Shown here: positions 1 to 64,000 of the stretch, in pieces | Position numbering within the stretch: the first letter of the stretch is position 1 | How the letters are laid out: each line of letters begins with the position of its first letter | Assembly (NCBI GenBank): GCA_963804645.1 | Contig: CAWDRG010000018.1 | Coordinates: forward strand, 46,116 to 110,115 | DNA from: an uncultured Bacillota bacterium | GTDB taxonomy: Bacteria > Sysuimicrobiota > Sysuimicrobiia > Sysuimicrobiales > Segetimicrobiaceae | DNA length: 64,000 bases | Direction: 5' to 3' | Notes under the pieces: model-generated | What the model saw: the letters and a program-made list of their open reading frames with translations, nothing else | Database searches by the model: none | What the model was told of the DNA's origin: nothing | Translations under genes and position numbers: made by a program

Positions 1-456
1 TTTCTGCGTCACGAAGACGATCGCCGTGTGATGCTGCTGCGCCAGTCCCGCGAGGCGCGCGAGCGCGGCCAGCGGCAGCGCGGCGGAGTCGTGCAGGTCC
101 AGGACCAGCAGGCCGAAGGCCCCCGATCGCGCGAGCCGGTCGGCACTTCGCGCCGCGGCGATCGTATCGGGGACCCGGATGACCACGAGCGTCTCGAGGT
201 CCACGCCGCTTTCGGCCACGTCCACGGGGTAGAAGATCCGGTCGGCGGGGGTGATCCACGCGGCGATCTCACCGCGCTGTTGGGCATCCAGAATGAGCCG
301 CGTCGCCATCGTCAAACCGGCGGTGTCTCCCAGGCCGGAAAACTCGCTCAACTGGCTCTTGAGTGCGGCAAGCGTCAGCGTGCCGGGGGAACGGGGTTCG
401 GTGAGATGCGGGAACGATGACAGGTATTTCAGCAGTTCTCGCTCGGGGGCCGGCAT
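1..456 (-). CDS. ImuA/RecA-like SOS mutagenesis protein, partial (runs off the window edge)
   Basis: Read by hand (absent from ORF track): MPAPERELL...SEFSGLGDTAGLTMATRLILDAQQRGEIAAWI...DVAESGVDLETLVVIRV...RSGAFGLLVLDL; RecA-fold pattern with degenerate Walker A; SOS box upstream. Confidence 0.75.
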   Translation of the reverse strand, partial: MPAPERELLKYLSSFPHLTEPRSPGTLTLAALKSQLSEFSGLGDTAGLTMATRLILDAQQRGEIAAWITPADRIFYPVDVAESGVDLETLVVIRVPDTIAAARSADRLARSGAFGLLVLDLHDSAALPLAALARLAGLAQQHHTAIVFVTQK

Positions 457-541
457 AGGGATATCCGTTGTGAGACCTGACCCTCTTGGCACGGCGTTGA
501 GTCTCGGTGAGGGAGGCCCGAATCTAGTCCAGTATGTATAT

Positions 542-555
542 CGTACATATGTTCG
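542..555 (-). promoter_or_regulatory. LexA (SOS) box overlapping the promoter of the imuA-like gene
   Basis: Minus strand CGAACATATGTACG (GAAC-N4-GTAC), overlapping TTGCAT(569-564)-N18-TACGAT(545-540). Confidence 0.75.
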
Positions 556-708
556 GTATTGTTATGCAAGAGGGATTTTTGGGATTTCTTAGCCTAATGC
601 AGGCCTGTCGGATCACCAGACCCTATTCGAGCCCATGCGGCTCTCGATCCATGAGCCTCTCATGGGGATTAACTATTACGGAGCGGACGTACATCGTCGA
701 CGCGATCC

Positions 709-1995
709 ATGCTTGATTCCTTCGACGCGCGAACCCTCGCCGGGTTCGTGGTATTTCTTTCGGTCATCGCGCTCGTGGTTGCGAGGCCGCGGGGCCTCAA
801 CGAGGCCTGGCCCGCGGCCGCCGGGGCCGCGGCGCTGCTTGTCCTCGGCGTTCTGCGGCCGGTCGATCTGCTCATCGTGGGCCGGGAGACCGGCGGCGTC
901 CTGCTGTTTCTGCTCGGGATGATGATCGTCTCGGGAGTCCTGGACCTCGCGGGAGTGTTCGCCTGGGCCGCGTCCTACGCCGTCCACGCGAGCGGCACGA
1001 GCGGCCGGCGGCTGCTCGTCAACGTCTTTGTGCTCGGCGCCGTGGTCACGGGGCTGCTCTCGCTTGACGTCACCGTCGTCATCCTGACGCCGGTCGTCTA
1101 CGCTGCGGTTACCGCACTCGAGATCGATCCGCTGCCGTACCTGTACGCGTGCGCCTTCGTCGCCAACACCGGGTCGCTCGTGTTTCCGATGAGCAATCTC
1201 ACCAATCTGTTGGTCGTGGACCGTCTGCGTCTGCCGTTCTGGCCGTTTGCGTGGACGATGGCGATCCCCAACGCCGTCGCCGTGGCGGCGAACATCGCCC
1301 TGTTCCTGTGGCTGTTCCGTGACCGCCTTCAAAAGACGCTCGTCCCTCCGGCCGCGCTCGCCATCACCGGGGTCCACGACCCCTTCTTCCGCCGCTCCCT
1401 GGCTGTGCTCGGGCTCGTGCTGGCCGGGTTGTTCCTGTCCGGCTTGGGCGCGCGCCCGCTCTGGCCGGTCGCCCTCGCGGGGGCGCTCGTGCTCCTGTGC
1501 GCGGCCCGCGCGGCGGGGGTGCCCGTGGCCGGCGCCGTGATGCGCGAAGTGCCCTGGTCCCTGTTTCCGTTCGTGTGGGGGATGGCCGCGATCGTCCGCG
1601 GCGTCGAGCACGCCGGGCTCACGACCGAGCTGGCCCGGTTCGTGCTCGGCCACTCCGGCGGGTCTGTCGGGGATCTCGTCGCGGCCGGCGGGATCAGCGC
1701 GCTCGGCGCGAATCTGTTCAACAACATTCCGATGACGCTGGTGATGTTGGGCGTGCTCGCCGGCGGCGCCCGCCCGGAGCTCGGCGGGCTCGTGGCGGCG
1801 ACGCTGATCGGCGTCAACATCGGCCCGGCGCTCATCCCCGTCGGCTCGCTCGCCACCATCCTGTGGCTTGCGATCGTGCGCCGGCGCGGCATCGACGTCC
1901 CCGTGCTGCAGTATCTGCGCATCAGCGCGGTCACGGTGCCGCTGGTTCTCGCGGCGGCGCTCGCCGCGCTGGTCCTCGAGCGGCTTGTGCGGTAG
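709..1995 (+). CDS. ArsB/NhaD-family (IT superfamily) membrane transporter
   Basis: Polytopic; motifs RPRGLNEAW, LSLDVTVVILTP, ANTGSLVFPMSNLTNL, NNIP, IGVNIGP..GSLATILW. Confidence 0.85.
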   Translation: MLDSFDARTLAGFVVFLSVIALVVARPRGLNEAWPAAAGAAALLVLGVLRPVDLLIVGRETGGVLLFLLGMMIVSGVLDLAGVFAWAASYAVHASGTSGRRLLVNVFVLGAVVTGLLSLDVTVVILTPVVYAAVTALEIDPLPYLYACAFVANTGSLVFPMSNLTNLLVVDRLRLPFWPFAWTMAIPNAVAVAANIALFLWLFRDRLQKTLVPPAALAITGVHDPFFRRSLAVLGLVLAGLFLSGLGARPLWPVALAGALVLLCAARAAGVPVAGAVMREVPWSLFPFVWGMAAIVRGVEHAGLTTELARFVLGHSGGSVGDLVAAGGISALGANLFNNIPMTLVMLGVLAGGARPELGGLVAATLIGVNIGPALIPVGSLATILWLAIVRRRGIDVPVLQYLRISAVTVPLVLAAALAALVLERLVR

Positions 1996-2026
1996 GGCGA
2001 CGGTCCGCGGATCCGCGCAGGCCGCG

Positions 2027-2166
2027 GTCAGGGGGAGCGGATCGAGCGGCTGTCCGTCCCGCCGTAGTTCGAAGAACAGGTGTGGCCCGGTGCTCCATCC
2101 GGTGCTGCCGACCCGGCCGATGATCTGGCCGCACCGCACGCGGTCTCCGACCCGGACATCGTACGA
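2027..2166 (-). repeat. Diverged, truncated copy of the 3' end of the M23 gene (partner copy 3181-3322)
   Basis: Encodes SYDVRVGDRVRCGQIIGRVGSTGWSTGPHLFFELRRDGQPLDP versus ...RRGQVIGRVGSTGWSTGPHLFFELRQDGQPLDP. Confidence 0.9.
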
Positions 2167-2309
2167 TGTCTGGACGAAGATGCGGTGGAGGAGTTGCTAG
2201 ACAGGACGATTGGTAAGCGACGGGTCTATCTGCTGGTAAGACGGTTTCGACGGGGACGTGCGTGACTCTCGAATTACGTGACTCTACCTTCAGCGAGCGG
2301 CTTCGACCA

Positions 2310-2735
2310 TCATGCAGGCAGGATGCGAAATCCGAGCTCTCTTGCGGCACCGCGGAGACGGTCATCCAGGCTGAGAAATTCTAGACCTCGGATGGCTCGG
2401 CGTCCGGCCAGCGCGCTCGCGAGGTGGAGGGCGTCGAGCGTTCGGATCGGTTCCCGCGGGAGTGGACGGCGTGCACGTTCGAGCACTTCGTCGCCGAGCC
2501 GGAGCAGGGTCCATTGGCTGGCGGCCTCATTCAGTGCTGCACGACACTGGGCGGCATCACCTTCTTCGAGCGCGTTGAGGACAGTCGACCGAATTAGGAC
2601 GCGGTCGCACTCGACCAGGGTCAGCTCGGATGTGACTACGATGTCGGCACCGGCAATGGCGTCCCTCACAGAACCGCCCTCGGGTTCACCCAGGAGCCAC
2701 GAGAGCACCGCGCTTGACTCCGCGTACACGCTCAC
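2310..2735 (-). CDS. vapC: VapC-family PIN-domain toxin
   Basis: VYAESSAVLSWLLGE start, RTLDALHLASA, SLDDRL; overlaps antitoxin stop. Confidence 0.85.
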   Translation of the reverse strand: MSVYAESSAVLSWLLGEPEGGSVRDAIAGADIVVTSELTLVECDRVLIRSTVLNALEEGDAAQCRAALNEAASQWTLLRLGDEVLERARRPLPREPIRTLDALHLASALAGRRAIRGLEFLSLDDRLRGAARELGFRILPA

Positions 2736-3025
2736 CGAGCGCCTCGTTCCTGGTCGAGTAGCTCCCGGGAGGTGATCCCTCTGAGACGGTGTGGCATGAT
2801 CGGATAGCGAGTCGCGTCGTTCTGACCGCCTGCGGACGCGAGCCCCCGCCTCACGAGATCTCCGAGCCCCGGTGGGAGGTTGCTGAGTCCGCTCAGGTCA
2901 CCAGGCGGACCAACCTGCGCCACAACTTTCCCTCGATCTGTAACCAATACCGTCTCTCCCTGCCGCACGCGACGGAGGTACTCGCTGAGCCGGTTCTTCA
3001 ACTCGCGGACCCCAACGACAATCAT
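2732..3025 (-). CDS. Phd/YefM-family antitoxin
   Basis: MIVVGVRELKNRLSEYLRRVRQGETVLVTDRGKVVA. Confidence 0.9.
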   Translation of the reverse strand: MIVVGVRELKNRLSEYLRRVRQGETVLVTDRGKVVAQVGPPGDLSGLSNLPPGLGDLVRRGLASAGGQNDATRYPIMPHRLRGITSRELLDQERGAR

Positions 3026-3032
3026 GGGCAAA

Positions 3033-3062
3033 ATTGTAGCATCATGTGGCTACATTTTTCAA
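3033..3062 (-). promoter_or_regulatory. TA promoter with palindromic operator
   Basis: Minus TTGAAA-N18-TACAAT with TG extension, 7 nt before ATG; inverted repeat TGTAGC-N8-GCTACA at 3035-3054. Confidence 0.65.
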
Positions 3063-3181
3063 GCATCAGAATTTGCACAGAAACTGCCACTGCCGTCGGG
3101 TTCACCGCTGGCGGGGCATCGACGTCTCATGTCTCTGCGCATCACCGCGGTCGCGGGTTCACTGGCCCGTTGGCGTCGCGG

Positions 3182-5296
3182 TCAGGGCTCAAGCGGATCC
3201 AGCGGCTGCCCATCCTGCCGCAGTTCGAAGAACAGGTGCGGACCCGTACTCCATCCGGTGCTGCCGACCCGGCCGATGACCTGGCCGCGCCGCACACGGT
3301 CTCCGACGCGGACGTCGTACGACGAGAGATGCGAGTAGGTGGTCGACACGCCGTTGCCATGGTTGAGGACGATGAGCTTTCCGTTCGCGGGCATCTCGCC
3401 GGTGAAGATCACCGTGCCGTCGTCCGCGGCCTCGACGGGCGCTCCCCACGACGCCGCGATATCGATCCCAGTGTGAAACTCCGGCGTGTGAAAGATGGGA
3501 TGAACGCGCCACCCGTACCCGGAACTGACGGTCCCCTCGACCGGCCACGCGAGGCCGTCGTTCGGGAAGGAGGGGATCGCGCCGCCGTGCGGCCCCGGCG
3601 CCGCGCCGACGGCGATGGCGCGAATCTCTTCCGACTCGGCGTTGAGTTGGGCGAGTACCTCGCGCTCCTGCTCGACGATCCGCGCGCGCTGCGGATCGTC
3701 GGACTCAATCCGGACCGGCGCGGCGGCCTCGATCAACGGCGACCGGGACGGCGTGGGTCCTGCGTCCGGGCCGCTCGACATCGCGGACGACGGGGTCCCC
3801 CGCGTCTCGATCGCGACCGCGGCCGGCAGTCCACCCGGGAGCTGACCGCGCCCCGCGTTCTGGTCGAGGCCGATCTGGACCTCTACGGTCCGGTCCGTGC
3901 GTCCCGGGCCCGCGCCGACGCGCAGTACCCGGCCGAGCCAGACGTGTCCCGCATACCCGTCCACCGTCACCAGTGCCGCGCTGCCGACGCGGATCTTCGG
4001 AGCCGCCGCCGGGGGCACGTCCGCCGCCACCCAGGTCCGTCCCTGGATCGACAGGGCCATCAGGGTCTGGCCGCGGTGCACCGCTTCGCCTGCGGCGGCG
4101 GTGCTGCCCGTCACCCACCCGTCCACCGGGGCTCGGATGACGGTCTCGCCGAGGGCGACCTTGGCGGCTTCCAACGCGCGGTCGGCATCCACGGCCGCGA
4201 GCTGGGCGGCGGCCAGCGCCTGGGCGCGGAGCTGCGCGTCGGCGATCGTCGCCTCCGCTTGGCGCGTCAGCCGATCCTCGGAGGCGGCCGCCGCGTGCAC
4301 GACGGGCTGCGTCGACCGGGGCGTTGCGTGTGCGGCCGCGAGCTGCGCCTGCGCCACCCGCACGGCGGCGGTGGCCGCGTCGACGCGGGCCGACGCCGCG
4401 TCAGACGCCGCGGTGTCCGTGTCGACTTGATGCGCCGGAATCGCGCCGTCTGCGAGCAGGGTCCGATCCCGCGCGAGGCGCTGCGCCGCTGCGGCCTGGG
4501 CGGTTTCGGCCGTATCCAGCGCCGTCTGGGCCGCCGCGAGCGCGGCACTGGCCCGGGTCGCCGCGCGTCCATCCGGGGCGACGGGCGTCATCGTCGAGGA
4601 CGGAGCGGCCGCCGCGGTCTGAGCGTCGCGCACCGCCGCGGCAGCGCCAGCCGCCTGCGCGCGGGCCGCATCCAGGGCCTGCGAGTCGGCGGCCATCTCC
4701 CGCGGCGAGATCAATCCCTCTGCCAGGAGTGCGCTGTCGCGATCGAGCGTCTGCTGCGCCGCCGCGACCTGCGCGTCGGCGATCCGCCGCACGCGGGTTT
4801 CCGCGGCGGCCGCCTGCCGCTCGGCCTCGACGAACGCGGGTGGGGCGGACGCTGCGGCGTGCGGTGTGTGCAGGGGCGTGACGCGCAGCGGCGCGGCGCG
4901 CAGCGTCGTCAGTGCCGCGCGCACCTGGCTGCTGGCGGCGCGTTCCTGTGCCGCCAGCGCGGTCAACGAATCGCGGACGCGGGCGCGCGCCGCGCGGCTC
5001 TGCGCCGCGGCGCGCGCCAGGGCGGACCGCTCGTGCGCGGTGCTCAACGCGATCAGCACGGTCCCCGCCGTGACGTACTGACGGTCGACGGCGCGGACGC
5101 TGACCACCGTGCCGGCGATCGGCGCGCGCACCGGGGCGAACACGCCGGCGGTGCGCCCGCGGTCGGCCACGATGAGCCCCTGGGACGGCTGTCGCACCGT
5201 CCCCGTGCCCAGCAGCGCCGCGAGCAGCGCGACGCCGAGCAGCACCGCCGCGTACCGGGCCGCGCGCGGATGTGTGCACCACTGCCTCATGCGCAT
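3182..5296 (-). CDS. HlyD/EmrA-type membrane-fusion protein fused to a C-terminal M23 peptidase
   Basis: N-terminal TM, lipoyl half-motifs (VRAPIAGTV, IRAPVDGWV), Ala-rich coiled coils, beta-barrel, then HTGIDI...YSHL...STGPHL; AGGAG upstream of ATG 5296. Confidence 0.8.
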   Translation of the reverse strand: MRMRQWCTHPRAARYAAVLLGVALLAALLGTGTVRQPSQGLIVADRGRTAGVFAPVRAPIAGTVVSVRAVDRQYVTAGTVLIALSTAHERSALARAAAQSRAARARVRDSLTALAAQERAASSQVRAALTTLRAAPLRVTPLHTPHAAASAPPAFVEAERQAAAAETRVRRIADAQVAAAQQTLDRDSALLAEGLISPREMAADSQALDAARAQAAGAAAAVRDAQTAAAAPSSTMTPVAPDGRAATRASAALAAAQTALDTAETAQAAAAQRLARDRTLLADGAIPAHQVDTDTAASDAASARVDAATAAVRVAQAQLAAAHATPRSTQPVVHAAAASEDRLTRQAEATIADAQLRAQALAAAQLAAVDADRALEAAKVALGETVIRAPVDGWVTGSTAAAGEAVHRGQTLMALSIQGRTWVAADVPPAAAPKIRVGSAALVTVDGYAGHVWLGRVLRVGAGPGRTDRTVEVQIGLDQNAGRGQLPGGLPAAVAIETRGTPSSAMSSGPDAGPTPSRSPLIEAAAPVRIESDDPQRARIVEQEREVLAQLNAESEEIRAIAVGAAPGPHGGAIPSFPNDGLAWPVEGTVSSGYGWRVHPIFHTPEFHTGIDIAASWGAPVEAADDGTVIFTGEMPANGKLIVLNHGNGVSTTYSHLSSYDVRVGDRVRRGQVIGRVGSTGWSTGPHLFFELRQDGQPLDPLEP

Positions 5297-5456
5297 ACGG
5301 GATTGTTCTCCTGCTGCGGCGGCCGTCACGGCGGCCTGATGCCGGCCGGTGACGCCCATCCCCGTCGAAGAGCGCCGTCGCGGGGGATGACGCCCATCAA
5401 TTCTAGCATTCCCGCGTCGCCCCGTGCCTCTCGCGGGGGGCGCCGAGGGCTCCGGT

Positions 5457-6200
5457 TCAGCCCAGGACCTCGTAGCCCTTGCCCAGGTAGGCCGATCTGA
5501 CCCCCGGATGGGCCAGCAGCTCATCCGGCCGGCCCCGGAGGACGATCCGGCCGCGCTCCATGATGCACAGTCGGCCGGCGATCGTCATCGCGGCCTTGAG
5601 GTTTTGTTCGACGAGCACCACGGCCAGGCCCTCGGCCGCGCACAGCTGCGCGAGCGTCCGCATGATCTCCCGCACCACGCGAGGCGCGAGGCCGAGCGAC
5701 GGCTCGTCGAGCAGCAGCACCCGGGGCCGCGCCATCAATCCCCGGCCGATCGCCAGCATCTGCTGTTCGCCGCCGCTGAGATGGCCGCCGAGGCGGTGGA
5801 CCAGCTCGCCGAGCCTGGGAAACAGGCGCAGCGGGTAGGCGATGTCCGCCCGCACGCCGCGGCGGTCGTGCCAGTACCGGTGATAGCCGCCGAGGATCAG
5901 GTGTTCCTCCACCGTGAGGTCGTTCCAGATCTGCCGCCGTTCCGGGACGAGGCACAGCCCGAGCGGGACGATCTGCTCGGCCGGCCATCCCGTCACGTCG
6001 CGTCCCGCGAGGCGGACCCGCCCGGCCGACGGCGGGTACACCCCGGCGATCGCACCGACCAGCGTCGATTTCCCGGCCCCGTTCGGGCCGGTGATCGCGA
6101 GCACCTCGCCGGCCGACACGTCGAGATCGATCGCGCGCAGCACCTCGACGCGCCCGCGGCGCGCGTCCATCCCGGAGACGTCCAAGAGGGGAGCGGTCAC
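5457..6200 (-). CDS. livF: Branched-chain-amino-acid-type ABC ATPase (LivF-like)
   Basis: GPNGAGKS, LSGGEQQMLAIGR, LLLDEPSLGLAP; GTG start inferred. Confidence 0.9.
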   Translation of the reverse strand: MTAPLLDVSGMDARRGRVEVLRAIDLDVSAGEVLAITGPNGAGKSTLVGAIAGVYPPSAGRVRLAGRDVTGWPAEQIVPLGLCLVPERRQIWNDLTVEEHLILGGYHRYWHDRRGVRADIAYPLRLFPRLGELVHRLGGHLSGGEQQMLAIGRGLMARPRVLLLDEPSLGLAPRVVREIMRTLAQLCAAEGLAVVLVEQNLKAAMTIAGRLCIMERGRIVLRGRPDELLAHPGVRSAYLGKGYEVLG

Positions 6201-7000
6201 GCGCGCGTCCCGTCCGCGTCGTCGGGGTCGTCCCCGAGATACGCGGCGATCACCCGCGGGTCGCGCTGGATCTCCGCCGGGGTGCCGTCCGCGATCTTCT
6301 CGCCGTAGTCCAGCACCACGACCCGGTCGGCCGCGTCCATGACCACGTCCATGTTGTGCTCGATGATCACGAACGTCATCCCGCCGGCGCGCAGCGACCG
6401 GATCACCGCGAGCAGGCGCTCCGCCTCTGCGGTGCTGAGGCCCGCCGCGGGCTCGTCGAGCAGCAGGAGCGACGGGCGCGCCGCGATCGCCCGCGCGATC
6501 TCGAGCAGGCGCTGCTGGCCGACCGGGAGATCCCGCGCCGGATCCAACGCGCGCGCGGCGAGGCCAACCCGCGCGAGGCCCTCCAGCGCGGCGTCGCGCA
6601 CGACGCGGTCCTCCCGCGCGGCGGAGCGCAGCCCGAGCGCCGCGGCGGCGAGCCCCGTGTGCGTCCAGCGGTGGCACCCGACCATGACGTTCTCGGCGAC
6701 GCTCATCTCGTCGAAGATCATGAGGTTCTGAAACGTCCGGATGACGCCGAGGGCGGCGACCGCCTCCGGGGCCCAGCTCGTGATGCGGCGGCCGTCGAAC
6801 CGCACCTCGCCCGAGGTCGGCCGCAGCAGTCCGGTGACCGCGTTGAACAGCGTCGTCTTGCCCGCGCCGTTCGGTCCGATCACGGCCACGATCTCGCGAC
6901 GCGCCACCGTGAACGTTACGCGGTCGACGGCGGTGACGCCGCCGAACCGGCGCGTGAGCGCGTCGACCTCGAGCAGCGCTTCGGCGGGGGAGCCGCTCAT
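6197..7000 (-). CDS. livG: ABC ATPase (LivG-like)
   Basis: GPNGAGKTT, LLLDEPAAGL, IEHNMDVVM, VIAAYLG. Confidence 0.9.
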   Translation of the reverse strand: MSGSPAEALLEVDALTRRFGGVTAVDRVTFTVARREIVAVIGPNGAGKTTLFNAVTGLLRPTSGEVRFDGRRITSWAPEAVAALGVIRTFQNLMIFDEMSVAENVMVGCHRWTHTGLAAAALGLRSAAREDRVVRDAALEGLARVGLAARALDPARDLPVGQQRLLEIARAIAARPSLLLLDEPAAGLSTAEAERLLAVIRSLRAGGMTFVIIEHNMDVVMDAADRVVVLDYGEKIADGTPAEIQRDPRVIAAYLGDDPDDADGTRA

Positions 7001-7986
7001 GTCTCGCCGCCGGCCTCGCGGCGGGTCCGTCCGAGGTCGAGCGCCCGGCGCACGAGCCCCGCGGGAAAGAAGAGCATGATCACGATGAGCAGGATCCCGT
7101 AGATCGCGGTTTGGTACTCGCCGCCGACCCGCGGGAAGACGAGGGGCATCTCGGCGCGAATCACCTGGTCGAGGACGGTCACGGCCGCCGCACCGACGAG
7201 GCCGCCCCAGATGTTGGTCAGGCCGCCGACGACCGCCATCACCAAGAAGAACAGCGAGGCATACAGCGAAAACGGGGAAGGCGAGATGAACCGCACGTAG
7301 TGCGCGTACAGTGCGCCGGCGAGCGCCGCGTACGCCGCGCTCAGGACGAACACCTGCATCTTGTACCGGGCGACGTCGATGCCGAGGGCCGCCGCGCCGA
7401 CCTCGCTGCCGAGGATCGCGCGCAGCGCCCGACCGGTCCGGTGCGACGTCACGTTGCGCGCGACCAGGACCGCGGCGAGCACGCAGGTCCAGACGACGTA
7501 GTAGAATTGGCGGTCCGTGGTGACCCGCAGTCCCCACGCGCCGAGCCCGGGGATGTCCCTGAGGCCGCTGGCCCCGCCCGTCACCGGGACCATCTGGATC
7601 ATGAGGACGTTGACGATAATGCCCACGCCGAGCGTGGCCAGGACGAAGAAGTGGTCGGCCAGGCGCAGTGTCGGAAGGCCCACGAGATACGCCGCCCCGG
7701 CCACGCAGACGATCGCGAGCGGGACCGTCGCGAGCGTCGACCACCCGAGGTCCTTGGCAAGCAGGGCCGAGACGTACGCGCCGATGCCGTAAAACGCCGC
7801 CTGACCGAGCGAGACCTGGCCGCTCGAGCCCAGGAGCACCAGCCCGACGGTCACGATCGCGTACAGGCCGATGATATTGAACAGGGTGAGCGCGTACGCG
7901 CTCGGCGCGGCGACCGGCAGCGCCGCGAGCGCCGCGCCGAGCGCCACGAGCCAGAGCGTCCTACGCCGCCCGCCGCCGCGCGCCAC
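6997..7986 (-). CDS. livM: ABC permease (LivM-like)
   Basis: GQVSLGQAAFYGIGAY, polytopic. Confidence 0.9.
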   Translation of the reverse strand: MARGGGRRRTLWLVALGAALAALPVAAPSAYALTLFNIIGLYAIVTVGLVLLGSSGQVSLGQAAFYGIGAYVSALLAKDLGWSTLATVPLAIVCVAGAAYLVGLPTLRLADHFFVLATLGVGIIVNVLMIQMVPVTGGASGLRDIPGLGAWGLRVTTDRQFYYVVWTCVLAAVLVARNVTSHRTGRALRAILGSEVGAAALGIDVARYKMQVFVLSAAYAALAGALYAHYVRFISPSPFSLYASLFFLVMAVVGGLTNIWGGLVGAAAVTVLDQVIRAEMPLVFPRVGGEYQTAIYGILLIVIMLFFPAGLVRRALDLGRTRREAGGET

Positions 7987-8836
7987 GCAGGAGCCCTTCC
8001 CGCTGCAGGAACAGGACGACGAGGAGCACGAGGAACGTGATCGCGTCGCCGTAGCCCGGGGTGAGGTAGCCGGTCGTGAGGGTCTCGATCAGCCCGACCG
8101 CGTACCCGCCGACGACCGCCGCGGGGGCGCTGCCGAGCCCGCCGATCACGGCCGCGACGAACCCTTTCAGGCCGAGCGCCAGCCCCATGTCGTACGTGGC
8201 CCCCGAGATCGGGGCGATCACGATGCCCGCGAGCGCGCCGAGCGCCGCACTCAGCGTGAAGGCGAAGAGCGACATCCGGCGCGGGCTGATCCCGACGAGG
8301 CGGCTCGCGAACGCGTTGTCGGCGCACGCGCGCAGCGCGGCCCCCCACACGGTCCGCGTGAAGAAGGCGAAGAGCACCGCGACCACCCCGACCGACAGAC
8401 CGATCGCCCACAGCGCCTGGCGTCCCAGCACGCCGCCGAACAGGATCAGCGGCGGTCCCGGCGTGAACTCGGGCAGCGCGTACGGATCGGCGCCCCACAC
8501 CATGAGCGCGATCCCCCGGTAGACCATCGACGCGCCGAACGTGATGATGATGAGCGTCAGCGGATGTCCGCCGAACGCGGGCTGGACCACGAGCCGTTCG
8601 GTGGCGGCGCCGACCGCCGCGACGGCCGCGACCGCGGCGAGCGCGGCGAGCGCGAGCGGCGCGTGGGTGGCCAGCAGCGTGGCGCAGATCAGCGCGCCCA
8701 GCATCGAGAACTCGCCCTGCGCGAAGTTGAAGATGCCGGTGACGGTATAAATGAGGACGAACCCGAGCGCGACGAGCGCGTAGATGCTCCCGACCGTGAG
8801 CCCGGTCAGGACGAGTTGCGGCAGCAGCGCGAGCAC
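7961..8836 (-). CDS. livH: ABC permease (LivH-like)
   Basis: GSIYALVALGFVLIY..FNFAQGEF. Confidence 0.9.
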   Translation of the reverse strand: MLALLPQLVLTGLTVGSIYALVALGFVLIYTVTGIFNFAQGEFSMLGALICATLLATHAPLALAALAAVAAVAAVGAATERLVVQPAFGGHPLTLIIITFGASMVYRGIALMVWGADPYALPEFTPGPPLILFGGVLGRQALWAIGLSVGVVAVLFAFFTRTVWGAALRACADNAFASRLVGISPRRMSLFAFTLSAALGALAGIVIAPISGATYDMGLALGLKGFVAAVIGGLGSAPAAVVGGYAVGLIETLTTGYLTPGYGDAITFLVLLVVLFLQREGLLRGARRRAA

Positions 8837-8879
8837 GAGGAGCGCGGGGCGGAGCGGGCCGCCACGCGGCCCGGCGCCG

Positions 8880-10037
8880 CTACTTCCACTGCTGCCAGTG
8901 GCCGTCCCGGATGACGACGAGCGCCATGTCGTTGGTGGTCAGGCCGTTGTGGTCCTGGGGCGACATGTTGAAGACCCCGCCGATCCCCACGAACCCGTGC
9001 ACGTGCTCAATGTAGTCCCGCATCTTGGCCCGATCGGGCCCGACCGCGCGGATCGCCGCGAGCAGCAGATTGATGCCGTCGTACGCGTGCCCCCCGAACG
9101 TGTTGGCCGGGTAGTGATTCGCGGCGTTGAAGTCCTGCGCGTAGCGCTGCAGCACCGCCTTCTGCGGATCGGCCGCCGCGAGGGACCCGACGACCAGGAG
9201 CCTGCCCGCGGGGAACACCACGCCGTTGGCGGCGGGGCCGGCGAGATCGATGAACGCCTGGTTGGCGACGCCGTGGCTCTCGATGATCGGCGCCGCGATG
9301 CCGAGCTGCCGGATGTTCTTGGCCGCGGTCGACGCCGTCGGCGGCGTGCTCCAGACCACCCACGCGTCCGGGGTATGCACGCGCGCCCGGGTGACCTGCG
9401 CGGTCAGATCCGTGGCGGTCGCTTCGAACGGCTCGGTGTCGACGATCGTGATGCCGTCCCGCGGGAGGTACGTCTGCAGGGCCACGAGTCCGTCCTGGCC
9501 GAAATCATCGTTCCGGTACAAGAACACAATCGTCCGCACGTGGGTGGCGGCGAGATAGCCCGCGACCTTCGCCGCGGCAATGCTGTTGCGCTGCGGAGTC
9601 TGAAATACCCACGTCCGCGCCGGCACGCTCAGCGTGGTGCTCGCCGCGAGCGACATATAGGGGATGCCGGCCTGCATCGCGTAGTCCGCCATCGCCTGCG
9701 CTTCCGGGCTGCTCGTGCCGCCGACGACGGCCACGACGTTGTCTTCGCTCACGGTCTTCTTCATGAGGAGGAGCGCCTGCGTGGGGTCGCTCTCGCTGTC
9801 GTAGACGACGAGCTGGATCTGGCGTCCCCCGATCGGGTCGAGCTGGGGCACGAGCATCGTGGCGGTGTCCTTCTCGGCCTTGCCGAGCGAGCTCGCCGGT
9901 CCGGTCACGGCGACGACGACGCCGATCCGGATCGGGGCGCCCTGGCCCAGCACCGGCGTCCACGGGCTCACGAGCGCCGCGGTCAGCATGGCGGCGACGA
10001 GCACGACCACGAGCCTCGGAACCAGGCGCCGCACCAC
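8880..10037 (-). CDS. ABC substrate-binding protein, LivJ/K (aromatic-acid-binding) family
   Basis: Signal peptide, IRIGVVVAVTGPASSLG, GVFNMSPQDHNGL; GGAGG before GTG 10037. Confidence 0.85.
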   Translation of the reverse strand: MVRRLVPRLVVVLVAAMLTAALVSPWTPVLGQGAPIRIGVVVAVTGPASSLGKAEKDTATMLVPQLDPIGGRQIQLVVYDSESDPTQALLLMKKTVSEDNVVAVVGGTSSPEAQAMADYAMQAGIPYMSLAASTTLSVPARTWVFQTPQRNSIAAAKVAGYLAATHVRTIVFLYRNDDFGQDGLVALQTYLPRDGITIVDTEPFEATATDLTAQVTRARVHTPDAWVVWSTPPTASTAAKNIRQLGIAAPIIESHGVANQAFIDLAGPAANGVVFPAGRLLVVGSLAAADPQKAVLQRYAQDFNAANHYPANTFGGHAYDGINLLLAAIRAVGPDRAKMRDYIEHVHGFVGIGGVFNMSPQDHNGLTTNDMALVVIRDGHWQQWK

Positions 10038-10315
10038 GATCACCTCCAGAGGATGCGTGCTGTCCATGTCGTTCGGTCGGTCGTGTTCCCGGTGCGGGAA
10101 CGCCGCGCCCGGTCGCGGCGCAACGCCGTCGCGGCGGGGCGCGTGCCGCGGGGCCTGGTCCATCGCATTTACACGGGTGGGCGGGAAACCCCTGCCCGAC
10201 CGGGTTCCCCGCGCGAAGGCCCGCGGGCCATTGGGGGGGAGGCAGGGACGGCGCCGCACCCCCCGAACTCAATCGAGGTGAGTCCGGCGGGCTTCCAACC
10301 GGCGCCGGGGAAACG

Positions 10316-10849
10316 GTGAACCCAATGGCATGCCCAGATTGTCAGGCGCAACTTGAGCAGCTGAACTATAAGGGCGTGGCATTCGAGGAGTGCCCGAACT
10401 GCCGCGGACGCTGGTTTGACCGGGGGCAGCTCAAGGCGGCGAAGGATCGAACCGACGAGGACCTGCGGTGGCTGAACTTCGACCCGTTTGGGGAAGACGC
10501 GGACAAGTACGCGGTCGCCGCCCCCCGGGTCGTCCTGTGTCCCAAGTGCGGCCGGCAGATGGTTGCGCTGCGGTATGCGGCCTCGGGCGTCACGATCTAC
10601 AAGTGCCCCGTGGGGGACGGCGTCTGGTTAAGTCACGGCGAGTTTGCGGCGATCGTCGCGTACTTGGAGAAGCTCGTCGATTCCCAGTCGGCCGAGGCGC
10701 TCACCAAGGACGCGGTCAAGCAGCTTGAACGGGTTGACGTGCGGGACTTCCTGACCGTCATGAAGCTGTTGAACGTCAGGCTCGCGGTCGAGCACCCTCG
10801 CCTCGCGCGCGCGGTCGAGAAGATCCAGGAGTATTCGCCGCTCAAGTAG
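10316..10849 (+). CDS. Tandem zf-TFIIB zinc-ribbon protein
   Basis: CPDC..CPNCRGRWFDRGQL and CPKC..CPVGDGVWLSHGEF. Confidence 0.75.
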   Translation: MNPMACPDCQAQLEQLNYKGVAFEECPNCRGRWFDRGQLKAAKDRTDEDLRWLNFDPFGEDADKYAVAAPRVVLCPKCGRQMVALRYAASGVTIYKCPVGDGVWLSHGEFAAIVAYLEKLVDSQSAEALTKDAVKQLERVDVRDFLTVMKLLNVRLAVEHPRLARAVEKIQEYSPLK

Positions 10850-10943
10850 CGACCGGCCCGCGCGGACGTCGACCTCGCGCCCGCCCGGCGCCCCCCCGGG
10901 GCGGACCGGCGCACTTGGCGCGGCGGGTGGGAGGGGTGGAGCG

Positions 10944-12428
10944 ATGCCGGCGCGGACCGGGGCGCAGTTCCTCCAGGGCCTGCGGGATCGACCGCGGGAC
11001 CTGTGGCTTGAGGGCGAGCGCGTCCGGGATCCCGTCGAACACCCGGCCTTCCGCAATGTGCTGCGGAGCCTCGCCGCGCTCTACGACCTCCAGCACGACC
11101 CGGCGCACCGGGACGAGATGACGTATGTCTCGCCCACCACGGGGGAACGCGTGGGGCTGTCGTTCCTGACGCCCTACACACTGGACGACCTCGTGCGCGT
11201 GCGGACGATGATGGCGCGGTGGGCAGACCTCTCCGGCGGGTTCCTCGGGCGGACGCCGGACTACTTGAACCGCGCCCTCGTGGGTTACGCGTCGGCGGCG
11301 GCGTACTGCGCCGATAACGATCCGCGGTTCGGCGAGCACATCCGCCGGTACTACGAGTACGTGCGCGAGCACGACCTCTGCCTCACGCACACCCTGATCA
11401 ACCCGCAGGCCAACCGCTCGGTCGGGCCGTCCCAGCAGGCGAACCCCTACCTCGCCGCGCGGATCGCCGAGGAGAACAGCCGTGGGATCACACTGCGCGG
11501 GGCGCGGATGCTCGCCACGCTGCCGGCGGCCGACGAGATCATGGTGTTCCCCTCCACGCTGCTCCGGGCCGGTCCCGACGACGCCCCGTACGCGTACGCG
11601 GTGGCGCTGCCCACCGACACGCGGGGGCTTCGGTTCCTGTGCCGGGAGTCGTTCGACTACGGCCGCTCGCACTTCGACCACCCGCTCGGGTCGCGGTTCG
11701 AGGAGATGGACGCGGTCGTCGTCTTCGACGACGTGCAGGTGCCGTGGGAGCGGGTGTTTCTCCTGCGCGACGTGGAGAAGTGCAACAAGGCGTTCGCGGC
11801 GACCGGTGCGGTGGCGCACATGGCGCACCAGGTCGTGACGAAGAACGTCGCCAAGACGGAGTTCCTGCTGGGGGTGGCGTCGTTGATCGTCGATGCAATC
11901 GCGATCGAACCGTTCCAGCACGTCCACGAGAAGATGGCGGAGATCATCGTCAACCTCGAGACGATGCGGGCGTTTCTGCGCACGAGCGAGGTCGACGCCC
12001 AGGTCAACCGCTGGGGCGTGATGCAGCCCGCGTGGCCGCCGCTGGACGCGGCGCGCAATGTGTACACGCGGATGTACCCCCGGATGATCGAGATCCTGCA
12101 GCAGCTGGGGGCGTCGGGGTTCATGGCGATCCCGACCGCGCGGGACCTCGCGGGCGCGCAGGGGGAGACGATCCGCACCTACTACCAGGCGGCGCGCGCC
12201 GACGCGGTCAGCCGCGTTCAGCTGTTCCGGCTGGCCTGGGACATCGCGATGAGCGCGTTCGGGTCGCGCCAGGTGCTCTACGAGCGGTACTTCTTCGGCG
12301 ACCCGGTGCGGATGGCCGGGGCGATGTTCAACGCCTACGACCGGCGGCCGTATATGGAGCGCGTCCGGGCGTTCCTCGAGCGCGCGGAGGATGAGGCGCC
12401 CGGGCTCGAGTCCGCCCCGGGCGAGTGA
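10944..12428 (+). CDS. hpaB: 4-hydroxyphenylacetate 3-monooxygenase, oxygenase component
   Basis: ARTGAQFL, GRTPDYLN, GARMLAT, HPLGSRFEEMDA, RQVLYERYFFGDP. Confidence 0.92.
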   Translation: MPARTGAQFLQGLRDRPRDLWLEGERVRDPVEHPAFRNVLRSLAALYDLQHDPAHRDEMTYVSPTTGERVGLSFLTPYTLDDLVRVRTMMARWADLSGGFLGRTPDYLNRALVGYASAAAYCADNDPRFGEHIRRYYEYVREHDLCLTHTLINPQANRSVGPSQQANPYLAARIAEENSRGITLRGARMLATLPAADEIMVFPSTLLRAGPDDAPYAYAVALPTDTRGLRFLCRESFDYGRSHFDHPLGSRFEEMDAVVVFDDVQVPWERVFLLRDVEKCNKAFAATGAVAHMAHQVVTKNVAKTEFLLGVASLIVDAIAIEPFQHVHEKMAEIIVNLETMRAFLRTSEVDAQVNRWGVMQPAWPPLDAARNVYTRMYPRMIEILQQLGASGFMAIPTARDLAGAQGETIRTYYQAARADAVSRVQLFRLAWDIAMSAFGSRQVLYERYFFGDPVRMAGAMFNAYDRRPYMERVRAFLERAEDEAPGLESAPGE

Positions 12429-12444
12429 GCGACCCGTGGAGCCG

Positions 12445-12996
12445 ATGACGGCGCCCGACCCGATCGAGTTCCGCCGCGCACTCGGGCTATTCGCCACCGG
12501 CGTGACGGTCGTCACCGTCCAGGCGGGGGCCGAGATGCACGGGATGACGGCGAACGCGGTGATGTCGGTCTCGCTCGATCCGCTGCTCGTGTGTGTCTCG
12601 GTCGGCCGGCGCGCGCGCATGGACGAGCTGTTGAGCCGGGCCGGCGGCTTCGCCCTCAACATCCTGTCCGCCGACCAGGAGGTGCTGTCCACGTACTTCG
12701 CCGGCACGTGGCCGCATGCGGGTCCGCCCGAGTACCGGCTCGAGCCGTGGGTCGGGGGGCCGCGCCTCGTCGGGTGTCTCGCCGCCGCCGGGTGCGAGAT
12801 CGCCGCGGTGCTGGACGGCGGCGATCACCGGTTGTTTCTCGGACGCGTGCTGGCCCTCCACCGTGCGCCGGGCCCGCCCAACCCGCTGGTGTTCTTCGGC
12901 GGCCGATACCACCGTCTCCGGGAGCCCGCGCAGGCTCCCCGCGACCCCGTCGAGGTGTGGAATCCCGAGGAGGTGCAGATCTACTATGAGCCGTGA
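12445..12996 (+). CDS. hpaC: Flavin reductase (HpaC-like)
   Basis: FRRALGLFATGVTVVT, GMTANAVMSVSLDP, GDH. Confidence 0.85.
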   Translation: MTAPDPIEFRRALGLFATGVTVVTVQAGAEMHGMTANAVMSVSLDPLLVCVSVGRRARMDELLSRAGGFALNILSADQEVLSTYFAGTWPHAGPPEYRLEPWVGGPRLVGCLAAAGCEIAAVLDGGDHRLFLGRVLALHRAPGPPNPLVFFGGRYHRLREPAQAPRDPVEVWNPEEVQIYYEP

Positions 12997-14002
12997 GCCG
13001 GATCTGGCGGCGGGGCATCCCCCGTTCACCGTGCTGCGGGCCGCCCATATCGAGTTCCTGGTGACGGATCTCGAGCGGGCCCGCGCCTTCTACGTCGACC
13101 TGCTCGGATTCGTCGAGACCGAACGCGACGGAGACCGGCTGTACCTGCGCGGCTATGAAGAGCGGGACCACCACGGCCTCGTGCTGCGGCGGGCGCCCGC
13201 GGCGGGGGTCGGACACCTGGCGTTCCGGGTCGCCTCAGAACACGACCTCGACCTGCTCGAGCGCCTCTACCGAACCCACGGCCTGCCCACGCGCTGGGCG
13301 CGCGGCGAGGCGGGGCAGGGGCGGGCCCTGCGCGTCCAGGACCCCGCGGGCCTGCCGGTCGAGTTTGTGTACGAGATCGCCCAGGCGGAGTGGCTCTTGC
13401 AGCGGTTCGATCGGTACCGCGGGGCCTTCGTGATGCGCCTGGACCACTTCAACTGCCAGGTCCCAGACGTTGCGGCCGCCTCGCGGTGGTACCGGCAGGA
13501 ACTGGGATTTGCCTGTTCAGAGTACATCACCGACGGCGCGGACGCCTCGTCGGGGCTGTGGGGCGTGTGGCTCCACCGGAAGCAGACCGTCCACGACATC
13601 GCCCTGATGAACGGGGTCGGTCCACGCGTGCACCATGCGGGGTTCTGGGTGCAGGATCCCGCGAGCGTGCTGCGCGCGTGCGACCTCATGGCGGCCGCCC
13701 ATCTCGCCGACCGGATCGAGCGGGGACCCGGACGGCATGGGCTCGCCAACGCGTTTTTCGTGTACCTGCGCGATCCCGACAACAACCGGATCGAGCTGTA
13801 CACGAACGACTACCTGATCGCCGATCCGGATTGGCGGCCGGTGCGCTGGGCGCTCGACGACCCGCGGCGCGGCACGTTCTGGGGACACCCCGCCCCGGCG
13901 TCCTGGTACGGGGAAGCGTCTCCGGTCGAGACCATCGAGGGGGGGCAGTTTACCGAGACGCGGCCCCCGGTGCTGCGCGACCGACCCAGCGTGACGCGCT
14001 GA
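12986..14002 (+). CDS. hpaD: 3,4-dihydroxyphenylacetate 2,3-dioxygenase (VOC extradiol)
   Basis: LYLRGYEERDHH, RLDHFN, HRKQTVHDIAL, ERGPGRHG, IELYT. Confidence 0.9.
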   Translation: MSREPDLAAGHPPFTVLRAAHIEFLVTDLERARAFYVDLLGFVETERDGDRLYLRGYEERDHHGLVLRRAPAAGVGHLAFRVASEHDLDLLERLYRTHGLPTRWARGEAGQGRALRVQDPAGLPVEFVYEIAQAEWLLQRFDRYRGAFVMRLDHFNCQVPDVAAASRWYRQELGFACSEYITDGADASSGLWGVWLHRKQTVHDIALMNGVGPRVHHAGFWVQDPASVLRACDLMAAAHLADRIERGPGRHGLANAFFVYLRDPDNNRIELYTNDYLIADPDWRPVRWALDDPRRGTFWGHPAPASWYGEASPVETIEGGQFTETRPPVLRDRPSVTR

Positions 14003-14221
14003 GGCACACGATCCGATGCCGCTGCGCAGGGCGAGGAAGCGGCGGCTGTTCCGGTTGAGCCGATCACGGTGGACACCCGAGGACGCCGCGGTGCATGCGG
14101 CGGCCGGACCATCACGGAGCCACGCCCACCCCAACTCACGCCAGCGGCCCGAGCCTCGGCTCGGGCCGCTGGGAACGTGTCACCGCACGCCCGGTGATCG
14201 CCGGGCGCCGGCGAGGTCGAC

Positions 14222-14527
14222 TTACTTGACGCCGATCGCTACCTTCGTCTTCTCGCCGATGACTTCGCCGGTCACGACATGTGTGGCCGTCGGGAGCACG
14301 CCGGGGTTCTTCTTCACCCAGTCCGATGCGACCCGATTGGATTCGTCAGCGTTCGCCTTCGAGTCGAAGATGCTGGTTGCGAGTACCTTTCCGTTGCCAG
14401 TGTCCGTGAGGTAGTAGCCCACGAACCCCGGAACCGCGCTGATCAACGGAGCAAAATCCTCGCGAAAGTGCTGTCCCAAGCCGCGCGGGTTCGAAACGTT
14501 CTCGTACTGCCGGACGCTCATATACAT
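14222..14527 (-). CDS. Small ABM-like (dimeric alpha/beta barrel) protein
   Basis: PLISAVPGFVGYY, ADESNRVASDWVK, GEV; GGAGG upstream. Confidence 0.65.
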   Translation of the reverse strand: MYMSVRQYENVSNPRGLGQHFREDFAPLISAVPGFVGYYLTDTGNGKVLATSIFDSKANADESNRVASDWVKKNPGVLPTATHVVTGEVIGEKTKVAIGVK

Positions 14528-15056
14528 AATGCCTGACCTCCGTCCCCATGTGGGGAGCGTGACGCTGTGGAGCTTTCTCCTCCGAGAATTGGGGCCGACT
14601 GTGAGTGGACTGGCCGATGAACATCAGGAAGAAGAACCAACGTCAGTGTAAGCTTGCGCGCGCCGAGACGCGAACGCGGTATGCCCCCTCATCTGCCCAA
14701 ACGCTCGCGTTCTGCCTCGTTTGGACCATGCTTCCGGTCCTCCAGCCTACGCCACAGACACCCTGCGCGGCCCAGCGAGGTCGCAGAGACATCGGGGTGC
14801 GCGGTCGTGCCGCCCCGGCTCGGTTGAGGGTCGCCTTGACGCGTGTTTGGGCCGGTGGGATAGTGAGGGCGCCGGCGATGGGCCAACCCGCGTACGACGC
14901 TGAGCCGTCAGTGAGACGCGCGGCTGTTCCGCATCCTGGTGTCGGGTAGGCAGACCAGGTTCGGGGTCGACCGGCGCCGGACGAGCGGCCGCGACGCGAC
15001 ACGTTCGGGCATTCCAGCGCGCGTGCGCGCGGGACGCCCGGGATTGAGGGGATTGG

Positions 15057-15611
15057 TTGCGACATCGTCTCCCGCTGCCGCGACGACGAGATGCCCGGGC
15101 GCCTCGCGCGAGGACCGCGACGCTCTGGGGCCGCGCGCTGGCGGCGTGCGCGCTGTGCCTCGCGCTTGCCGCGGCGTGGCCGCCGTCCGCCCGCCCCGCC
15201 GCCCCGTGCGCCACGACGCTTGATGCGCTGACGGGCGCCGAGAGGTTCGCGACCGCACTCGAGGCCTTTCGCGCCGCCGGACTCGACTCGGTGTTGTCGC
15301 AGGCACGGTCCGTCACGGTGTTCGCCCCCGACGAGCAGGCCTTCGCAAAGCTGCCCGCGGGAGAGTTGCGCGGGGCGCTCGCGGATCGGCGCGTCCTGGC
15401 TCCCGTGGCGGCGTATCACATCGTCAGCGGGACGGTGCCGCCCGAGGCGCTTCGCCGCGCCCGCGATCTGCCGACCCTGAACGGGAAGCCGCTTCGGGTC
15501 GGCGTCGTGGACGGCGCCGTGGTGCTCGACGGACGCGCGACCGTCCGCGACGCGGGCACGCGCTGCGGCAACGGCATCGTGTATGAGATCGACGCCGTGC
15601 TTCGACCGTGA
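15057..15611 (+). CDS. Secreted fasciclin (FAS1) domain protein; start uncertain
   Basis: TVFAPDEQAFAKLP, YHIV, NGIVYEIDAVL. Confidence 0.8.
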   Translation: MRHRLPLPRRRDARAPRARTATLWGRALAACALCLALAAAWPPSARPAAPCATTLDALTGAERFATALEAFRAAGLDSVLSQARSVTVFAPDEQAFAKLPAGELRGALADRRVLAPVAAYHIVSGTVPPEALRRARDLPTLNGKPLRVGVVDGAVVLDGRATVRDAGTRCGNGIVYEIDAVLRP

Positions 15612-15739
15612 TGGCCCCGCCGATTCGGACGGGCGGCGCGCCCGCGCACCGCACCGGGGCATCGACCCGCGCGGTTCAGGGCGCGCCGCGTTCGGGTAAA
15701 AGTTCCGCGCATCGGTCGCAGCATCCAGGAGACGCCGCC

Positions 15740-15925
15740 ATGGCGACGAGGCCGGAAGATCACGCGACGCGGCGGGTCCCGTGGGCCGACGCTCGCGGCT
15801 ACCACGCGCGCGACGGCCCACGGGTCTGGGACCGGATCACGGACCGCGTGCGCGAGGCGTGGCAGGGGGATTACGGGACACCGCGAGAAGTGACCGGTCA
15901 AACCGCCGGCCGAGGTGTGCGATGA
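15740..15925 (+). CDS. Small hypothetical protein upstream of Ku
   Basis: AGGAG RBS, ATGA overlap with Ku start. Confidence 0.45.
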   Translation: MATRPEDHATRRVPWADARGYHARDGPRVWDRITDRVREAWQGDYGTPREVTGQTAGRGVR

Positions 15926-16728
15926 AACCCGTGTGGTTCGGGACCCTGGGATTCGGGTTGGTGACGATTCCGGTTCGCTTGTACGCCGCGGTCGAAAGCG
16001 TGCGGACCGTTCGGTTTCGTCTGCTCGATCGTGTCACCTCCAAGCCCATCAAAGAACTCCGCGTCAACCCGGACACGGGCAAGGAAGTGCCGTGGGACCA
16101 CGTCGTGCACGGGGTCGAACGGGCGAAGGGCCGTTTCGTCGCTCTCACCGACGAGGAGCTGCGCGCGCTGCCCCTGCCGAGTACCTCCACGATCGCGCTG
16201 ACAGGATTCGTGCAGCCGCACGAGATTGATCCCCGCTACTACGAGCAGCCGTACTTTCTCGGGCCCGGGAAGGGCGGGCAGCGCGCGTACGCGCTGCTGC
16301 GCGAGGCCCTCGAGGCGGCGGAGCGCGTGGGCATCGGGAAGGTCGCGCTGCGCCAGCGCGAGCACCTGGTGGCCGTGCGTCCGACTGACCGCGCGCTGGT
16401 GCTGCACACGCTGCACTACGCCTCCGAACTCCGGGACGAGGCCGACATTCCGGATCTGCCCGCTCGGGTGACGCTCCATCCCAACGAGCGGAAGATGGCC
16501 CGGCAGTTGCTGGAGAGCATGGCGGCGACGTTTGATCCGACCGAGTTCCACGACGACTACGCCGACGCGCTGCGCGCGCTGGTCGACGCCAAGGAGCGCG
16601 GGGCCGTGCCGGAGGCGCCGGCCCGCGCGCGCGCCGGCAAGGTCGTGGACCTGCAGGCGGCGCTGCGGGCCAGCTTGAAAGGCGCCCGTGCCGCGGGTGC
16701 TCCCCGCCGCCGGCGCGCCGCCAGTTGA
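15922..16728 (+). CDS. ku: NHEJ DNA end-binding protein Ku
   Basis: WFGTLGFGLVTIPVRLY, IDPRYYEQPYFL, VVDLQAALRASL, basic tail. Confidence 0.92.
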   Translation: MKPVWFGTLGFGLVTIPVRLYAAVESVRTVRFRLLDRVTSKPIKELRVNPDTGKEVPWDHVVHGVERAKGRFVALTDEELRALPLPSTSTIALTGFVQPHEIDPRYYEQPYFLGPGKGGQRAYALLREALEAAERVGIGKVALRQREHLVAVRPTDRALVLHTLHYASELRDEADIPDLPARVTLHPNERKMARQLLESMAATFDPTEFHDDYADALRALVDAKERGAVPEAPARARAGKVVDLQAALRASLKGARAAGAPRRRRAAS

Positions 16729-16769
16729 ACTCACGGCCAGACGGCGGGTCGCCGGCGCCCGCCGGGCGG

Positions 16770-17813
16770 CTACAGCGGGGGCAGCGACAGGTCGCTCGCG
16801 AGCGCGTTCAGGTCGGTGAGGATGTTGTCGTCGAGCGGAATGCCGTCGCGCCGGCGCGTCTCCGCCAACTCGAACTCGATCTCCCCAGGGACGTAGACGC
16901 GCTCGCCCCCGGCGACCGGCGGGACCGCGTGCACGGTCCTGACGTAGGCGTCGACCTCGTTCAGAAACTCGTCGAGCGGGCGGAACTGCGCGATGTCCAG
17001 CGCCATGAAAAAGTGCCCCACGTGCTGCGGGCCGGCGTGCTTGGGCAGCGCCATGCTGGTGACGCCCGATGACCATCCCGCGCCTGTGAGCGGCCCGCAC
17101 AGCAGGTCGAAGACGACCGCTAGGCCAAACCCCTTGTAGCCGCCGGCGGGGAGTAGCATGCCGCCGTCCATGATCGCCTCGGGGCGGTCCGTGGGGCGTC
17201 CCTCGCGATCGACGCCCCAGCCGAGCGGGATCCGCTTCCCCTGTCCGCGCGCGCGCTGCAGCTTGCCCTGCGCCACGACGCTGGTGGCCATGTCCAGCAC
17301 GACCGGGCGCTCGCGTCCCGCCGGGATGGCGTACGCGATCGGGTTGTTCCCGACCACGGGGGCGGCGCCGCCTTCGGGCGGCATGAGCGGGATCGTGTTC
17401 GTCACCGCGACCCCGACCATCCCCTGGGCCGCGGCACGCATCGCGTAGTAGGCGGCGGCGCCGAAGTGCGTCGATCCGCGCACGCCGACGAAGCCGACGC
17501 CGGCGGCGCGCGCCTTCGCGATCGCGATGTCCACCGCGCGCACGCTCACCACCTGGCCGAGGCCGTCGTGGCCATCGACCTGGGCGAACGCCGGCCCCTC
17601 CCGCGTGATCGTGACCGTGGCGGCCGCCGGGACGACTCCGGCCTTGACCCGTCGGACGTAGATCGGCAGGCGCATCACCCCGTGCGAGTGGACGCCCCGG
17701 AGATCCGCCTCGACGAGCGTGTCGGCGACGAGGTCGGCGTCCGGAGTGGGCACTCCCACGCGCTGGAACGCCGCGCTGGTGAACGCGGCCAATCGGGACG
17801 CGGCGATCGGCAT
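16770..17813 (-). CDS. Ldh_2 family (type 2 malate/L-lactate/sulfolactate) oxidoreductase
   Basis: ADLRGVHSHG, STHFG, GNNPIA, LDMATS, GGYKGFGL, VYVPGE. Confidence 0.9.
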   Translation of the reverse strand: MPIAASRLAAFTSAAFQRVGVPTPDADLVADTLVEADLRGVHSHGVMRLPIYVRRVKAGVVPAAATVTITREGPAFAQVDGHDGLGQVVSVRAVDIAIAKARAAGVGFVGVRGSTHFGAAAYYAMRAAAQGMVGVAVTNTIPLMPPEGGAAPVVGNNPIAYAIPAGRERPVVLDMATSVVAQGKLQRARGQGKRIPLGWGVDREGRPTDRPEAIMDGGMLLPAGGYKGFGLAVVFDLLCGPLTGAGWSSGVTSMALPKHAGPQHVGHFFMALDIAQFRPLDEFLNEVDAYVRTVHAVPPVAGGERVYVPGEIEFELAETRRRDGIPLDDNILTDLNALASDLSLPPL

Positions 17814-17896
17814 GGCGGTCCTCCTGATCGGGATAGTGGGGAGTTCTTGCGCGGCGCCGGCCCTTCCTGGCGGCGCGGCGCAGCGGCGCGCCTGCC

Positions 17897-17926
17897 TTGC
17901 GAGTCCACGCCCAGGCGGGGTATACT
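17897..17926 (+). promoter_or_regulatory. Sigma70-type promoter for PBP1A
   Basis: TTGCGA-N18-TATACT. Confidence 0.5.
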
Positions 17927-18041
17927 TGCCTGTGGGCCCGTTGATTGCCGGCCGACTGGTTGGGGTGGTTGAGTTGGGACAGCATGAACGGCCGGTCGCA
18001 GCCAAAGTCGCAGCATACGTTGCAGCAGAGAGAGGCCCACG

Positions 18042-20486
18042 GTGAACAAGCCGCCTCAAACGTCTGGGACGCCCCGGTCCGGGCCGGGGAAGAGGGCGCG
18101 GAAGCCGCCGTCGCGCGGTCCGTGGAAAGCCGTCGGGCGCCTGGCGATGGTCGTCGCGGCCGGTGCCGTCGCGGTTGCCCTGGTCCTGGGGGGACTCGTC
18201 GTCGGGGCGGCGATCTCGATCGCCGCGCACTTGCCGTCCGTGGACGCGCTGTATTCCCCTCCGAGCGAGGCCACCCGCATCTACGCGGCGAGCGGCGAGC
18301 TGATCGCCAGTCTCTACCAGGAGAATCGCGACAGCGTATCGCTGTCGGCCATGCCGGTCGCCCTGCAGCGCGCCGTCGTGGACACCGAGGACGCGGACTT
18401 CTACCGAAACCCCGGGATCTCGGTGCGCGGGATCCTGCGGGCCGGACTGCGGAATGCGCTCGAGGGCGGATACGCTGAAGGCGGCAGCACGATCACGCAG
18501 CAGCTCGCCCGCAACCTGTTCCTCACCAGCCAGAAGTCGCTGACGCGCAAGATCGCCGAGATCATGCTCGCCGTCCAGATCGAGCGGCGGCTGACCAAAG
18601 ACGAGATTCTCCAGCGCTATCTCAACCAGGTGTACCTGGGCGAGGGCGCCTACGGCGTCGAGACCGCGGCCGAGGTGTACTTCGGCAAGCCGGCCAAGGA
18701 CTTGACCCTGCCGCAGTCCGCGATGCTCGCGGGCCTGATCCGCGCGCCGTCCCTCTACTCGCCGTACGAGCATCCCGCCCGGGCGCATGAGCGGCAGGCC
18801 GAAGTGCTGCAGCGCATGGTGGACCGCGGAGACCTCACCGACGCGCAGATGCGCACCGCCCTGGCGTCGCCGCTCCAGCTCGCGGCGAAGGGCAACGGCG
18901 GCCTGATCGGCGTCCGCGCGCCGTACTTCGTGAGCTACATCCTGCCGGGGCTGATCCAGCGCTACGGCGAGGACGAGCTGTACAAGGGCGGGCTGCGCAT
19001 CTATACGACGCTCGACCTCGACCTCGAAGCGAAGGCCACGGCGGCGCTCCGCCAGGGGATCGACGCCGCGCAGCGGCAGCACGAGAACGTGAGTCAGGGC
19101 GCGATCGTCATGGTCGACCCGCAGACCGGGGCGATCCGCGCGATGGTCGGCGGCTACGACTTTCGCACGAGCCAGTTCAACCGGGCGTGGCAGGCGCACC
19201 GCCAGCCGGGCTCGGCGTTCAAGCCGTTCACGTACACGGTCGCCCTGATGCAGGGGATGTCGCCGTCGCATCTCGTGCTCGACGCGCCGATCGAGTTTCA
19301 GCTGCCGGACGGCAAGGTGTGGAAGCCGCTGGACTACGACCGGACGTTCCACGGATGGATCACGGCGCGCTACGCGGTGGAGAACTCGATCAACACCGCG
19401 GCCATTCGGGTGGAGCAGCAGGTCGGCCCGCGCGCGATCGTCCGGCTCGCACAGCGGATGGGCATTCAAAGCCCGCTCGAACCAACGCTGTCGCTGACGC
19501 TCGGGGCCTCCGACGTCACGCCGCTCGAGATGACGACCGCGTACGGGGTGTTCGCCGACAACGGCATCCGGGCGGATCCGATGCCGATCCTCAAGGTCAC
19601 CGACGCGAGCGGCAAGGTGCTGGAGGATCACACCCCGGTCCGCACGGTCGTGTTGAGCCCTGAGGTCGCGTACGTGATGACCGACATGCTGAAGGGCGTG
19701 ATCCTGCGGGGCACGGGCGTCGCGGCGAACATCGGCATTCCGTCCGCGGGCAAGACCGGGACCGCCGACGACTACCGCAACGCGTGGTTCATCGGGTACA
19801 CGCCGTACCTGGTCACCACCGTCTGGGTCGGCAACGACGACGACTCCGCGATGAACAAGGTGACGGGCGGCGAGGTGCCCGCGGGGATTTGGGCGGCGCT
19901 GATGAAGCAGGCGACCGCGACGATGCCGCACGACGACTGGACCCAGCCCGACGGCGTCGTGCAGGAAGCCGTCTGCGGCAACACCGGACTGCTCGCGGGG
20001 CCGGGATGTCCCAATCCTCACACCGAACTGTTCATCAAGGGCATGGAGCCGGCGACGTACGCGCCTCCGCCGGCGCCAGCCGTGACTCCGGCGGCCGCGG
20101 CGAACGCGGCGCAGCCCGCGACCGCCGTGGGGACCCAGCCCGCCGGCGATGCGGCGTCGACGCCCGCGGTGGCGGCATCCGACGGACCGCTCGCGGTGAC
20201 GCTGTCCACGCCGGCCGACGGGAGTCAGGTCCCGATGCCGTTCATGGTCCAGGGGACGACGCAGCCGGCGGCGACCGTCCATATCGTGGTGCAGGCGCAG
20301 GGGTTCCCGGCGGGCATGTCGGGCGCCCAGGTGGCGGACGTGTACCTGCGCGCCGACTCGTCGGGGGCGTTTGCGTTTCAGGTGAGACCATGGACCACGT
20401 CGACGGCAGCTGCGTACGTGGTGACGGTGACCGCGTCGATGGGGCTGCAGAGCGGTACGGCGACGGTGACGGTGAAGCCGCAGTAG
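18042..20486 (+). CDS. Class A penicillin-binding protein (PBP1A family) with C-terminal beta-rich domain
   Basis: EDADF, GGSTITQQL, RKIAE; SAFK, SIN, KTG motifs. Confidence 0.92.
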   Translation: MNKPPQTSGTPRSGPGKRARKPPSRGPWKAVGRLAMVVAAGAVAVALVLGGLVVGAAISIAAHLPSVDALYSPPSEATRIYAASGELIASLYQENRDSVSLSAMPVALQRAVVDTEDADFYRNPGISVRGILRAGLRNALEGGYAEGGSTITQQLARNLFLTSQKSLTRKIAEIMLAVQIERRLTKDEILQRYLNQVYLGEGAYGVETAAEVYFGKPAKDLTLPQSAMLAGLIRAPSLYSPYEHPARAHERQAEVLQRMVDRGDLTDAQMRTALASPLQLAAKGNGGLIGVRAPYFVSYILPGLIQRYGEDELYKGGLRIYTTLDLDLEAKATAALRQGIDAAQRQHENVSQGAIVMVDPQTGAIRAMVGGYDFRTSQFNRAWQAHRQPGSAFKPFTYTVALMQGMSPSHLVLDAPIEFQLPDGKVWKPLDYDRTFHGWITARYAVENSINTAAIRVEQQVGPRAIVRLAQRMGIQSPLEPTLSLTLGASDVTPLEMTTAYGVFADNGIRADPMPILKVTDASGKVLEDHTPVRTVVLSPEVAYVMTDMLKGVILRGTGVAANIGIPSAGKTGTADDYRNAWFIGYTPYLVTTVWVGNDDDSAMNKVTGGEVPAGIWAALMKQATATMPHDDWTQPDGVVQEAVCGNTGLLAGPGCPNPHTELFIKGMEPATYAPPPAPAVTPAAAANAAQPATAVGTQPAGDAASTPAVAASDGPLAVTLSTPADGSQVPMPFMVQGTTQPAATVHIVVQAQGFPAGMSGAQVADVYLRADSSGAFAFQVRPWTTSTAAAYVVTVTASMGLQSGTATVTVKPQ

Positions 20487-20620
20487 CGACGACATGCCGG
20501 CAGGTCGCGGCGGCCCCGGGCGCCTTGCGCGCCACGGGGCCGCCAGTCTATAGTAGATGGTGGATACGCTCCGCGGGGCCGGGAGTGCGGGTGCGCGGTC
20601 GACGATCGAGGGGGTTTATT

Positions 20621-21361
20621 GTGTCCGGACACTCAAAGTGGCACAACATCAAGATCAAAAAGGGCAAGACGGACCAGCAGCGCGGGAAGTTGTTCAGCAA
20701 GCTGGCCCGGGAGATCATCATTGCCGCCAAGGATGGGGGCGCGGATCCGAGCGGCAACATGCGGCTGCGCGCCGCGATCGACCGCGCACGCGAGGCCAGC
20801 ATGCCCAACGACAACATCAAGCGCGCGGTGGCGCGGGGGGCCGGCGGCGCCGAGGGCGAGAGCTACGAGGAGGTCACCTACGAGGGGATGGGCCCCGGGG
20901 GCGTCGCTGTGCTGGTCGAGGTGCAGACCGACAACCGCAACCGGACCGTGTCCGAGATCCGGAACGTGCTGACCAAGGCGGGCGGAGCGATGGGGGCGTC
21001 GGTCGCGTGGATGTTTGAGAAGCGGGGGCTGATTACGATCCCGCGCGCGGCGGCCTCCGAGGATGAGGTGCTGGCCAAGGCGGTCGACGCCGGCGCGGAA
21101 GACATGAAGACCGTCGGGGATGAGTACGAGATCACGACGGCGCCCGAGGACTTCGCCGCGGTGCGGAAGGCGCTCGAAGACGCCGGCTACAAGCCCGCGT
21201 CCGCCGAGATCACGATGGTGCCGAAGACGACGGTGCCCCTCGCCGGCAAAGAAGCGCAGCAGGTGCTCCGGCTGATGGAGACGCTCGAAGACCACGACGA
21301 CGTGCAGCACGTGTACGCGAACTTTGACATTCCCGATGAAGTGCTGCAGCAGGTCGGATGA
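20621..21361 (+). CDS. yebC: YebC/PmpR family protein
   Basis: SGHSKWHNIK, YEGMGPGG, TDNRNRT, DDVQHVYAN. Confidence 0.95.
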   Translation: MSGHSKWHNIKIKKGKTDQQRGKLFSKLAREIIIAAKDGGADPSGNMRLRAAIDRAREASMPNDNIKRAVARGAGGAEGESYEEVTYEGMGPGGVAVLVEVQTDNRNRTVSEIRNVLTKAGGAMGASVAWMFEKRGLITIPRAAASEDEVLAKAVDAGAEDMKTVGDEYEITTAPEDFAAVRKALEDAGYKPASAEITMVPKTTVPLAGKEAQQVLRLMETLEDHDDVQHVYANFDIPDEVLQQVG

Positions 21362-21374
21362 GCGGAGGACGTCG

Positions 21375-21836
21375 ATGGGACTTCGCGAGAACGTACAGGC
21401 CGGGTACCAGCTGATCTGGAACACCGCGCAGAAGAACGTGGAGGCGATGCCCGACGGCGGGATGGAGTTCACGCCGCCGGGGCTGGACACCCGGCCGTTC
21501 CGGGCGATCGCGGTGCACATGGCGAACGCGAGCGTGATGTTCGGGGAGAACATCGGCAAGGCGACGTGGGAGCGGATCGTCACCTATCCCATGGACAAGC
21601 CGATGGCGAAGGCAGACGTGCTGGCGACCATGCGCCAAGCGGGGGAGCGATTCCTGGCCGGCCTCTCCCGGCTCACGGACGAGGAGGCGGCCCGCACCGT
21701 GCGCGTGCCATGGGGCGCCGAGATGCTGCAGGGCGCCGTCGTCGCGGCGAACGTGTCGCACCTGTTCTACCACAACGGCCAGCTCTCCATTTATCTCCGG
21801 ATGCAGGGGGTCCAACCGCTGTTTCTCGCTCGGTAG
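21375..21836 (+). CDS. DinB/YfiT superfamily protein
   Basis: VHMA and HLFYHNGQLSIYLRMQG. Confidence 0.8.
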   Translation: MGLRENVQAGYQLIWNTAQKNVEAMPDGGMEFTPPGLDTRPFRAIAVHMANASVMFGENIGKATWERIVTYPMDKPMAKADVLATMRQAGERFLAGLSRLTDEEAARTVRVPWGAEMLQGAVVAANVSHLFYHNGQLSIYLRMQGVQPLFLAR

Positions 21837-21945
21837 GCTCCGGACGCCGCGCCGCCGGAGGAATGTCCGGCCAGGCGGCGAACGTTGGTTCGTGGGTGCG
21901 CCGCACCGGCGCAGCCGTGATCCACGCCGACTCGGAGCCGTGTGC

Positions 21946-22456
21946 ATGCGCATTCTTGGAATCGATCCGGGACTCTATCTGACCGGGTACGGGATCGTCG
22001 AGACGACAGGGCGCGGGATCGCCCTCGTGGAAGCCGGGTTGATCCGCACCGAACGTCCGGGCGTCGCTGCCGGATCGGCTCCACGAGCTGTACGCCGGCG
22101 TCCGAGACGTGCTGGCCGACGGCCGCCCGACCGCGATCGCCCTCGAGGACGTCTTTGTCCACCCCGCATTTCCCAGAGCGGCTATCATCATGGGGCACGT
22201 GTGCGGGGTCATCGGTCTGAGCGCCGCGCAGGCGCGCGTGCCCGTGGACACGATCCCGCCCGCGGCCGTGAAGCGCGCGATGGTGGCGTTCGGGCAGGCC
22301 GGCAAGCGCCAGGTGCAGCGCATGGTCCGCGTGCTGCTGGACCTCGACGACGAGCCAAGCTCGCACGTGGCCGATGCGCTGGCGCTCGCGCTCGTCGCGG
22401 CTTCGCGCCGGGGCGCCGTGCTGGGCGCCGCGGCGGGCGTCCGAGGGTCCGCGTGA
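21946..22456 (+). CDS. ruvC: Holliday junction resolvase RuvC, frameshifted near 22060-22080
   Basis: MRILGIDPG..TGYG in one frame; ALEDVF, GQAGKRQVQRMV, ADALALA in another. Confidence 0.85.
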
Positions 22457-23085
22457 TCGCGTTTCTGCGCGGCCCGATCGTGCGGCGCACCGACGAGTTC
22501 CTGGTCATCGAATGCGGGGGCGTCGGGTATGAAGTGCACCTCCCCGGATTCCTTCGCGACCTCCTGCGCAGCGATCCTCAGCACATCGGCGAGACGGCCG
22601 AGCTGCACGTGTCGTACCACGTGTCCGCGAATCAGCCGCGCCCGCTGCTGGTGGGGTTTCTGCGTGAGATCGAGCAGGAATTTTTCGAGCGGTTCATCAC
22701 GGTCGACGGGTTGGGCCCCACGAAGGCGATGAAGGCGATCGTGCATCCGGTCGAACAAGTCGCGGACGCGATCGAGCGCAAAGACGTGGCGTTTCTCCGC
22801 CGGCTCCCGGGGATCGGCGGGCGGACCGCCGAGAAGATCGTCGCGTCGCTTAACGGGAAGATGGGCAAGTACGCGCTGCTGCGCACCGAAGCCGCGGTCC
22901 CGGCCGAGGCGACCGCCGAGGACTTCCGCGAGGAGGTGCTCGAGGTGCTCACCGGACAGCTCGGGCACCGCAGCACCGAAGCCAAGCGCATGGTCGACGA
23001 GGCGCTGCGGCGCAACCCCGCGATCGCGTCGGCGGAGGACCTGTTCCAAGAAGTGTACCGTGCGGAGCGGGGGGCCCCGGCGTGA
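22453..23085 (+). CDS. ruvA: Holliday junction branch migration protein RuvA
   Basis: [26 protein letters not shown]. Confidence 0.9.
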
Positions 23086-24154
23086 CGCGCGAGCGCGTCG
23101 CCGGCGGGAAGCCGGTGTCCCGTCCGGGGGGGCGGTGCCGCCGCCGGCGGCGGGGGCGGAGGACGAGCAGCTCATCCGCAGCCTGCGGCCCAAGCGGCTC
23201 GATGAGTGCATCGGGCAGGCGCGCGTGATCAGCGCGCTGAAGATCGGCCTCCAGGCGGCGCGCGATCGGGGCGAGGCGCTCGACCACGTGCTGCTGCACG
23301 GGCCGCCCGGCTTGGGTAAGACGACCTTCGCGAACGTGATCGCGACCGAGATGGCGACGGGGATTGTGACCACGTCGGGGCCCGCGCTCGAGCGGGGCGG
23401 CGACCTGATGGGGATCCTCACGAACCTGAACCGGGGCGACGTCCTGTTTATCGATGAGATCCATCGGCTGCCGCGGGCGGTGGAGGAGTTTCTGTATCCT
23501 GCGATGGAGGACTTCTGCGTCAATTTCGTCATCGAGAAGGGCGCGCACGCGCGGTCGCTGCGCTACACATTGCGCCCGTTTACGCTCGTGGGCGCGACGA
23601 CGCGGGCGGGGCTGCTCTCGTCGCCGCTGCGCGATCGGTTTGGGATCACCCAGCACTTGGACTTTTATCCGGTGGAGGACCTGACGCGCGTGGTGCACCG
23701 CTCGGCTTCAATCCTGGGGGTCCCCGTGACCGACGAGGGGGCGGCGGAGATCGCCCGCCGCTCCCGCGGCACGCCGCGGATCGCGAACCGTCTCCTGCGG
23801 CGCGTCCGCGACTTCGCCCAGGTCCGCTCCGATGGGGCGATCTCGGTGGAGATCGCGCGGGAGGCGCTCGAGTTCGAGGGCGTCGACCCGCTCGGGCTCG
23901 ACGGGCAGGATCGGGACGTGCTGCGGACCATCATCCAGGTGTACGGGGGCGGTCCGGTCGGCATCGAGGCCCTCGCGGCGACGCTCAATGAAGAGGTGGA
24001 CAGCCTCGTCGAGATGGTGGAGCCGTACCTCCTGAAGATCGGATTCCTGACGCGCACCCAGGCGGGCCGACGGGTGACGGCGCAGGCGGCGGAACATCTC
24101 GGCCTCGCGGTGCCGGAGCGCGGCGGTCGCGGGCAGGGCACGCTGTTTTCGTAG
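23060..24154 (+). CDS. ruvB: Holliday junction helicase RuvB (true start uncertain; possible frameshift in G-run after GTG 23082)
   Basis: [44 protein letters not shown]. Confidence 0.95.
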
Positions 24155-24156
24155 CC

Positions 24157-24366
24157 ATGCCGCAGATCGGACGGTTCCTCGTCACCCTCGGCGTCTTCCT
24201 GATCATCATTGGCGGGCTCGTCATGGTGCTGGGCGTGCTCCCGAGATTTCCGGGGGACATCTACGTGCAGCGGAAAGGCTTCACGCTCTACGTGCCGATC
24301 CTCGGAAGCCTGCTCCTGAGCATCGTGCTCACCATCCTCTTGAACCTGTTTTTCGCGCGGCGATGA
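24157..24366 (+). CDS. DUF2905 small membrane protein
   Basis: PGDIYVQRKGFTLYVPI..LLLSIVLT; usual position after ruvB. Confidence 0.8.
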   Translation: MPQIGRFLVTLGVFLIIIGGLVMVLGVLPRFPGDIYVQRKGFTLYVPILGSLLLSIVLTILLNLFFARR

Positions 24367-25508
24367 TGCGCCCGGTCCTGTGGATCGCGGTCGCGGCGGC
24401 CGTGGCGGTGCTCGGTGCGACGGCCCCGGGGCCGGCGCGGGCTACCGAGGAGATGATCGTGCGGGTGGCGGTCCAGGTCGATCAGCCCGCGGTGATGCTC
24501 GGCGCGGACGGGCCGGTGCAGATCGTGCAGACCGACACCGGGTCGGCGGTGACGCTCGCGGGGACCGCGTGGACGGTGACCCCATCGGCCGGCGGGTTGA
24601 GCATCGCCGGCACCGCGTTCGGCCAGACCGTACGCGTGTCGACGGGGACCGGCCTGCTGCGGATCGCCGGCAAGCCGTATCGGGGCACCATCGAGCTGCA
24701 GCGCAGTCCCCAGGGGCACGTCACCGCGATCGACGAGCTGCCGCTCGAGGCGTACCTGTACGGGGTGATCAAGGGCGAGATCGATCCGGGGTGGCCGCCG
24801 GCGGCCGTGCAGGCGCAGGCGGTGGCCGCCCGGACGCTCGCGGTCGAGCGCATCGCCGAAGTGCACGCGGGCGTCACGGGGTACGATCTCACCGCCACCA
24901 CCGACGCGCAGGTCTATCTCGGCGCGTCCGCCGAGACCCCCGCGGCGACGGCCGCGGTCGACACGACCCGGGGCCTCCTCGTCACCTACCAGGGCCAGCC
25001 GATTTTCGCGGCGTACCATTCGAACTCCGGCGGCCACACCGAAGACAGCGAGAATGTCTGGGGGACCGCCTATCCGTATCTGCGCGGGGTCGCCGATCCG
25101 TACGCGATGAGCGCCCCGAGCGTGAATTGGAGTGTGACGCTGCCGCTCGGGACGCTCGAGGCCACGCTGCAGCGGGGTCAGGTGCCGGTCGCCGGGCTCA
25201 GCGACGTGTCGCCCGGGCGCGTGACGCCCTGGGGGCGTGTGGTCACCGTGCGCCTGACCAGCGGAGACGGCTCGGTGCAGGAGATCAACGCCAATCGCTT
25301 CCGGCTGCTGGTTGGCGCCGGCGTGCTTCGGAGCACGATGTTCACCGTGCTCCGGGACGGCGCGGGGGAGGTGTTCTCCGGCCGGGGCTCCGGACACGGC
25401 GTGGGCCTCGATCAGTGGGGCGCGCGGGCGATGGCCGCGCAGGGGGCGACGTTCGATCAGATCCTGAAGTTTTACTACACCGGCGTCGGCATCGATCAGC
25501 TGTACTGA
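24363..25508 (+). CDS. SpoIID/LytB domain protein
   Basis: LEAYLYGV, AQAVAART, QVYLG, GHGVGLDQWGA, ILKFYY. Confidence 0.9.
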   Translation: MMRPVLWIAVAAAVAVLGATAPGPARATEEMIVRVAVQVDQPAVMLGADGPVQIVQTDTGSAVTLAGTAWTVTPSAGGLSIAGTAFGQTVRVSTGTGLLRIAGKPYRGTIELQRSPQGHVTAIDELPLEAYLYGVIKGEIDPGWPPAAVQAQAVAARTLAVERIAEVHAGVTGYDLTATTDAQVYLGASAETPAATAAVDTTRGLLVTYQGQPIFAAYHSNSGGHTEDSENVWGTAYPYLRGVADPYAMSAPSVNWSVTLPLGTLEATLQRGQVPVAGLSDVSPGRVTPWGRVVTVRLTSGDGSVQEINANRFRLLVGAGVLRSTMFTVLRDGAGEVFSGRGSGHGVGLDQWGARAMAAQGATFDQILKFYYTGVGIDQLY

Positions 25509-25639
25509 TGGCGTGGGCGCCGCCGCCGCGTCTCACGCGGACGGCGGCGGGTCCGAACGCGCCGCCCGCGCTCGGCGCGGCGCACGCGCGGGGGTCGCGC
25601 GTCTCCTGATCCCGACCGCCGGCGCGGCGGCCTGCGCGT

Positions 25640-26566
25640 CTACCCCGCCGACGGAGACGGAGCCCTCGGGTTCGGCAGCGGCGTGAGCGTCCGCTCCAGC
25701 TGCGGCCGCAGCGGCTCGAACGTCGGCGGCAGCGAGAGCGACTCGCCGAGATGCGCGAGCGGCTCGTCGACGGTGAATCCGGGCCCGGCCGTGGCGATCT
25801 CGAACAGGATGCCGCTCGGCTCTCGGAAGTAGATCGACCGGAAGTAGAAGCGGTCGATGACCGGCGTGGCGTGCCCGCCCGCCCGGATCACGCGCTCGCG
25901 CCATGCGTCGTGCTCGTCCATCGTGGAGGACCACGCGACGTGGTGGACGGTGCCGGCGCCGGCTCGGCCCATGCCCGGCGCGCGATCATACGTGTACGTC
26001 GCGCCGCGGGTGGCGCCCCTGGCCTCGAACCGCGCGGTCCCGTCCGCCCGGAATCCGACCGCCTCGTCGAGGAAGCGGCGGCTGCGGTCCGGGTCGCTCG
26101 CGTAGGCCCGCACGCCGTCGAACCCCTGCAGCGCAAACTCGATCGGAATCGCGGGGTGCACGGCGACGAGCGGCGCATCGTCCACCGTTGAGACGCGGAG
26201 TTCATGCGCGAGCCCCTCGGGATCGTCGAAGCGCAGACCGCCGTCCTCCCACCGCGCCTCGATGCGCTCGTTCCGCAGCCGCGAGGTCCAGAACTCGAGC
26301 GCGTCCGCGGTCCCGACGCGCCAGACGATGCGGTGCACCATCCCATCGCCCGCGCGCCCGCGCGGCGCGCCCGGATACTCGAAGAACGTCAGGTCGGCCC
26401 CCGGGCTGCCGTGTTCGTCCGCGTAAAACAGATGGTATGCGGTCGGGTCGTCCTGATTGACGGTCTTTTTGACCAGCCGCAGCCCGAGCACGCGCGTGTA
26501 GAAGTCGAGATTGCCCCGCGCGTCGCCCGTGACGGCGCTGATGTGGTGGATCCCGTTCAGCGTCAT
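25640..26566 (-). CDS. VOC family ring-cleaving dioxygenase (MhqO-like)
   Basis: GIHHIS, LVKKTVNQDDP, HHVAW, DRFYFRSIYFREP. Confidence 0.9.
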   Translation of the reverse strand: MTLNGIHHISAVTGDARGNLDFYTRVLGLRLVKKTVNQDDPTAYHLFYADEHGSPGADLTFFEYPGAPRGRAGDGMVHRIVWRVGTADALEFWTSRLRNERIEARWEDGGLRFDDPEGLAHELRVSTVDDAPLVAVHPAIPIEFALQGFDGVRAYASDPDRSRRFLDEAVGFRADGTARFEARGATRGATYTYDRAPGMGRAGAGTVHHVAWSSTMDEHDAWRERVIRAGGHATPVIDRFYFRSIYFREPSGILFEIATAGPGFTVDEPLAHLGESLSLPPTFEPLRPQLERTLTPLPNPRAPSPSAG

Positions 26567-26661
26567 GGAGCGCCTCCGCCTGCGTTCTGGGTGCGTCTGT
26601 TACTACCGCGCGGCGGCCACGTCTATTCCCGACGGCGGCCGGGCCGGGCGCCGCGTGACGG

Positions 26662-27444
26662 TCAGCGTCCGAGGGCGTCGAGGCGCGCCATGTCCTCGGG
26701 GGAGATCATGAAGTCAAAGACGTCGGCGTTCTCGCGGATGTGGTCCCGCTGGCTCGACTTCGGCAGCGGCACCGTGCCGTGCTGCAGGGCCCACCGGACG
26801 AGGATCTGGGCCGGGGATTTCTCGTACGCCTGCGCGAGTGCGGCGACGCGCTGGTCCCCGAGACGGTGTCCCCGCGTCAGGGGGCTGTAGGCTTCCACGA
26901 CGATGTGCTCTCGCGCGCAGTACTCGAGCAGCCGCGCGTCGTACCCGAACGGCGAGCACGGCACCTGGTTGACCGCCGGGCGGACGCGGGCGGCGCGCAG
27001 GATGTCGCCCACTTGTCGGACCGAGTGATTGCTGACGCCGATCGCCCTGCACCGGCCGTCGCCGACGAGTTGCTCCATTCCCTTCCAGGTCCGGGTCACG
27101 AGGCCCGGCGTGGGCCAGTGCACGAGGTACAGATCGATGTAGTCGAGGCCGAGCCTCGCGAGGCTCCCCTCGAACGCCCGCCGCACGTGCAGTTGCTCGG
27201 TCGGCCACAGTTTGGTGGTCACCCACACCTGCTCACGGGGAAGACGGCTCTGGCGGACGGCCTCGCCGACGCTCGCTTCGTTGCCGTAGAACTTGGCCGT
27301 ATCGACATGGCGGTAGCCGGCGTCGAGCGCCCACGCGACCGCCTCGACGGTTGGCGCGCCGTCTGGAATCTCCCACACACCGAGGCCGAGCACCGGGATC
27401 GCGGTGCCGTTGTTGAGCGGACGCGTGGACTGAGCGGATTCCAT
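26662..27444 (-). CDS. Aldo/keto reductase
   Basis: GYRHVDTA, DLYLVHWP, AIGVSN, AYSPL, LPKS. Confidence 0.92.
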   Translation of the reverse strand: MESAQSTRPLNNGTAIPVLGLGVWEIPDGAPTVEAVAWALDAGYRHVDTAKFYGNEASVGEAVRQSRLPREQVWVTTKLWPTEQLHVRRAFEGSLARLGLDYIDLYLVHWPTPGLVTRTWKGMEQLVGDGRCRAIGVSNHSVRQVGDILRAARVRPAVNQVPCSPFGYDARLLEYCAREHIVVEAYSPLTRGHRLGDQRVAALAQAYEKSPAQILVRWALQHGTVPLPKSSQRDHIRENADVFDFMISPEDMARLDALGR

Positions 27445-27699
27445 GACTCCCTCCGCGACGCGGCGTCGTCTGGAGCCTATTATACGAGCCGCCGGCGCGT
27501 CCGGCGACGCGCGCGACTAGGCGTCCGCATAGGCATGCGTGCCGGTGCCACACCGGATGACCGCGCGTTCCCGTGGTCCACTGTCTCCTCGGGCGATCGC
27601 TCCCTTAAGGACCACGCCGGTCCGGATGTCCCATGGTTCGGGTCCTGCGACGGACGTACGCTCACCTTGGGCAATCGAAGTGCAACAGAGGTGTGCAAG

Positions 27700-28266
27700 A
27701 TGATCACTCGTTTCGTCCGGGGGGCCGAGGCCGGCCACACGCTGATTGAACTGACGGTGACCACGGCGCTCATCGGATTGATGGTGAGTCTGATGATGCC
27801 GGCGTTTCAGGGCTATCAGGAAAACTCGCAGGTGCGGACGGTCGCGTGGGAAGCGGTCACGCAGATGCGGCGGGCGCAGATGACGGCCGAGGCGCTCGAC
27901 GAGCAAATGAACGTGCTGTTCGATCCCACCGGCGACCTTCCATCGCGCGGCGACGTGCAGGGGTGGGAGATCTGCGCGCCCGGCGCGAGCTGCTCGTTCT
28001 CGTCCACGTGGTCCACGTCGGATCCGGCGCTGATGCGGACCATCGTGCCGAACTCCGTGAACATGACGGCGTACTGCTACCGGGGGGCCTACACCCCGAC
28101 CGGCACGTACCTGAACTGGACCGGCGTGTGCTCGAGTCCCGGGACCTCCACCGAAGCGATGTGCTTCAACAGCATCGCGGCGAACCCGACCAAGATCTAC
28201 GTGACCATCCAGCTCGCCACGGGTGGTACGACCCTGAGCGGGGTGAAGTCCGGCACCTGTCCGTAG
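27700..28266 (+). CDS. Type IV pilin/pseudopilin-like protein
   Basis: Prepilin motif G|HTLIELTV with E5 and hydrophobic helix; Cys-rich C-terminus. Confidence 0.75.
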   Translation: MITRFVRGAEAGHTLIELTVTTALIGLMVSLMMPAFQGYQENSQVRTVAWEAVTQMRRAQMTAEALDEQMNVLFDPTGDLPSRGDVQGWEICAPGASCSFSSTWSTSDPALMRTIVPNSVNMTAYCYRGAYTPTGTYLNWTGVCSSPGTSTEAMCFNSIAANPTKIYVTIQLATGGTTLSGVKSGTCP

Positions 28267-28370
28267 CGACCGACCTGCCTGCGCCGGGACCCGGCACGGC
28301 CGCACGGACCTTCGCCTGGGATCCCTCCCGCCGGGCGCAGGCATGGCGCCCGAGTTGCTACGATAGCGGC

Positions 28371-29394
28371 ATGCGCTTGGCGGACTTCGACTACACGCTG
28401 CCCCGCGACCGGATCGCGCAGTCGCCCGCGGTCCCGCGAGACAGTGCGCGGCTCCTCGTGCTGTCCCGCGCGAACGGAGCGATCGCGCACCGCGCGTTCC
28501 GGGATCTCCCGGACGCGCTGCGGCCGGGTGATGTCCTCGTGCTGAACAACACGCGCGTCCTGCCCGCGCGGCTCCGCGGTCGCCGGGACACCGGCGGGGC
28601 GGTGGAACTGCTCCTCCTGCGCCCCGCCGGCGACCACGCCTGGGAGGCGCTCGTGCGGCCGGGTCGGCGGGTTGCGTGACGGGCAGCGCCTGATCTTCGG
28701 GGATGGCCTCCTCGAGGCGACCGCTGGCCCGCGGACGTCCACCGGGCTGCGCGTCGTGACGCTGGAGTGCCGGGGTGACCTCATGACCGTCCTCCGCGAG
28801 ATCGGAGAGATGCCGGTGCCGCCGTACATCGAACGGCGTCTCGACGATCCGGAGGCGTATCAGACGGTCTACGCGGAGCACGAGGGCGCCGTGGCGGCGC
28901 CGACCGCCGGGCTGCACTTCACGCGCGCGCTGCTCGAGACGGTGCGGACGCGCGGCGTCGACCTCGCGGTGGTGACGCTGCACGTGGGGCTCGGGACCTT
29001 CCGCGCGGTCGAGGTCGACGATGTGACCGCGCACCGGATGGACGCCGAGTGGTACGAGGTTCCCCAGGCCGCCGCAGACGCGGTGAACCGGGCGCGCGCG
29101 CGGGGCGGGCGCGTCGTGGTGGTCGGGACCACCGGCGTGCGCACGCTGGAGTCGGTCGCCCGAGATGACGGGACGGTGCAGGCGGGGAGCGGGTGGACGG
29201 ACCTCTTCATCACGCCGGGGTTCCGGTTTCGCACGACCGACGCGCTGATCACGAACTTCCACCTGCCGCGGACGACGCTGCTCATGCTCGTGAGTGCCTT
29301 CGCGGGCCGGGAACGCGTGCTCGCGGCGTACGAGGTGGCCGTCCGGGAGGGGTACCGCTTCTACAGTTTTGGAGACGCGATGCTGATCGCGTAG
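28371..29394 (+). CDS. queA: tRNA preQ1 S-adenosylmethionine ribosyltransferase-isomerase, frameshifted near 28670
   Basis: DFDYTLP..IAQ, NNTRVLPARL in frame 1; PPYI, AAPTAGLHF, TNFHLP, YRFYSFGDAM in frame 2. Confidence 0.9.
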
Positions 29395-29440
29395 CCGCGC
29401 GCGATCGCGGCGACGCGGCCGCGGCCACCGTGCGAGTGCG

Positions 29441-30007
29441 TCAGCCGCCGCTGAAGACGATGTGCGCGTCCGTCATGCGTCGCTGGAACGCGTACTCCGC
29501 CGCGATCCGTCTCGCTCCGTAGAACAGCTCATCGAAGCCGTACCAGATCGCGTACCATCCACCGGGCTCAAGAACCACCGTCAGGCACGCGGCGGCCAAG
29601 TCATTGTGCACGTACGTTCTGACCAGCGCGCTCCCCAACAGCATCAGCGTGCCGATCAGCGACAGTACGATTCCCTGGGTGACCGCGTGGTGCCGCTGCG
29701 CCTGCAGCGCTTCGGCCCGCTCCTGAAAGTGCCGATGGAGACGTTCGCGAATCACCGCCTCATCCCCGGCGTTCCGCTCGGAGCCCCGAAGCTCGAGGTC
29801 GAGCTGCGGGGCCCCTGTCGAATGCGGCACGCGCGGTCTCGCAATTTCCGTGAGAAGGTCGTCCGAGAGGGCCCGGGCGGCATACGGGCGTGGGTCGAAG
29901 TGGGAGAAGAGATCGCCGTAGGTCGAGAGCCGGATCGCGATGGAGTGCCCGTCCGAGGATACGTCCGTCGTGCCGCGAGCGTGCCCTTCAGGGACGGACT
30001 CAGACAC
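29441..30007 (-). CDS. Hypothetical membrane protein
   Basis: Two C-terminal TM helices, DLFSHFDP motif. Confidence 0.6.
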   Translation of the reverse strand: MSESVPEGHARGTTDVSSDGHSIAIRLSTYGDLFSHFDPRPYAARALSDDLLTEIARPRVPHSTGAPQLDLELRGSERNAGDEAVIRERLHRHFQERAEALQAQRHHAVTQGIVLSLIGTLMLLGSALVRTYVHNDLAAACLTVVLEPGGWYAIWYGFDELFYGARRIAAEYAFQRRMTDAHIVFSGG

Positions 30008-30011
30008 CGGG

Positions 30012-30528
30012 CTAGGCGCGCCGGGTCCAGCCGCGATCCTCGGCGACCCACTGCGAGAGCGGACGCCCGAGGTAGTCCGTCCCGTCCACCCGGTAGCCCG
30101 CGGCCTGCAGCCGCCGCACCGCCTCCGCGTAGTACCGGTAGTCGACCTGCCATGCCCCCCGCAGCGGATTCTTGTAGAGGCCGAGGCCGCCGAGGATCTT
30201 GGCGAGGTTGGCGTCCTCGCTGGCGTCGCACGTGAACTCGACCGCTTGGGTCAGCGTGCCGAACGCGCGGATCTCCGAATGCTGTGGCGCGACGACAGGT
30301 GCGCCGCCCGGGTTCCGCGAGGCGACGAGCGGTTTGACCCCGCCGGATGGCGCCGGCGGCACCGTGGGAGCGGCGCCCGCCGCGGGCGCGGGCGCGGCGG
30401 CGCGCTGCGCCTTGAGCGCCTCGGCGCGCGCCTTGGCCGCGGCGATGCGCTCCTCGCGGCTGGGCTCGCCGGCCGCGGCGGGGCTCGGGGCGGTTGGCTC
30501 GGGGGTGCGTGGGCTTCTCGTCGGTCAT
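30012..30528 (-). CDS. Hypothetical protein, apparent frameshift near 30500
   Basis: GGAGAGAG before ATG 30528; second frame REERIAAAKARAEALKAQR..PLRGAWQVDYRYY. Confidence 0.55.
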
Positions 30529-30670
30529 GTCTCTCTCCCTACACGGGTTTCGTCCTCTGCATTCTACCGAATGGAGGGTCGGGAGGCGAGGGCACCGTCG
30601 TCCTCGTCCCGGTGGACGCCGTGGACGTTCTGGCGCCGTGGGCAGCAGGATCGCGTGCTATACTCCAGCC

Positions 30671-31786
30671 GTGGCCTTTCGCTTTACGTTGAGTCACGTC
30701 GACCGCGAGACCGGCGCCCGGGCGGGCGTTCTCGACACTCCCCACGGGTCCGTTGAGACACCGGCGTTCATGCCCGTCGGCACGCACGGCACGATTCGCG
30801 CGCTGACGCCGGAAGAAGTGCGCGGCGCCGGCGCCGAGATCGTGCTCGCCAACACGTTCCACCTGATGCTGCGCCCCGGCGCCGCGCTGATCGCGAAGGC
30901 CGGCGGTCTCCACACGTTCATGCATTGGGACGGGCCGATCCTCGTCGACAGCGGGGGCTTCCAAGTGTTCAGTCTGCCCCACCTCCGTCAGGTGAGCGAT
31001 GACGGGGTCATCTTCCGCTCGCCGATCGAGGGGAGCGAGGTGCGCCTGACGCCCGAGCGCGTGACCGAGATCGAGGAGGCGCTCGGCGCCGACATCATCA
31101 TGCCGCTCGATGTCTGCCTCGGGTTTCCAATGAGCGCGCGCGACGCCGAGGAGGCCCTCCGCCGCACGGCGGCCTGGGCGGTACGCGCCCGGTCCGCGCA
31201 GCGGCGCACGGACCAGACGCTGTTCGCGATCGTCCAGGGCGGGTTCGAGGCCGGGCTGAGGCGGCGGGCCGCGGAGGAGATGGCCGCGCTCGAGTTCCCG
31301 GGGTACGCGGTGGGCGGCCTCTCGGTCGGGGAGCCTCGGGCCCTGACATACGATCTCGTGAGCGAGGTGACGGCCTGCCTTCCGTCGGCCAGGCCCCGGT
31401 ACCTGATGGGGGTCGGCGTGCCGCCGAGCGTGATCGAGGCCGTGGCCCGCGGGGCGGATATGTTCGACTGCGTGCTGCCGACCCGGGTGGGGCGCAACGG
31501 GATTGCGCTGACGCCGGACGGCCGGCTGAACCTCCGGCACGCCGCGCACGCCGACGCGCTCGCCCCGCTCGAGGACGGGTGCCCGTGCCCCGCGTGCCGG
31601 GGGTACTCGAGGGCCTACCTCCGACATCTCTTTAAGGCAGGGGAGATGCTCGGGCCCAGGCTCGTGAGCCTCCACAACCTGACGTTCATGGCGCGCCTCA
31701 CGCGGGCGATGCGGGCAGCGATTCTCGAGGACCGGTTCGCGTCGTGGAGCCGGGGCGTGCTGGACCGGTACCAGACCGCGTGGTGA
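30671..31786 (+). CDS. tgt: tRNA-guanine transglycosylase
   Basis: TPAFMPVGT, DSGGFQVFSL, GGLSVGE, DMFDCVLPTR, CPCPAC..H. Confidence 0.95.
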   Translation: MAFRFTLSHVDRETGARAGVLDTPHGSVETPAFMPVGTHGTIRALTPEEVRGAGAEIVLANTFHLMLRPGAALIAKAGGLHTFMHWDGPILVDSGGFQVFSLPHLRQVSDDGVIFRSPIEGSEVRLTPERVTEIEEALGADIIMPLDVCLGFPMSARDAEEALRRTAAWAVRARSAQRRTDQTLFAIVQGGFEAGLRRRAAEEMAALEFPGYAVGGLSVGEPRALTYDLVSEVTACLPSARPRYLMGVGVPPSVIEAVARGADMFDCVLPTRVGRNGIALTPDGRLNLRHAAHADALAPLEDGCPCPACRGYSRAYLRHLFKAGEMLGPRLVSLHNLTFMARLTRAMRAAILEDRFASWSRGVLDRYQTAW

Positions 31787-31864
31787 CCGCCGCCCCGGGG
31801 GAGGGAATCGTTTTTCCGTGCGAGAACATTGGTGCCCAATGCTGACGCCTGGAACGCGCGCGTG

Positions 31865-32143
31865 ATGACGCAGCAACTCGTGCAGCTGCTCCCCCTTGTA
31901 GCCTTCTTCGCGCTGCTGTACGTGATGATGATCCGACCGCAGCAGGTCCAGCAGAAGAAGTACCGCGAGATGCTGTCGCGCCTGAAGAAGGGCGACCGGG
32001 TGATCACGCGCGGCGGGCTGTTCGCGGTGGTGCTCGAGGTCAAGGACCAGCAGCTCACGCTGGAGCTCGCGCAGAACTTGAAAGTGCGCGCGGAGCGCAG
32101 CGCCGTGCAGGCCGTCGTCAACAAGGGAGGGACCGGCGCCTAA
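31865..32143 (+). CDS. yajC: Preprotein translocase subunit YajC
   Basis: MMIRPQQ, LKKGDRVITRGG. Confidence 0.9.
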   Translation: MTQQLVQLLPLVAFFALLYVMMIRPQQVQQKKYREMLSRLKKGDRVITRGGLFAVVLEVKDQQLTLELAQNLKVRAERSAVQAVVNKGGTGA

Positions 32144-32160
32144 TCGGCGCCGATGCTACG

Positions 32161-32874
32161 ATGCCGGATCCGCAGGGCGTAGCGGCGGGCGTCACCCCGG
32201 AGGTACGGCGCCGGGCGGTCACCCTGGACGAGGTGAAGCGGGACCGCGAGGTCGAGGCGTACATCGCGAAGGCCGACGAGTACACGGGCGCGATCGGGTA
32301 CACGGAGCACGGGCTGCGCCACGCGAACCTGGTCGCGAGCATTGCGTCCAACATCCTGCGCCTCCTCGGCCGCGCCGAGCGCGCGATGCAGCTCGCGGCG
32401 ATGGCGGGCTATCTGCACGACGTCGGCAATCTCGTGGGGCGCGTCAGCCACGAGAACACCGGCGCGCTCCTCGCGGGCAGCATCCTGGCCCGTCTCGGCA
32501 TGGACCCCGTGGAGCGGGCGATCGTGATGGGCGCGATCGGCAACCACGAGGAGCAGACGGGCGAGCCAGTTAGCGAGGTGGGCGCCGCGTTGATCCTCGC
32601 GGACAAATCCGACGTGCACCGGACCCGCGTGCGCAACCCGGACCCGCGGACGTTCGATATCCACGATCGCGTGAACTACGCGGTGGAGCACTCGTTCCTG
32701 CGCGTGGACGACCGTGCGAACACCGTAACGCTGGAACTCACGATCGATACCGGGCTCTCGCAGGTCATGGAGTACTTCGAGATCTTCCTCCCGCGCATGG
32801 TGCTGTGCCGGCGCGCGGCGGCATTTCTCGGCTCGCAGTTCAAGCTGCAGATCAACGGCACAAAGCTGCTGTAA
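32161..32874 (+). CDS. HD-domain phosphohydrolase
   Basis: GYTEHGLRH, LHDVGN, ADKSD, DIHDRVNYAV. Confidence 0.85.
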   Translation: MPDPQGVAAGVTPEVRRRAVTLDEVKRDREVEAYIAKADEYTGAIGYTEHGLRHANLVASIASNILRLLGRAERAMQLAAMAGYLHDVGNLVGRVSHENTGALLAGSILARLGMDPVERAIVMGAIGNHEEQTGEPVSEVGAALILADKSDVHRTRVRNPDPRTFDIHDRVNYAVEHSFLRVDDRANTVTLELTIDTGLSQVMEYFEIFLPRMVLCRRAAAFLGSQFKLQINGTKLL

Positions 32875-32906
32875 GGGGCATCAGTCCGGAGTAGAAGGAG
32901 GACACG

Positions 32907-33236
32907 ATGGCGATTGTGATGTACCGGTGTCAGTCCTGCGGTGGGTTGCACGAGGCCTCGGTGCGGCCCGGAGGAGGCTCGGTGTACCTCCGCTGCGTCG
33001 TCACGCGCGCTTGGGCGTGGCATGAGCCGTCCAACTTCCTGACGGCGTCGGCGTCCGCCGCCCCCGCCGCGTCGCGGCCGGCGCCGGCGCAGGCGAAGGC
33101 CGCGCCCGCGCGCAAGGCGGCCGCCCCGAAGCGGGCCGCGGCGGCGCGCACGCCGGCCGCGCGGAAAGCGGCCCCGCGCAAAGCGGCCAAGAAGGCGCCC
33201 GCGCGGACGGCCAGCGTGAAGCGCCGCAAGCGCTAG
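32907..33236 (+). CDS. Small protein: CxxC..H..C N-terminus plus Ala/Lys/Arg/Pro histone-like tail
   Basis: AGGAGG RBS; YRCQSCGGLH..LRC; KAAPARKAAAPKRAA..VKRRKR. Confidence 0.7.
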   Translation: MAIVMYRCQSCGGLHEASVRPGGGSVYLRCVVTRAWAWHEPSNFLTASASAAPAASRPAPAQAKAAPARKAAAPKRAAAARTPAARKAAPRKAAKKAPARTASVKRRKR

Positions 33237-33270
33237 GCGGGGCTGTTCCGGGAGGGTCCGGCGGGTTCCG

Positions 33271-33302
33271 GGGCTCCGGGATCCCCCGGGCCCTTCTGTT
33301 TT
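33271..33302 (+). terminator. Probable intrinsic terminator
   Basis: GGGCTCCGGG-loop-CCCGGGCCC followed by TTCTGTTTT. Confidence 0.55.
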
Positions 33303-33340
33303 CGTGCGTATTTTGGCCAGAATTCCGCCCCGGATCCGCC

Positions 33341-33491
33341 CCGAAGGCCGCCGCGCCCAAGCGGGCGGCGAAGGCACGCAAGCCGGCGGCTCGCCGGGCG
33401 GCTGTGACAGGGTCGGGGGCGGAAGGCCGCCGAAGGGCCGCAAGCGCTAAACAGGCGCACTCCCGGAGGGCCGGCGGGTCAGTCTCTCGGG
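33341..33491 (+). repeat. Diverged copy of the 3' end and downstream flank of the histone-like gene
   Basis: Encodes KAAAPKRAAKARKPAARR, ends CGCAAGCGCTAA then CCCGGAGGGCCGGCGGGT, paralleling 33113-33267. Confidence 0.7.
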
Positions 33492-33716
33492 AGTGGGTAG
33501 GGCGGTGCTGGGCGGACTAGGAGGGTTCTCGACGCTGGCGCTCGACGGGAAATCCAGACGCGGGCGCGCGGCGAGCACGGACGTTGGCACAGCAGACGGC
33601 TCCTCGCACACGATTCTTTCCGCATCAGGGCGAGACATCGGCAGGTACGGTTGCTGCATCGAGACAGTCAGATCGGCGGCGCATCTTGGGTTTCTCGATC
33701 GTGCGCGACGCCACGA

Positions 33717-34460
33717 TCACGACGACGTGGCATCCTCGACGTTTCTTTTGGTTGCGAACGCACGCAGGTTGACTGGACTCTTGTGTGTGAAACACATGAG
33801 CTCGGCGTGTTTCATAGGTAGTGCGGTGTGGAGGTCGACGTCGGACGCCAGATCGAATCCTAGCTTCACGTAGCGCAGGGCCACGGCGGGTGCTTCGCGA
33901 TCTGCCTGGCAACGGCGAGCGCGTCTGCTCCAGCTCGCTCGGCTGGACACGCGAGTGACAAGCCGATCGTTGGCCTGCGCGCATCGATGGTCTCCCGGTA
34001 AATGCAAGGTACTTCGCCAGCCATGCGATGACGCGGGGCAGCAGGTACGTCATGCGCTGGTTGGCGCTATGCGACGGGGTATCGGGGAGGCCGATCACGG
34101 CAGTGGCGGCTGCGATGCGAATATCGCAGATCAGGGCCAGTTCAAAGCTCCGGCAACGCGTAGCTGTGAATGGCGCGATGCTCGGCTTGCCAGGCGGCGC
34201 ATCTCGGCGCTGAGGTGCTGAGCAACAGGATGTACTCGCGAAACTCCTCTTGGTATGGAGAGCATCGCCTTGAGATCGCGCGCACTGAAGGCTCGGCGTT
34301 CGGTGACGATGACACATCGGACTCCTGATCGCGGCGTGCGCGATCGACGCGCGATCAGGGACTCGAGTAGCGATGGGTTCAACGCGTTGAGCGCGCGCGG
34401 ACGGTTCAGGCGCATGACGCGACGCGTCGCTCTTGCTGACTGCAACACTTCCTCGTTCAT
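33717..34460 (-). pseudogene. Enoyl-CoA hydratase/isomerase, many frameshifts
   Basis: Fragments LNRPRALNALN, CDIRIAAATAVIGLP, YLLPRVI..KYLAFTG, LRYVKLGF. Confidence 0.7.
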
Positions 34461-35715
34461 GGTGTATCCCTGATAGAGACGGTATAGGCGTTTGGCTTGC
34501 GTTCGTGTGCGTGAGGGTGCCGGCGCGAGGAGCTCGATCTTCGGGCTGAAGACCAGGGTGTGCGGATCGGCGCGCGAGACGATCACCAGGCCGGCAAGCT
34601 CCTGAGGGTGAATCCTTCGCGTACTCGCTGCAGGAGCATCGACAATGGGCGGTGGCTCTGTCAACACGATGCGGAACTCGCGGTAGCGCGGGTGCATGCT
34701 GTAGACCACATCCTGGACGCCAGCGGATACACGTTGATCCTTTGACGATGAACATGTGTCGCTGCGGCGAGGACGGAAGCGAAAGCGGTGCGTTCACAGG
34801 CATGTGCCGGTGCCACACTTGGACGTGATCGTGGGACGATAGCGGATGAGCGGATGCGCTTCGCTCGATTGTGGTGAAGACCAGTTCGCGACGCGCCTCG
34901 GTGGAGGCATGACGCGCGGAGGCAGGGTGATCAGTTCACGATGAACAGGCCTGGCGAGCAGTGCAGTGTGATGCTGGCACTCCGCGCCACGGGCTCAACT
35001 CCCCGAGCCATAAATGTCGCGAGCTCCATGTTCACGTGGCTTCAATCTGTTCCGGTAGCGGGGATGGCCAGTCGGCGTCGCCGAGAACAGGCCTTGCGCA
35101 CGCCAGCGCGGCGGCGCGACACCTCACTTTGCGCGACGTGCGCAAATGCAGCGCGTACGAGGGCGTCGAGTAGAGCGCGACGGCATCTGCATGTTTGCAT
35201 GATGTCGATCAGACGTTAGATTGGCGATCCGACGGGTGCGACGCACGCGCGATCGTCTCAAACGTATATGGTGTTGATCGCCGCATACAGGCTGTAGTTC
35301 ATCATTCAAAGAGGACATCGGGCGCAAGCGGCGGCCAGGCGCGCGGGCTCGACTTCGTTGTAGACGGCGACGTGCGTGCGTAGTGCGGTGCAGGGGACGC
35401 CGTGGTGCTCGTGGCCTGCATGCGTACATCGATGCAAGGGGCGCGCATTGGTTCTGTCAAACGGCGGCGGACGGTTGCGCGTTCTGCAGCTCGGCTTTTC
35501 AGTGAACGGCAGCGCGGGAGGTCTCGAGGCCGGTACGCCGGGGACGACGCGGCGTGTCCACTTGCGGCGATAGAACGGGCTCGTGCGCAGCACGTAGTCG
35601 ATCTGGCGCGCAGCTTCTCTTCTTCGATCGTGGAGGCATCGGACGACATGGTTTCAAGTTCTGGTTCAGCACGTGCAGTTGGAGCGGCATCAGAGCTCGC
35701 GCAGCGGAGCGCACT
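34461..35715 (-). pseudogene. Phenylacetate-CoA ligase (PaaK)-like, many frameshifts
   Basis: Fragments PELETMS..EEKLR, LRTSPFYRRKW, LPFTEK, DDMFIVKG-like, KRLYR. Confidence 0.6.
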
Positions 35716-35740
35716 CATTGAACTACGTGGGTGCGGCGCG

Positions 35741-37614
35741 TCACGCGCTCGGCGCGTGGAGGTTATGGAACGCCTCGAACGTCGAGATCCACGATCGGTG
35801 GTCAACAAGCGGCGTGACGCACGGCGCGGTGAGATGCAATCGCTGGAACCGCTCGACGCCTCCGCACGAACGATCTTGCAGCTCGGCGTTCGACACGATC
35901 GTCTGGGCCCGCAGGGTATGTCTGCGGGAGACTCGCGGCGATCGCGGCCTTTGTGTACAGATCGGACGCAGGACTGTCGCGTCGGCCAAACACGTCCCGG
36001 GTGACCGTATGATCCGCTTGAGTGAACGTGAGCGCGGTGGCCTCATCACGCCGCGCCGGCTCGAATACGAGTCCCGGATCGCACCGGACTCCCGCGGCGG
36101 CAAGCGGGAGCCTCAATCGGGACCGGAAGCGTCCGGTGCGGTACACGGTCAGCACCGGATTGCGGGGCGCCGGAAACAGGACCGGAAAGTGCGCACCGGC
36201 AACGGCGACCCTCAGGCGATGCCCCGCTGGTATTTGGTATGACGTGGGCAAGCACGGGACCCGCATTCTCATAGACCCGTGCCGACTGGAGCACCTCGCC
36301 GACGACGTGCGTCGGGCGAATCCATCCTTGACAGACTAAGGTCGAGACGCCCGTTGGCATCACGTCGCTCAACCACGCCACGAGCGGGAAGTCCGGTTGG
36401 TCCGCCGAGATGAAGACGATCAGCTCTGGGTCGCCGACGATCGAGACGTCGGCCGCGAGCGGCGGGTTGTATAGGTCAGCGGACCGTGGTCGTCCGGAGA
36501 GATGTCGGGAGGGGCGGCCGCTGTCGGAGTCGTCCAATCCCGAGGTAAGTGGGCGAGCCCCACGGTGGGGTCGACGCGGTAGGTGTCGGTGCCGTCCTGC
36601 GTCGGCGGTTCGGGCAGGAGTTCGCCGCCGGACTGTAGATAGTAGTCGCGGACCGCGGTGTGCGGGGGCGGCCATCCTGGCTCGTATCGCCACCCCCCCG
36701 GGTGATGGTACAAGATGGCGGGCGGCTCGTGCATGACGCCGGTGTCGATGTGCTTCAGCCACTGGTCCCACCAGCGAGTCATTTCGTGCAGAAAGCCGAT
36801 GGGGTGATGAGTGGCGCGGTCCGGATGCTCGTGTTTCCAGGGGCCGATCAGCACACGCTTCGGCGCCGAGATCGTGTTGTAGATGCGAAGGGTCTCACGC
36901 GGGTAGGCGTCATGCCATGCGGAGACCAGATACGTCGCGCCCGAGATCGCATCGACGTTGGCGCGCCACGTGCGCCACGTGGCCGGAGGGAGCCGATGCC
37001 AGGTGAACAGCCAGGGGTCGAGGCGCTCCAGCCGTTCGCGCCATAGCCGCATCCCGCGGTCTCCCCCGTCGACGCGAAGCGGCGGCAGGAGTTGATTCCC
37101 AAGCATGCGGAAGCCCCAGTCGAGTTCTGACCACAGCGCCCCTGGGCATTGGTGCGGGTAACACACCCCCGTAAACTCATCATCGGTGGGATGGATCGGG
37201 ATGATCGCGTCGAGCGACCGGGGCCGCGTGGACCCGACGGACAGCGCCGTGTCTCCTCCGTAGGAGACGCCCCAGATCCGGTGCGCCCGCTGCACCACGG
37301 TTGCGCGGCCATCCATTCGAGCGCATCGCCGCGTCCCGTTGCTCCGGCGCGGAGAACGGGGGGTTCGGCATACTCTCGGACGCGCCGAACCCGCGCATAT
37401 CCAACGTGAGACAGGCGTAACCGCGCCGGGCAAAAAAGAGTTGCGCGGCCTCGGTTGGCCCCCGACCGCCCGGTCCGCTTGAGGTACGGCGTGTACGCAG
37501 GAGCGCCGGCACGGGTCCCGCGCCGACGGGAAGATAGAGATTGCCGGCGAGCCGCGTGCCATCGCGCATCGGAATCAGCACGTCGTGTACGACCTCAACC
37601 GCGTGTGCGTTCAC
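35741..37614 (-). pseudogene. CocE/NonD family hydrolase, several frameshifts
   Basis: IPMRDGTRLAGNLYLP, DMRGFGASE, WGVSYGG, IGPWKH, GHRLRVAV. Confidence 0.8.
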
Positions 37615-37676
37615 GAGATGGCGCTCCTCCCTTGGGCTGCGGCGGTGTGACCGGTCGGTCCGAGCCCCTGCGACGC

Positions 37677-39325
37677 TCAGGTGCGCGACATGAGCGACAC
37701 GTCTGTCCACCACATGGAGTTGGAGACGACGCCGTGGAGATCCGCGCGATACGCGACGCGCTGAACGCCTTGTAGCAGCGGCACCCAGGGGCTGTCCTTC
37801 ATGAGCTCCCGCTGGACCTGCTGATATAGGTCGGTCCGCTTCGCCGCGTCGACGGTTCGGATCGCCTGCGCGGTCATCTGGATCGTCCGGTTGTTGGGAT
37901 AGTTCCACCCGAGCCGCTTTGACAGGGTGCCGCCCGGGATGTACAGCTCGAGCCAGTTGCTCGCGTCCGGGTAATCAGCCACGTACTGCGAGATGACCAT
38001 CTGGGCCTTTTGTGCCTTATATTTCGCGCTGAAGACGCTCGGGGCGAGCGGTTCAAGTGTGAGGCGGATTCCGATCTGCCCAAGATCCGCCTGGACTTTC
38101 GCGGCGAGCACATCGCCTCCGACCGTTCCCGTCAAGGTGCTCGTCGAATAGCTCACGACCGCGTCGAAGCCGTTCGGATACCCGGCTTGGGCGAGCAGTT
38201 CCTTGGCCCGCCTGACGTCGGTCCTGATCCCGTCTCGCTGTGGATCCAGGACCCCGGCGAACCCGATCGGCACGATTGAGGGCGGTGTCACGGCACCCGG
38301 CACGAGACTCCGAAGGCCAGTGTAGTCGATGGCGTACCGAATGGCGTATCCAACGTCCGGCTTGACGAGTGCTTCGTGCACTTGGGGGACACGCGTGAGC
38401 CCCAGATACGGGAACCCAGCAAACAGCGTGGACGCGATCTTGACGTTCTGGTTGCTGTTGAGCTCGGCGAACTGCTCCGCCGCCAGGTTCGTCACGACAT
38501 CCACGTCGCCGCGTTCGAGCAGCAGTTTGCCCGTAGCCGATTCCGGTACCGCCTTGTAGACGACTTCGTCAAACCAGCCAGGTCTCCACGAACCCGGAAC
38601 GCGCTTGAGCGTCACTTGCGTGTCCCTGGTCCACCCGGTCATCACATACGGCCCCGTGCCGGCGGAGTTCGCGTTCAGCCACGCGTCGGCCGTGTCACTG
38701 CCGATCGTAGTCCCGCCCTTGGTCCTGAGGAACGTGCTGTCCAGGATCGACAGGTTGGTACTGATGAGCACCGCCAGATACGACACGTCGGGGGCCTTCA
38801 AGCGAATCGTCACGGTTCGCGGATCCGGGGTCTCGATGGACTTGATGGGGTCGACCAGCCAGGCCGGGCTCGCGTTGACATTCCCGACCCGCAGCAGCGA
38901 CCAGCGGACATCGGCCGAGGTCAACGGATTCCCGGTGACAAACTTCACGTTGGGGCGCAGCTTGAACGTCAGCGCGGAGGCGTCCGGAGCGATGGTCCAT
39001 CCGGTGGCGAGCATGGGCGTGATCCGGTCGATGCCGCTCGGCGGGACCGTGACCAGGGAATCGTAACACGCCGGAAGATGAGATACTGGAAGATCTCGTA
39101 CGCGCGCGCCGGATCGGCGCTTGACAGCGTCATGGTATCGGCCACGACCAAGCGCTTGACGGGCGTCGCCGGGGCTTGTGCAAGGAACGGTGCGGCCACG
39201 GCGCGGCCGGTCGGCGCGAGTGCTCCTCCACCGAGCGCCCCCACACCGGCGAGGGCCGCGAGGCGGAGCACCTCCCGTCTGGACGTCCGTGCCAGGCGCT
39301 CAGATTCGCTCATGTCCCGTGCCAT
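37677..39325 (-). CDS. Tat-exported peptide/nickel ABC substrate-binding protein (family 5), frameshift near 39060
   Basis: SRREVLR Tat motif; LATGW..FKLRPNVKF, GTGPY, AKELLAQAGYPNGF. Confidence 0.85.
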
Positions 39326-39402
39326 CGCTATCCCCTCCTCCTGACGAAGTCTCGCCTCGTCTCGCGGACGGCGAGCTCAACTGGCTGTGCGCGTGTCATC
39401 GG

Positions 39403-40338
39403 TTAGCGCCGGAGTTGCTGCAGACGCGGATCCAAGGCGTCACGAAGCGCATCTCCGATGAGGTTGAAGGCCATCACCACGGTCAGGATCGCGAATCCCG
39501 GAAACGCCGCCAACCACCAGCGATCGAGCAGGTGCGCGCCTTCCGCCACCATCGAGCCCCATTCAGGCGTGGGCGGCCGGACGCCGAGCCCAAGAAACGA
39601 CAGGGCGGCGGCGGCGGTGATGCCGCTGCCGACATCGATCGTCGCCAGTACGAGGACCGGCGTGTAGGCGTTCGGCAGCACGTGGCGGAACAGGATGCGG
39701 AGACGGCTCGCGCCGACCGCATATGCGGCGAGGACGTACTCGCGCTCCCGGACCGAAAGGGTCACGCTCCGCATCATCCGTGCGTAATACGGCCACCACA
39801 CCACGACCAAGGCCAACACGACGTTCCGGAGATCCGGGCCCAGAGCCGCCGCGATCGCGAGGGCCAGGATGATCGGGGGGAAGGCCAGATGCGCGTCCGC
39901 GACGCGCATCGCGAGCTCGTCGACCCAGCCGCCACCGAAACCAGCCAGCGCTCCCAACGCGGTCCCGATCAACGCGGTCAATGCGATGATCGTCAGCCCG
40001 ACGGGAATAGAGATCCGACCGCCGTAGAGTACCCGTGAGAGGATGTCGCGCCCGAGCGTATCCGTCCCGAACGGATGGACGCCGTCCGGGGCATGGAGCC
40101 GTTCCGAAAAGTTCTGTTGCAACGGGCCGTCCTTCACCAGCATCGGGGCGCCCGCAAGCGCGACCAGCCAGGCCACGATGACGAGCACGCCAGCGGTCCC
40201 CAGCAGGTTGTGGCGCACACTTCGCGCGGCCCGACGTGCCCTCGATTTCGTTCGCCCGCGGCTCCGGGCCAGGCCGGCCGCGGCCGCAGGAACGCCCTGT
40301 GCACGCACATGCTCGGGCGCTCCGCCGTCCGGACTCAT
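39403..40338 (-). CDS. Peptide ABC permease (DppC-like)
   Basis: HPFGTDTLGRD, HVLPN, LSFLGLG..PEWG. Confidence 0.9.
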   Translation of the reverse strand: MSPDGGAPEHVRAQGVPAAAAGLARSRGRTKSRARRAARSVRHNLLGTAGVLVIVAWLVALAGAPMLVKDGPLQQNFSERLHAPDGVHPFGTDTLGRDILSRVLYGGRISIPVGLTIIALTALIGTALGALAGFGGGWVDELAMRVADAHLAFPPIILALAIAAALGPDLRNVVLALVVVWWPYYARMMRSVTLSVREREYVLAAYAVGASRLRILFRHVLPNAYTPVLVLATIDVGSGITAAAALSFLGLGVRPPTPEWGSMVAEGAHLLDRWWLAAFPGFAILTVVMAFNLIGDALRDALDPRLQQLRR

Positions 40339-41355
40339 GCAATGCGGATGCGCGGGTCGAGCATGAGCTGCAGGAGGTCGACGATCAGGTTCACGCAGAC
40401 ATAGATCCCCGCGACGACGATCGCGACGCTCATGATCGCCGGGAAGTCGAGCGTCGTGGCGGACTGAAACGCATAGCGACCGACGCCCGGCCAGGCAAAC
40501 ACCGTCTCGATGATCACCGCGCCCGACAGCAGACTTCCGAACGCGAGGCCGATGTAGGCGGTCGTCGGGATCAACGCATTGCGGAGCGCGTGACGGTACA
40601 GGATCAGTCGCCTGCCGAGCCCCTTGGCCCGAGCCGTCCGGATGTATTCCTGCGCGATCACGTCGAGCACCGACGAGCGCGTGATCCGGGCGATGAACGC
40701 CGTCTGCTGCAGTCCGAGGGTCAGCGCCGGTAGCGCGAGGTGCCCGAGCGCGTCCCAGAAGACGGCCGGGCGGCCTGCCAGCAGGGCGTCCACGGTGAGC
40801 AGGCCGGTCACGGCCGGCGGAGGCTGCAATGTCGCGCTGAGCCGACCCTCGGGGGACGGAAACCACCCCAGACGCCCGTAGAACACGTACAGTGCCACCA
40901 ACGCAAGCCAGAAGATCGGGGCAGAGCGCCGACCAGTGTGCAGACGCGCACCGCTCGGTCCAGAAGCCGCTCGTGATAGCCGCCGCCACCACGCCCAAGG
41001 GAATGCCGAGGAGCACGCTGAGCGCCATCGCCGCTAGCGCGAGCTCGATCGTGGCGGGCAGATACTCCTTGAGATCCTCGGCGACCGGGCGCCGGCTTCG
41101 GATGGACACACCGAGATTGCCATGGATGATGAGCCCCATATACCGCATGTACTGCTCGTAGAGCGGTCGATCGAGCCCCCATTCCTCCTTGAATGCCTTC
41201 ACGATCTTCGGGTCGTCGAGCGCCCTGTCGCTGAGATTTGCCACGATCGGGTCCGCGGGGACGAGGTGCGAGACGACAAACGCGACGAGCGTGACGGCGA
41301 GTGCCAGCGGCACCATAAGGAGGATGCGCCGGACCACATACCGTTGGACGCTCAT
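40335..41355 (-). CDS. Peptide ABC permease (DppB-like), frameshifted near 40900-40970
   Basis: GLDRPLYEQY, GNLGVS, PATIELA; EYIRTARAKGL, ETVFAWPGVG. Confidence 0.85.
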
Positions 41356-41392
41356 GCGCTACCGCGCCATCGGCCGGACTCGGTCGGCGACG

Positions 41393-42168
41393 TCAGATCC
41401 TGGGGCCATCGCCCGGGACGGCGCGTTCGTCATCCTCGGGCTCCCCGCGGGCCAGGAGCCCGGCGTAGCATCGGTAGATCTCCTGTGTATGCACCCGCAC
41501 GGCAAGTGCCGCCGCGTCCTCGTTCTTGTCTTTCACACCCTGGAGTATGCGATCATGCCCCGTGGCGGCGATCACGTGGAGTTGTGCGTAGTGCCGCGAC
41601 AGGCGGACTCGGAACGAACGCCCACACCTGCGCATCGAGCTTTTGGTACGTTGACACCAAGTATGGGTTCCCGGACAGCTCCACGATGTAGCAGTGGAAG
41701 CGACTGTCAGCTTCAAGAAGGACGGAGACGGCACCGAGGGGATTTGGTCCGTACGCCAAGGTTTGTTCTGCCGTTTTCCACTCGGTGAGTATCTGCTCGG
41801 CATGGGCGAGGTCCGCGTCTGTCCGGCGTTGTGCGGCCAGGCGCGCCGAGTATCCTTCGACCGCCTCACACGCGTCAAAGAGCTGGCGAATACGTTCCTC
41901 GCCGACATCGATGACGAACGTGCCCTTTCGGGGCAAGATTTCGACCAGCCCCTCCTCAGACAGGCGCAGGATCGCCTGCATGATCGGGGTCGCACTCGTC
42001 TTCAACTGCTTCGCCAGATCTCGCACAACGAGTTGCGCGCCCGGCTTGAACTGGTGCGTGACGATCGCACCCCTCAGGCTCTGATAGACGAGGTCTCGAA
42101 TGCTGCTGGGGATAATTGGTTTCAGGGATGATGGCGGGTCGACGGTGCTTTCGCGTTGCAGATACCAT
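41393..42168 (-). CDS. GntR/FCD family regulator, frameshifted
   Basis: LAKQLKTSATPIMQAILRLSEEGLVEILPRKGTFV, DSRFH..SGNPYL. Confidence 0.75.
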
Positions 42169-42427
42169 ATTTGGCCGCACCCACTGAAATTTCAGTTTGC
42201 TGAAATTTCTGCTCTGACTTCCAAACTCCTGCAGGCAGCGGATCACACGAAGTATCGGTCTGGATCTTACGGAGCGTCATACCCGAGGCCGCCGGCCAGC
42301 CTCGCCGGCGGGGTTCCCGGTCCGGACCGGAATCCTAGCCTCAATCCAATCCAAACGGACAGGTTTTGCGTAGTTACTCATAGAATTCCAGAGATTCGTG
42401 GGGGCATCCGAGTCCGGTGAGCGAACC

Positions 42428-43033
42428 ATGAGTGAGTGGCTGACCCTGGGCGAAGCCGCGCGGCTCCTCGGCGTTGATGAGACCACCCTGCGGGGGTGGG
42501 CCGATGCTGGGAAGGTGCGCGTCTACCGGACGCCCGGGGGTCACCGCCGGTTCAACGCGTCCGATCTGGCCGGGCTCCTGAGCTCGCCGGAGCCGACTCC
42601 CGCCGGGGCGGATGCGCTGCGGGATAGCCTGCTTCCGTCGGAGCGCGGGGAGTCCGCCAGGGAGTGGATGACCTCGCGCCCCTGGTTCGCCGGGATCGAC
42701 GCGGAAGCACGCGGACGGGCGCGCGCGCAGTGCGGCAAACTGATGGAGGCCCTTGCCACGTATCTAGAGGCGGATGACGCGTCCCGAGGCGGGCAGATGT
42801 CCAGCGCGCGCCTGATCGGGACCGAGCTCGGGCGGGAGGTCGCGCGCTGGGGCCTGACCCCGGCGCAGTCGACGGACGTGTTTCTGCACTTCAAGCGCGG
42901 CGTGACCGAGATGCTTGCGGCGTCGCGGCGCGGCGGATCCGGGCAGATTCGCTCGATGCGGGATGCCGACGCGTTTCTGGGGGATGCGCTCCAAGCGATG
43001 ATGGAGGCGTATGAGGAACGGCGTCCTGCGTAG
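42428..43033 (+). CDS. Excisionase/BldC-type (MerR-like) HTH protein with helical C-terminal domain
   Basis: WLTLGEAARLLGVDETTLRGWADAGKVRVYRTPGGHRRF. Confidence 0.85.
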   Translation: MSEWLTLGEAARLLGVDETTLRGWADAGKVRVYRTPGGHRRFNASDLAGLLSSPEPTPAGADALRDSLLPSERGESAREWMTSRPWFAGIDAEARGRARAQCGKLMEALATYLEADDASRGGQMSSARLIGTELGREVARWGLTPAQSTDVFLHFKRGVTEMLAASRRGGSGQIRSMRDADAFLGDALQAMMEAYEERRPA

Positions 43034-43067
43034 GAGCAGCGGAGGGAGCGCACCGGGGGCAGCGCCA

Positions 43068-44315
43068 GTGACGCACGGCGTGCGGGAATACCTCGTCGTC
43101 GGCGTCAGCCACCGTACCGCGCACGTGGGCCTGCGCGAACGGTTCGCGGTGGACGCGGCCCGGCTGCCGGCCGTCCTCGACGCGATCCGCGCCTGCGAGG
43201 GGATTGACGAGGCGGTGCTGCTCTCGACCTGCAATCGGGTGGAATGGTACCTCGCTGCGGAGCGCCCCGACGCGGCGGCCGCGGCGGCGACCGCCTTCTT
43301 CGGCGCGGCCGGGTCCGACGCGGAGTCCGCGGTGCGCGTTGCGGTCGGCGTGGACGCGGTGCGCCACGCGTTCCGCGTGGCCGGCGGGCTCGAATCGATG
43401 ATCGTCGGCGAGTGCCAGATCCTCGGGCAGATGCGCGCGGGGTTCGGGGCGTCCCAGGCGGCCGGGTCTGTCGGCCCCTCGCTCGACGCGCTGTTTCGGG
43501 CGGCGCTCGCGGCGGGGCGGCGCGTCCAGCGGGAGACGGAGCTTGGGCGCGGGGCGGCGTCGGTGCCGGCCGCGGCGGTGGCGCACGCCCGGCGCCTGCT
43601 GGGTTCGCTCGCCGACCGCCGCGTCCTGGTGATCGGAGCCGGCAAGATGGGCGAGGTGACGGTGCGCGCGATGGTGGACGCGGGCGCGCGCGCCGTGGTC
43701 GTCGTGAACCGGACCGCGGAGGCGGCCCGCGACCTCGCCGCGATGTTCGGCGGCGCGGTGGCGCCGTTTGGCCAGCTCGCGGACGAGCTGGCGCGCGCCG
43801 ACGTCGCGATCGTCAGCACCGGGGCCGGCAGCATTCTCCTCGATGCATCGACCGTGGCCGCGGCCGCGGCGGGACGGACCACGCCGCTCGTCATCGTGGA
43901 CATCGCCGTCCCGCGGAACGTCGAGCCGGCGGCCGGCGCCATCCCCGGCGTGCACCTGTGCGACATCGACGACCTGATGGACACGCCGGACGGTGCCGGT
44001 CGCGACAGCCTGCGCCGCGCCGAGGCGCTCGTCGAAGACGACGTGCAGGGGTTTCTGCGCGCGCGCGCGGCGCGGGGCGCCGCGTCGGCGATCGCCGCCG
44101 CCCGCGCGGATGCCAACGCGATCCTCGAACAGGAGTGGGGCCGCGCGCGAGGGCGCCTGGCGTCGCTCACCCCCGAGGAAGCCGAGACGGTGCGGATGGT
44201 GCTGCAGCGCATCGTCAACAAGGTGCTCCACCGGCCGATCACCGCGCTGACCGCGGCCGCGGAGACGGGTCACCTCGCCGGCGGGCCTGCGGCCGATGCG
44301 GGGGAGGGCGGATGA
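43068..44315 (+). CDS. hemA: Glutamyl-tRNA reductase
   Basis: GVSHRTA, LSTCNRVE, GLESMIVGECQILGQ, GAGKMG, DIAVPRNV. Confidence 0.93.
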   Translation: MTHGVREYLVVGVSHRTAHVGLRERFAVDAARLPAVLDAIRACEGIDEAVLLSTCNRVEWYLAAERPDAAAAAATAFFGAAGSDAESAVRVAVGVDAVRHAFRVAGGLESMIVGECQILGQMRAGFGASQAAGSVGPSLDALFRAALAAGRRVQRETELGRGAASVPAAAVAHARRLLGSLADRRVLVIGAGKMGEVTVRAMVDAGARAVVVVNRTAEAARDLAAMFGGAVAPFGQLADELARADVAIVSTGAGSILLDASTVAAAAAGRTTPLVIVDIAVPRNVEPAAGAIPGVHLCDIDDLMDTPDGAGRDSLRRAEALVEDDVQGFLRARAARGAASAIAAARADANAILEQEWGRARGRLASLTPEEAETVRMVLQRIVNKVLHRPITALTAAAETGHLAGGPAADAGEGG

Positions 44316-45274
44316 CGGGCGTGCGCCTCCGCGTCGGGACGCGCGGAAGCCAGCTGGCGCTCCGGCAGACCGGCCTCGTTATCGACGCCATCCGGCGCGT
44401 CGCGCCCGGGATCTCGCTCGAGACGACGATCGTCACGACGGCGGGCGACCGGGCGGTGGACGTGCCCCTCGAGCGCCTCGACGGCGTGGGATTCTTCGCG
44501 AAGGAACTTGAGGCGGCGCTGGTCGACGGGCGCTGCGATCTCGCAGTCCACAGCGCGAAGGATCTTCCGACGTCGCTGCATCCCGGGCTCATGCTCGGCG
44601 CGGTGCCGCGGCGGACGGAGCCGCGGGATGTCCTGATCTCGCGGGGCGGGGAGCGGCTCGGAGACCTGCCGCCGGGCGCCCGGGTGGGGACGAGCAGCCT
44701 GCGGCGCGCGGCGCAGCTCAGAGCGCACCGCCCGGATCTCCGGCCGGTGCCGATCCGCGGGAATCTCGACACGCGCCTCGCCAAGCTCGGGCGCGGTGAG
44801 TGCGAAGCGTTGTGTGTGGCGGGCGCGGGGTTGGTGCGCATGGGATGGCAGGACCGCATCACCGAGTGGCTCGCTCCCGCGGTCATGCTGCCGGCGCCCG
44901 CGCAGGGCGCCCTCGCGGTGGAGATCCGCGGCGCCGACGTCGAGCTCGCTCAGCTGCTGCGGCCGCTGGATGACGCGGCGACGCGCGAGGCGGTGGCGGC
45001 GGAGCGGGCTTTCCTCGCGAGGCTCGAGAGCGGCTGCCGCGCACCCGCGGCCGCGCTCGCCGACGTGGGGCCGGGCGGACTCGTGCTCGAGGCGCTCGTC
45101 GCGCGCGAGGACGGGACCGCGGTGCGCCGCCACCGGAGCCGCGGTCCGCTGGGATCCGCGGAGTGGCTGGGCACGGCGGCGGCGGACTATCTGCTGGCGC
45201 ACGCGGGCGGCGTCCTCGCGTCGGTCCCGGACGCATCCCGCGCGCTCCCGGTCGGCGGGCCAGGCGCCCCGTGA
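44312..45274 (+). CDS. hemC: Hydroxymethylbilane synthase
   Basis: GTRGSQLAL, AVHSAKD, GTSSLRR, RGNLDTR, LESGC. Confidence 0.95.
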   Translation: MTGVRLRVGTRGSQLALRQTGLVIDAIRRVAPGISLETTIVTTAGDRAVDVPLERLDGVGFFAKELEAALVDGRCDLAVHSAKDLPTSLHPGLMLGAVPRRTEPRDVLISRGGERLGDLPPGARVGTSSLRRAAQLRAHRPDLRPVPIRGNLDTRLAKLGRGECEALCVAGAGLVRMGWQDRITEWLAPAVMLPAPAQGALAVEIRGADVELAQLLRPLDDAATREAVAAERAFLARLESGCRAPAAALADVGPGGLVLEALVAREDGTAVRRHRSRGPLGSAEWLGTAAADYLLAHAGGVLASVPDASRALPVGGPGAP

Positions 45275-46080
45275 GCCGGTCGTCCGGCCCGCTCGCGGGC
45301 CGGCGGATCCTCATCACGCGCGCCCGCGCACAGGCGGGACCGCTGCGCGATCTGCTCGAGGCCGACGGGGCCGAGGTGCTGGAGTTTCCGACGATTCGGG
45401 TCGGACCGCCGGACGACCCCGGGCCGCTCGACCGCGCGCTCGCGGAGATCGACCGGTACGGGTGGATCGTGTTCACCAGCCGGAACGCGGTGCAGGCGGT
45501 CTGCGACCGGTTGCGCGAGACAGGCCGCACGCCGTCGGCGCTCGGGGGCGCGAAGCTGGCGGCGATCGGGCCGGGCACGGCCGAGGCGCTGCGGTCCGCC
45601 GGGCTCTCCGTCGATCTGGCTCCTCGCGAGTACGTGGCGGAGGCGTTGGTGGACGCGTTTGGGGGGATCGCGCTGCGCGGCGTCGCGGTGCTGCTGCCGC
45701 GCGCGGCCAGCGCACGCGGGGTGCTTCCCGACGGCCTCCGCGCCCGGGGCGCGGCGGTCGAGGTCGTCGCTGCCTATCGGACCGAGGTCGAGCGGGATCA
45801 CGCGCCGGAGGTCCGGCGGCGTCTCGTTGCACACCCGGTGGACGCGGTCACGTTTACGAGTTCGTCGACGGTGACCCACTTCGTGGAACTGCTGGGTAGC
45901 GAGGTGGACCGGGTGGTCGGGTCGGCGCTGGTCGTCTGCATCGGGCCGGTGACGGCGGCCACCGCGCGGGCGGAGGGGCTCCGCGTGTCGGTCGTCGCCA
46001 CCGACTACACGATCCCGGGGCTCGTGGCGGCGCTGCGACGCGCGCTGGCCGGCACGGCCCGGACGTCCGCGGGCGGCTGA
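45271..46080 (+). CDS. hemD: Uroporphyrinogen-III synthase
   Basis: ILITRA, FTSRNAV, AIGPGTA, FTSSSTV, CIGPVTA. Confidence 0.92.
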   Translation: MSRSSGPLAGRRILITRARAQAGPLRDLLEADGAEVLEFPTIRVGPPDDPGPLDRALAEIDRYGWIVFTSRNAVQAVCDRLRETGRTPSALGGAKLAAIGPGTAEALRSAGLSVDLAPREYVAEALVDAFGGIALRGVAVLLPRAASARGVLPDGLRARGAAVEVVAAYRTEVERDHAPEVRRRLVAHPVDAVTFTSSSTVTHFVELLGSEVDRVVGSALVVCIGPVTAATARAEGLRVSVVATDYTIPGLVAALRRALAGTARTSAGG

Positions 46081-46107
46081 CCGCCGGCCAAGGGGAGGAG
46101 AACGGTG

Positions 46108-47088
46108 ATGTCGTTTCCGCGTTCCCGGCTGCGCCGCCTGCGGCGCACGCCGACGCTGCGGGCAATGGTGCGCGAGACGGTGCTCGAGCCGACCGATCTG
46201 ATCGCGCCGCTGTTCATCAAGGAAGGGCTGTCCCGGCCCGTGCCGCTCGAGGCGCTGCCCGGGCAGCAGCAGCATACCCTCGGCAGCCTGGTCGAAGAGT
46301 GCGGGCGCCTTTTCGAGCACGGGGTGCCGGGGGTGATTCTCTTCGGCATCCCCGCGCTCAAAGACGAAGCCGGATCGGCCGCGTGGGATCCGGAGGGGAT
46401 CGTCCAGCAGGCCGCCCGGCGCGTGCGGGCGGAGGTGGGCGACGGGCTCGCGCTGATCGCGGATCTGTGCCTGTGCGAGTACACCGCGCACGGACACTGC
46501 GGCGTGCTGCGGGGCGACGAGGTCGACAATGATGCGACGCTCGCCGCGTACGGGCGGATCGCGGCGTCCTACGCCGAGGCCGGGATCGACATCGTGGCGC
46601 CGTCGGGCATGATGGACGGGCAGGTGGGAGCGATCCGCCGGGCCCTCGACGACGGCGGACGTCAGGAGGTCGCGATCCTGGCATACGCCGCCAAGTACGC
46701 CTCGGCGTTCTTCGAGCCGTTCCGGCACGCCGCGGAGTCCGCGCCGCGATTTGGGGACCGGCGCGCGTATCAGATGGACCCCGCCAACGTCGAGGAGGCG
46801 CTGCGCGAGGTGCGCCTGGACATCGAGGAAGGCTGCGATCTCGTGATGGTCAAGCCCGCCCTGCCATACCTCGACGTGCTGAGCCGCGTCAAGGCCACGT
46901 TCGGGCTGCCGACCGCGGCCTACCACACGAGCGGGGAGTACGCCATGCTCAAGGCGGCCGCGGCACGGGGGTGGCTCGACGAGGACCGGGCGATGCTCGA
47001 ACTCCTCGTCGCGATCCGGCGCGCCGGCGCCGATCTGATCCTGACGTACTGCGCGGGAGCCGCCGCGGAACGGCTGCGCCGCGGATGA
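46108..47088 (+). CDS. hemB: Porphobilinogen synthase (Zn-type)
   Basis: DLCLCEYTAHGHCG, APSGMMDG, YQMDPAN, MVKP, SGEYAM. Confidence 0.95.
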   Translation: MSFPRSRLRRLRRTPTLRAMVRETVLEPTDLIAPLFIKEGLSRPVPLEALPGQQQHTLGSLVEECGRLFEHGVPGVILFGIPALKDEAGSAAWDPEGIVQQAARRVRAEVGDGLALIADLCLCEYTAHGHCGVLRGDEVDNDATLAAYGRIAASYAEAGIDIVAPSGMMDGQVGAIRRALDDGGRQEVAILAYAAKYASAFFEPFRHAAESAPRFGDRRAYQMDPANVEEALREVRLDIEEGCDLVMVKPALPYLDVLSRVKATFGLPTAAYHTSGEYAMLKAAAARGWLDEDRAMLELLVAIRRAGADLILTYCAGAAAERLRRG

Positions 47089-48422
47089 CGGACGGCGGCG
47101 GCACGGACGTGCGCGCGATGACGTCTGACGCGCTGTACGCTGAGGCGTGCGGGCTCATGCCCGCCGGCGTGAACAGCCCGGTGCGGGCGTACGGGGCCGT
47201 CGGCGGCACGCCGCTGTTTGTGGCCCGGGGCGCCGGCTCCCGGGTCTGGGACGTCGACGGCCACGAGTACGTCGACTACGTGGGGTCATGGGGGCCGCTG
47301 ATCGTCGGCCACGCGCATCCGTCGGTGGTGCGGGGCGTGATCGAGACAGCCTCGCTCGGCAGCAGCTTCGGCGCGCCGACCCCCCTCGAGGTGGCGCTGG
47401 CGCGCGTGGTGATCGAGGCCGTGCCGTCGATGGAGCTGCTCCGCATGGTGAGCTCCGGCACCGAGGCCACGATGAGCGCGCTCAGGCTCTCGCGCGCCGC
47501 GACGGGCCGGCGGTTCGTCGTCAAGTTCGACGGGTGCTATCACGGTCACGTCGACTCGCTGCTGGCGCGGGCCGGCTCCGGGGTGCTGACGTTCGCGCGC
47601 GCCGCCGTCGACGCCGGGGCGCCGCCCGACAGCGTGCCCAGCAGCGCCGGCGTGCCAGCGGAGGTGGCGGCGCTGACGCTTGTGGTGCCGTTCAACGACC
47701 CGGCGGCGCTGCGCGCGCTGTTTGCGGCGCGGGGGCCGGAGATCGCGTCGGTGATCGTCGAACCGATTCCCGGGAACATGGGCGTCGTGCCCCCGCGCGA
47801 GGGATTCCTGGAGCTGCTGCGCGATCTGTGCCGGGAGGCTGGCGCGCTCCTGATCTTCGACGAGGTGATCACCGGATTCCGGGTGGCGCGCGGGGGCGCG
47901 CAGGCGCGCTACGGCGTGCGTCCGGACCTGACGTGTTTGGGCAAAGTGATCGGGGGCGGCTTCCCGGTCGGCGCCTACGGCGGGCGCGCGGACGTGATGC
48001 GCCAGATCGCGCCGCTCGGGCCGGTCTACCAGGCCGGGACGCTGTCCGGCAACCCGGTCGCGATGCGCGCCGGCCTCGAGACCCTGCGGCTGCTCGACGC
48101 GGACGCGTACCGGCGTCTCGACGAGCTGGGGGCCGCGCTCGCGGACGGGCTCGCGTCCGCCGCGCGCCGCGCCCGGACTCCGCTCGTCGTGAACCGCGTC
48201 GGGTCGATGCTGACGCCGTTCTTGACGGACGCGCCCGTGACCGACGCGGTGTCGGCACAGCGCGCGGATGTCGGCCGGTACGCGCGCTTTTTTCACGGAC
48301 TGCGCGACCGCGGCGTCATGGTGCCGCCCTCGCAGTTCGAGGCGTGGTTTCTGTCGCTGGCCCATTCGCACGACGACGTCCGGCAGACCGTCGACGCGGC
48401 CGCCCTCGCCTTTTCGGCGTGA
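47085..48422 (+). CDS. hemL: Glutamate-1-semialdehyde 2,1-aminomutase
   Basis: GVNSPVRA, SGTEATM, FDEVITGFR, LGKVIGGG, QAGTLSGNP. Confidence 0.95.
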   Translation: MTDGGGTDVRAMTSDALYAEACGLMPAGVNSPVRAYGAVGGTPLFVARGAGSRVWDVDGHEYVDYVGSWGPLIVGHAHPSVVRGVIETASLGSSFGAPTPLEVALARVVIEAVPSMELLRMVSSGTEATMSALRLSRAATGRRFVVKFDGCYHGHVDSLLARAGSGVLTFARAAVDAGAPPDSVPSSAGVPAEVAALTLVVPFNDPAALRALFAARGPEIASVIVEPIPGNMGVVPPREGFLELLRDLCREAGALLIFDEVITGFRVARGGAQARYGVRPDLTCLGKVIGGGFPVGAYGGRADVMRQIAPLGPVYQAGTLSGNPVAMRAGLETLRLLDADAYRRLDELGAALADGLASAARRARTPLVVNRVGSMLTPFLTDAPVTDAVSAQRADVGRYARFFHGLRDRGVMVPPSQFEAWFLSLAHSHDDVRQTVDAAALAFSA

Positions 48423-48801
48423 GCCCGCGCGTTGGAACGAACGTCCACGCGTTCGCCCTGGCGATTCACGCGCGCGGTCTCGGCGTCATCGGTGCTTCGA
48501 CGGTGTCCGTCGCCCCGACGCGTCCGCGTATTGCGATCCTCTACTGCCTCACGGAGCACACGTCGGGCGGTAAGGGGCCGAGAAGGGGGCAGTGTCCGAG
48601 AAATCGAACGAAGTACGTCCGTGCCTAGCGGGAACGGTCGCGGGCGGATCACACGGGCTTTCGCGGGTGGGTGCTGGACGCGGGCCAGCCCGAAGGCCGG
48701 ATCAGAGCCTCTCGTAGGCGAAACTCGGAAACGCAAAACGGAGAATCCCGTCAACATCTGATGACGATGGGACGGGCTCAACGCTTCGGGAGGCGGATGC
48801 A

Positions 48802-49323
48802 ATGAACCGGACACGCGTTGCTCTCGTTGCGGCCACGCTGGGAGTACTCGGTCTCATCGGTGGCTTTTGGACGGTCAGCACCACCGCCTCGGAACCGGAC
48901 AAACTGATTGTTCCGGGCAAGCAGCTTGGGGTGGTGCGGATCGGGGAAACGCCCGAAGAGGTCGGCCGCTTGTTGGGGGCGCCCCTGCACAAGGGCAGCG
49001 CAGCGGCGGCGGGCACGACGGATTATGTGTACAATCATGCCGACGCGTGCAGCATCGACGATGTCGAGTTCACCGCGCCCCCGGGAGTCCAGGTGCTCGC
49101 CGTCTCGACGGTGAGCCCCGCCTGCATGACCGCGAAAAGCATCCGCGTCGGAAGTTCGGGGCTGCAAGTGATCAATGCCTACGCGAAGGGTGGCCCGGGA
49201 TATGTGGAGACGCGTCTCCCAGACGGGTCCGTCAGGGTATGGTACAAGAATCTCGGGATCGTCTTCGTGATTTCCCCGCGAGACACCGTCATCAAGCTCC
49301 AGGTGAGAAAGTCGGGATACTGA
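48802..49323 (+). CDS. Secreted hypothetical protein
   Basis: GGAGG RBS, signal peptide, IVPGKQLGVVRIG, IRVGSS..YG-like repeat. Confidence 0.65.
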   Translation: MNRTRVALVAATLGVLGLIGGFWTVSTTASEPDKLIVPGKQLGVVRIGETPEEVGRLLGAPLHKGSAAAAGTTDYVYNHADACSIDDVEFTAPPGVQVLAVSTVSPACMTAKSIRVGSSGLQVINAYAKGGPGYVETRLPDGSVRVWYKNLGIVFVISPRDTVIKLQVRKSGY

Positions 49324-49588
49324 CGAGGGAGGAATTCGCCCGTCGTATGATCGGCTGAGTCCTTCCCGAAGAAGAAGCCGCGTGCGTCTTCGCTGCATGC
49401 GGTTCCGACCGGCACTGTGTTTCGATCGACCGGACACATTCGGCCTTCAGAAGCACACCCGCAGGGCACCCGCGGACGGGTGAGTCGGCATGGTCTCGAC
49501 GCGGGGTCGGACGGCCCGGGACGGGTGCCATCCGGCGGGCATAGCCGGCGCTGCCCGGTCGTTCTCCCCCTCGATGAACGAGATGCCG

Positions 49589-50293
49589 ATGCGCGCGCTG
49601 GTCATTATGCCGATGTACAACGAAGCGCCCACCCTCGCGCGGGTCCTCGACGAGGTGCGGCGGCACACGGACGCCGAGATCCTCGTCGTGAACGACGGGT
49701 CGACCGACGGGTCGGGGGAGATCTTGGCGCGGTATCTGCCCGCGATCGACGTCCTCACCCACGCGCAGAACGAAGGGTACGGGCAGTCCCTCATCGACGG
49801 CTTTCAGTTTGCCGTCTCGCGCGGATTTGAGGCCGCCGTCACGATCGACTGCGACCTGCAGCACGAACCTCGGATGATCCCGCAGTTCTTGGCGCGGCTC
49901 CCCGGCTTCGACATCGTGTCCGGAAGTCGCTACCACCCGGACGGCCCGCCGGACCAGGACGTCGCCCCGCCCGACCGCCGGCGGCTCAACGAGGAGATTA
50001 CCCGGATCATCAACGAACTGACCGGATATCATCTGACGGACGCCTGGTGCGGCTTCAAGGCGTACCGGGTCTCCGGGCTCGCGCGGATGCGTCTCGACGA
50101 GCGCAGCTACGGCATGCCGCTCCAGGTCTGGCTCCAGGCCGCGCGCCTCGGCCTGACGGTAACCGAGATTCCGGTGCCGCGGATTTATAAGAACCCGGAC
50201 CGACGGTTCTGGGGCGGCCTCGACGATCCCGAGACCCGGCGCACGTACTACCTCGCGATCATCGACCGTGAGATGAGCCGGGAGCGCCTGTAG
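49589..50293 (+). CDS. GT2 glycosyltransferase (DPM1/ArnC-like, soluble)
   Basis: PMYNE, VNDGSTD, NEGYG, IDCDLQH, VSGSRY, TDAWCGFKAY. Confidence 0.88.
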   Translation: MRALVIMPMYNEAPTLARVLDEVRRHTDAEILVVNDGSTDGSGEILARYLPAIDVLTHAQNEGYGQSLIDGFQFAVSRGFEAAVTIDCDLQHEPRMIPQFLARLPGFDIVSGSRYHPDGPPDQDVAPPDRRRLNEEITRIINELTGYHLTDAWCGFKAYRVSGLARMRLDERSYGMPLQVWLQAARLGLTVTEIPVPRIYKNPDRRFWGGLDDPETRRTYYLAIIDREMSRERL

Positions 50294-50384
50294 GCCGCGT
50301 CCGGCCCTGCGTCCCATCGCCCGGGGCGCGCGAGCACACGGTCGGCCACACACGACGCGCGCGCGTGCGCGACGGGGGGAAGCG

Positions 50385-51092
50385 ATGGCAGAGGACGGCA
50401 AGGTCGCGGTCGTGACCGGAGGAAACCGCGGGCTCGGGCTCGAGACATGCCGGCAGCTTGCGGAGCGAGGTTACCGGGTCGTCCTCGGCAGCCGGGACCT
50501 CTCCAAGGGACGGGCCGCGGCGAAGCCCTTGACCGAGCGCGGCCTGTCGGTCGTGCCGATGGCGCTGGACGTCACCAACGCCGCCGAGATCGATCGCTGC
50601 TGCGCGGAAATCACGGCCCAGTTCGGGCGCGTGGATGTGCTGATTAATAACGCCGGGATCTCGCTGGACCGGGGGCGCAGCGTGCTTGCGGTGGAGGTCG
50701 AGACGTTTCGCGCGACGATGGAGACGAACTTCTGCGGCCCGCTTCGGTTGTGTCAGGTGATGGTCCCGGATATGGTGCGCCGCGGATATGGACGGGTCGT
50801 GAACGTGTCGTCCCGGGTGGGGCAGCTCTCGACGATGGGCGATCGCTCGCCCGCGTACGCGGCCAGCAAGGCCGCGCTGAACGCGCTGACGAGGCTCGTC
50901 GCGGGCGCGACGGCGGGTACGAACGTCCTTGTGAACTCCGCGGCGCCCGGATGGGTGCGGACGGACATGGGCGGGCCGGGCGCTGCACGCTCCCTCGAAG
51001 AGGGCGCCGATACGATCGTGTGGCTGGCCACGCTCCCGGACGGCGGGCCGTCCGGGCAGTTTTTTTACGACCGCGCCTCGATCCCGTGGTAG
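50385..51092 (+). CDS. SDR oxidoreductase (carbonyl-reductase-like)
   Basis: TGGNRGLG, NNAG, YAASK, PGWVRTDMGG. Confidence 0.9.
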   Translation: MAEDGKVAVVTGGNRGLGLETCRQLAERGYRVVLGSRDLSKGRAAAKPLTERGLSVVPMALDVTNAAEIDRCCAEITAQFGRVDVLINNAGISLDRGRSVLAVEVETFRATMETNFCGPLRLCQVMVPDMVRRGYGRVVNVSSRVGQLSTMGDRSPAYAASKAALNALTRLVAGATAGTNVLVNSAAPGWVRTDMGGPGAARSLEEGADTIVWLATLPDGGPSGQFFYDRASIPW

Positions 51093-51167
51093 CGAGAGGC
51101 GGATCGGCCCGGTCGTGTACGCGCGGGGTGCGGCGCGGCATCGCGGGCATCCCGGTGAGGTGAGCGA

Positions 51168-51851
51168 ATGGCGGAGTTTCTGGTGATTGGGTCCCATCCC
51201 GACGACGCGGAGATCGGGATGGGAGGAACCGTGGCGGCGCTCGGGGAGCAGGGGCACCGGGTGACGCTCTTGGACCTGACGAACGGCGAGCCGACGCCGA
51301 TGGGCACGCCGGAGCGGCGCCGGGCCGAGAGCGAGGCGGCCGCCCGGGTGCTCGGGGTCGAGCGGCGGATCACCCTGCCGCTGCCGAACCGCTATCTCAT
51401 GGACACGATCGAGAACCGGGTGGCGGTCGCGGAGGTGATCCGGGAGGTGCGCCCGGCGATCCTGTTCATCCCGTACTGGGTCGACGCGCATCCCGATCAC
51501 CTCGCGGCGGAGCGGCTGTCCGAGGCGGCCCGGTTCTACGGGAAGCTGACCAAGACCGAGATGCGGGGCGCGCCGTTCTACGCGCCGCGGATCCTGCACT
51601 TTTTCTGTTCGCACTACCGGCTGCACGCCGACCCCGCCATTGTGCTCGACATCTCCGGACAGATCGAGCGCAAACTCGACGCCATCGCCTGCTATCAATC
51701 GCAGTTCAACGAAGACCGCGGCAATCTCGGGGCCCTCGGCAACATCCGCGTCGTGAACCAGTATTGGGGCAGCCGGATCCGCTGCGCGTACGGCGAGCCG
51801 TTCGCGAGCAAAGAGGCGATCGGGCTGCGCGGGCTGGGAGATCTGCTGTGA
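51168..51851 (+). CDS. bshB1: PIG-L family N-acetylglucosaminide deacetylase, BshB1-like
   Basis: HPDDAEIGMGG, LTNGE, HPDH, YQSQF. Confidence 0.8.
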   Translation: MAEFLVIGSHPDDAEIGMGGTVAALGEQGHRVTLLDLTNGEPTPMGTPERRRAESEAAARVLGVERRITLPLPNRYLMDTIENRVAVAEVIREVRPAILFIPYWVDAHPDHLAAERLSEAARFYGKLTKTEMRGAPFYAPRILHFFCSHYRLHADPAIVLDISGQIERKLDAIACYQSQFNEDRGNLGALGNIRVVNQYWGSRIRCAYGEPFASKEAIGLRGLGDLL

Positions 51852-53422
51852 CCGGCGGCGGCCCTCCGCCCGCGGCGGCGCTCGACTACGCGATCCCGGA
51901 GCGATCGGGCGAGGCGCTGATCGTCCCCTCGCTCGATCGGGTCCCGGCCCTGCTGGCCGAGAGCCATGCGATGATGCGGTGGGACGGCGCGGACGTGCTC
52001 GGCGTGCCGCTCGGCGAGTTCCGCCGCCGGACGCGGACGCGCGCGCTCGCCCTCGCCGGCGAGTACACGGGCGCGGCGGCCCCCGCCGACACCCGCCCCC
52101 TCGTGGTCATGGGCCACCAGCCGGTCTTGTTTCACCCGGGGGTGTGGTTCAAATACCTGCTGCTGACGCGGATCACGTCCGCCACGTCCGCCGCCGGCCT
52201 GCACCTGATCGTCGATACGGACGCGACCGGCCCGATCGGCGCCGACGTGCCCGATGAGCGCGACCAGCTCGTCCGCGCCCGCGAGACGCTGATCGATCTC
52301 GAGGTCGATGTGCCGCTCGAAGCCGCGCCGGTGCCCGAGCCGGCCGCGTGGACCGCGTTTGTCGAGCGGATGCAGGCGCACCTCGCGACCGTGCGGCTGC
52401 CGGCCCTCGCGGCGCGGTTCGGCGCGTGGGCCGACGGCGCCGGCGAGGCCCGGGGCGCGGCGTCGCTCGGGACGTGGCTCGCGCGGCTGCGGCGCCGCTA
52501 CGAGGCGCAGGCGGGCGCCCCGGGCTATCTCGAGCTGCCGATGTCCTGGCTCGCGGACACGCCCGAGTTTCGCGCGTTCGCCCTCCACCTGCTGCGCGCG
52601 CCCAACGAACTCGCCCGCGTGTACAACGGCCAGCTCGAGGCGTACCGGGCCGCGCACCGGCTCCGCTCCTCGGCGAACCCATTTCCGAACCTGACGACCG
52701 GCGGGGACCGCGTGGAGGCGCCGTTCTGGGTGGTCCACGGCGGGCGACGCCGCGAGCTGTACGTCGCCCGTACCGATGGAACTCTCATGCTGACCGTCGG
52801 CGCCGAGCCGATCGCGACGATCCCCACCGACGCGTCGGGAGTGGACGCGCTGGCGGAGCGCGGGATCGCGCTGCGGCCCAAGGCGATCGCCCTCACGATG
52901 TTCGCGCGGCTGTGCCTCGGCGATCTGTTCGTCCACGGGGTCGGCGGCGGTCGGTACGACCGCGTGACCGACGCGATTGCCGGCGAGCTGTTCGGGTGCC
53001 GTCCCGCGCCGTACCTCGTCGCGACCGCGACCCTGCATCTCCCGCTCGCGGCGGCGGCGGCCGGCGGGGAACGCCGTGCGATCGAGCGGCGCCTGATGGA
53101 CCTCCGGCACAATCCCGACCGGTACCTCCCCGCGGCGACCGACGCGCAGCAGCGTCTGGTCGACGAGAAGTGGGAGCTGATCCGCGCGGTGGAGGCGATG
53201 CGTCCGGGCCCGGAGCGCCGGGCCGCGACGCGGCGCATCCGCGCGATCAACGCATCGCTCGCGGCCGACCTCGCCGCGGAGGTCGCGGACGTGGAGGCCC
53301 AGCTCGCCGGGCTCGGCGCGTCGGAGGGAGAGGGCGCCGCCGAGTCACGGGACTACCCGTACTGTTTGTTCGATCCCGCCGAAGTCGCCGCGCTCGCGGG
53401 AGTGCCGCGGTCGCCAGCCTGA
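51848..53422 (+). CDS. Divergent BshC-like protein
   Basis: MGHQPVLFHPGVWFKY resembles the BshC TGQQ..GPLY..K region; LRPKA, C-terminal coiled coil and SRDY; coupled to bshB1. Confidence 0.6.
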   Translation: MTGGGPPPAAALDYAIPERSGEALIVPSLDRVPALLAESHAMMRWDGADVLGVPLGEFRRRTRTRALALAGEYTGAAAPADTRPLVVMGHQPVLFHPGVWFKYLLLTRITSATSAAGLHLIVDTDATGPIGADVPDERDQLVRARETLIDLEVDVPLEAAPVPEPAAWTAFVERMQAHLATVRLPALAARFGAWADGAGEARGAASLGTWLARLRRRYEAQAGAPGYLELPMSWLADTPEFRAFALHLLRAPNELARVYNGQLEAYRAAHRLRSSANPFPNLTTGGDRVEAPFWVVHGGRRRELYVARTDGTLMLTVGAEPIATIPTDASGVDALAERGIALRPKAIALTMFARLCLGDLFVHGVGGGRYDRVTDAIAGELFGCRPAPYLVATATLHLPLAAAAAGGERRAIERRLMDLRHNPDRYLPAATDAQQRLVDEKWELIRAVEAMRPGPERRAATRRIRAINASLAADLAAEVADVEAQLAGLGASEGEGAAESRDYPYCLFDPAEVAALAGVPRSPA

Positions 53423-53448
53423 GCGGCCCGGGCCGCGAACCGGACTCC

Positions 53449-54153
53449 GTGCTCGCCGCCGACGGCGTCTCGCGATCGTATGGGCGAGAGCGGGTCCTCC
53501 GCGGGGCCACGCTCGCCGTGGGGCCGGGCGGCGGCCTCGCGATCCTCGGGCCGAACGGCTCCGGCAAGTCGACGCTGCTCCGCGTCCTCGCGGCGTCGCT
53601 GCGTCCGTCGGAAGGACGGGTGCGGGTCTACGGCCGCGATCCGTTCGCGGACCCCGAGGCGCGCCGCGCGATCGGGTATGTCGGCCACGAGCCGATGCTG
53701 TACGGCGGGCTCTCCGCCGTCGAGAATCTCCGGCTGTTCGCCGCCCTGTACGGTGTGTCCGATCCACGCGCCCGGGCGGCATGGGCGTGCGACGTGGTCG
53801 GCCTCCGCCGGCGGAACGAGCCGGTTCGCGTCCTTTCGCGCGGCCTCATGCTCCGCGCCGCGCTTGCGCGTGCGATCGTGCACCGGCCGACGATCCTGCT
53901 GCTCGACGAAGCCCTCGGCGGCCTCGATCTCGACGCGGCGGCCCGCGTGACCGAGTTCCTGCTGGCGTTTCGCCGGGACGGCGGCGCCATCGTGTTCGCC
54001 ACGCACCACCCGGGGGAGGCGCTGCGCATCGCCGACACCGCGCACGTCCTGGCGCGCGGCCGGCTCGGGGCGCCGCGGCCGCTCGGCGGGATGGACGCCG
54101 CCGGCCTCGAGACGTGGTATCGGGCCGCCGCCGGCGCCGGGGGCGCGCGGTGA
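53449..54153 (+). CDS. ccmA: Heme exporter ATPase CcmA-like (start uncertain)
   Basis: GPNGSGKSTLL, GYVGHEPMLY, ENL, LSRG, LLDE. Confidence 0.8.
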   Translation: MLAADGVSRSYGRERVLRGATLAVGPGGGLAILGPNGSGKSTLLRVLAASLRPSEGRVRVYGRDPFADPEARRAIGYVGHEPMLYGGLSAVENLRLFAALYGVSDPRARAAWACDVVGLRRRNEPVRVLSRGLMLRAALARAIVHRPTILLLDEALGGLDLDAAARVTEFLLAFRRDGGAIVFATHHPGEALRIADTAHVLARGRLGAPRPLGGMDAAGLETWYRAAAGAGGAR

Positions 54154-54818
54154 AGACGGTGTGGCTCCTCGCCTGGAAGGACCTGGTCGTCGAGGCCCGC
54201 ACGCGGGAGCTGCTGACCTCGATGAGCCTCGTCGCATTCCTCGCGGTGGTCATCCTCGGACTCGCCGTGGGGACGGAGCCGTCGGTCGTGTCCGCCGTGA
54301 CGCCCGCGGTCTTGTGGGCGACGGTGGCGTTCGGCGCGACGCTCGGGTTGGCGCGCGCGCACGCGCTTGAGCAGGAGCGCGATGCGCTCAAGGGCATTCT
54401 GCTGACCCCCGTCAGCCGCGCCGAGGTGTTCCTCGGCAAGTTCACGGCCAATCTGATCCTCGTCCTCGCGCTCCAGGCGGTCGTGGCCCTGTCGACCGCG
54501 GTCCTGATCAATCCCGAGGTGGCCCGGCGCGGCGTGATGCTCGCGGCTCCGCTCGCGCTCGGCGCCGTGGGGTTCGCGGCGGTCGGGACACTGCTCGGGA
54601 CCATGACGGCCACGACGCGGCTGCGGGAGGTGCTGCTGCCAATCCTCCTGCTTCCGGTCGTGCTGCCCGTCGTGATCGTGTCGGTGGCGGCGATCTCACT
54701 GGTGCTCGACGGCGTCGGGTGGGGGGCGCTGGCCGGACCGCTCAAGCTGCTCGCGGCGTACGATCTCGTGTACGTGATCCTCGGAGCGTGGCTGTTCGAG
54801 TTTGTGGTGGCGGAGTAG
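54150..54818 (+). CDS. ccmB: Heme exporter permease CcmB
   Basis: KDLVVEARTRE, FLGK, REVLLPILLLPV, FEFVV. Confidence 0.88.
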   Translation: MKTVWLLAWKDLVVEARTRELLTSMSLVAFLAVVILGLAVGTEPSVVSAVTPAVLWATVAFGATLGLARAHALEQERDALKGILLTPVSRAEVFLGKFTANLILVLALQAVVALSTAVLINPEVARRGVMLAAPLALGAVGFAAVGTLLGTMTATTRLREVLLPILLLPVVLPVVIVSVAAISLVLDGVGWGALAGPLKLLAAYDLVYVILGAWLFEFVVAE

Positions 54819-54920
54819 GACGCGCGGGACAGGAGTCGCGCGCGGCACCACGAACCGGGCCGATAGGCGTGACGCCATCATCCAGCGGTCCGGTGTTGTG
54901 ATTCGTGGAGGTGATCGGAG

Positions 54921-55361
54921 ATGAACGCCCGTGTGCTGCTGCTCGCGTGCGCCGTCGTCGCCGCGGTCTCTCCGGCGCTGGCGGCCGGCCCGACCGGGTA
55001 CGACGGCAGGTACTCGGGGAGCATTGAGTGTGATGCCCTGCCCGGACAGGAGCCGCTCCGGAACGAACAGTTTCCGCTCGAATTCAAAGACGGCCAAGCG
55101 CAGTACCAGCGGGCCGTTCGTCAGGCGAACTCAATCACCCCGATCGGGGTGACCGCCTATGGGAAGGGCACGGTGTCTCCGGCCGGGGACGTGTCCCTGA
55201 CAGAGACGGCAGACGGGAAGGGATGGGGCTTCAAGGCGACCTATCAGGGCCGGTTCGACGGCAAGACCGCCAAGCTGTCGGGCGCACAGCAGTGGCAAAT
55301 GCCGGTCACCGGGTCTCCCTACACGCGACCCTGCACCATCGCGCTGTCTCCGTCCAAGTAG
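54921..55361 (+). CDS. Secreted hypothetical beta-rich protein
   Basis: GGAGG RBS, signal peptide, YDGRYSGSIEC...RPCTIAL. Confidence 0.7.
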   Translation: MNARVLLLACAVVAAVSPALAAGPTGYDGRYSGSIECDALPGQEPLRNEQFPLEFKDGQAQYQRAVRQANSITPIGVTAYGKGTVSPAGDVSLTETADGKGWGFKATYQGRFDGKTAKLSGAQQWQMPVTGSPYTRPCTIALSPSK

Positions 55362-55589
55362 GTCCGAGGGCACCGCGTGCGCCTTCCACTGTCGGGCGCG
55401 TCGCAGCGGCGCGTTCCGGGCAGCGGCGCCCCGTACACACGGCCGTGCACGATTTCGGTGTCCCGCTGGACATAGACCCACGTACGCGTCGCCCGAGGAT
55501 CGTCCCGCGGCGCGCGTGACCCCGCGCACGGCCCGCGCGGTGCGGTGGATGTCCACGAGCCGCTGAGGGATGGGCCTATTCTCGCCGGA

Positions 55590-55646
55590 TTGACCTGGAT
55601 ATTGGCATCCTGTATAGTGGTGTTAGGGTTCACGTGATCGATAACA
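55590..55646 (+). promoter_or_regulatory. Sigma70 promoter and LacI-type operator
   Basis: TTGACC-N17-TATAGT (55590-55618); near-palindrome GTGATCGATAAC (55634-55645). Confidence 0.7.
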
Positions 55647-55647
55647 T

Positions 55648-56664
55648 ATGACAAAACAGCGTACTTCGGTCAAAGCGACCGTGACCATCACGGACGTCGC
55701 CCGGGAGGCTGGGGTGTCGACGCAAACCGTGTCACGGGTCCTTAACAACAAGGGGGAGATCAGCCCCGCCACGCGCCGGACCGTGGAGGACGTGATCCAT
55801 CGACTCGGGTACCGGCCGAACGCGATCGCACGGAGCCTCGTGACCCGGCGAACGCTAAGCCTCGGTCTGGTCGTTCCCGACATCACCAACCCGTTCTTTC
55901 CCGAGATCGCCCGCGGCGCCGAGGAGATGGCGCTGGCGGCGGGCTACAACGTGTTCCTCTGCAACACGATCGAGCAGCCCGAGCGCGAGGTCAGCGTGCT
56001 CCGGTCGCTCGAGGAGAAGCGCGTGGACGGCGTCGTGGTCTGCAGCGCCCGCCTGCCGGACGAGCAGCTCCTCCCGGTGCTGCGCCGGCAGCAGGCGGTC
56101 GTCCTCGTCAACCGCATGGCGCCGCCGGATGTGGCGGGTATCGTCCGCGTGGACGACGCGAACGGCAGCGAGCAGGCGGTCCGGTACCTGTGCGGGCGGG
56201 GCCTCCGGCGGCTCGGCATGCTGGCGGGTCCGCCGACGTCGTTCAGCGGCAGAGAGCGGCGGCACGGTTTTCTCGACGCCACGCGCGCCGCGGAGGTGAT
56301 GGTGGAGCCCTCGTGGATCGCGTGCTGCCCGCCGACGCTCGACGGCGGGCACCAGGCCGCGCGCGACGTACTCTCCAGCGGGGGCGTGCAGGGATTGGTG
56401 TGCTACAACGACCTCGTCGCCGTCGGCGCGCTGCAGGCGTGTCGCGAGCTCGGGGTACGCGTGCCGGACGATCTCGCGATCGTCGGGTGCGATGACATTC
56501 CGCTCGCGAGCCTGGTGACCCCGGCACTGACGACGGTGCGGATTTCCAAGTTCGAGATCGGCGCGACCGCGGTGCGCATGCTGCTGGACCGCATCGAAGG
56601 GGTGAGCGACCGCGCCGAGGTGGTGATGCAGCCGGAGTTGATCGTGCGGGCGAGCGCGGGATAG
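55648..56664 (+). CDS. LacI family regulator
   Basis: TITDVAREAGVSTQTVSRVLN, NPFF, VGCDD, PALTTV. Confidence 0.93.
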   Translation: MTKQRTSVKATVTITDVAREAGVSTQTVSRVLNNKGEISPATRRTVEDVIHRLGYRPNAIARSLVTRRTLSLGLVVPDITNPFFPEIARGAEEMALAAGYNVFLCNTIEQPEREVSVLRSLEEKRVDGVVVCSARLPDEQLLPVLRRQQAVVLVNRMAPPDVAGIVRVDDANGSEQAVRYLCGRGLRRLGMLAGPPTSFSGRERRHGFLDATRAAEVMVEPSWIACCPPTLDGGHQAARDVLSSGGVQGLVCYNDLVAVGALQACRELGVRVPDDLAIVGCDDIPLASLVTPALTTVRISKFEIGATAVRMLLDRIEGVSDRAEVVMQPELIVRASAG

Positions 56665-56724
56665 GCCCGCGGGACCGGAAGACGGCACGGCACGCGCAGG
56701 GTGACTATGAACGGGAGGTGCGAC

Positions 56725-57936
56725 GTGACGCACGACGGACAGGGTCTCAGCCGTAGGAAGTTTTTGATCGGCGCAGGAGTCGCGGCGGCGGGTGCCGGCC
56801 TGCTGCCAGGGATGCAGGGCATCGCGCTCGGGGCCTCGGCGGCGCTGCCCCCGATGCCGACGCGGCCGCTCGACTTGACCATCATCGACGTCGCCGGGCA
56901 GCTGCAGTTGACGAAGGCGATCATCGAAGACTACGCCAAGGCGCACGCTCAGTACGTCGGGCGGATCGATTACGAGACCGCGACGGCGCCCGAGCTGCCC
57001 GCCAAGATCAAGGCCCAGCAGCAGGCGAACCAGGTGCAGATCGACATGGTCCTCACCGGTTCGGACGCGCTGTCGGCCGGCGTCGTCCAGGGGATTTGGA
57101 CGACGCTCTTGCCCGATTACCAGGCGAAGTTCCCGAACATCATCGGCAACTACCAGCAGCCGAAAGCGCAGGGGCTGGCCCAGGGGTACGGCATTCTCGA
57201 CGTGTTCGGCAACTACGGTCCGACATTTACGTACAACCCGGCGAAGCTGCCGACGGTCCCGAAGACGACGGACGACCTGCTCGCGTGGGCGAAGAGCAAC
57301 CCGGGACAGTTGATCTATGCGCGCCCCGCCAACTCCGGACCGGGCCGGTCGTTCATGATGGGTCTCCCGTATCTGCTCGGGGAGGCGAATCCGCGCGATC
57401 CGGCGACGTGGACGAAGGTGTGGCCGTACTTTGAAGAGCTCGGGAAGTACATTCAGTATTACCCCACCGGGACCGCGGGCACGTACCAGGAGCTCGGCCA
57501 GGGGGCGCGGACGATCGCGCTGTCGACGATGGGCTGGGACCTGAACGTCCGGATCCTCGGAGTGGTGCCAAAGAATTTCGGCGCCTTCACCTTGGCCAAG
57601 GAGCATCTGGTCGCCGATACTCAGTACGTGTGCGTGCCAAAGGGGATCGCTCCAGAGATGCTGGGGTTGGTGCTCGATCTGACCGCGTGGATCCTGCGGC
57701 CGGATCAGCAGGCGAAAGTGTACGACAACGCGTACTTCTACCCCGGGCCGGCGGTGAAGGGCGTCACGCTCTCGATGGCGCCGACAGCCAGCCAGGACGC
57801 GATCGGACCGGTCCGCCGCGCGTCGTTCGATGAACTGATCCGAACCAGCCCGATCGAGATTCCGCTCGATCCGGACAAACTCGTCGCGGGGTTCCAGATT
57901 TGGGACCAGAGAGTCGGCGCGAACAAGCTCAAGTGA
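56725..57936 (+). CDS. Tat-exported ABC substrate-binding protein (PotD/AfuA-like family)
   Basis: SRRKFL Tat motif; YARPANSGPG; operon context. Confidence 0.85.
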   Translation: MTHDGQGLSRRKFLIGAGVAAAGAGLLPGMQGIALGASAALPPMPTRPLDLTIIDVAGQLQLTKAIIEDYAKAHAQYVGRIDYETATAPELPAKIKAQQQANQVQIDMVLTGSDALSAGVVQGIWTTLLPDYQAKFPNIIGNYQQPKAQGLAQGYGILDVFGNYGPTFTYNPAKLPTVPKTTDDLLAWAKSNPGQLIYARPANSGPGRSFMMGLPYLLGEANPRDPATWTKVWPYFEELGKYIQYYPTGTAGTYQELGQGARTIALSTMGWDLNVRILGVVPKNFGAFTLAKEHLVADTQYVCVPKGIAPEMLGLVLDLTAWILRPDQQAKVYDNAYFYPGPAVKGVTLSMAPTASQDAIGPVRRASFDELIRTSPIEIPLDPDKLVAGFQIWDQRVGANKLK

Positions 57937-59068
57937 CGCAGGACGCGGCTCCCGCGCGGCGCCCCGCCCCGGCTGTGGAGCCGGCGGCGGGGCCGCCGGC
58001 GCGGAAGATGCAGCGCCTCCAGATCCGGGATCTCGGCAAGCGGTTCGGGGAGGCGGCGGCGCTGCGCGCCTTCGACCTCGACGTGCACGGGGGGGAGTTC
58101 ATCAGCCTGCTCGGCCCCTCGGGCTGCGGCAAGTCGACCGCGCTCAACTGCATCGCGGGGCTGCTCGAGCCCGATGCCGGCTCGATTCTGCTCGACGACC
58201 TCGACCTCGTCCGGGTGCCCACCGAGCGCCGCGGATTTGGGATGGTGTTTCAGAACTACGCGCTCTTCCCCCACATGACGGTCGCGCGCAACGTGGCGTT
58301 TGGGCTGGAGATGATGGGCGTGGCGCGCGAGGCGATCACGCGCCGCGTGGCGCAGGCGCTCGCGCTGGTCCATCTGGAGGGGCTCGGCGACCGCTACCCC
58401 GCGCAGATGAGCGGCGGGCAGCAGCAGCGCGTCGCGCTGGCCCGCGCGCTCGTGGTGGAGCCGCGCCTCCTGCTGCTCGATGAGCCGCTCAGCAACCTCG
58501 ACGCGAAGCTCAGGCTGGAGATGCGGCTCGAGATCCGGCGGCTCCACCAGACGCTCGGGCTCACGACCGTGTACGTGACCCACGACCAGGAAGAGGCGCT
58601 GTCCCTGTCCGACCGCATCGCGCTGATGCAGGAGGGGACGATCCGGCAGGTCGGCACGCCCGAAGAGGTGTACCGCCGGCCGCGGTCCGCGTTCGTCGCC
58701 AACTTCCTCGGCTATCGCAACCTCCTGGACGTGACCGTCGGAGCGCGGCACGACGGGCGGGTCGACGTCGTCGTCCCCGGCGGCCTGACGCTGACCGGGA
58801 CCGCGCAGGGGGACGTCGCGGCCGGGGCCGCGGCGGTCGCGGCGATTCGCCCGGAGGACGTAGAGATCGTGCCCGCGGGCAGCGCCGTCGACCAGGGCGT
58901 CCCGGCGCGCCTCGAACTCGCGGAGTTCCTCGGCAACGTGTTCGAGTGCATTCTCGACGCGGGGGCCGGCGTGCGTCTCATCGCCCGGACCCCGGAGCGC
59001 TGGCCCGAGGGGGAGCGGTCGTCGTGCGGCTCGCTCCCGACCGGCTGCTCGTGTTTCCCCGGGGGTAG
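57933..59068 (+). CDS. ABC ATPase (PotA-like), C-terminal frameshift near 59015
   Basis: GPSGCGKS, FQNYALFPH, MSGGQQQR, YVTHDQEEA; alternative frame gives VVRLAPDRLLVFPGG*. Confidence 0.88.
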
Positions 59069-59074
59069 GGCGGG

Positions 59075-59995
59075 GTGCCGGCGCAGCTGTCGCAGCCTTC
59101 CGTGACCGCCGCGGCGCCGTCTGCGCGGCCGGTGTATCGCTCGCCGTGGATCGGGCTGGCGCCGCTGTATCCCGCGCTCTTGATAGTCTTGGTGCTGTTC
59201 GTCTATCCGTTTATCTACGGGTTGGCGCTCTCGCTGCATCCGATCGGTGCGGCCGCGAAGGGCGGGATGTTCGGCGACTACGCCGCGTTCTTCGGGGACC
59301 CGCGGGAGCGCCAGTCGATTTGGAACACGCTGCGCCTCGCCGCGCCGGTCACGGTGCTTGACCTCGCGCTCGCGCTGCCGCTGGCCTATCAGCTCAGACG
59401 TCCCCTGCCGGGCCAGCGGCTCATCACCGGGCTGCTCGTCGTCCCGATGACGCTCGGGACCGTGCTCATCGCGGAGGGCATGATCGAGTTCTTCGGCCCG
59501 GCGGGATGGTTCAACAAGACGCTGCTGGCCCTGCACCTCACCCAGATGCCGGTGCAGCTCGTGCACAACTACACGGGCGTGTTCATCTCCTTGCTGATCG
59601 CGGACTTCCCCGCGGTGTTCCTGATCCTCGTCGGGTTCGCGTCCGGCATCGATCCCAACCTGGAGCGCGCGGCCCGCGTGCTCGGGGCGGGCTGGTGGCG
59701 GCGCCTGACGCGCATCGTGCTGCCGCTGCTCGCGCCCGGCATCGCCGCGGCGGCCGCGCTGTCGTTTGTGGCCACGTTCTCCGTGTTTCCGTCCGCCGTC
59801 CTGGTCGGCGAGCCGGCCGGCTGCACGCGCGTGATCGCGCTCGCCGCGTGGCAGGCGGCCTACGAGCGGTACGATTACGCGTCGGCGTCGGCGATCGCGA
59901 TCGTGATGGCGGCGATTGAGCTCGTGTTCGTGGCGCTCGTTCTGATCCTGCGCGGCCGGGCGTACCAGGGCCCGACGATCGGGGGGAGGACGTGA
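59075..59995 (+). CDS. ABC permease (PotB-like)
   Basis: IDPNLERAARVLGA EAA loop; polytopic. Confidence 0.88.
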   Translation: MPAQLSQPSVTAAAPSARPVYRSPWIGLAPLYPALLIVLVLFVYPFIYGLALSLHPIGAAAKGGMFGDYAAFFGDPRERQSIWNTLRLAAPVTVLDLALALPLAYQLRRPLPGQRLITGLLVVPMTLGTVLIAEGMIEFFGPAGWFNKTLLALHLTQMPVQLVHNYTGVFISLLIADFPAVFLILVGFASGIDPNLERAARVLGAGWWRRLTRIVLPLLAPGIAAAAALSFVATFSVFPSAVLVGEPAGCTRVIALAAWQAAYERYDYASASAIAIVMAAIELVFVALVLILRGRAYQGPTIGGRT

Positions 59996-60840
59996 GCGCG
60001 GCCGTGGGACGGCCCGCGAGACGGGCGCCGGTGGGCGACCGGCCCGTGTGGTGGGTGTATGGGCTCGTCGCGGTGTTCGCTGCGCTCGTGCTCGGCATCG
60101 TGCTGTCGGTGTTGTTCAACTCGTTCGCCGCGACGTGGTTTGGCGGGTGGCTGCCCGACGCCTACACCACGAAGTGGTACCGGTTCGCGGTCACGGAGTT
60201 CGGGCTGGCGCAGGTGCTGTGGGTCACCGTCGAGGTTGGGCTGATCGTGACCGCCGTGGCGCTGGCGCTCGGGCTGCCCGCGGCGTACGTGCTGGCCCGG
60301 CGCCAGTTTCCCGGCAAGGGGCTCGTCCTCCTGGCGCTCGTGCTCCCGATGATGGTGCCGCCGATCACCTACGGCATCCCGCTCGCGGCGATGATCTACC
60401 GCGCGCGCCTCGGCGGATCGCTCGCCGGCGTGATCATCGTGAACATCGTCCCCGCGCTGCCGTTCGTGGTGCTGATCATGACGCCGTTCTTCGAGCAGAT
60501 CGATCCGAATCTTGAGCGCGCCGCCCGGACGCTCGGGGCCCGTGCCACGACGGTGTTTTCCCGCGTGCTGCTGCCGCTCGCGCTGCCGGGCGTGCTCGCG
60601 GCGGGGCTGTTGATCCTCGTGCGGACGATCGCGCTCTTCGAGCTCACGTTCCTCGTGTCGGGCGCACGGAGTCAGACGATCGTCGTCGCGCTCTACTACG
60701 CCGCGTTCGCGGCGGGGATCCGGCCCAGCCAGTCGATCGACGCGATGGCGGTCGTCTATATGGTCATGAGCCTCGTGCTGCTCCTGACGGCGCTCCGATT
60801 CGTCAACCCCGTCAACATGGTGATGCGCGTCCGGCGCTGA
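59992..60840 (+). CDS. ABC permease (PotC-like)
   Basis: IDPNLERAARTLGA EAA loop; polytopic. Confidence 0.88.
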   Translation: MSAAVGRPARRAPVGDRPVWWVYGLVAVFAALVLGIVLSVLFNSFAATWFGGWLPDAYTTKWYRFAVTEFGLAQVLWVTVEVGLIVTAVALALGLPAAYVLARRQFPGKGLVLLALVLPMMVPPITYGIPLAAMIYRARLGGSLAGVIIVNIVPALPFVVLIMTPFFEQIDPNLERAARTLGARATTVFSRVLLPLALPGVLAAGLLILVRTIALFELTFLVSGARSQTIVVALYYAAFAAGIRPSQSIDAMAVVYMVMSLVLLLTALRFVNPVNMVMRVRR

Positions 60841-61055
60841 CCCCGTTCCTATCGCTGGCGCCGTCGCCGGTTCGGTTCCCGGTCATCTGGACTCCTTCGA
60901 ACGAAGCGACCCGGCCTCCAGTGGTGGCCTGCGTGTTTCTCCTATGAAGGCTTTTGTCAAGATACTATGAAGGGCCATAGCGGAGGATAGAACGAGTCGC
61001 TGCTGGTAGGCTCCTCTCGCCCTAGTCCGCGAGACAAGGAGAAAGGAGCATACGG

Positions 61056-62207
61056 ATGACCACAGCGACTCGCACGAGTCAGTATACCAGCACGGCGTCT
61101 GAGGTAGCGCAGGTACTGTACGTTGCGTTCGAGTTGGGTGTCAGCGAGTGGAAGATCGGCTTCACCAAGGATCTCGAGACCAAGCCGCGCGTACGAGTGG
61201 TGCCGGCACGAGAATTGAAGCAGTTAGCCCGAGAGATCACCGCCACGAAGCAATGGTTCGCACTCCCGGCGAACGCAACGGTGCGGAGCTGTTACGAAGC
61301 AGGGCGCGACGGATTTTGGCTGCATCGGCACCTCGTGGCAGAGGGGATCGACAATCGAGTGGTGGACTCGGCGAGCATCGAGGTGACCCGGCGCAAGCGA
61401 CGTGCAAAGTCCGACGGATTGGACGCGCGCAAATTGCTCACGATGCTGCTTCGGTCCTGTGCCGGCGAGAAGAAGGTGTGGAGCGTTGTGCGGGTTCCCA
61501 CGGTCGAGGAAGAGGATCGACGCCAGCTGCACCGCGAGTTGCGTACCTTGAAACAGGAACGGACGCGGGTGGTGAACCGAATGCAAGGTTTGCTGGCGAG
61601 CCAGGGGCTGCGGCTCCCGAAGGGCCGCGACGTGAGTGGGCAGTTCGACGCGATGCGGTTGTGGGATGGAACACCGCTTCCCTCGGGATTGCGGGCGCGG
61701 TTGCAGCGGGAGTGGGAGCATGCGCAGTTCTTGCATGCCAAGATCCTGGAGTTGGAGCGACAGCGCTCTCAGGCGATCAAACACGATCGCAGTAAGGCCG
61801 TCGACAAGGTGCGACAGTTGCTGCGTCTGCGGGCCATCGGAGAGACCGGGGCGTGGGTGTATGTGAACGAATTCTTCGGCTGGCGTCAGTTCAACAATCG
61901 GAAGGAAGTGGGCGCCGCTGCCGGCCTTGTACCGACGCCGCACCAGAGCGGAGACGGCAAGCACGAACGAGGAATCAGTAAGGCGGGGAACCGACACATC
62001 CGAGCAGTCGCCATCCAACTGGCCTGGGCTTGGCTGCGATACCAACCCGGCAGCCGGTTGAGCAAGTGGTTCGAAGAACGGTTCAGCCGCGGGGGGCCCC
62101 GCGCGCGGAAGGTCGGTATCGTCGCCCTGGCGCGCAAGTTGTTGATCGACCTGTGGCGGTTCCTCAGGGATGGAACGGTTCCCGAGGGTGCGCTGCTGAA
62201 AGCGTAA
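61056..62207 (+). CDS. IS110 family recombinase (element A)
   Basis: YVAFELG, CYEAG, KSDGLDA, GLVPTPHQSG, GISKAGN, IVALARKL. Confidence 0.93.
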   Translation: MTTATRTSQYTSTASEVAQVLYVAFELGVSEWKIGFTKDLETKPRVRVVPARELKQLAREITATKQWFALPANATVRSCYEAGRDGFWLHRHLVAEGIDNRVVDSASIEVTRRKRRAKSDGLDARKLLTMLLRSCAGEKKVWSVVRVPTVEEEDRRQLHRELRTLKQERTRVVNRMQGLLASQGLRLPKGRDVSGQFDAMRLWDGTPLPSGLRARLQREWEHAQFLHAKILELERQRSQAIKHDRSKAVDKVRQLLRLRAIGETGAWVYVNEFFGWRQFNNRKEVGAAAGLVPTPHQSGDGKHERGISKAGNRHIRAVAIQLAWAWLRYQPGSRLSKWFEERFSRGGPRARKVGIVALARKLLIDLWRFLRDGTVPEGALLKA

Positions 62208-62499
62208 TCAGCAGTATCGACATACTCATCTCAAACTTTTGCGAAGGGGGTACGGAAGCGCTGAGCTCAAGAGCTGGTGGAAGGCGCTCGCAGCCAAGGG
62301 GCGGGCATCAACCGATGTCAAGATGGGGCGCCTTCCTCCAGGCCTGTCTAATTCGCCGCAAAGCGAATATGGAATGTGGTGACTGGTCCAGCGTGGACCA
62401 GCACGGATAGAAGTTGGTTCGAGGCCATCCGGCCCGACCAGGCGAAACAGGCCGCCAGCGACCTTGGAGTCAGCGCGAGATGAATGATCGATCGAGGGG
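62208..62499 (+). ncRNA. Predicted bridge/seek RNA of element A (boundaries approximate)
   Basis: Stem CTGG-T-GGAAGGCGC/GCGCCTTCC-T-CCAG with internal loop matching the target flank; ATAGAAG (62407-13) matches own right end. Confidence 0.7.
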
Positions 62500-62524
62500 T
62501 TGACAGCGGCGGCCCTCATAGAAG

Positions 62525-62905
62525 TCCCCATCTTGCGCGTCTGCCGGCCGCAATTGGAGGTCCTTCCCCGCGACAAGGCAGTCAAGGGGCGCGTAGCGAG
62601 CCGAAGGCCTCGCCCTTGACGGGCGTGGGAGCGGGGATAGGGTTTTGCAGCGCCGGCAGACGCCGGTCCCATTCCCGCCCGCCTGGACCTCGTTGCCACA
62701 TTCAGGATACGCCCGGTCACACACCTCCGCTGGCTACGGCATCGATCTGTCTGCCTTGCATTAGCAGAGCCTAGTCATTCTCCTATTGGTGCCCGTCAAG
62801 ATGCCCGGCACACGTTATGGTTTGACCCACGGCTCCCTAATCTCTCTAGAGGGCCTTCGTGCCCAGAAACAACAAGAGGGCAGCCGGGGACGTGATTCTG
62901 TGGCA
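62525..62905 (-). ncRNA. Predicted bridge/seek RNA region of element B (boundaries approximate)
   Basis: 3' non-coding end; minus ATAGGAGAA (62786-62778) identical to B right end (60945-60937). Confidence 0.6.
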
Positions 62906-63946
62906 TCAGGACGCAGCCTCTTCTGCGGGCCGCGCTGGCCGATCCTCATAGCACCGCCGTTCTGTCCACACGGTCCACGCGAGCTGAGCCAACTTCCGCG
63001 CGGTGCACACACGAGCATCATGGGCACCGCGGCGGGCCTTGATCTGATCGTAGTAGCGGCGCACCGAGCTCGACGCCCGAAGCGCTGGCCCGACGGCTTC
63101 AATGAACGCCCATCGGAGCCACTTGTTGCCTTGCTTGGTCAGAGGCCCGTGGTACACGCGCGTATTGGACGCGTAGGTCGAAGGGATGAGCCCCGTGTAG
63201 CAGGCAAACTTCTTCGCATTGCGAAACCGCGTCATGTCATCGACTTCATACCGCAGCAGCACGGCAAAGAAGGGACCGACCCCAGGTAGACTCGCGAGCC
63301 TGGTGACGATCTCGTCGCCTTTGGCGAATTGGGCGATCAGGTGATCCGTTGCGATGATCCGCTCTCGCAGCGTCGTCAGAAGACTGAGATCATCGCGCAA
63401 GAGCTGCCCGTCGGGTGCGGGGAGGGCCAGCTGTTGCAACCACGCGAGGCCAGCTTTCCCATAGAGGTCGGTCACATCCGGGATCTCGATCGCATGCTGG
63501 GCGAGGAGAGCGTGGATGCGGTTTTTCACCATCGTCTGGACCCGTACGAAAAACATCCGCTGCCGGAGCACGCGTTTGATCGCTCTGGTCTCCTTGGATG
63601 GCGCGTACGCTTCCGGGATCAGATCTGCCCGCAAGAGATGAGCGAGCGTTTGAGAATCGATAGTATCCGTCTTGATGCGCGCGTCGGCGATGGCGCGGAC
63701 CCTTGCGGGGTGTGCTAGAACGACGTCGTCAACGAGCTCATCCAACCAGTCGTACACAGGGCCCCAGTTATAGGTCGCTTCCACCACGGCCTTGATGGGT
63801 TCCTGATAGTTGGCAAAAAACTTCCGCAGCTCATCGCCCGAGCTCGGGATCCGTTTGCGTGCGAGCACCTTCCCAGCTTCGTCCATGATCGTCACGTGCG
63901 TCGCTGTGCGATGTGCGTCTACCCCTGCGTACAGCACCTTGTCCAC
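62906..63946 (-). CDS. IS110 family recombinase (element B)
   Basis: YAGVDAH, VVEAT, KTDTIDS, LPGVG, GLIPSTYAS, TKQGNKWLRWA, ARKL. Confidence 0.93.
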   Translation of the reverse strand: MDKVLYAGVDAHRTATHVTIMDEAGKVLARKRIPSSGDELRKFFANYQEPIKAVVEATYNWGPVYDWLDELVDDVVLAHPARVRAIADARIKTDTIDSQTLAHLLRADLIPEAYAPSKETRAIKRVLRQRMFFVRVQTMVKNRIHALLAQHAIEIPDVTDLYGKAGLAWLQQLALPAPDGQLLRDDLSLLTTLRERIIATDHLIAQFAKGDEIVTRLASLPGVGPFFAVLLRYEVDDMTRFRNAKKFACYTGLIPSTYASNTRVYHGPLTKQGNKWLRWAFIEAVGPALRASSSVRRYYDQIKARRGAHDARVCTARKLAQLAWTVWTERRCYEDRPARPAEEAAS

Positions 63947-64000
63947 CTCCCGCTTGTTCCGTCTTGGGTCCCAGTACTTCGCGGTGGACTGGCGCCTTCA

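Follow-up and report, generated by a model that had tools for sequence, protein, structure and literature searches.

An IS1111-like element nested in the right end of an unrelated IS110-superfamily element, with a structured RNA as its probable guide

The window, i.e. the whole stretch of DNA that was analysed, comprises 64,000 nt (assembly GCA_963804645.1, contig CAWDRG010000018.1, positions 46,116 to 110,115 of the forward strand). The locus described here has two intact transposase genes of the IS110 family, one in an element termed A and one in an element termed B, and their proteins are 24% identical. For comparison, DNA contigs from the public runs X1, X2, X9, and X10 were used, those of X9 and X10 spanning just parts of the stretch, together with related loci (L003, L022, L063 etc.) and the window's own genome (G000), in which the contig of the window is designated C18 and further contigs C1, C10, and C11.

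Element A (60962-62524, plus strand) is a complete IS1111-like insertion sequence of 1563 bp. Its termini are confirmed by locus L022, a 73%-identical relative with the same termini in other flanks, by a copy at locus L063 and by a skip of 1563 bp in read contigs. In line with the initial annotation, A is bounded on both sides by AAG (60959-60961 and 62522-62524) and has subterminal inverted repeats. The left repeat CTATGAAGGGCC (60965-60976) is preceded by the 3-bp extension ATA, while the right end (62500-62524) consists of a TTGACA box (62500-62505), the repeat GGCCCTCATAG (62511-62521), and the 3-bp extension AAG. With 11-12 bp and one indel between them, these repeats resemble those of the IS1111 family, for which PMC11187229 gives repeats of usually 11-13 bp, a right extension of 3 bp, and a left extension of 7 (or 6) bp. 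The right extension has 3 bp in both A (AAG) and B (GAG) as in this definition, whereas on the left side conservation within the A family is confined to ATA/ATC and the shared AG, which corresponds to 3-5 bp. The base in front of the right-end TTGACA box of A is a G and not a C, while CTTGACA is found in 10 of 11 relatives. A TTGACA-18 nt-GATACT arrangement spanning the joined ends of A is a candidate junction promoter; such a promoter, as well as the circular intermediate in which it would be formed, would be expected for A and B as elements of IS1111 layout.

The transposase gene of A (61056-62207, plus strand) encodes a protein of 383 aa. The C-terminal domain Transposase_20 (PF02371) scores 53 bits, above the cut-off, and the N-terminal domain DEDD_Tnp_IS110 (PF01548) scores 22 bits, below the Pfam cut-off of 29, indicating a divergent N-terminal domain. 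The domain pair that defines the IS110 superfamily is present. The motif GLVPTPHQSG fits the IS1111 motif GL-P----S(t)G, which is described in PMC11187229 for transposases of 330-350 aa whose genes are followed by the longer of the two non-coding regions. The latter also applies to A, whose gene is preceded by 94 bp and followed by 317 bp.

The 3' non-coding region of A harbors a conserved structured RNA of the seekRNA/bridge-RNA type (62274-62458, plus strand), as predicted with RNAalifold from 12 family members. The outer stem is formed by 62274-62279 and 62453-62458, and the stem closing the target loop by 62280-62289 and 62326-62335. In the family fold, 91.9% of cells are paired and compensatory changes occur at 13 of 30 pairs; none of 500 shuffles reached the observed value, and slid controls gave 36-48%. 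An Rfam scan of 60800-64000 yielded no matches at an E-value of 1 or less. Within the target loop, the left-target guide GATGTCAAG (62314-62322, plus strand) is the complement of the bottom strand, and the TGTCAAG it contains is identical to the left flank at 60955-60961 and reverse-complementary to CTTGACA in B. In all ten family copies whose left flank could be read, this guide matches its own flank over 5-9 nt, with a mean of 7.1 nt for cognate pairs versus 2.98 nt for 98 non-cognate pairs; the guide of A matches 7 nt of its own flank and 2 nt of each other flank. A candidate right-target guide, GGGGC (62298-62302, plus strand), would be complementary to the top strand (core G and TCCC, with one G.T pair), and its position is equivalent to that of 6-10-nt matches in L036, L037, L041, L042, and L048. 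The match of 5 nt in A, including the G.T pair, does not exceed the background of the A region against unrelated flanks, suggesting that specificity comes mainly from the 7-nt left guide. The top-strand complement lies 5' of the bottom-strand complement, in agreement with the order in IS1111 seekRNAs (PMC11187229). A donor-type segment in the second loop, GGATAGAAG (62405-62413, plus strand), is invariant in the family alignment and contains ATAGAAG, which matches the right terminus of A, CATAGAAG. Covariation of the loops with the flanks assigns this RNA to the seekRNA/bridge-RNA class and suggests that the insertion of A into B was guided by the RNA of A itself, presumably acting together with the transposase as is expected from its family. 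This match between guide and site, which would account for the position of A, had not been noted in the initial annotation.

Element B has an IS1111 layout as well, lies on the minus strand, and consists of two parts, 60939-60961 and 62525-64000. The larger part contains the transposase gene with the 3' non-coding region as well as most of the left end. Contig C18 stops at 64000, about 10 bp short of the left tip, so that 7 bp of the left subterminal repeat are visible (63994-64000, GCCTTCA on the plus strand). Record 8 of X1 extends 89 nt past 64000. The best relative of B is 70% identical and no closer copy was found in 60 related genomes; therefore, the left tip cannot be borrowed from relatives. 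The transposase gene (62906-63946, minus strand) encodes 346 aa with scores of 73 bits for DEDD_Tnp_IS110 and 77 bits for Transposase_20, both above the cut-offs, and its motif GLIPSTYASN has an N after the S in place of the G of the IS1111 motif. The gene is preceded by about 55-65 bp of non-coding sequence and followed by 404 bp (62525-62905 and the 23-bp terminus), the downstream region again being the longer one.

The smaller part of B is its severed right terminus of 23 bp (60939-60961, minus strand), recognized by the layout of the family, by its uninterrupted form in X1 and X2, and by a match to a donor-type guide. It contains a CTTGACA box (60961-60955), the complete right subterminal repeat CTATGAAGGC (60951-60942), and the extension GAG (60941-60939). 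TGAAGGC at 60945-60951 is the inverse of GCCTTCA at 63994-64000, as had been observed earlier. All four relatives of B with readable ends have the right-end layout GGGG..TTGAC(A/G)-N4-9-(T)TCAT(A/G)G-RRG. The initial annotation had assigned the segment left of A to B and placed the end of B at 60937; the assignment holds, but according to family comparison and the guide of B the terminus lies at 60939 because the AA beyond it is flank or target.

The putative guide-RNA region of B (about 62770-62885) lies outside the insertion of A. It includes a donor-type segment, AATAGGAGAATGA (62775-62787, minus strand), which matches the terminus ATAGGAG and AA and changes together with the terminus in L003, L013, and L006. 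This segment holds ATAGGAGAA, whose recurrence in the non-coding end of B had correctly been pointed out before. The right-target guide TGTTTC (62866-62871, minus strand) is complementary to GAAACA, consisting of the last base of B and the flank at 60938-60934, and at the equivalent position L003, L013, and L006 have matches of 7, 8, and 6 nt, respectively, to the right flank. The predicted left guide (62842-62851) matches the left side of a site in contig C11 (see below) weakly, over 3 contiguous nt or 6 of 7 nt with wobble, and a search of the genome and of contig ends for the left flank predicted from it gave nothing usable.

A splits the right end of B between GGGGA and CTTGACA. Removal of 60962-62524 results in the minus-strand sequence ...CAAGATGGGGA directly followed by CTTGACAAAAGCCTTCATAGGAG, identical to the reconstruction made earlier. 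The corresponding uninterrupted form was found in contigs of two of the four runs, X1 and X2, in which 60958 is joined to 62522 and a different flank begins at about 60935, so that these copies of B do not end at 62525. In record 7 of X1 (1257 nt), there are no differences over 62522-63712, and 42 other letters stand before 60935. This new flank exactly matches G000 contig C11 at 242662-242678, a site that is unoccupied in the assembly. The sides of the skip joint are short (24 and 27 letters), a class of joint that calls for caution, and its flank is traced to the same genome. The possibility that the 24 bp are part of a longer form of A was rejected, as L022 and the other A copies compared lack 60937-60958. 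At the level of sequence, A has left the terminus, the -35 box, and the recombinase of B intact, as originally proposed. The occurrence of the end layout in all four relatives and of the uninterrupted form in reads is more than chance, and the nesting of one IS110 element within another is confirmed.

Very probably, A and B are unrelated IS110-superfamily elements of IS1111 layout, of which B arrived first and A subsequently inserted into its right end in an RNA-guided manner. B would have inserted 98 bp downstream of an ABC-permease gene. A would then have entered by the RNA-guided mechanism of its family, with a segment of the RNA loop that is identical to the left flank (TGTCAAG, with the AG core at its end) and, upstream in the loop, a putative short complement of the right flank. 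These two segments would jointly specify TGTCAAG/YCCC, the reverse complement of GGGRCTTGACA, which is the -35-type box located about 15-20 bp inside the right tip of IS110/IS1111-type elements. A guide that spells this box would direct A to other IS110-family elements, where it would land in the right end, oriented opposite to the host. Recombination at the AG core would spare the last 23 bp of the host beyond A, comprising box, subterminal repeat, and 3-bp extension.

Repeated nesting was observed in several hosts (B, C, D, and an A-type end), which themselves belong to the IS110 superfamily. In L063, a full-length copy with 99.6% identity to A is inserted at GTTGGGG/CTTGACAAGACTCTCATAGG inside another host element, whose transposase ORF lies on the opposite strand and runs into A. 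In L062, an A-like fragment (91%) adjoins the terminus ..CTTGACAGCAGCAGCCATCATAGAAG. In X2, the right end of A is followed by TCCCC and by 22 letters identical to the right end of element C, on its interior side, in G000 contig C1. In X9, 60937-60961 lies between a different flank and A, and no B gene was found there at 90% identity or more; thus, the host in X9 would be another element and a case of repeated targeting rather than of composite movement. The assembly contains no second copy of A or B, the sole related sequences being a solo A-type right end with 83% identity (C10:198265-198433) and copies of a hairpin module, and none of 60 related genomes has a copy of A above 73% identity.

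A tentative extension of RNA-guided insertion into B, possible but on balance doubtful, regards the A lineage as a parasite dedicated to other IS110-family elements, the guide of which would be directed against the junction-promoter -35 box GGGRCTTGACA as a multi-copy, harmless landing pad. A would protect itself by its GTTGACA, a one-base difference by which the AG core is lost on the opposite strand, and, with the last 23 bp of the host intact, might travel with moving hosts. Where the host gene ends in the box, as in L063, A may disable the host transposase.

The two most serious alternatives appear about equally unlikely. According to the first, A and B form a functional composite, in which the transposase and guide RNA of B would use the left end and the severed terminus to move a unit of about 3.1 kb together with A. 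The B gene and the RNA region are indeed intact, as are the -35-type box, subterminal repeat, and 3-bp extension, and B has recently been active, as it occupies the C11 site in X1 reads and is absent from this site in the assembly. A B-type terminus with A in a different flank is seen in X9, but without a B gene at the identity given above. Furthermore, the sole second B locus seen has B without A, no circle junction was seen, and the left tip of B is absent from the assembly. A precedent for moving extra DNA between recognized ends within the IS110 family is ISPpu9 with its ssr9 module in Pseudomonas putida KT2440, for which circles of differing modular content are described (Pares-Guillen et al. 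2025, PMC12288879). The passenger in that description is a small-RNA module, whereas the passenger in a possible composite movement of B would be a second autonomous insertion sequence.

The second alternative, about as doubtful as the first, is that A reads just a motif of about 11 nt, TGTCAAG/YCCC, which happens to resemble a -35 box, and that hits in IS110-family right ends are incidental among those at other sites. This would agree with the short effective guide of A and with record 5 of X1 and a context in X10, i.e. at least two contexts in which no recognizable IS terminus was found beside A or the A-like copy; the flank of A in record 5 of X1 was not found in the genome. By estimate, base composition predicts on the order of ten such sites in 5.3 Mb, and just three uninterrupted exact motifs are present in the genome. 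Two of these three, however, lie in recognizable IS110-family right ends (in C1 and C10), and a terminus of subterminal-repeat type follows 13-20 bp past the box in at least four of the eight contexts that were examined for A or A-like copies. Moreover, the right ends of A and L064 both lack the C that would create the target site, whereas this C is present in 10 of 11 relatives with other guides.

Far less probable is an assembly artefact, i.e. a chimeric join via a repeated A, by which the 23-bp piece and the body of B would not be contiguous in any cell. A is present in multiple copies in the sample, with a depth of 12.2 in X1 versus 5.1 for B, and the contig breaks within B. No contig among those listed spans the right junction of A (62524/62525), for which the assembly itself is the support. 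Against such a join, record 3 of X1 bridges the window flank, the B terminus, and the left end of A, and this left junction is also present in X2 contigs. A severed B terminus beside A requires a B-type host on the opposite side, and L063, an independent assembly with another host, has the same nested architecture. That A and B are independent neighbors in a common hot spot, with B ending at 62525 and the 24 bp being target DNA, can practically be dismissed although repeated targets are often common to IS110-family elements, since uninterrupted B runs through the 23-bp piece into unrelated flank, this piece has the subterminal repeat of B and matches its donor-type guide, and the right-flank guide of B fits the bases past 60939 and not those at 62524.

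The insertion of A into the right end of B can be compared with known systems. It is already known that IS1111-type elements target the ends of other mobile elements, and the A/B pair is a further natural case. Reportedly, Muller et al. found that IS1383 integrates into the inverted repeats of IS1384. As in this pair, an IS110/IS1111-type element homes to the end of another mobile element, which leads to nested elements. In contrast to IS1383/IS1384 and IS4321/Tn21, for which hosts from other transposon families and the terminal inverted repeat as target are described, the hosts of A belong to the IS110 superfamily, the target is an internal -35-type box, and the host terminus survives distal to the insertion. 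In a non-exhaustive literature search for IS110/IS1111 elements that target the right end or -35 box of IS110-family elements, IS1383/IS1384 and IS4321/Tn21 were the only precedents found. With IS1111 elements encoding a 3' seekRNA or bridge RNA, such as ISEc11, ISKpn4, ISPst6, and ISPa11, as they are characterized by Siddiquee et al. (2024, PMC11187229) and Durrant et al. (2024, PMC11208160), the elements at this locus share the DEDD-type transposase, the subterminal repeats, the 3-bp right extension, the long downstream non-coding region with a structured RNA, the site- and orientation-specific insertion, and the right-end -35-type box. A differs from the family as described there in its protein length of 383 aa compared with 330-350 aa, its N-terminal domain below the Pfam cut-off, its left extension of 3-5 bp compared with 6-7 bp, and its target, the right end of other IS110-family elements.

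The locus provides a worked natural example in which a programmable guide of an IS1111-type element would set the landing site, and guide-flank covariation directly reveals the guide segments in uncultured soil bacteria. Sister elements, too, can be targeted at their ends by such guides, leading to nested piles of insertion sequences that break metagenome assemblies; C18 ends inside B. If self-avoidance and hitch-hiking should prove true, they would point to both competition and cooperation among RNA-guided transposons, and the rules that IS1111-type recombinases follow could be tested on a set of naturally occurring guides and their targets. In practice, annotation of this locus should assign the 23 bp adjoining A on its left to B.

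The 3' non-coding region of B additionally contains a hairpin module of about 110-135 nt (62550-62685, minus strand), which is missing in the closest relatives of B. A target for A inside this module was considered and rejected, as the AGTCAAG found there is followed by GGGG and not by YCCC. The module is common to other IS110-family elements, and two copies of it with 81-83% identity are present in the assembly.

Two IS110-family transposase genes, both intact and oppositely oriented, lie within 60937-64000 and encode proteins of 383 aa (element A, 61056-62207, plus strand) and 346 aa (element B, 63946-62906, minus strand) that share an identity of only 24%. An ABC-transporter permease gene ending at 60840 lies upstream of the pair, and contig C18 terminates at the window end (64000), with the left tip of B, estimated at ~10 bp, missing from the assembly. 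No second copy of A or of B is present in the 22-contig assembly, in which tblastn detected many other IS110-family genes.

Element A extends from 60962 to 62524 on the plus strand, with termini common to relatives in unrelated flanks. It has the subterminal repeats CTATGAAGGGCC and GGCCCTCATAG, a right extension of 3 bp (AAG), a TTGACA box in its right end (62500-62505, plus strand), and non-coding DNA of 94 bp (5') and 317 bp (3'). L022, a relative from a related genome with 73% identity, has the same first and last bases as A in unrelated flanks, and the termini of ten more relatives on public genome contigs are likewise those of A. Since these copies share the termini of A in unrelated flanks, they lack the 24 bp found to its left, which are thus foreign to A, as the initial annotation had held.

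With A taken out, the window reads GGGGA|CTTGACAAAAGCCTTCATAGGAG. This agrees with the right-end layout of relatives of B, four of four of which (L003, L006, L007, and L013; 49-67% protein identity) start with ..ATGAA.. and end with GGGG..TTGAC(A/G), 4-9 nt, (T)TCAT(A/G)G, and a run of three purines. In the 3' non-coding region of B, AATAGGAGAATGA at 62787-62775 (minus strand) repeats the terminus ATAGGAG together with the two bases that follow it, and the equivalent segment covaries with the terminus in L003, L013, and L006. The recurrence of ATAGGAGAA in the non-coding end of B, pointed out in the initial annotation, is thereby explained as a donor-type guide of B that tracks the terminus in three relatives. 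The segment TGTTTC in the same region (62871-62866) is complementary to the last base of B and the flank 60938-60934, and in L003, L013, and L006 the segment at this position matches 7, 8, and 6 nt of the right flank, respectively. Because the guide segments of B and its relatives match terminus and flank there, the right end of B is placed at 60939, and B comprises 60939-60961 and 62525-64000 (minus strand). The 23-bp piece cut off by A is therefore the right terminus of B as proposed, but the proposed end at 60937 had to be moved two bases further in.

Twenty public sequencing runs contain at least part of the stretch, and contigs of four of them (X1, X2, X9, and X10) were compared with it. 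One contig in X1 and one in X2 join 60958 to 62522, skipping 1563 bp; they skip exactly A, and uninterrupted copies of B do carry the 23-bp piece. The X1 contig equals B over 62522-63712, followed by 24 (+3) terminus letters and 42 other letters, which match G000:C11:242662-242678 in the same genome exactly. This site is unoccupied in the assembly (..CGCTGTAGTTTCTC|GTTGAAAGC), so that within the sampled population B is polymorphic for presence at the C11 site (G000:C11:242640-242680), a B target empty in the assembly and filled by B without A in X1. Part of the population thus carries B without A at another locus, showing recent movement of B. The short side of the skip joint (<30 letters) has the length expected of the B terminus, and tracing the flank of the joint to the same genome removes the caveat that so short a joint might stem from a foreign organism. 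X1 record 3 links the window's own flank, the B terminus, and the left end of A. Among the X-run contigs listed, none crosses the right junction of A, which is taken from the assembly alone. In the X1 sample, A is repetitive, with a depth of 12.2 compared with 5.1 for B.

Excision of B together with A as a composite of ~3.1 kb is conceivable but rather unlikely. The gene, RNA region, box, repeat, and extension of B are all intact, and ISPpu9, which forms modular circles (PMC12288879), provides a precedent. However, the only second B locus was seen without A, and the host of A in X9 is not B: there, 60937-60961 precedes A in another flank, and a B gene at ≥90% identity is absent.

Aligned 3' non-coding regions from 12 members of the A family share a conserved RNA fold, located in A at 62274-62458 (plus strand). 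Paired cells amount to 91.9%, with compensatory changes in 13 of 30 pairs; none of 500 shuffles equals it, and slid controls are 36-48% paired. Directly 5' of the closing stem, 9 nt of the first internal loop equal the left flank through the AG core. With U.G and G.T pairs permitted, this left guide matches its own flank over 5-9 contiguous nt (mean 7.1) in all ten copies with a readable left flank, compared with a mean of 2.98 in 98 non-cognate pairs, whose maximum of 8 comes from two elements with similar targets. The left guide of A itself (GATGTCAAG, 62314-62322, plus strand) matches 7 nt of its own flank and 2 nt of every other. A second segment, ~15-25 nt upstream, is complementary to the core G and the right flank and is clear in L036, L037, L041, L042, and L048 (6-10 nt); that of A consists only of GGGGC against GTCCC and is indistinguishable from background in a free search. 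The second loop of the A RNA contains GGATAGAAG, a copy of the right terminus of A. The order of the right- and left-flank segments agrees with that of IS1111 seekRNAs in section 9 of PMC11187229, and the proposed mechanism is that of IS1111-type seekRNA/bridge-RNA elements (PMC11187229 and PMC11208160). From its guide segments, the predicted target of A is TGTCAAG|YCCC, the reverse complement of GGGGA|CTTGACA in B. Four relatives (L035, L036, L039, and L041; 52-76% protein identity to A, differing phyla-level MAG labels) share the left guide GCGCGTTAG at sites of the form ..CG(T/C)(T/C)AG|G(C/G)CG.., reflecting either a conserved target or an inherited guide.

A 19-base probe from the left junction matched three metagenome contigs. 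L063 carries a full-length A (99.6% identical) at GTTGGGG|CTTGACAAGACTCTCATAGG, where the IS110-family ORF of the host element D reads directly into A from the opposite strand. The stop codon of D appears to be the TGA of its CTTGACA box. D (1960-3440, minus strand) has a long non-coding region upstream of its gene; its stop is replaced by the insertion and the ORF lengthened into A (591 aa), which may disable D. L062 contains a truncated A-like copy (91%) adjoining ..CTTGACAGCAGCAGCCATCATAGAAG, a right tip of A-family type, and L064 contains a relative of A (79%, protein) with the guide CTATCAAG adjoining CCTGTCAAG. In L064 (220-1835), the 5' untranslated region of this relative holds another IS110-family element (27% identical to B), which is one more level of nesting. 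In X2, A borders at its right end on TCCCC plus 22 letters that are identical to the inward-facing part of the right end in C, a third IS110-family element; this site is unoccupied in the assembly (contig C1). Two contexts of A have no recognizable IS tip (X1 record 5 and X10). Wherever host orientation is readable, which applies to B in the window and to D in L063, host and A run in opposite directions. A solo A-type right end (83% identical) at G000:C10:198265-198433 (minus strand) has the second RNA loop and the tip GGGGCTTGACAGCAGCGCCCTCATAGAAG but lacks both the transposase gene and the target loop, and holds a perfect empty site for the guides of A.

In their own right ends, 10 of 11 relatives of A have CTTGACA. 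The box reads GTTGACA in A, in its copy in L063, and in the L064 element, and with it the AG core of the guide-specified site is lost on the opposite strand. This one-base difference could reflect self-avoidance in the A lineage; the three GTTGACA elements are related and count as one observation. Homing of IS110/IS1111-type elements to ends of other mobile elements is already known: the IS110/IS1111-type element IS1383 reportedly homes into IS1384 repeats, and IS4321/IS5075 are said to home into Tn21-family repeats. A non-exhaustive literature search found no description of an IS110/IS1111-type element that targets the box in the right end of other IS110-family members.

A hairpin module of ~110-135 nt occurs in five places: the window (62550-62685, minus strand), G000:C10:191383-191489, G000:C15:251400-251507, L017:1501-1604, and, as a diverged copy, L064 (~3380-3510). 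Its conserved letters are GTCAAGGRC ... GCCTTCGGC ... CCTTGAC, and its fold has 33 predicted pairs, 6 of them with compensatory changes (4 copies). It lies between guide-RNA region and right tip of several IS110-family elements and is missing from the closest relatives of B. Its DNA is 81-83% identical, and the carriers' proteins are only ~26% identical; it might represent a small module that moves or recombines. Element C (446 aa; G000:C1:149400-151140, L058 2400-4140) has the subterminal repeats TATGAGAGTC and GACTCTCATA and adjoins an IS256/Mutator-type transposase gene at the 3' end of the latter, with the ORF of that gene running into C; C, too, may thus be an insertion into another IS end. 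The right flank of C, CTGCTTGACAC, has a complementary counterpart, GATGTCAAGCA, in the 3' region of the element.

Follow-up and report, generated by a model that had tools for sequence, protein, structure and literature searches.

Element A, an insertion sequence at the right edge of the window (the whole 64,000-nt stretch of DNA analysed here), is very probably an IS1111-group element whose bridge (seek) RNA specifies the site TGTCA-AG-(C/T)CCC and which has landed in the right end of a second IS110-family element, B. The two transposase genes lie tail-to-tail, A at 61056-62207 on the + strand and B at 63946-62906 on the - strand. For A we observed its family membership and boundaries, an empty site, two further occupied sites carrying the motif, and covariation between guides and flanks among its relatives.

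Element A occurs as a single copy in assembly GCA_963804645.1. Its ends were set by aligning the left and right ends of ~100 relatives, which gave the following parts:

60962..62522, + strand: body of element A, 1561 bp, an IS1111-group IS110-family insertion sequence; one AG core comes in addition
60960..60961, + strand: AG core, left copy, from the flanks of the related locus L039 against uninterrupted B and from a joint that skips 1563 = 1561 + 2 bp
62523..62524, + strand: AG core, right copy, on the same evidence as the left copy at 60960-60961
60965..60976, + strand: left subterminal inverted repeat CTATGAAGGGCC, with its partner GGCCCTCATAGA at 62511-62522, 11/12 complementary
61056..62207, + strand: transposase of element A, 383 aa, matching NCBIfam NF033542 and Pfam PF02371

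The transposase scored 190.8 bits against NF033542 (IS110 family RNA-guided transposase; cut-off 140), 53.2 bits against PF02371 (Transposase_20, C-terminal) and 22.2 bits against PF01548 (RuvC-like DEDD), the last under its cut-off of 29. By phmmer the A protein had 0 hits among PDB sequences; structures were reached with a profile built from the family of A, which matched the transposases of ISCro4 (E 1e-13) and IS621 (E 3e-12). The profile alignment spans positions 218-370, the C-terminal domain, including the nearly invariant serine S298 within ...yqSG..., and the IS621 structure in this alignment is 8wt6. Read from the alignment pattern alone, the first acidic position of A's DEDD domain seems to be Glu (E26). 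The non-coding ends of A measure 94 nt on the left (60962-61055) and 315 nt on the right (62208-62522). A right end longer than the left, with the RNA region 3' of the transposase gene, is the layout described for the IS1111 group (PMC11208160), so these lengths, together with subterminal repeats that relatives keep as CTATGAAGG / CCTTCATAG, give element A the layout of that group. Judged by its sequence, A is a member of the IS1111 group of the IS110 family.

The core was placed with the help of L039, a relative 75% identical to A that lies within a B-like element. The flanks of L039, ...GAGATTAG|A... and ...CATAGA|AGGGAGCC, match the unbroken GAGATTAGGGAGCC of B (~62833-62846, minus strand), so that AG is all that is present at both junctions and A therefore comprises 60962-62522 plus one AG. 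AG is also invariant in both guide strands of the relatives. We had first assumed an AGA core and a TTGACA-N17-TACTAT junction promoter, and dropped them because the L039 flanks, set against uninterrupted B, show an AG core. TTGACA sits 17 nt from A's right end, and with AG in the circle junction the spacer to TACTAT becomes 19-20 nt, which would be long for a sigma-70 junction promoter. No back-joint of abutted A ends was listed among the aligned public contigs, the search covering contigs only.

The insertion of A divides B into the following parts, the contig itself ending at 64000, inside B's left end:

62906..63946, - strand: transposase of element B, 346 aa (NF033542 221 bits, PF01548 73 bits, PF02371 77 bits)
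62525..62905, - strand: 3' non-coding region of element B, ~380 nt, with an outer stem 62537-62548 / 62652-62663 round a hairpin at 62582-62621
60935..60959, - strand: outer ~25 bp of B's right end, severed by A, reading (CT)TGACAAAAGCCTTCATAGGAGAAAC; its last 5 nt on the + strand, TGTCA at 60955-60959, are the left target

Part of B's 3' region is 81-87% identical to stretches adjoining two IS110-family genes of the same genome, on contigs C15 and C10, and its 12-bp outer stem shows compensatory changes. This likeness and the compensated stem make it probable that the region is the guide RNA of B itself. The left flank of A, read on the minus strand, is CTTGACAAAAGCCTTCATAGGAGAAAC (CTTGACAAAAGCCTTCATAGG), a build like that of the A-family right end CTTGACAGCAGCGCCTTCATAGA. 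The B-like elements on C15 and C10 run unbroken through the homologous TGTCAAG-CC(T/C)CCC, and contigs in the DNA sequencing runs X1 and X2 contain the empty site, joining 60958 to 62522 with 1563 bp left out; a shared AAG leaves 3 bases of ambiguity in the joint. In a further X2 contig, ...CATGAAGGTTTTTGTCAAGTC is followed directly by 62526. Contigs with other surroundings part from the window at 60935 and 60937; B's terminus is accordingly set there, and A lies ~25 bp from B's end. A is inserted in the right end of B at its CTTGACA motif, with no duplication beyond the AG core. When B was reconstructed by computation as it stood before the insertion and compared by BLAST with B-like loci of 94 phylum genomes, no alignment spanned the junction, and a motif screen of these loci was uninformative on the empty site. 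Tail-to-tail IS110 pairs recur in this genome (on contigs C6, C19, C21 and C17), which would suit a history in which B was inserted beside A, or in which A and B make up one two-gene mobile unit. We nevertheless consider either version extremely improbable, since contigs from two DNA runs carry the B end without A, joined exactly at the core, A is found elsewhere with other flanks, and A splits B's right-end sequence, which removing A restores. The original prediction, made from the letters of the window, had named the non-coding end of another insertion sequence as A's natural target, and A's site in the window does lie in the non-coding right end of a second IS110-family element.

The RNA that would direct this insertion was proposed to lie in A's 3' region, with 62274-62341 as its target-binding loop. 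We arrived at the same assignment: the guides match A's site and covary with flanks across the family. The relevant features are:

62274..62341, + strand: the bridge/seek RNA's target-binding loop, with the outer stem 62274-62287 / 62328-62341, from the predicted fold and compensatory changes in relatives
62298..62302, + strand: right-target guide GGGGC in the 5' strand of the loop, predicted to pair with core G 62524 and T-C-C-C at 62525-62528
62316..62322, + strand: left-target guide TGTCA plus core AG in the 3' strand of the loop, same sense as 60955-60961, 7/7
62371..62414, + strand: putative donor-binding part of the RNA, with a candidate right-donor guide, a hairpin, a left-donor guide and one further base

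The outer stem sets 62274-62287 (CTGGTGGAAGGCGC) opposite 62328-62341 (GCGCCTTCCTCCAG) and is composed of CTGG/CCAG plus GGAAGGCGC/GCGCCTTCC, each side having a single base unpaired. The minimum free energy fold of 62260-62350 is the structure originally drawn, at -41.7 kcal/mol; its z-score is only -1.78, and 11 of 200 shuffles fold equally well. The entire 3' region of A folds better than 100 of 100 shuffles (z = -3.53). Among relatives the layout of the loop is constant: outer stem, GCUCG, a variable 5' strand, a CCGGGCC...GGCCG hairpin, a variable 6-mer, AG-A-(U/A/C)-GGGG, and the outer stem again. The inner hairpin GGCATC-AACC-GATGTC that had been described is present in the window at 62304-62319, but it is not the conserved one, for relatives carry CCGGGCC...GGCCG at this place; in the window it overlaps the guide ATGTCA. 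Compensatory substitutions in the outer stem include GGAAAGCGC/GCGCUUUCC, GUGAGCGGC/GCCGCUCGC and CCGGGCG/CGUCCCGG. RNAalifold, run on a MAFFT alignment, replaced part of the local stem by a long-range pairing between CTGGTGG and CCGCCAG (62452-58) and did not cleanly return the outer stem, so we tested the stem by strand-swap duplex energies. The mean duplex energy was -18.6 kcal/mol for a sequence's own strands (n=55 distinct relatives) and -13.2 kcal/mol for strands swapped between diverged sequences (206 pairs), 16.5% of the swapped pairs matching the own-pair energy. An Rfam scan of 60800-64000 at E <= 1 returned no family. Two contigs from metatranscriptome libraries cover 62246-62374 (X18, 0 differences) and 62013-62249 (X19); both are of read length and cannot show strand, ends or transcription, and such contigs carry no information on parts outside their cover.

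To read the guide code we gathered relatives of A: genome contigs supplied 24 loci, and of 236 loci on metagenome contigs the best 80 were taken. The loop region is present in 75 of these loci, giving 56 distinct loop sequences, and guides were compared with flanks using one site per distinct guide and a null of 10,000 shuffled pairings. This analysis revealed that, across the family, the loop carries on its 3' strand a same-sense copy of the five bases adjoining the element on its left and of AG, and that the 5' strand is complementary to the right flank from the G of AG onward. The left flank agreed with the 3' strand at a mean of 4.27 of 5 positions (null 1.62, n=26), and the right flank with the 5' strand at 3.42 of 5 (null 1.79, n=31), a figure lowered by a few distant relatives whose anchoring is one base off; 0 of the 10,000 shuffles reached the observed value on either side. 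Position by position, the left-target match extends over exactly 5 nt (0.73-0.92) and stands at 0.15-0.27 farther out, and right-target complementarity is 0.84 at the core G and 0.87, 0.68, 0.74, 0.58 and 0.55 at right-target positions RT1-5, followed by background.

The window follows this code. The two RNA bases after the left guide, AT (62323-24), equal A's first two bases, so that 62316-62324 (TGTCAAGAT) repeats 60955-60963, from the left flank into A's first two bases, at 9 of 9 positions. This is the strongest match of the loop, one that the original prediction had missed; a same-sense run of at least 9 arose in 1 of 2000 dinucleotide shuffles of the 68-nt loop. On the right the pairing in the window is short, with 4 Watson-Crick pairs and 1 G.T wobble, and the distal 8 nt of the loop's 5' strand do not fit the window's right flank; at L032, a metagenome locus with another copy of A, the right guide forms 5 Watson-Crick pairs with its flank. 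The locus L047, 90% identical to A, carries the same left guide and a right guide TTGGC (UUGGC in RNA) that meets the flank GCCAA (AG-CCAA...). Its guide and right flank have changed together, which adds one more compensated change.

The loop had originally been read in a different register, as in IS621, with the 3' strand CAAGATGGGG pairing the right flank CCCCATCTTG and the 5' strand GCAGCCAAG corresponding to the left flank plus core. The stem, the inner hairpin and the 10-nt and 13/14 matches behind that reading all exist where they had been placed. Reverse-complemented, the segment 62319-28 (CAAGATGGGG) gives 62526-35 (CCCCATCTTG) exactly, and a reverse-complement run of at least 10 against the 30-nt right flank was reached by 5 of 2000 dinucleotide shuffles of the 68-nt loop; moreover, in IS621 the left guide does lie 5' of the right one (PMC11208160). 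Set against these points, the register appears very improbable. AGATGGGG, which lies inside the 10-mer, is conserved in relatives irrespective of their flanks, and 56 distinct relatives whose right flanks are unrelated keep AGA(T/A/C)GGGG; the G run of this motif can pair with CUC just inside the outer stem. The resemblance of the 5' strand GCAGCCAAG to the left flank TTTTGTCAAG is real but weak, at 5 of 9 positions. Covariation of loop and target among homologues of A, the check that had been suggested, was found, but it assigns the two strands the opposite way. Two other sites of A read CCCCAACTGG and TCCCCTCGGT, without the ATCTTG that the 10-mer would pair, and the seekRNAs of IS1111-type elements have the reversed order: as described in PMC11187229, their top-strand match lies 5' of their bottom-strand match. 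The strand order of A's guides is the order published there.

The segment 62290-303 agrees with 62578-91, in B's hairpin, at 13 of 14 positions, as had been pointed out, and a 14-mer with at least 13 matches anywhere in 62526-62905 on either strand occurred in 2 of 200 shuffles. A guide function for this match is not supported. We rejected 62578-91 as a second target site, since the adjoining left-target and core bases do not fit and covariation in the family does not extend beyond RT5.

The second module of the RNA carries a candidate right-donor guide GGAAT at 62371-75, a left-donor guide ATAGA plus core AG at 62407-13, and a further base T at 62414. CACGGATAGAAG is near-invariant in relatives and equals the right end CATAGA+AG; likewise near-invariant is CACGGAUAGAAG (62402-13), which repeats the right end CATAGA+AG. 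Since the left-donor guide ATAGA+AG is itself near-invariant, it cannot covary. The candidate right-donor guide covaries with the left end in part, in some clades: the two pair as AGGAT/ATCCT in 28 loci, AGTAT/ATACT in 4 and GGCAT/ATGCT in 1, but of 52 loci compared, 14 have a central mismatch, A's clade among them, with one A-A mismatch in the window. The base after the donor AG tracks RT1: it is G with G in 38 of 38 unique sites and T(U) with T or C in 6 of 6 (24 plus the best 80 of 236 loci). This extra base seems to follow a logic that resembles the handshake guides of IS621, with the difference that IS621 has its handshake bases on the top-strand guides and A its extra matching base after the bottom-strand guides (PMC11208158).

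Two further insertion sites of A came from environmental data. On the metagenome contig of L032, a copy of A that is 99.3% identical over 1590 nt, with a 100% identical protein, sits at TCTTGTCA-AG-CCCCAACTGG. Its left flank is right-end-like (CTTGACAAGACTCTCATAGG on the other strand), and its right flank holds, by tblastn, the C-terminal part of an opposite-strand IS110-family transposase whose frame stops at a TGA within TTGACA. Run X1 shows the same flank junction as L032, and because the two may be one data set we counted three independent sites of A, not four. In run X2 the right end of A (62318-62529, no differences) runs on into TCGGTGACACATGTCTCCCCGT, which is the flank of a free site of this genome, C1:151121 (TTGTCAAGTCCCC|TCGGTGACACATG; also read TGTCAAGTCCCC|TCGGTGACACATG), 307 nt downstream of an IS110-family gene fragment. 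The three sites all read TGTCA-AG-(C/T)CCCC and have nothing else in common, so the ATCTTG of the originally predicted target is not needed; of the motif on which that prediction had staked the flanks of other insertions, GTCAAG and (T)CCCC are kept and ATCTTG is absent. A count of IS110 right ends among A's targets had also been proposed, and it came to at least two of the three known sites (the window and L032), the third being known only from its right junction in X2.

On the opposite strand the target word reads GGG(G/A)-CT-TGACA and lies just inside the right end of IS110/IS1111-type elements. In the set of 24 plus the best 80 of 236 loci, TGTCAAG (opposite strand) is present in 41 of 46 distinct A-family right ends and the full word TGTCAAG[CT]CCC in 21 of 46, with the consensus GGGGCTTGACAGC. 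A and L047, the only two distinct elements of this set with the guide TGTCA+AG, are among the five exceptions. Their right ends read GGGG-TTGACA, one C short (TGTCAAC on the other strand), and the missing C destroys the AG core of the word. In A the feature is:

62500..62505, + strand: TTGACA in A's own right end, preceded by GGGG, without the C

As A and L047 are close relatives, the missing C counts as a single evolutionary event, and the base loss is suggestive of self-avoidance, not proof of it. When the phylum was searched for more copies from A's lineage, members of the family turned up, none with the guide TGTCA+AG.

The arrangement of A in B may represent parasitism, hitch-hiking or a safe harbour. 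A possible, still speculative, interpretation is that A and L047 form a hyperparasitic lineage. Its guide would be aimed at the right-end word GGGGCTTGACA of its own family and of other IS110/IS1111 elements, it would escape its own guide through the lost base that removes the AG core, and, since insertion between the host's body and its last ~25 bp leaves the host's end and TTGACA intact, it could ride as cargo when the host moves. Alternatively, the target may be incidental, an 11-12-nt word that merely occurs in some IS ends, without adaptation, the self-avoiding loss of a base being chance or drift. Several observations fit this second explanation. The genome contains 3 free copies of TGTCAAG[CT]CCC against ~5.3 expected from composition, so the word is not enriched, and one of the three, C19:53694, has no IS110 gene nearby (1252 nt to the nearest IS110 gene hit). 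Other family members aim 12-14 nt past tRNA genes (L033, L041, L077) or, in the large L011 group, at the region round the start codon of a gene for a secreted protein; such differing targets indicate that aiming at IS ends belongs to some guides and not to the family. The missing C, as a single event shared by close relatives, weighs on the same side. Against an incidental target, IS110-family right ends hold 2 of 3 observed sites of A and 2 of 3 free sites of the genome (the C1 right end and a relic of an A-family right end at C10:198283), two tallies that overlap, because the third observed site, of which only the right junction was seen, is one of the free sites. Furthermore, the word is the right-end consensus of A's own family (the 41 of 46 and 21 of 46 right ends given above for the 24 plus best 80 of 236 loci), and IS110-family transposase genes lie in the flanks of 8 loci of the same set (L032, L038, L039, L040, L044, L045, L049 and L109). 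The flanks were searched by tblastn with 11 IS110-family proteins; 76 of the 104 loci have a flank of at least 300 nt on one side, and many loci repeat one site. Taken with this evidence, we consider an incidental target unlikely.

For an element aimed by its RNA at the right-end word, we propose the following course of events. A encodes a DEDD-type transposase, and a bridge (seek) RNA would be made from the region downstream of the transposase gene. TGTCA+AG, on the loop's 3' strand, would pair with the bottom strand of the left target and the AG core, and the 5' strand, GGGGC, with the top strand at the core G and the first four right-target bases, so that the guides would specify TGTCA-AG-(C/T)CCC; the second module (62371-62414) would match A's own ends. 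In this way A would have been inserted ~25 bp from B's terminus, tail-to-tail with B's transposase gene. We infer that A produces this RNA, that the transposase binds it, and that its pairing directs strand exchange as in ISEc11 and IS621. It is plausible that B is still mobile with A inside, since a cargo set 46 bp from the right end of ISEc11 was still moved (PMC11187229).

These results provide a natural example of an IS1111-type guide code, in which the left target contributes 5 nt and the right target ~4-5 nt on either side of an AG core, with one extra position past the core, accompanied by an empty site and three occupied sites from environmental data. The family of A offers ~30 natural guide/target pairs on one scaffold, which are of use for engineering. 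The results also show that the functional end motif of siblings can be what a guide is aimed at. If self-avoidance and hitch-hiking are both true, A and B would exemplify in simple form how RNA-guided transposons compete with or parasitize one another, and A would also illustrate how such an element avoids cutting itself.

Several of these traits are shared with known systems. With ISEc11, ISPa11, ISKpn4 and ISPst6 (Siddiquee et al. 2024, PMC11187229), A has in common a DEDD-type transposase and a long non-coding region 3' of the gene, and with the IS1111 elements of that study subterminal inverted repeats, short guides for both target strands and the lack of a target duplication. It differs from the four in its AG core and in a target that is an IS110-family right-end motif, and no close sequence relationship to them was established. 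With IS621 (Durrant et al. 2024, PMC11208160; Hiraizumi et al. 2024, PMC11208158), A appears to share a two-module RNA with a target loop and a donor loop, the latter putative in A, each loop holding one guide per strand round a 2-nt core, and an extra 'handshake' position past the core. In IS621, however, the RNA is placed 5' of the gene, with the left guide ahead of the right and a CT core (PMC11208160), whereas A has its RNA region 3' of the gene, the right guide ahead of the left and an AG core.

Both the kind of element and its insertion in other mobile elements are already known. IS1383 inserts in the inverted repeats of IS1384, IS4321/IS5075 in the inverted repeats of the Tn21 family, and ISEc21 in IS3-family transposase genes (PMC11187229), and the IS1111-attC group is a further case; A shares with all of these a site-specific insertion in a conserved part of another mobile element. 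A target that is the end motif of an element's own relatives seems not yet to have been described: the literature searched contained no account of an IS110-family element that aims at right ends of this family, and the supplementary target tables of the 2024 papers could hold cases. We regard the target choice of A as a modest novelty. Compared with IS1383, IS4321/IS5075, the attC group and ISEc21, A has a host in its own superfamily and a target word that is the right-end consensus of its own clade; its insertion leaves the host's terminal ~25 bp and TTGACA intact, and its own end is one base short of the word.

Insertion into elements of the type of B, the minus-strand IS110-family element whose right end holds A, extends to a second member of A's family. 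A relative 75% identical to A (L039) lies in a B-like element approximately 70 nt past the transposase stop (L039:150-300), at GAGATT-AG-GGAGCC (left flank, core, right flank), a word that stands unoccupied in the window's B at 62833-62846 on the minus strand. Since both A and L039 sit in B-type elements, two different guides of A's family hit this kind of target. G000, the genome of the window, also contains another IS110-in-IS110 instance besides A in B, in which an IS110-family element of about 1.4 kb, E, is placed inside the 3' region of another such element, D, tail to tail with it and about 135 bp from its end.

Loci of E and D in G000 (contig:positions)
C6:106376-109300, E/D locus
C19:112825-116032, E/D locus
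C21:520-4897, E/D locus
C17:852727-855713, E/D locus
C16:28-1519, D present without E, its end uninterrupted

Other relatives of A occupy different sites. Three close ones (L033, L041 and L077), with 77-84% identity to A, have a tRNA gene in the left flank and lie 12-14 nt downstream of it, at (A/G)TCA/GCA-AG-GGTT. About 35 loci of one clade (L011, L014 and the L050-L099 group) share CCACCG-AG-GTGCCCATG, being either a single orthologous site or members of a gene family that is repeated; the ATG in this site is the start codon of a gene whose product has a signal-peptide-like N-terminus. For L047, which is 90% identical to A, a search for the left junction did not find it, and a different sequence occupies the expected place of the left end (L047:1000-1200), starting some 50 nt before the start codon.

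Right-end words were also found elsewhere. An A-family 3' end relic in G000 (C10:198267-198433), 82-83% identical to window 62353-62524 and without a transposase gene, contains A's target word in unoccupied form, TGTCAAGCCCC. In sequencing run X1, a contig departs from the window at 60965 as a loose end and then reads ...TAAGTCATGTCAATCCCCC; this continuation is similar to the right flank of the A relative L038 (TAAGTCATGTCAAGTCCCC), and therefore more such right-end-like words occur in related contexts.

B itself probably encodes its own guide RNA, as judged from its 3' region (window 62537-62663, minus strand), where a 12-bp outer stem (62537-48 / 62652-63) encloses the hairpin GTCAAGGGGCG...CGCCCTTGAC. 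This stem shows compensatory changes in the B-like elements of C15 and C10 (L003 and L004), whose 3' stretch is 81-87% identical to that of B, whereas their transposases are just 27% identical to B's. In A's RNA, CUGGUGG (62274-62280) could also pair with CCGCCAG (62452-62458), approximately 175 nt downstream, a predicted pairing that is preferred by RNAalifold and would close both RNA modules. Compensatory changes are seen in it to some extent, with one pair reading GC 28 times and CG 5 times.

A's transposase (window 61056-62207) scored below the cut-off of the Pfam RuvC-like model, and the alignment pattern across residues 20-30 suggests that its clade carries, at the position of the first Asp of DEDD customary in IS110 transposases, a Glu that is almost invariant (E26, in LAFELG).
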